Source: Octopus sinensis (taxonomy: Eukaryota). Taken from it: a DNA stretch of 13,445 nucleotides. Each line of letters starts with the position of its first letter. The first letter of the stretch is position 1. The position numbers and the translations under genes are program-made. The notes below the pieces were generated by a model. It saw nothing but the letters and a program-made list of their open reading frames with translations, was not told the origin of the DNA and ran no database searches. The stretch spans positions 1-13,445 of the forward strand of contig NW_021826158.1 in the NCBI RefSeq assembly GCF_006345805.1, in the 5' to 3' direction. Shown piece after piece: positions 1 through 13,445 of the stretch.

Positions 1-404
1 CCTTGGCTATGTGGTATGGTTTGTTGTGATGCTCTTATTTTCACTGTATGGAAAGTGTTTTACGCAGGATGTGTGCAGTGCCTAGTAGTGCTATTTTCCG
101 TATGTTATATATATTTGTTAGCCCGGGTGTTTTTGTTATGTATTTGTCTGAATATTTTTTTATCATGCCTAATGCGCCTACTATGATAGGAATTGTTTCT
201 GTTTTTAGACTCCACATTCGAGTTTCTTCTATTTCTAGGTCTTTGTATTTTGAAAATTTCTCCATTTCTTTTAGAGACACGGTGTCATCTGCTAGTATTG
301 ATACATCAATTAGAAAGCAATTTTTCTTCATGATCTCTGACAACTATATCTGGCCTATTGGCCTTAATTTCTCTATCTGTGTGTATTGGCATATCCCAGA
401 GTAT
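1..404 (-). mobile_element. 5'-truncated R4/Dong-like (RLE-clade) non-LTR retrotransposon fragment: C-terminal restriction-like endonuclease, frameshifted; 3' UTR runs off the window
   Basis: Minus strand reads ILWDMPIHTDREIKANRPDIVVRDHEEK, then after a frameshift near 320 CFLIDVSI..KEMEKFSKYKDLEIE..W..IPIIVGALG..stop at 41-43. These are the RPD / D / K..KY motifs of RLE domains. The 5' end abuts a (TAT)n run at 403-424. Confidence 0.88.
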
Positions 405-469
405 TATTATTATTATTATTATTATCCTCATTAAGCGACTACATGCAGCTACTCCTTATATATATGAGA

Positions 470-920
470 TTTATAACCTTTACTCGATATATATGTGCGT
501 GTGTGTGTGTTATCACCTTTATTCGATATATAAATATATACATATATATATATATTATTATATATATATATTATATAATATATATTCTATATATATATAT
601 ATATATATAAAATCTGTACATCACCTCCAATACTTCTAACATATATATATATCGAGTAAAGGTTATAAACCTCATTAAGGGATCATAAGATCCAATGAAA
701 ATACTGGTTAGTTACCAATCTATAGAAACATCAACTATAAGTTAACCATATGAACCGTGTATGAACTTGTATTTCTAATCGGTATATCCTGACTAACTCT
801 GAAGAGATTCATCTTATAATCATTTTAGTTTTATAAATTAATTATCTAAATATATCTGAATCGAAACAGCTGTCAGAGATGTTGTCATATTTTATAATTA
901 ATAAATAATTTTATCAATTA
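470..920 (+). mobile_element. Penelope-like (pLTR-type) non-coding fragment with a short inverted duplication and a hammerhead motif
   Basis: 25-bp inverted repeat tttataacctttactcgatatatat (470-494) / 645-669 flanks a (TA)-rich tract; hammerhead core at 799-874. Boundaries approximate. Confidence 0.5.
797..876 (+). ncRNA. Minimal type I hammerhead ribozyme motif (long loop II)
   Basis: CTGAAGA 799-805; stem II GATTCA 806-811 / TGAATC 857-862; GAAA 863-866; palindromic stem III ACAGCTGT; GUC cleavage triplet ending 874. Stem I is weak (CT/AG). Confidence 0.7.
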
Positions 921-976
921 CCTCTCTCTTTCTCCTTATTCTTTAAATATAGATATATACATAGTTATATATACAT

Positions 977-1015
<39 letters not shown>

Positions 1016-1137
1016 TGTAAGCTTATAAATATGTACATAAACAATCAAAAATTTATTACAGCATCACTCAATACAAGAGTAGAGATTCTATTTTGAAAAG
1101 TAAGAACCTAGTAGTTCCTTTCTGTTGCTTTTATCTA

Positions 1138-1170
1138 CAGTCTGAAGAAGCCAATGAGGCGAAGTCACTG
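1138..1170 (+). ncRNA. Decayed minimal type I hammerhead motif
   Basis: CAGT-CTGAAGA-A-GCC-aatga-GGC-GAA-GTC-ACTG. Stems I (CAGT/ACTG) and II (GCC/GGC) are intact; GAAGTC equals GAAACGTC with 2 nt deleted. Confidence 0.55.
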
Positions 1171-1200
1171 GCAAATTTTCTTCCCTCTCACCCCATAGTA

Positions 1201-1289
1201 TTTATAAATATATGCATTTATACATACATACACACACACACACACATATATCTATATATATATATACATATATATATACATATATATAT

Positions 1290-1325
<36 letters not shown>

Positions 1326-1516
1326 GTATATCTATATACATATATATATATACATACATATATATCTTTGGTAGAATGACAGGGAGGAATAGAAACTAAT
1401 ACATGAGTACATATATAAATATAAGTGTTGCGTTTGCGACGTGTACACATCTTTATATACCTAAGTATATAAAACTTCAGCCGATATATATTATATATAT
1501 ATGTATATCTATTATA

Positions 1517-1556
<40 letters not shown>

Positions 1557-1557
1557 C

Positions 1558-1589
<32 letters not shown>

Positions 1590-1781
1590 ATGTATATATA
1601 TATATATTATATTATATATTATAAATATATACATATATATATATATGTATGTAAGTGTATGTATGTATATAGATATACATGTATAACATATATATATATA
1701 TATTCACCTATATATATATATATACATAAATACTTATATATATGTACATACATATAATATATGCATATACATATATATTTT

Positions 1782-1831
<50 letters not shown>

Positions 1832-1960
1832 AGAGAGAGAGAGTCATATATCTAAATACACAAATTTTATTTATATATGTGCATATATATACACAGACAT
1901 AAACACAGACACACACACACACACGCACGTACACACGCACACACATACACAATCGCGTAG
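1201..1960. repeat. Compound microsatellites (TA)n/(CA)n/(TG)n/(GA)n with short spacers
   Basis: Directly visible; source of the YIYI/CVCV pseudo-ORFs. Confidence 0.95.
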
Positions 1961-2444
1961 ACACCTAAGAACAACGCAAAACAAAAGAGAAAACAAAATG
2001 TAATAAAACGGATATACACGAAGGAAAGAAAAACCACAAAACAAAACAAAAAAAACAATCGAAATAAAATAAAAATACAAGTGAAAAACTAAATAGACGA
2101 GTAATAAAACACAAGAAACCAGTGACGTGGAGGTCGAGTAAAAGGGGGAATTATGGTAAAGAAATGCATTAGAAGAGCGTTAAAAACAACATTGTGAAAG
2201 AAACTAGTAAAGATATAGGAAAATGTAAAGTTGATTTGGAAGGTGATAAATACGAAACTACGGCTGTTGTATATATTATTGTAGTCATTGGGAATTCAGT
2301 TGCTCGGTAAACGAGCTCATAAAGGTTCTCTAATTAGTGTATATATATAAAAGTTAGCAGAATTCACTCAAACTTATTCAGCTCTGTAGCTTCTCCTGAG
2401 CGTCCGGAAGTAAAGCTATAATGTTTTATATTCGCATCTGTTTT

Positions 2445-2747
2445 GTGTGTGAGTGTACGCACATATGCTGCGTTATGTTAGGTTTGATGGTCTGAATGTA
2501 TGAATGAATGAATGAAAGAATGTATCTGTGTATGTGTGCGTGCGTATGCATGCATTAATATATGTATGTAGGTGTGCGTATGTATGTATGTATGTATGTA
2601 CGTACGTGTGTGCGTGTGTTGGATTTGTGGAGAGAAGAGGTGTAGATATCTACAGCTAACGATGTCTGAATATGTATATCTGTTTGTGTGTATATATATA
2701 CATATATATACATACTGCATACTTTATTTTTGTATATATGCACATGC

Positions 2748-2783
<36 letters not shown>

Positions 2784-3039
2784 ATGTATATATGTGTATA
2801 TAAGCGTGTATATACATATATACATATATATATGTATATATATATATACATTTGGGCATACACACACGCACACACTCACATATGTGTGTGTGCGTGTGTA
2901 GACATACGCAGGCGTACATATTGATATGCACGCGCAAAATGTAGTCATGAATACATCAAACACCCAAACATATTACATACATTCATATACACACACATAC
3001 ATACATTTATACGTACATATATATGTGTTTGTATTTGTG

Positions 3040-3073
<34 letters not shown>

Positions 3074-3145
3074 CGTATGTATATATGTATATATACATGT
3101 ATATACACATGTGTGTATATATATATACATATATACTCACACACA
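2445..3145. repeat. Compound microsatellites (TGAA)n, (TATG)n, (TG)n, (TA)n
   Basis: Directly visible. Confidence 0.95.
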
Positions 3146-3534
3146 GGCACAAGGACCCGGGAACAGGAAGTGCATGTGGTGCGCTTCCACCCGTTAAAAC
3201 TTTTAGGTGTTTGCAGAATCAAAATTTGCACCTGCTACATACATTGCCTGGTTTAGAAGTGTCTAGAAATTGATGGGTAAAATGTAGAAGTTTGGTTTCT
3301 TCTCAAAACAAGAACAAAGGACAAAAATAAATTGATAAAAAGAAGTTTAAAATGTTTACTGATGAAGCTGGTCATAAAATTCCCAAGAGAATTCTAGAAA
3401 GATACACGACGGAACCAAAGCATTATCAACATCAAAATTAAAAGTGTGTATGTATATATATATATATATATATATGTGCGCGTGTGTGTGTGTGTGTGTG
3501 TGTGTGTCTGTGTGTGTGTATGTGTGTGTGTGTA

Positions 3535-3873
3535 ATGGATAATAAAACGAATGGTTTACATCTGGTCGCTTACTGGTTAAGCACGGTCACTTGCTGAGTG
3601 ATCGTTGGGTAAATAACAAATGAAAGACGGATGAAGAATTTTCCTCTGTTTGGGTGTTTTTCTCTCTATAAAACAGAAAGTTGCATTGTAGAACGGTCAT
3701 TTTAACGAGTTTGTTTTATTTATTTATCATCCGACGAGATATGTATGCAACACCGGATGCTCCCGAACTAGTTGTTGTGTGTCCCACAAGAGGAGTCGAT
3801 GCTTGATGTGTCGAAACAACTGTTGTGATTAATATATTCTCGTATATTTCATCTTCTGTCTTTCATTTGTTAT
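3535..3873 (+). mobile_element. Old Penelope-like non-coding fragment with degenerate hammerhead and 16-bp inverted repeat
   Basis: ataacaaatgaaagac (3613-3628) is the exact reverse complement of 3858-3873. CAC-aagagga...C-GAAA-CAACTG-TT-GTG at 3785-3827 resembles a decayed hammerhead. Confidence 0.4.
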
Positions 3874-3951
3874 ATATATATATATATATATATTGGTAAA
3901 AGCGGTAAGATAACAAAAGAAAGAGACTTCATATTAATTAAATAGAGGAAA

Positions 3952-3999
3952 TTATATATATATATATATATATAATATATAATACCATATACATATATA

Positions 4000-4038
<39 letters not shown>

Positions 4039-4074
4039 ATATATATATATATATATATATATTATTATATATAG

Positions 4075-4124
<50 letters not shown>

Positions 4125-4140
4125 TGAGAGAGAGAGATAC
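3952..4140. repeat. (TA)n followed by (GA)n microsatellite
   Basis: Directly visible. Confidence 0.95.
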
Positions 4141-4143
4141 ATA

Positions 4144-5169
4144 CAGTTGCGGCCAAAATGTTCAGAACGGCATTGTTTTCGTCAGAAGAGTAGATATAAG
4201 TTTTTATCAAAGTTGTGTTATATTCTATAATTTTCACAGACAATAAATACGTTATGAATTATTATTGTCTGAAATTTTGGTGTAATTTGAGAGGATAATA
4301 CAAAAGTTATGGATGATTTAGTGATTTACTGCAAAACCTATGGCGACTAAAATGATCAGAACGGTTGAAAAAAATAACAAAATAATCAAAAATGACAGAG
4401 AATACTGGAATTATTTAATATTTAGTGTGAAGCCCTTTAGCTTCAATCACACTTTGACATCTTCGACTGCATGAGGAAACTAAATTTTCAATTTCCTGCT
4501 GGGTGATCTTATTCCATTCTTCCTGAAGGGCTTTCCATAATTGCTCGGTTGTTTTAGGATTTCTGGCTTTCGAACGTTCTCCTAGAATATTCCACACATT
4601 TTCAATAGGATTAAGATCTGGGCTTTGAGCAGACCAATCCATAACAATAATCTTTTCAGCCTTGAGAAGGTTCATGACCACCTTAGCCTTGTGACATGGG
4701 GCATTGTTCTGCATAAATATGGGTGATCACTTAGTTGAATTTCTCAGCACAGGCAAGACATGATCTTTTACAAGTTGTTTATAAACTCCTGCATTTACCT
4801 TTCCATGTAATCGCACCAAAGGGCCCACACCATCTCCAGATATCATCCCCCAAACCATGACACTTCCTCCACCGAATTTAACACTAGTCTTAAGGCATTT
4901 AGGCGACAATTTTTCACCTACTTTTCGACAAACGTACATTTTCCCATCTGAGCCAAATAACATAAACTTAGATTCACCACTGAAATGTACCGTTTGCCAT
5001 TTTTCTTGAGACCACAACACATGTTCGGTTGCAAAGATAAGACAACAATAACAATTAATATTGTATTTATTGTGTGTGAAAATTATAGAAAATAAAACAA
5101 CTTTGATAAAAACTTATACCTACTTTTCTGACGAAAACAATGCCGTTCTGAACATTTTGGCCGCAACTG
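4144..5169 (-). mobile_element. Tc1-family DNA transposon (DD34E, IR/DR type), internally deleted and non-autonomous
   Basis: Termini CAGTTGCGGCCAAAATGTTCAGAACGGC (from 4144) and its reverse complement (ending 5169). TA TSDs at 4142-4143 and 5170-5171. Inverted homology of ~130 bp (4144-4270 / 5040-5169). Transposase remnant inside. Confidence 0.95.
4415..5030 (-). pseudogene. Tc1 transposase catalytic domain, inactivated
   Basis: VHFSGESKF (D1 to G), GGGSVMVWG, in-frame TGA at 4727-4729, MQNNAPCH (D2 to N), QSPDLNPIENVW. 34 residues separate the D2 position and E. The N-terminal HTH region is deleted. Confidence 0.93.
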
Positions 5170-5231
5170 TACATACAAATTTCGCTGCGAATGATTTTGT
5201 TAAGTGGTGTCGAGTTTTACAATCCTGTAAA

Positions 5232-5432
5232 TAATAATCATGGCACTTTTTTACAAGCGTAAAGCTTATAGGGGTCACCGTGCAAACGACTAAGGAAAAT
5301 AGTCTAATAATGGAGCATATAAACCCCTCGACAGAAAAAAAAGTAGGCTTTGCTGTACGCGTGGTATTCGAACCCACATCTCTTTACAAAAGCAACTACG
5401 AACCGCTTAACAAAATCATTCGTACCGAAATT
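5232..5432 (-). mobile_element. tRNA-derived SINE-like repeat, copy 1
   Basis: Minus-strand B-box-like GTGGGTTCGAATACCAC followed by aaagcctacT-run; clearly homologous, in inverted orientation, to ~5640-5790. Confidence 0.55.
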
Positions 5433-5472
5433 GATGCTTGTATATATCTATTTCTTTATATCTATCTATCTA

Positions 5473-5542
<70 letters not shown>

Positions 5543-5611
5543 TTATCTATCTCTTTACAAAAGCAACTACGAACTAATGTAGTTCTTAAATATTTCAGAA
5601 AGGAACAGGCT

Positions 5612-5790
5612 GGTTCGCTGAGGTAATGGGTAACACAGTCGCGTTAAGAAAGGGATGTCGGTTCGAGTCCCACGGGTACGGGAAAGCCTACTTTTTTCTG
5701 TCGTGAGGGTTTATATACCCTTTTATTAGACTATTTTCCTTAGACATTTGCTTGGTGATCGCTATAAACTTGTAAAAAGAGACCATTATT
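5612..5790 (+). mobile_element. tRNA-derived SINE-like repeat, copy 2
   Basis: A-box-like TGAGGTAATGG at 5619-5629; B box GGTTCGAGTCC at 5660-5670 in a T-arm-like stem; T-run from 5692; 3' body shared with copy 1. Confidence 0.6.
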
Positions 5791-5792
5791 TT

Positions 5793-5827
<35 letters not shown>

Positions 5828-5834
<7 letters not shown>

Positions 5835-6500
5835 TCGCCATACTAATATGGCATTCTTATAAAAATAAGAATAAAGCTGTCCGCTTATTAGCTCCATGAG
5901 GCCATCGCCTTAAGTAGCTATTTGATACACAACTGTATCCATATAACCTTCGAACAAGGGAGGTCAGTCGCTCCACACTACTTGATCGACAGCTACAGAC
6001 GCGTTTCGGGGTATTGCCCCTTTTCAATGTAGCGTAGTCAGACCAGTAGGTGTCGCTTCCGACAATCTCTGTTCGAAGGTTTTATTTACCTAGTTTCAGT
6101 GGAATGCATCCACTTGTTTTCAATAATAGAAATATTAAAATTACTAAGTCTCTCTAAAAGAGATCACGGCAGCGTTCCTGGAAAATAATAGTTATCGCCA
6201 TACTAATATGGCATTCTTATAAAAATAAGAATAAAGCTGTCCGCTTATTAGCTCCATGAGGCCATCGCCTTAAGTTAGCTATTTGATACACAAACTGTAT
6301 CCATATAACCTTCGAACAAGGTTATATGGATACAGTTTGTGTATCAAATAGCTAACTTAAGGCGATGGCCTCATGGAGCTAATAAGCGGACAGCTTTATT
6401 CTTATTTTTATAAGAATGCCATATTAGTATGGCGATAACTATTATTTTCCGGGAACGCTGCCGTTGTTCTCTTTTAGAGAGACTTAGTAATTTTAATATT

Positions 6501-6503
<3 letters not shown>
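5828..6503 (-). mobile_element. Young Penelope-like/retrozyme-like non-coding element: ~1.4 tandem copies of a 360-bp unit plus a fold-back inversion
   Basis: Direct repeat 5828-5959 / 6188-6321 (period 360); palindrome 6128-6312 / 6318-6503; hammerhead at 5992-6033 on the minus strand; flanked by (TA)n and (TC)n(TA)n. Confidence 0.8.
5992..6033 (-). ncRNA. Minimal type I hammerhead ribozyme, U3-A8 core variant
   Basis: Minus strand: GCTACA-TTGAAAA-GGGG-caata-CCCC-GAAA-CGCG-TC-TGTAGC. Perfect 6-bp stem I, 4-bp stem II, palindromic ACGCGT stem III, GUC site. Confidence 0.85.
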
Positions 6504-6585
<82 letters not shown>

Positions 6586-7346
6586 ATAGCAGCAACAAGA
6601 AGAACCAGAGCGACATGGCCAGCAATTACGGCCACTCCTCAAAACTGGCACAATTGACTACCGATTAAACTCCACAATGAAAAGCCATTCACTATCTTGC
6701 TATTCGCATTCTTCATCTTCTCTGAATGCTACAACTGACCCATCATCTTCATCATCATTACCATGTTACTACCATAACCACTACTACTACTCTAAGTAGT
6801 GAAGAATCACGCTTTTCTCCTCTCGCCCTCCCCCCTCCCCACCTCAGTCTCATTGTATACCTCACAGCTCCATGAGGAATCTGCCAACTATACTTAAAGT
6901 AAAATCTATAAACGTATGAAACCCCTAAAATATGCCAGTTTTCTCAACGTAAGAGATTATGCACACGCAGTAGCTGTAATTTCACTCATTTGACTGCAAT
7001 AAGATGCTCAACTCGTATAAGCAACACCAGCCAATGCCAAAGCGCACATCTTATTCTACCACCGCCACTACCACTACCACCACCACCTCGCTAAGTGATT
7101 TTTTTTCCAATTGTTTCCTTGTCATTCCTCTGTGTAATTTTTAATGTCTGTCTGTTTGTCTCACTTTGTGTGTGTATATATATATATTCTTTTACTCTTT
7201 TATACTTTAACTTGTTTCGGTCATTTTACTACGGCCATGCTGGAACCTTGTAAGGATTTAGTCGAATGAATCGACCCCAGTACTTCTTTCTTTTTATTTA
7301 CATTATTTACATTGACGGATGTTTGTCCTCATCTTGTTTGTCGTTA

Positions 7347-7390
7347 ACACAACGTTTCGGCTGATATACCCTCCAGCTTTCATCAGGTGT
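7347..7390 (-). ncRNA. Minimal type I hammerhead motif
   Basis: ACAC-CTGATGA-AA-GCTG-gagggtatat-CAGC-C-GAAA-CG-TT-GTGT; palindromic AACGTT; the stem II closing position is an A.C mismatch. Confidence 0.65.
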
Positions 7391-7445
7391 CTTGGGGAAA
7401 TTTCGAACCTCGGTTCTCATTCCTAAGGTATTTTTCGATGTTGTT

Positions 7446-7498
<53 letters not shown>

Positions 7499-7499
7499 G

Positions 7500-7543
7500 A
7501 CACCTGAAGAAAGCTGGAGAGTATATCAGCCGAAACGTTGTGT
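7500..7543 (+). ncRNA. Minimal type I hammerhead motif (inverted partner)
   Basis: ACAC-CTGAAGA-AA-GCTG-gagagtatat-CAGC-C-GAAA-CG-TT-GTGT. Confidence 0.65.
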
Positions 7544-8049
7544 TAACAACAAACAAGATGAGGACAAATATCCGTCAAATGTAAATAATGTAAATAATGT
7601 GCATAATTCCACATCTCTTAAATATATTTCTTTTTGCTTTCTTTAAAGCCTGGCACTTATTCTATCGAACTCTTACTGTCGATCCGCTCAGTTACCGGGA
7701 TGTAAACACACGAACGCCGGTTGTCGAACCGTGATGTGATAAGCGGGGTACAGATATATTGTATTTTCCTATCTGATAATGATGTCGAACAGTAAGTTTT
7801 TACAAATTAATCAAAAATGATTAAGATGTTCTCTTTTCTAATATGAAATTCTTGATCTGCTTGCACTTTTCAACTTTTTTCTTTTATTATCAACTCTGTG
7901 TACTATGTCAAGTCCACCAGAAGCAAAAATGATGGAAATTTCGGATTTCTTCGGTACTGCATCATTATGATAATGCACGACCTTTGGAGATTGCAGTGAT
8001 GCAGTTCAGCGAAAAAATTAATGGTAAAGCACTTCCAACATGACAAGAA

Positions 8050-9110
8050 ATGCCATCGAAATTTTGCATGTCACAAAAACAATTTGTGCCTGAAGAAAAG
8101 ACATTTATAGATGTAAAGAAATGTTCATACTGCCAGTCTGGTTCAAGGAAGACCTGTAGCTTAATTATGATATTCCGCATGATGCTGTTATCTGTTGTGA
8201 TGCCGAAGGAGTTTGGCATAACAGAATTACCACGCCTAAAGAAACTGCCTTCTTGACTTGTGTAGGAAACTGGGACAACATTACATAGCCGTTCCGGTCA
8301 CCACATGAAAGCAGTTAGCACTTTTGACCAAAGACAGACATATCTGTGACTCTGAATAAATCGCCGATTCAGTAACAAGAAGTAGCTTAGCGAACATTAG
8401 AAATTATTTTCAAAACGGTCAGATTCCGCGGTAGGCAAGGCCTAGCATTTACATGACACAGGAAACTTCGTATAGCTCGTAAAAGAACATGCCGAAGAAT
8501 GCAGTGCAGAAGTAAGTCAGTGGCTTAAACGTCGAGATAATTTCCTGATACCATGCAAAATGAAATCCTACGGACATATTCTTATAACTTCCTGCGTGAG
8601 CTGATAAAAGAAATGCTGAAGATTCCATGTTTATTGGTATTAAATGTCATCGCACCACTGATTACTCGAACATGAAACAAGAAACAACCAGTGTCCTTTA
8701 TGTTTCTGAAGAACTGGATACCCACAAAGATTTTCTCGATTTATATAATCCTCCTGGCTGCTCTTCGGACACATTAAGGTTATTCTGGACGTTTTTCGCT
8801 TGGTCCAAAATTATGTTGTTTTTTATTTGATTGTCCGAGTACGTTGAGTGGAAATATTCCAGGCATACAAGATCAAAAGACATGTTTCCTTGAACATATT
8901 TTGTACATTGCGGAAACCACTCTCTGGACCTTGTCCTCCAAGGAAGTTGGCTCTACAGTTGCCATTGTAACTGATACACTGAACTTTGTTCACCAATGCG
9001 CCATTCTTCTGAGTTACCAAAAGGAAAAGCGCGATGGACAAGCCTTTGTCTTGAGAACGCCATGTTACAAGCCGTGTATCCAACTCGTTGATACATTAGA
9101 ACAAAAGCCC
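8050..9110 (+). pseudogene. Degenerate hAT transposase (ZMYM1-like / DUF4371 type with TTF-like zinc finger)
   Basis: In order across frames: WFKEDL*LNYDIPHDAVICC, CVGNW, VRFRGRQGLAF, GNF, WLKRRD, QNEIL, MFIGIKCHRTTDYSNMKQ, YV.EEL..HKDFLDLY, SGNIPGIQ, HCGNHSLDLVLQ. Many stops and frameshifts; no termini identified. Confidence 0.85.
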
Positions 9111-9149
9111 TAAAACGGGCGGAAAGAAACTATAAGAAGATTAAGCATT

Positions 9150-9530
9150 TCTAGCTGGAGCTTCTAAATGATACATCGCTATGGGCAACAACGAAAGCTA
9201 TTATCCTTTGTTTCAATGACTTCTGTGCAAGACTGGCTTTGAACTGGTTGATCACCCTCCCTATTTTATTGATCTGGTTCCATCTGATAATCGTCTGTTT
9301 CCCAACATGAAGAAACACTTGGCTGGGCACCAGTATCGATGCGATGTCTTATCTGCCATTGATGAAGTTTTGACCAACAGAATAGCTTCTTCACCAGTGC
9401 GATCCAAGCACTGCAACTACTGATGGAAGTGAGTGGACAGTAATGGGAACTGTGTTAAAACATGAACTTCATTTGGTCCCATTCCATGAAAGTGTCTTGC
9501 TCAGCCTATTAACATTTCAGCCGACCTTCA
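9150..9530 (+). mobile_element. Mariner transposon 3' remnant
   Basis: GFELVDHPPYFIDLVPSDNRLFPNMKKHLAG (9235-9327) corresponds to the HPPYSPDLAPSD..LF motif. TIR-like end tcagcctattaacatttcagccgaccttca followed by TA at 9531-9532. Confidence 0.85.
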
Positions 9531-9599
9531 TAATAACAAAAATTATCATTATACCTGCATTTAATATTAATAATGAAAAAATCCATTTTCTTCCTAAAA

Positions 9600-9745
9600 G
9601 ATATGTATATGTGTATGTATGGCTGTGCGCGTGTGTATATATATGTATGTATATATATATATACATATATACATATGTGTGTGTGAGTGTGTGTGTGTGT
9701 GTGAGTGTGTGTGTGTGTGCGCGTGTGTATGTGTGTGTGTGTGTT
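9600..9745. repeat. (TA)n/(TG)n microsatellite
   Basis: Directly visible. Confidence 0.95.
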
Positions 9746-9989
9746 ATTATTTAGTTTTATTTCAAGACTTTTTGCCAATAGAGAAAGAGCCGGTTTCTAA
9801 TCTAGATCCAAGGCTCTTTCATTGCATTTCAGCATCAACAACAGAGTATTTTTGTATGTATGCGTGTATGTATGTATTTACGCGTGTATGTATATAAGTA
9901 TGTATGCATATGTGCGGATTTGTATATTTTGTTTTATGTGTGTATTCTCGTGCATTTAGTTGCATATCTAGACATGCTCACATATATTA

Positions 9990-11050
9990 TAAACATATGA
10001 GCATGTCTGGAAAGTTTTACAAATTTTTACAGATCTGTAGTCTTCGAATTAGGTTTCTCCTTTCTGGTTTTGAGAAGCCTAATTTTTCAAGATTGGTATT
10101 TCGGCAGTGGGTTACGTATCCCAGGACCCTAATAATTACAAGTATAAGCATGAAATTGTAACCTACATATAGTAACTGCAAATTTCTCAATAGTTCAGCG
10201 TAGGTATTCTCTTTTTCACAGATCTTCCTCTTTACAGCTGATTTCCACAACTGTACACAGTGTCTCTTCTCTATCCCAAATTATCATATCAGATCTGTTG
10301 TGCTTACATTTTATTGACGTTTTCACTGGGACATTCTACCAGTACTCCTCTTTATTATGAGTGGCTATGGCTTCTACCATACTGTGGGTTCTTATTTTTT
10401 TCTCCTCAGAGTTATCCTTACGATGGATTTCATTATAGAGTGTCCTAGCTACAACGTCATGTCTCATCGGTAGATAATACCGTGATGACATTTTCGGACA
10501 CACTGCTTATGATGTGGATGATATCTTCGGTGTTAACTCCACAAAGTCTGCATCAGTTATCACATTGTTCTGCTTTTCCTGCATCTCTGTCCCTTTTACA
10601 CATCAGGTATTAGGTTGATATTTCCTGTTCCTGGATTGCAAACGCATGCACTTCGAAGTGGAAGTTAGAAATCCGGTTATTGGTCCATGATAGACTGCTT
10701 TGATGATTGATGTTACTATCATCCCGGAGCTTTCTACTAACATATCCATGCAGGGTCCTTTGCTGATATACGCTCATCCTCTCATCTGATGATAAGCTGC
10801 AGTAGAATCGTGCGACTTCCTTCGGCATTTCTTTAATGTTATCAGACAAAGAATGTTGCTCAAGGAGCTGCTTTCCATGTCTTATGATGTCATCAACCAC
10901 ACGCATGCAAACTTGGTCAAGGGATGTACTTTGACACTTGGGGGTTAACAGATATTGCCGAATGGATATGATGCGATATTCAAGGGCATTTTGGGTCGAT
11001 GTTAAGCCTCTTCCCCTTGTTTTCGTTTTAGGTAGAGGCGGTCTACGTCA
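9990..11050 (-). mobile_element. 5'-truncated, degraded R4-like/RLE-clade non-LTR retrotransposon (post-RT region, CCHC knuckle, RLE)
   Basis: DVDRLYLKRKQG..RGL near 11049-11005; LHG..; FAIQEQEI; CRLCGVNTEDIIHIISS(C) at ~10552-10500; RHD; HNRSDMIIWD..VEIS..KEN.Y..L..IIRVLGYV. Multiple stops and frameshifts. Confidence 0.88.
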
Positions 11051-11194
11051 TTGTTTATTTATGTATTTATGTATGTAGACACACAAACACACACACACAC
11101 ACACACATACACACATACACACACACAACACAGATACACACACATACGGAAATTGAAGGTACTTTGCCAATATAACATTGGAAGTGACACTTTA

Positions 11195-11425
11195 AAGAAG
11201 GAAGCACATAGTCAAGTACCTGGAGGAGGTAGTGCTGCCCTGGGTCAAGAGGGTTGCTACTGGAAGACGCCATGTCTGGAAACAGAATTCTGAACCATAC
11301 TACACAAGAAGGAGAACCTAGTCATGGGTGTCAGATAATTTCTGCGACCACATCACCCCTAACATCTGGTCACCTAACTCTCCAGACAGCAACCTCCTTG
11401 ATTATTATGTGTGGGGTGCATAGAC
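11195..11425 (+). mobile_element. maT/DD37D-type Tc1/mariner transposase fragment
   Basis: LEEVVLPWVKRVATGRRHVWKQNSEPYYTRRRT*SWVSDNFCDHITPNIWSPNSPDSNLLDYYVWGA. 37 residues lie between the D2 position (now N) and the final D. Confidence 0.85.
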
Positions 11426-11799
11426 TGAGAGAGAAGAAGATAAAGAGCCTAGAAGAGACACAGCGAGAAAGGAACGTGAAGAGATTACTAGAGAGATGTT
11501 AGCGAGCCTTGATACTAAATACCAAAGTGATTATGGAAATATTAAGTAAGACGAAAAATTAATATATTCTGTAGATGTGCCAGTTGTTCGGAATTTCGTT
11601 TGACATGAGTCGTCCAACATATAATAATAGGTGTATGGACAGAATAGACACCATTCTCCATCAAAATACTTGGTATATCTATAATTTTTCAACTTTTTCT
11701 AGTACCCAAGGTTTCTTATTGACAAAGATCAACAATTTATTTATCAGAATTCAAAACAAAAAGAATAATTTGTTTTTTTTTTGTCAGTTCGTTGCTAAC

Positions 11800-11847
11800 A
11801 TGTATATATATATATATATATATATGCATTTATGTATGTATATATAT

Positions 11848-11893
<46 letters not shown>

Positions 11894-11955
11894 GTATGTA
11901 TATATGTATATATATATATATATATATGTGTGTTGTATGTATATATATATATATA
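11800..11955. repeat. (TA)n-rich microsatellite
   Basis: Directly visible. Confidence 0.95.
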
Positions 11956-12021
11956 CTAGCTGAAGGTGATCCGCTCTACGCGCGGGTAAGAGTGTGGTTG
12001 TAACTTTCTGTTGCTTCCTTT

Positions 12022-12332
12022 CAGCACGTAAAAAGCACCATCCGAACGTGGCCGATTGCAGCACCGCCTTGACTTGCTTCTGTGCCGGTGGCATGTAAAA
12101 AGCAACAACCGATCGTTGCCGCTGCGAGCCCCTCTGGCACCTGTCTCGGCAGCACGAAAAAAGCACCCACTACACTCACAGAGTGGTTGGCGTTAGGAAG
12201 GTCATCCACCTGTAGAAACACTGCCAGATCAGACTGGAGCCTGGTGCAGCCTCCTGGCTTCCCAGACCCCGGTCACACTGTCAACCGTGCTAGCACGGAA
12301 AACGGACGTTAAACGATGATGATGATGATGAT
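12022..12332 (+). mobile_element. 5'-truncated Octopus-type SINE with RTE-like 3' end and (GAT)n tail
   Basis: Three internal gca(c/t)g(t/a)aaaaagca units (~12025, 12091, 12152); ggttggcgttaggaagg.catcca.ctgtagaaa; tail gctagcacggaaaacggacgttaaac(GAT)6. Recognised from memory. Confidence 0.8.
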
Positions 12333-12649
12333 TCTCCGTATTGTTTCTCTCTCCTTTCTCTCTCACTTTCCCACTCTCTTACTTTTCTTTTCTCTCGGAC
12401 TCTCCCTCGCTTTCTCTTACTCTCTATCTTTATCTATCTCTCTCCCATTTATAAACAACAGAAGATCTTGAGTAAGTGAATGAGAAAAAATATTTAGAAA
12501 GATCAATCAGAATATGAGGTAGTGGCAATGGAAAGGTCTGTTCAAGGCAGACAGCAAAACGCTAACATATAAAAGGGACAGACAAACTTGCGAGCTGAAT
12601 AAAAAATAATAATATTGGAAACCAAAGGTTTGAAGGGATAGAATCTGAG

Positions 12650-12905
12650 GATAGTAGAGTCACCATGGTTGGCATTTGTTAACGACGGACAGCAACGTAG
12701 TGACAGTTTAACGGCTGGCGTAAAATTTTGAACTTGATGTAAAAGAAAATTCGTAAACACCAAGTTTTGAAGTGATTCTTTCTCACGACAGTAGACTCAC
12801 CATGGCAAGCATTCAAAACTTCTTTATCATGGACGGCAACACATTGACGATTAAAAGGCTGGCGCAAATTTTTTAGCTTGATGTAACAGAGAATTCCTAA
12901 ACACC
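12650..12905. repeat. Diverged tandem duplication, period ~137 bp
   Basis: ga(t/c)agtaga(g/c)tcaccatgg...ggctggcg..aaatttt...cttgatgtaa.aga.aattc.taaacacc starts at 12650 and again at 12787. Confidence 0.85.
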
Positions 12906-13445
12906 CGCTCCTTGAAATTTTAATCCCTTTCCAGCCCCATTTAGACCCCTTTTCACATTTTGGTTAATATAACCCGATTTCATTCGGGTCTACTGGGGCC
13001 ACATTTTATAAGATGAGGAATTTTGTCCTAGAGGTGACGCCTTTCATTTGAGGAAAAAAATAGTTGTCATGCAAACTTGCCAGCACTTTTAACATAGGTG
13101 TGCATATTTTCAGCTGAATCGACCGACCACGTAATGCACACATTATATATATATATATATATGTATATATGTGTGTGTGTGTGCACGCATTATATATACA
13201 ATTGTATACAAATGAGATATATATCTGTATAAATTAAATTAGAGATAAAACCACTAATAGGCAAATCAAACAGTGAAAAACCAAAAACAAACATTATAAA
13301 AAAATATAATATAGAAAATATATAAAATATAAAATTGAAAAATTTAAATTATTAAATTGAAAATAAAAATTATTAAATTATATTTACAATTTGGTTTTAA
13401 AAATATATATAACTATGAAAAAGTATGAAAAAGTTTAATATACAT

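What the first reader, a model, noticed from the sequence alone, without database searches (positions are those of the whole stretch)
797..7543. Six minimal type I hammerhead ribozyme motifs from about five unrelated non-coding elements within 7 kb
Seen: (C/T)TGAN(G/A)A-stem II-GAAA-palindrome-TH motifs at 797-876(+), 5992-6033(-), 7347-7390(-) and 7500-7543(+), plus decayed ones at 1138-1170(+) and 3785-3827(+). Stem sequences differ between families while the architecture is constant. Established: minimal hammerheads with a palindromic stem III occur in Penelope-like pLTRs and non-LTR retrozymes and are thought to cleave as dimers. Inference: this genome hosts a diverse, high-copy set of ORF-less ribozyme-bearing retroelements that insert into microsatellites and are invisible to ORF-based annotation.
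Basis: partly seen in the sequence, partly recalled or inferred. Interest (0 to 1): 0.8.

Follow-up and report, generated by a model that had tools for sequence, protein, structure and literature searches.

The report
tRNA-headed Penelope retroelement with hammerhead
The hammerhead-ribozyme motifs here are the ends of Penelope-like jumping genes, a known arrangement, but one parent element carries a tRNA-like segment right behind its gene that likely acts as a promoter and has spread as an estimated tens of thousands of short SINE-like copies.

Summary
Five of the six motifs are real minimal type I hammerhead folds in four repeat families; the sixth (1138-1170) has no family and stays unconfirmed. 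Minimal hammerheads in Penelope-like elements (PLEs) have been known since 2014.

"ORF-less" is mostly wrong:
- 7294-7626 is an inverted pair of ends of a Poseidon-type PLE; the ribozyme lies inside its first codons.
- 3535-3870 is the 3' end of a Hydra-type PLE, and its core is at 3731, not 3785.
- 641-958 is likely another Hydra-type end.
- Only 5824-6503 is a non-coding 362-nt tandem retrozyme.

Two things are new. First, the Poseidon element has a tRNA-like A/B-box head 29 nt after its stop codon (26 of 30 loci). Short copies start at that head (0 of 59 carry the gene upstream), and the coding strand has no TTTT run (P about 0.05-0.2). The head itself is not in this window. Second, in the 362-nt retrozyme 7 of 77 insertion 5' ends sit at the predicted cut site (about 1 expected), which suggests cleavage in vivo.

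Transcription and cleavage are untested.

The parts
641..759 (-). Family A: inverted piece of the family's optional 3' extension
   Evidence: 94% to the extension in L047; inverted relation in many loci
764..958 (+). Family A: 5'-truncated end, likely the 3' UTR/pLTR of a Hydra-type PLE, ending at TA repeats
   Evidence: 40 copies; AT-rich upstream extension over 1 kb; Hydra-like endonuclease remains upstream on the same strand in L467, and a short piece in L468
797..876 (+). Hammerhead A: core CTGAAGA 799-805, 6-bp helix II with a long AT-rich loop, GAAA 863-866, palindrome, predicted cut after 874; helix I only 2 bp
1138..1170 (+). Motif B: hammerhead-like (CTGAAGA, extra A, 3-bp helix II, GAAG-TC, 4-bp helix I); unconfirmed
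   Evidence: no family found; post-hoc shuffle rate 1.25%
3535..3630 (-). Family C: inverted piece of the 3' extension
   Evidence: 87-90% to 6 other loci
3631..3870 (+). Family C: 5'-truncated 3' end of a Hydra-type PLE (RT, CxCx5C linker and GIY-YIG upstream in longer copies), ending at (TA)n
3726..3829 (+). Hammerhead C: core CCGACGA 3731-3737 (U4C, family-wide), 5-bp helix II around a long insert, GAAA 3813-3816, predicted cut after 3824; decayed in this copy
5824..6503 (.). Family D: retrozyme insertion; about 1.4 units of a 362-nt repeat on - (6321 to 5824) head to head with a partial unit on + (6318-6503); both 3' ends point into TA or TC/TA repeats
5992..6033 (-). Hammerhead D: 6-bp helix I, core TTGAAAA (U3-A8), 4-bp helix II, palindrome, predicted cut after 5998
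   Evidence: 5' ends of copies pile up here
7294..7497 (-). Family E copy 1: (AAT)n, ATG at 7420, first codons of the Poseidon-type ORF holding the hammerhead (7386-7351); no tail; truncated before the tRNA-like head
7497..7626 (+). Family E copy 2, inverted: hammerhead 7504-7539 plus most of the roughly 30-35-nt optional tail; reads KTPEESWRVYQPKRC in the ORF frame

Best explanation

Shown: E is contiguous with an RT + GIY-YIG ORF on both sides (stop codon, 29 nt, head, (AAT)n, ATG, hammerhead in frame, tail). C follows a Hydra-type ORF. D is a 362-nt non-coding tandem unit. E and D have two 3' end classes, and inverted 5' partners are frequent.

Inferred: the PLE protein binds the RNA downstream of the hammerhead, nicks AT-rich DNA and starts reverse transcription at one of two internal sites, which gives the optional tail. 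The cDNA then stops early or folds back, which gives the truncated and inverted copies. In E, Pol III would start about 3-8 nt upstream of the head, so solo pseudo-LTRs would make short RNAs that are mobilised in trans like SINEs. In D, two hammerheads of a tandem transcript would pair through their palindromes and cut, and the cut RNA would be one of the templates. The window's copies are passive: the E pair lies on opposite strands, and a read-through RNA would form a long hairpin (-104 kcal/mol over 225 nt) rather than a ribozyme dimer.
For: E linkage: of 30 loci picked on the endonuclease end, 26 have the head and 23 the hammerhead body downstream; four rows are near-duplicates, so 23 of 27 for the head after collapsing. 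Of 30 loci picked on the head, 27 continue into the hammerhead body. Copies run on into a PLE ORF. A 55%-identical homologue carries RVT_1. None of 59 heads outside the endonuclease-picked set has the gene upstream, against 18 of 21 inside it. E 3' ends: 49 without tail, 35 with tail, 4 other of 88; inverted partner in 20 of 30 and 14 of 30 loci. The same two ends appear as loose ends in contigs of public runs. Head: A box at positions 8-18, B-box G at 53; best match Arg(TCT), 49 identities, z 7.2, among 20 distinct genomic tRNAs. D: 3' ends cluster at 171-177 and 228-238 nt after the cut, 59 of 75 next to TA repeats; 7 of 77 5' ends at -2..0 of the cut, P 1e-4 under a uniform model. Genome holds PLE ORFs of 762-883 open codons, and most GIY-YIG loci of one family have their own U3-A8 hammerhead downstream. 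Architecture matches PMC4209133; tail mechanism from PMC11167929.
Against: No transcription or cleavage was measured. Rfam did not call the head a tRNA; ARAGORN called it only at a relaxed threshold, in 5 of 368 loci of which 4 are the same or duplicated sequence. The head's 5' end coincides with a natural hairpin, which could end reverse transcription without any promoter. No intact E-family ORF among the 150 matches listed (longest open frame 432 codons). E copies show no pile-up at the cut site. For D, one of the 7 junctions is explained by helix I microhomology (6 of 77 gives P 7e-4), and other 5'-end clusters exist. The parent of A rests on one contiguous and one partial locus; a Hydra ORF upstream of A in L425 turned out to be a separate insertion. 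No autonomous partner was found for D. In the anole PLE, hammerhead mutants did not affect insertion in vitro.
Confidence: 0.8

Rival explanations
1. The tRNA-like head in E is a passive passenger: an old SINE head captured in the 3' UTR. The element is read by Pol II, and short copies start at the head only because the hairpin there makes the cDNA stop or fold back.
For: Native hairpin across the head's 5' end; 6 of 59 heads are perfect fold-backs at it; tRNA stems are decayed; the TTTT depletion is marginal.
Against: A and B boxes are intact and at tRNA spacing while the stems have decayed; 53 of 59 heads are not perfect fold-backs yet start within about 8 nt of the head; natural copies have 0.39 T4+ runs/kb against 2.8-3.5 in three Neptune-type families of equal T content.
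Confidence: 0.3
2. One reading: all families are independent ORF-less ribozyme retroelements (retrozymes).
For: True for D: 362-nt tandems, 97-99% identity among the 40 best matches, no PLE protein match in the flanks of 25 loci. Most E copies are short and behave like a non-autonomous family.
Against: E and C are contiguous with RT/GIY-YIG ORFs in many loci; E's hammerhead is in the reading frame.
Confidence: 0.1
3. The motifs are chance matches in AT-rich, repeat-rich DNA.
For: Possible for motif B only. No Rfam hit. Cores are not better conserved among copies.
Against: Shuffle tests; the same core with different, paired stems across many clusters; position at PLE ends.
Confidence: 0.03

Closest known systems
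Minimal hammerheads in PLE pseudo-LTRs (Cervera and de la Pena 2014, PMC4209133)
   Same: Palindromic or absent helix III, extra base after A9, U3-A8 variant, mostly single truncated copies, pairs on opposite strands 100-700 bp apart.
   Different: No tRNA-like head is described in the parts read (1-2 of 4); cephalopods are not mentioned there.
Poseidon element PAc of the green anole (Frangieh 2024, PMC11167929)
   Same: Hammerhead overlaps the ORF start with the cut inside coding sequence; optional 30-40-nt tail; AT-rich targets.
   Different: The authors assume a pLTR promoter and an mRNA; no tRNA head in the parts read (1-2 of 4). They found no RNA reads at the cut site, whereas family D shows genomic 5' ends there.
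Animal non-LTR retrozymes (PMC7229834; bioRxiv 10.64898/2026.07.22.740005)
   Same: Family D: 362-nt non-coding tandem unit with one type I hammerhead per unit; proposed to be PLE-dependent.
   Different: The link to PLEs there rests on co-occurrence and pLTR similarity; here the insertion ends carry PLE marks and 5' ends at the cut site. No partner of D was identified.
Schistosome SM-alpha / Sj-alpha SINE-like repeats (seen only through the review PMC6765202 and passages of PMC8490949)
   Same: Pol III-type promoter plus hammerhead in a short repeat.
   Different: Described as non-coding tandem repeats; no RT-encoding parent holding the same promoter is named in the passages read. In E the head is part of a protein-coding PLE, and same-strand second copies are rare (1 of 60 loci).
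TRIMp3 elements Cassandra, Helenus, Ajax (Kojima 2024, PMC10886601)
   Same: Small-RNA-derived Pol III promoter inside a terminal repeat.
   Different: Non-autonomous LTR elements; the author argues that their autonomous partners must use Pol II. E is a PLE and has the head in the coding element.
Hydra clade of PLEs (Craig 2021, PMC8557442)
   Same: Family C parent: C-terminal GIY-YIG, CxCx5C linker, CxxC and CxH near the end, (TA)n targets, hammerhead.
   Different: Family-wide U4C core; assignment by motif only, no tree built.

Membership tests
Minimal type I hammerhead of PLEs | Core CUGANGA (or U3-A8 / U4C variant), GAAA, UH, helices I and II, palindromic helix III | tested here: met
   A, C, D, E. 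Helix I of A is only 2 bp.
Minimal type I hammerhead of PLEs | The same features for motif B (1138-1170) | tested here: inconclusive
   GAAG, no palindrome, no family
Minimal type I hammerhead of PLEs | Self-cleavage as a dimer or with protein | not testable with these tools
   Indirect only: D 5' ends at the site; none for E
Penelope/Poseidon PLE (family E parent) | Single ORF with RT and C-terminal GIY-YIG with CCHH, no CX2-5CxxC linker | tested here: met
   Translations of L248/L249 read by eye; homologue with RVT_1; column-majority frame open for 817 codons in one iteration and 646 in others
Penelope/Poseidon PLE (family E parent) | pLTR, optional 30-40-nt tail, inverted 5' copies | tested here: met
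Penelope/Poseidon PLE (family E parent) | Placement in the Poseidon clade on an RT tree | not tested
   No reference set at hand; label from domain layout
tRNA-derived SINE (short E copies) | tRNA-derived head with A and B boxes at the 5' end | tested here: met
   Rfam negative (84, 85), ARAGORN only when relaxed (86). Box consensus is from my own knowledge.
tRNA-derived SINE (short E copies) | Independent non-autonomous element with a LINE-derived 3' tail | tested here: not met
   The whole unit is the pLTR of a PLE. It works like a SINE; it is not a classical SINE.
tRNA-derived SINE (short E copies) | Pol III transcription | not testable with these tools
   Only contig-level runs were offered
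Non-LTR retrozyme (family D) | 150-450-nt non-coding tandem unit with a type I hammerhead in each unit | tested here: met
   362 nt, dimers and trimers
Non-LTR retrozyme (family D) | Circular RNA accumulates | tested here: inconclusive
   Head-to-tail joint in contigs of 3 guessed-RNA runs, but genomic tandems give the same joint
Hydra-clade PLE (family C parent) | RT, CxCx5C linker, GIY-YIG without CCHH, (TA)n target | tested here: met
   Decayed frames of L401, L408, L419, L422 read by eye; criteria from PMC8557442
Hydra-clade PLE (family A parent) | Contiguity of A with a Hydra-type ORF | tested here: inconclusive
   1 contiguous and 1 partial of 7 loci fetched

The most novel reading that the evidence does not exclude
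Family E is a protein-coding retrotransposon transcribed end to end by RNA polymerase III from a tRNA-derived promoter in its pseudo-LTR. It has purged Pol III terminators (TTTT) from a 2.4-kb coding strand, and its solo pseudo-LTRs amplify as a Penelope-dependent SINE-like class: a link between autonomous PLEs, SINEs and tRNA-bearing retrozymes.
Probability: 0.3. Interest if true: 0.85.

Novelty: new variant of a known kind. Interest (0 to 1): 0.55.

Why it matters
The hammerhead-in-PLE part is known. The tRNA-headed pseudo-LTR matters for three reasons. PLE promoters are poorly understood. In the review passages I read, SINEs are tied to LINEs and Pol III is held too weak to transcribe autonomous elements (PMC10886601). 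And such short copies would be annotated as unclassified SINEs (893 of 900 recently active SINE families are unclassified in a 2026 octopus annotation, PMC13282606). A coding element with a Pol III promoter would show one route by which PLEs give rise to SINE-like and tRNA-bearing repeats. Family D offers a sequence-level test of a standing question, whether PLE-type minimal hammerheads cut in vivo: its young copies appear to record the cut as a 5' end.

Tried and rejected
- Rfam: no hammerhead among the 150 listed of 155 window matches, and no tRNA call on the E head. ARAGORN found nothing in the window.
- My first reading, that E is an independent tRNA-SINE borrowing a PLE tail, was dropped when the head was found behind the stop codon of the coding element.
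- A first extension query (L011) was unique to its locus.
- Neptune-type ORFs next to C copies (L291, L298) were unrelated neighbours. The Hydra ORF near A in L425 is a separate insertion.
- Motif B: three searches negative; the DNA search skips common words, so absence is not shown.
- Core conservation within families: no signal.
- 5'-end pile-up at the cut site: not seen in E, A or C; peaks there at -111, -82 and +38 are alignment-edge effects of the reference copies.
- Expression: no RNA holder listed; only contigs of guessed-RNA runs, so no start, end or level can be read.
- Pfam did not recognise the N-terminal 237 aa of E, P0002, or two LINE-like window frames.
- No structure or complex prediction was run.
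- Literature: ten searches listed no paper describing a tRNA head in a PLE pLTR, judged from titles, abstract starts and the passages opened. Luense 2017 and Ferbeyre 1998 were not held. Ohshima and Okada 1994 (three octopus tRNA-derived retroposons), Repbase and Dfam were not seen, so the short E unit may already have a library name. No supplements were read; those of the bioRxiv preprint and Craig 2021 file S1/S2 could bear on novelty.
Full report
Setting. The window is a whole 13.4-kb contig of a 2.72-Gb animal genome, G000. Repeat content and size look octopus-like; that is my inference, not a call result. 'Candidates' in genome searches are not copy numbers, and only the best 40 DNA matches are scored, so the family samples lean towards good copies.

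Observation. A descriptor (core, helix II, GAAA, palindrome, UH, helix I) finds 799-874(+), 7504-7539(+), 7386-7351(-) and, with two core changes allowed, 6027-5998(-). Strict settings give 3 hits against 0.003 per shuffle in 300 shuffles. The 5998 core TTGAAAA is fixed in the family and is the U3-A8 variant of PMC4209133. The motif given as 3785-3827 is only the 3' half of a longer fold. Its core is CCGACGA at 3731, paired through GATAC/GTGTC and ATCAC/GTGAT in the family. U4C is a known weak but viable variant in a viroid (passage in PMC3088659). Motif 1138-1170 has no relatives. Across 473 loci plus the window, a descriptor that also allows U4C gave 224 hits: 15 clusters with two or more distinct copies, some of them subfamilies, and 16 singletons. 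In 400 kb taken at round coordinates on the large contigs there were 4 hits against 0.3 in shuffles.

Family E (7294-7626). The search gave 2148 candidates. Copies share a tRNA-like head, (AAT)n, the hammerhead and a variable 3' end; 27 of 30 head-picked loci continue into the hammerhead body. Two copies ran past the usual end, and one translated like a PLE N-terminus. Searching with it retrieved copies running into RT and GIY-YIG coding sequence. In near-full copies the order is ATG, hammerhead in frame, ORF, stop, 29 nt, head, (AAT)n, ATG, hammerhead, tail. Of 30 loci picked on the endonuclease end, 26 have the head and 23 the body; L261-L264 are near-duplicates, leaving 23 of 27 for the head. 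So E is the pseudo-LTR of a Poseidon-type PLE, and the window's copies encode its first codons. Both window copies are truncated before the head. No intact ORF was among the 150 matches listed; copies average 93% to the column majority, whose frame was open for 817 codons in one iteration and 646 in two others.

The head. It has TGGCGTAGTGG at 8-18 and GTTCGATTCC from 53, the tRNA positions of the A and B boxes (consensus from my own knowledge). It aligns best to Arg(TCT) among 20 distinct genomic tRNAs of six amino acids (49 identities, z 7.2). Rfam misses it; relaxed ARAGORN calls Ser(ACT) in a few copies. None of 59 heads outside the endonuclease-picked set has the gene upstream; they begin at about -8 to +1, and 6 are perfect fold-backs. 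The E body occurs in 5 of 40 stretches of 10 kb, and the ORF's 3' end in none. By my arithmetic that is about 34,000 loci (Poisson range roughly 11,000-79,000). Short head-started copies therefore dominate, as expected of Pol III templates, although a natural hairpin at the same place is a rival cause.

Terminator test. The sense strand has no run of four or more T in two natural copies (2355 and 2440 nt) or in the column majority, against 8-9 per 2.3 kb in four Neptune-type ORFs of equal T content. Expected counts are 2.8 by codon resampling (P(0) 0.048), 2.4 by Markov-1 (0.094) and 1.6 by Markov-2 (0.20). Natural segments give 0.39 per kb against 2.8-3.5. Homologous proteins are also Phe-poor, so part of the gap is a clade trait. 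This is suggestive only.

Family D (5824-6503). A 362-nt unit in monomers to trimers, 97-99% identical among the best matches, usually head to head with a truncated inverted copy and often with a 68-nt overhang. No PLE protein match lay in the flanks of 25 loci. 3' ends fall in two classes about 62 nt apart, 59 of 75 beside TA repeats. Of 77 distinct 5' ends, 7 lie at -2..0 of the predicted cut (1.1 expected; P 1e-4), joined to different inverted partners (6 shown). One is explained by helix I microhomology (6 of 77: P 7e-4). Looser clusters occur elsewhere, so the uniform model is generous. I read this as likely, not proven, cleavage in vivo. Contigs of three guessed-RNA runs hold the head-to-tail joint, which genomic tandems also give.

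Families C and A. Longer C copies extend into decayed RT, a CSCRDKSKC linker and GIY-YIG, matching the Hydra clade criteria in PMC8557442. A has more than 1 kb of AT-rich upstream sequence; one of 7 loci fetched shows a Hydra-like endonuclease upstream on the same strand and one shares a short piece of it. Both window insertions have an inverted piece of the 3' extension in front.

Mechanism. Internal priming at two sites explains the optional tail; the hammerhead was dispensable for insertion in vitro and cut only with protein (PMC11167929). Minimal hammerheads cut weakly and only as dimers (PMC4209133). Applied here by inference: PLE proteins made all four insertions; Pol III likely feeds E; dimer cleavage likely processes D. 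The genome holds long open Neptune-type ORFs that are candidate helpers for TA-targeted D; this is untested. The inverted E pair in the window cannot supply a dimer in cis and folds as one hairpin.

Against my reading. No expression or cleavage data; no excess core conservation among copies; no cut-site signal in E; the tRNA call is weak by standard tools; the parent of A is thin; no partner for D.

Literature seen. Parts 1-2 of 4 of PMC4209133 and of PMC11167929; parts 1-3 of 5 of bioRxiv 10.64898/2026.07.22.740005; term passages of PMC8557442, PMC7229834, PMC6962438, PMC8490949, PMC10886601, PMC6765202, PMC8969392, PMC4758252, PMC13282606 and PMC3088659. Luense 2017, Ferbeyre 1998 and Ohshima and Okada 1994 were seen only as citations. 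Ten searches (listed under Tried and rejected) gave no report of a tRNA head in a PLE pLTR. Three unchecked notes from this scan describe tRNA-bearing, ribozyme-free, non-coding repeats with PLE-type insertions in other genomes; they are leads, not support. E differs in having both a hammerhead and a coding parent.

Verdict. The finding as posed is a known phenomenon with a partly wrong reading. Following it gave a new variant: a Poseidon-type PLE with a tRNA-like head in its pseudo-LTR and SINE-like solo copies, plus a young retrozyme that appears to record its own cut. Interest 0.55.

Noticed in passing
window 5189-5400 and 5554-5790: Family F: inverted pair of a repeat with an internal tRNA-like segment (relaxed ARAGORN: Thr in 9 of 25 loci), partial tandems and inversions like a PLE-dependent element, no hammerhead seen; 1226 candidates.
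   Followed up: partly
window 3731-3737; L403, L406, L347, L355, L364: U4C cores (CCGANGA) with paired helices recur in several unrelated families of this genome. It may be a lineage-level natural variant; chance hits among the singletons were not excluded.
   Followed up: partly
window 4142-5171: Tc1/mariner-like element with 127-nt inverted repeats and a DDE_3 hit.
   Followed up: partly
window 1-400 and about 10050-10950: LINE-like coding fragments by eye (R4/Dong-like label recalled); Pfam gave no hit on the two frames tried.
   Followed up: partly
L219, L226, L232, L235, L244: Recurrent junction from ORF codons near 'CRCRDS' back to the start of the hammerhead body, giving a roughly 330-nt tandem unit; possibly a retrozyme being born from family E.
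   Followed up: no
L143, L144, L153, L156-L159, L166, L170: Neptune-type PLEs (some with long open ORFs) carrying a U3-A8 minimal hammerhead in the 3' UTR; candidate active helpers.
   Followed up: partly
window 7190-7290 and about 11990-12320: Pieces of other high-copy SINE-like repeats, by eye; the first directly abuts the E insertion.
   Followed up: no

Follow-up and report, generated by a model that had tools for sequence, protein, structure and literature searches.

A dispersed 362-nt hammerhead repeat of Octopus sinensis with two fixed-end arms, likely a non-autonomous retrozyme inserted by a Penelope-like enzyme

The 13,445-nt stretch of the Octopus sinensis genome analysed here (the window; contig NW_021826158.1 of assembly GCF_006345805.1) contains a short, partly repeated sequence with a hammerhead ribozyme motif, which raises the question of what kind of element this is and how its copies are made. 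A reading made from the sequence alone had offered two answers, reverse transcription around a circular retrozyme RNA or the partial-tandem formation of the pLTR of a Penelope-like element (PLE). They proved not to be alternatives, since a retrozyme-type unit carries here the insertion signature of a PLE. We are confident that the sequence belongs to a dispersed 362-nt hammerhead repeat inserted as two fixed-end arms, and that it is likely a non-autonomous non-LTR retrozyme pasted into the genome by the reverse transcriptase (RT) and GIY-YIG endonuclease of a PLE.

The whole insertion occupies 5828-6503 and consists of two head-to-head arms between two microsatellites, a (TA)n target on the left (5793..5830) and a (CT)n(TA)n(TG)n stretch on the right (6504..6585), both without strand. 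Arm 1 (5828..6321, sense on the minus strand) is 494 nt or 1.37 units long and has a subfamily A haplotype; its 3' end at 5828 is a fixed end, termed X, and its 5' end forms the apex. Units are numbered along the minus strand, with position 1 at 6187 and position 360 at 5828. Alignment confirmed that 5828-5959 recurs at 6188-6321, the two copies differing by no more than two 1-nt gaps. Compared with the rest of the family, it is the 5828-5959 copy that has lost a base at each gap, so that the true unit is 362 nt and not the 360 bp first proposed; the deletions may be assembly errors. The extent first given to the element, 5828..6321, overlooked an inverted arm of 186 nt (arm 2, 6318..6503, plus strand) that directly adjoins the repeat. 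The greater-than-unit copy is real, and such arms are common in the family (45 of 120), but it makes up just one of the insertion's two arms. Arm 2 has no hammerhead; it passes X, enters the tail, where its haplotype differs from that of arm 1, and stops 5 nt before a second fixed end, Y. An internal copy of the 65-nt tail between X and Y, of haplotype A, lies in arm 1 (6123..6187, minus strand). The arms have a 4-nt overlap in common at the apex (6318..6321, without strand), a microhomology. Directly 5' of X is a small hairpin (5837..5852, minus strand) inside a 24-nt stretch that is identical across five aligned reference units, and this region is likely part of the RT start signal. The GC content of the region is 33-37%, and the unit is free of ORFs as originally stated, its longest stop-free stretch being 74 codons in the sense and 51 in the antisense direction. 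Within the window no PLE protein gave a significant match.

Other repeats surround the insertion. The stretch 4142-5171 is a Tc1/mariner-type DNA transposon: its terminal inverted repeats are 127 nt long (93%), it is flanked by TA at either end, and its minus strand holds what is left of a disrupted DDE_3 transposase. At about 5600-5790 and at 5340-5400, next to the (TA)n target, tRNA-like box motifs suggest SINE copies; ARAGORN found no tRNA in these two stretches, part of which is repetitive in other sequencing runs. A 100-codon frame at 41-343 (minus strand) has no Pfam match and resembles the restriction-like endonuclease found at the C-terminus of a LINE.

The single hammerhead that had been noted is one in total for the 1.37-unit arm (minus strand, 6033-5992) and the sole match to a permissive pattern in the window. 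It is a type I hammerhead (5992..6033) with a 6-bp stem I, a 4-bp stem II and GAAA; its core, UUGAAAA, is the U3-A8 variant, its stem III is the palindrome ACGCGU, and the cut predicted by pattern match falls after GUC, between 5998 and 5997 on the minus strand. An Rfam scan of the window gave no hammerhead match at E≤1. The microRNA-precursor matches that it gave (best at 6256-6374) were rejected, as they lay below the cut-offs and reflect the palindrome and the TA repeats. We aligned the ribozyme in 95 copies from 82 loci (one row is misaligned). Each core position is kept in 90-94 of the 95 copies, core position 7 is free (A68/T14/C8/G5), and pairs in stems I and II switch among A-U, G-U and G-C; stem III is ACGCGU in most copies and of the ACAUGU type in 19, both forms being self-complementary. 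RNAalifold folded nine copies from three subfamilies into one long rod closed by a 12-13-bp helix; 3 of its 43 pairs show changes in both partners. The unit fold has a z of -6.9, in the circular ensemble the pair probabilities of stems I and II are 0.94-1.0, and a 6-bp intermolecular duplex is predicted to be possible for stem III. A 12-bp inverted repeat had been proposed to bracket the ribozyme and close a larger structure. It lies at 5945..5956 (3' strand of the helix) and 6070..6081 (5' strand), both in minus-strand sense, has a counterpart in 5 of 2000 shuffles, and closes the ribozyme domain with a pairing probability of 0.81-1.0, being kept in the consensus fold of the nine copies. Together, conservation and covariation are what one would expect if the hammerhead is under selection and depends on dimers, its cleavage being a prediction. 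A U3-A8 covariant core is described for PLE hammerheads of Schistosoma (PMC4209133), and eight of nine Xenopus retrozyme dimers are reported to have failed to cleave in vitro (10.64898/2026.07.22.740005).

The family is large. A search of the 2.72-Gb genome with the unit returned 1,811 candidates, of which 40 were scored, and among the 150 matches listed the top 53 full units are 96-100% identical. The terminal 24-mer at X has 2,980 exact matches in the genome, against 0 for the reversed control; because match counts include internal tandem units, we estimate the number of loci to be nearer 1,800. With no ORF in the unit, these copies support the earlier description of a protein-free, multicopy, hammerhead-bearing retroelement. 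Subfamilies stand near 98%, 95% and 84% identity, and two loci (L017 and L028) have a recombinant haplotype, with a B-type tail and an A-type ribozyme region. At least two consecutive complete hammerhead units occur at L002, L005, L075 and other loci, the window locus having one hammerhead, and arrays of about six units exist. The unit is also present in sequencing-run contigs of other organisms. A weak 54-nt likeness to unit positions 261-314 (E 7e-4) lies in another TA-flanked repeat (L201:284-335), perhaps a related family.

The layout of the insertions was followed at 24 distinct top-hit loci and at 58 distinct loci taken in order along one contig (C1), after 18 overlapping or duplicate loci had been dropped and the last listed C1 site left out. 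The arms point outward from the apex, and their 3' ends are fixed at two sites 65 nt apart, X at position 360 and Y at position 65 of the next unit. The circularly permuted start points for which the sequence-only reading had suggested a check are thus not seen at the 3' ends, because arms end at X or Y. The 82 loci comprise 45 with X+Y, one with X+X, two with Y plus another end, 24 with one arm and 10 that are complex, so that X+Y accounts for 45 of the 48 simple two-arm loci and Y+Y for none. Either arm can be the longer one. Microhomology of at least 2 nt was found at 33 of 46 simple apices, compared with 17% by chance, and the two arm 5' ends were no more than 15 nt apart in 5 of 46, compared with 4.3 expected at random; arm lengths are independent of each other. 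The 5' ends cluster at 227-241 (12 of 82 arms in the positional sample and 7 of 38 top-hit arms), at the 3' strand of the closing helix or slightly beyond it, and both arm 5' ends of the window locus (229 and 238) fall within this cluster. The targets are flanked by (TA)n or (TTA)n; 12-nt flanking repeats containing G or C were seen at six loci, and at most loci pure TA hides duplications. Two loci have unrelated inserts of 162 and 136 nt between their arms (L046:1067-1228 and L092:4049-4184), possibly captured templates.

An inverted arm, a one-sided tail and AT-rich targets are known features of PLEs (PMC8557442, PMC3846280). An anole PLE, as described in PMC11167929, cuts and extends both strands in vitro, and its tail corresponds to the spacing of two RT start sites inside the RNA. 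Endonuclease-bearing PLEs (PMC3846280, PMC8557442, PMC11167929) are like the 362-nt family in combining partial tandem and inverted 5'-truncated copies, a tail confined to one end, targets that are AT-rich or (TA)n, a short target duplication and a hammerhead upstream of two RT start sites. They differ from it in that the 362-nt unit has no ORF, is self-contained and repeats on itself, and in a tail of 30-40 nt, compared with 65 nt here. Metazoan non-LTR retrozymes, as presented in PMC7229834 and 10.64898/2026.07.22.740005, have a non-coding, low-GC unit of 150-450 nt found as monomers to multimers, with one type I hammerhead per unit and a short palindromic stem III, all of which the present family shares. 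In contrast, it has a U3-A8 core, mostly two-armed inverted insertions and two fixed ends, we found no homology of its unit to a known pLTR, and its ribozyme activity and circles are predicted only. The size and GC of the unit (362 nt, 33-37%) lie within the range used for non-LTR retrozymes (150-450 nt, GC below 45%), and at the level of sequence it is a new family of this known class. Such elements have recently been argued to be non-autonomous PLE derivatives (10.64898/2026.07.22.740005). Mobilization by a PLE is indicated by the inverted 5'-truncated arm, the one-end tail (45 of 48) and the AT-rich or microsatellite target. The plant LTR retrozymes are defined by a type III hammerhead in LTRs and a 4-bp duplication, whereas the present hammerhead is of type I and the duplications are of about 12 nt. 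The minimal hammerheads of the Schistosoma PLE Cercyon (PMC4209133) have the same core covariation and a predicted need for dimers, with a long stem II and a short stem I in place of the canonical 6 and 4 bp (and 2-bp stem III) of the 362-nt unit. Non-autonomous elements of Chlamys such as MRC1 are likewise non-autonomous PLEs with pLTRs and head-to-tail copies, but their 3' sequence is common with autonomous partners and their clade is described, in PMC8557442, as being without canonical hammerheads. The literature searched, with Repbase and subscription journals outside its scope, contained no paper on the 362-nt family or on mixed-template two-ended priming by PLEs.

Which enzyme could have pasted the unit? 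The genome search for GIY-YIG elements gave 5,029 candidates, of which 150 were scored, and among them is one PLE family with ORFs of 780-781 aa encoding RT and GIY-YIG with a CX4CX2C linker, a mark of the Neptune/Nematis type (PMC8557442). Its 3' region carries a UUGAUAA-core (U3-A8) hammerhead with ACAUGU, as in subfamily C of the 362-nt unit, and has two 3' ends, both in (TA)n and separated by about 30 nt, one of which ends in CTATTAT like Y. At the 50 PLE loci compared, out of the 5,029 candidates, ribozyme core, stem III and this 7-nt end motif are what one PLE family shares with the unit; the unit has no sequence homology to any PLE pLTR among these loci, some of which overlap. What matched there was an ordinary copy nearby, in two overlapping alignments, and, weakly over 54 nt, another repeat. 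As there is no longer homology, the Neptune/Nematis-type PLE is a candidate partner only, and its tail is about 30 nt long against 65 nt in the 362-nt unit. This family (L209:2532-6000, L206, L210-L213) is young and autonomous: its 780-781-aa ORFs are intact and overlap an upstream frame that reaches 479 codons, its hammerhead is of the U3-A8 kind, and its 3' ends are fixed at two sites. In other RT/GIY-YIG families (L207, L215, L216 and L217; 775 aa and others) the patterns used here detected no hammerhead. Against pasting by a PLE speak the tail of 65 nt, compared with 30-40 nt in the literature, the missing pLTR homology at the 50 PLE loci, the 24 one-armed and 10 complex loci of 82 that do not fit the two-arm layout and, at the window locus, arm 2 falling 5 nt short of Y and a search for a target-site duplication that found none.

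A circular RNA template is plausible. Arm 1 of the window locus crosses the cut site once, and therefore its template was uncut, re-ligated or jumped; 1,246 exact copies are intact across this site (162 A-type and 1,084 B-type). Rare-allele events numbered 272 in 126 loci, with 247 confined to one unit; at five loci every unit of both arms carried the rare allele, and at L167 the five units of one arm all did. Units of subfamily B diverge by 0.010 within an insertion and by 0.020 between loci, whereas those of subfamily A are no closer within an arm (0.028, 10 pairs) than between loci (0.026). The rare-allele and subfamily B patterns favour repeated copying of one template, and would come equally from a circle or from a homogeneous source array. 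The same element and enzyme may instead have used a linear template, either incompletely cleaved multimers of genomic arrays or end-to-end jumps from monomer to monomer, with no circle involved. This explanation, which concerns the template step only, is a serious contender, to which we give somewhat less than an even chance. It would account for the 5' ends found at the cut site (unit 189-192) in 6 of 38 top-hit arms (p 4e-6 compared with uniform), as a linear 5' end would give, and unprocessed RNA is the main in vitro substrate of the anole PLE (PMC11167929). In the positional sample, however, only 2 of 82 arms start there (p 0.23). Genome-wide, the patterns scored as truncations were 19 of 29 at 191 and 4 of 4 at 190, compared with 12 of 20 at 197, 3 of 12 at 196 and 7 of 25 at 173; after L106 and L232 had been reclassified as point changes, 22 truncations at 190-191 stood against 14 at a matched control site (about p 0.12, duplicates included). 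Several cut-site junctions are explained by stem I complementarity. A 5'-end hotspot at the cut site was thus not clearly upheld genome-wide, and we keep it only as a hint for subfamily A. The rare alleles running through all units at five loci and L167, and the closeness of B units within an insertion, also weigh against a linear template. A fixed internal start with 5' truncation only shortens arrays, yet arrays of about six units exist; therefore some re-expansion would be needed, for which jumps would also serve. Contigs of runs presumed to be RNA contain the unit, and one loops back 362 nt, as a tandem also would, so that these contigs lack the power to separate circle from tandem or to reveal strand and ends.

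Another explanation concerns the inverted arm, which might be an assembly artefact or have formed by fold-back, when a single nucleic acid primed itself at the CCTT/AAGG mini-hairpin. The arms of the window locus do meet 9 nt apart at a small hairpin, and self-priming has been proposed for PLE palindromes (PMC3846280). The arms differ, however, at three tail positions, all of them polymorphic in the family, and each version matches an existing haplotype (51 and 18 occurrences in the loci examined, overlapping loci not collapsed). Pre-existing haplotypes that differ between the arms speak for separate primings on two RNAs rather than for fold-back. A fold-back copy is moreover not required to end at the fixed site Y, as the second arm does, and across loci the 5' ends of the two arms are independent and either arm may be the longer. 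Fold-back is thus largely refuted for the family as a whole, and at the window locus, even together with an artefact, for which contigs of four other runs that do not span the locus gave neither support nor contradiction at the apex, it is very unlikely. At the window locus, two separate RNA molecules probably served as templates for the two cDNAs; a gene conversion after insertion may also have produced the two haplotypes. Two different templates are the exception, as arms usually match in subfamily: in 81 rows the pairs were A/A in 10, B/B in 40 and A with B in 3, the rest being untyped or mixed, and of the three A-with-B rows one is two adjacent insertions and one rests on a single site.

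The copies could also be no more than what 5' truncation leaves of a coding Penelope element, its ordinary pLTR ends, an explanation with still less to commend it. The tail, the inverted arm and the U3-A8 hammerhead are pLTR features of PLEs (PMC4209133, PMC8557442, PMC3846280), and our inspection covered 220 loci, some overlapping, of roughly 1,800. Nevertheless, the unit closes head-to-tail on itself without an ORF, and autonomous PLEs have an RT and GIY-YIG ORF between pLTRs; no ORF-joined copy was found among these 220 loci, so the unit is not seen to be only the terminus of a coding Penelope, which the sequence-only reading had asked to be checked. PLE protein matches occurred in only 8 of the 220, and the five inspected (L018, L067, L089, L095 and L041) are independent insertions, each bounded by ends of its own, or, at L041, a rearranged locus with an antisense PLE fragment. 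Flank-against-flank comparison showed no shared extension, the flanks being locus-specific or microsatellite. Satellite-like amplification of a dead pLTR at the DNA level by unequal crossover, proposed for multimers (10.64898/2026.07.22.740005), is hardly credible, given that the copies are short and scattered, end at fixed sites, are flanked by duplications and carry a ribozyme under selection.

For the retrozyme pasted by a PLE we propose the following course. The unit would be transcribed as tandem RNA that cleaves itself as a dimer through the palindromic stem III, and the cleaved RNA would probably be ligated to a 362-nt circle. A PLE protein would cut both strands of an AT-rich target, and each target 3'-OH would prime a cDNA at an internal site of the RNA, X for one of them and Y for the other. 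Both cDNAs would extend, often past the ribozyme and beyond one unit and often stopping near the helix that closes the ribozyme domain, and would be joined through a few complementary bases. We put forward tentatively, as somewhat short of an even bet, that the family records how Penelope enzymes build inverted-plus-tail insertions, with both strands priming at two fixed sites on rolling 362-nt circles and with two RNAs feeding the window locus, contrary to self-priming; the 5' ends of the youngest subfamily may show a footprint of cleavage in vivo. The 362-nt family ties animal retrozymes to Penelope enzymes by the shape of their insertions, beyond sequence likeness. As a clean substrate that lacks an ORF and is represented by well over a thousand insertions, it pinpoints the places in the RNA (X, Y, the cut site and the stall helix) at which the formation of PLE inverted repeats and tails, and the question of a circular template, may be addressed.
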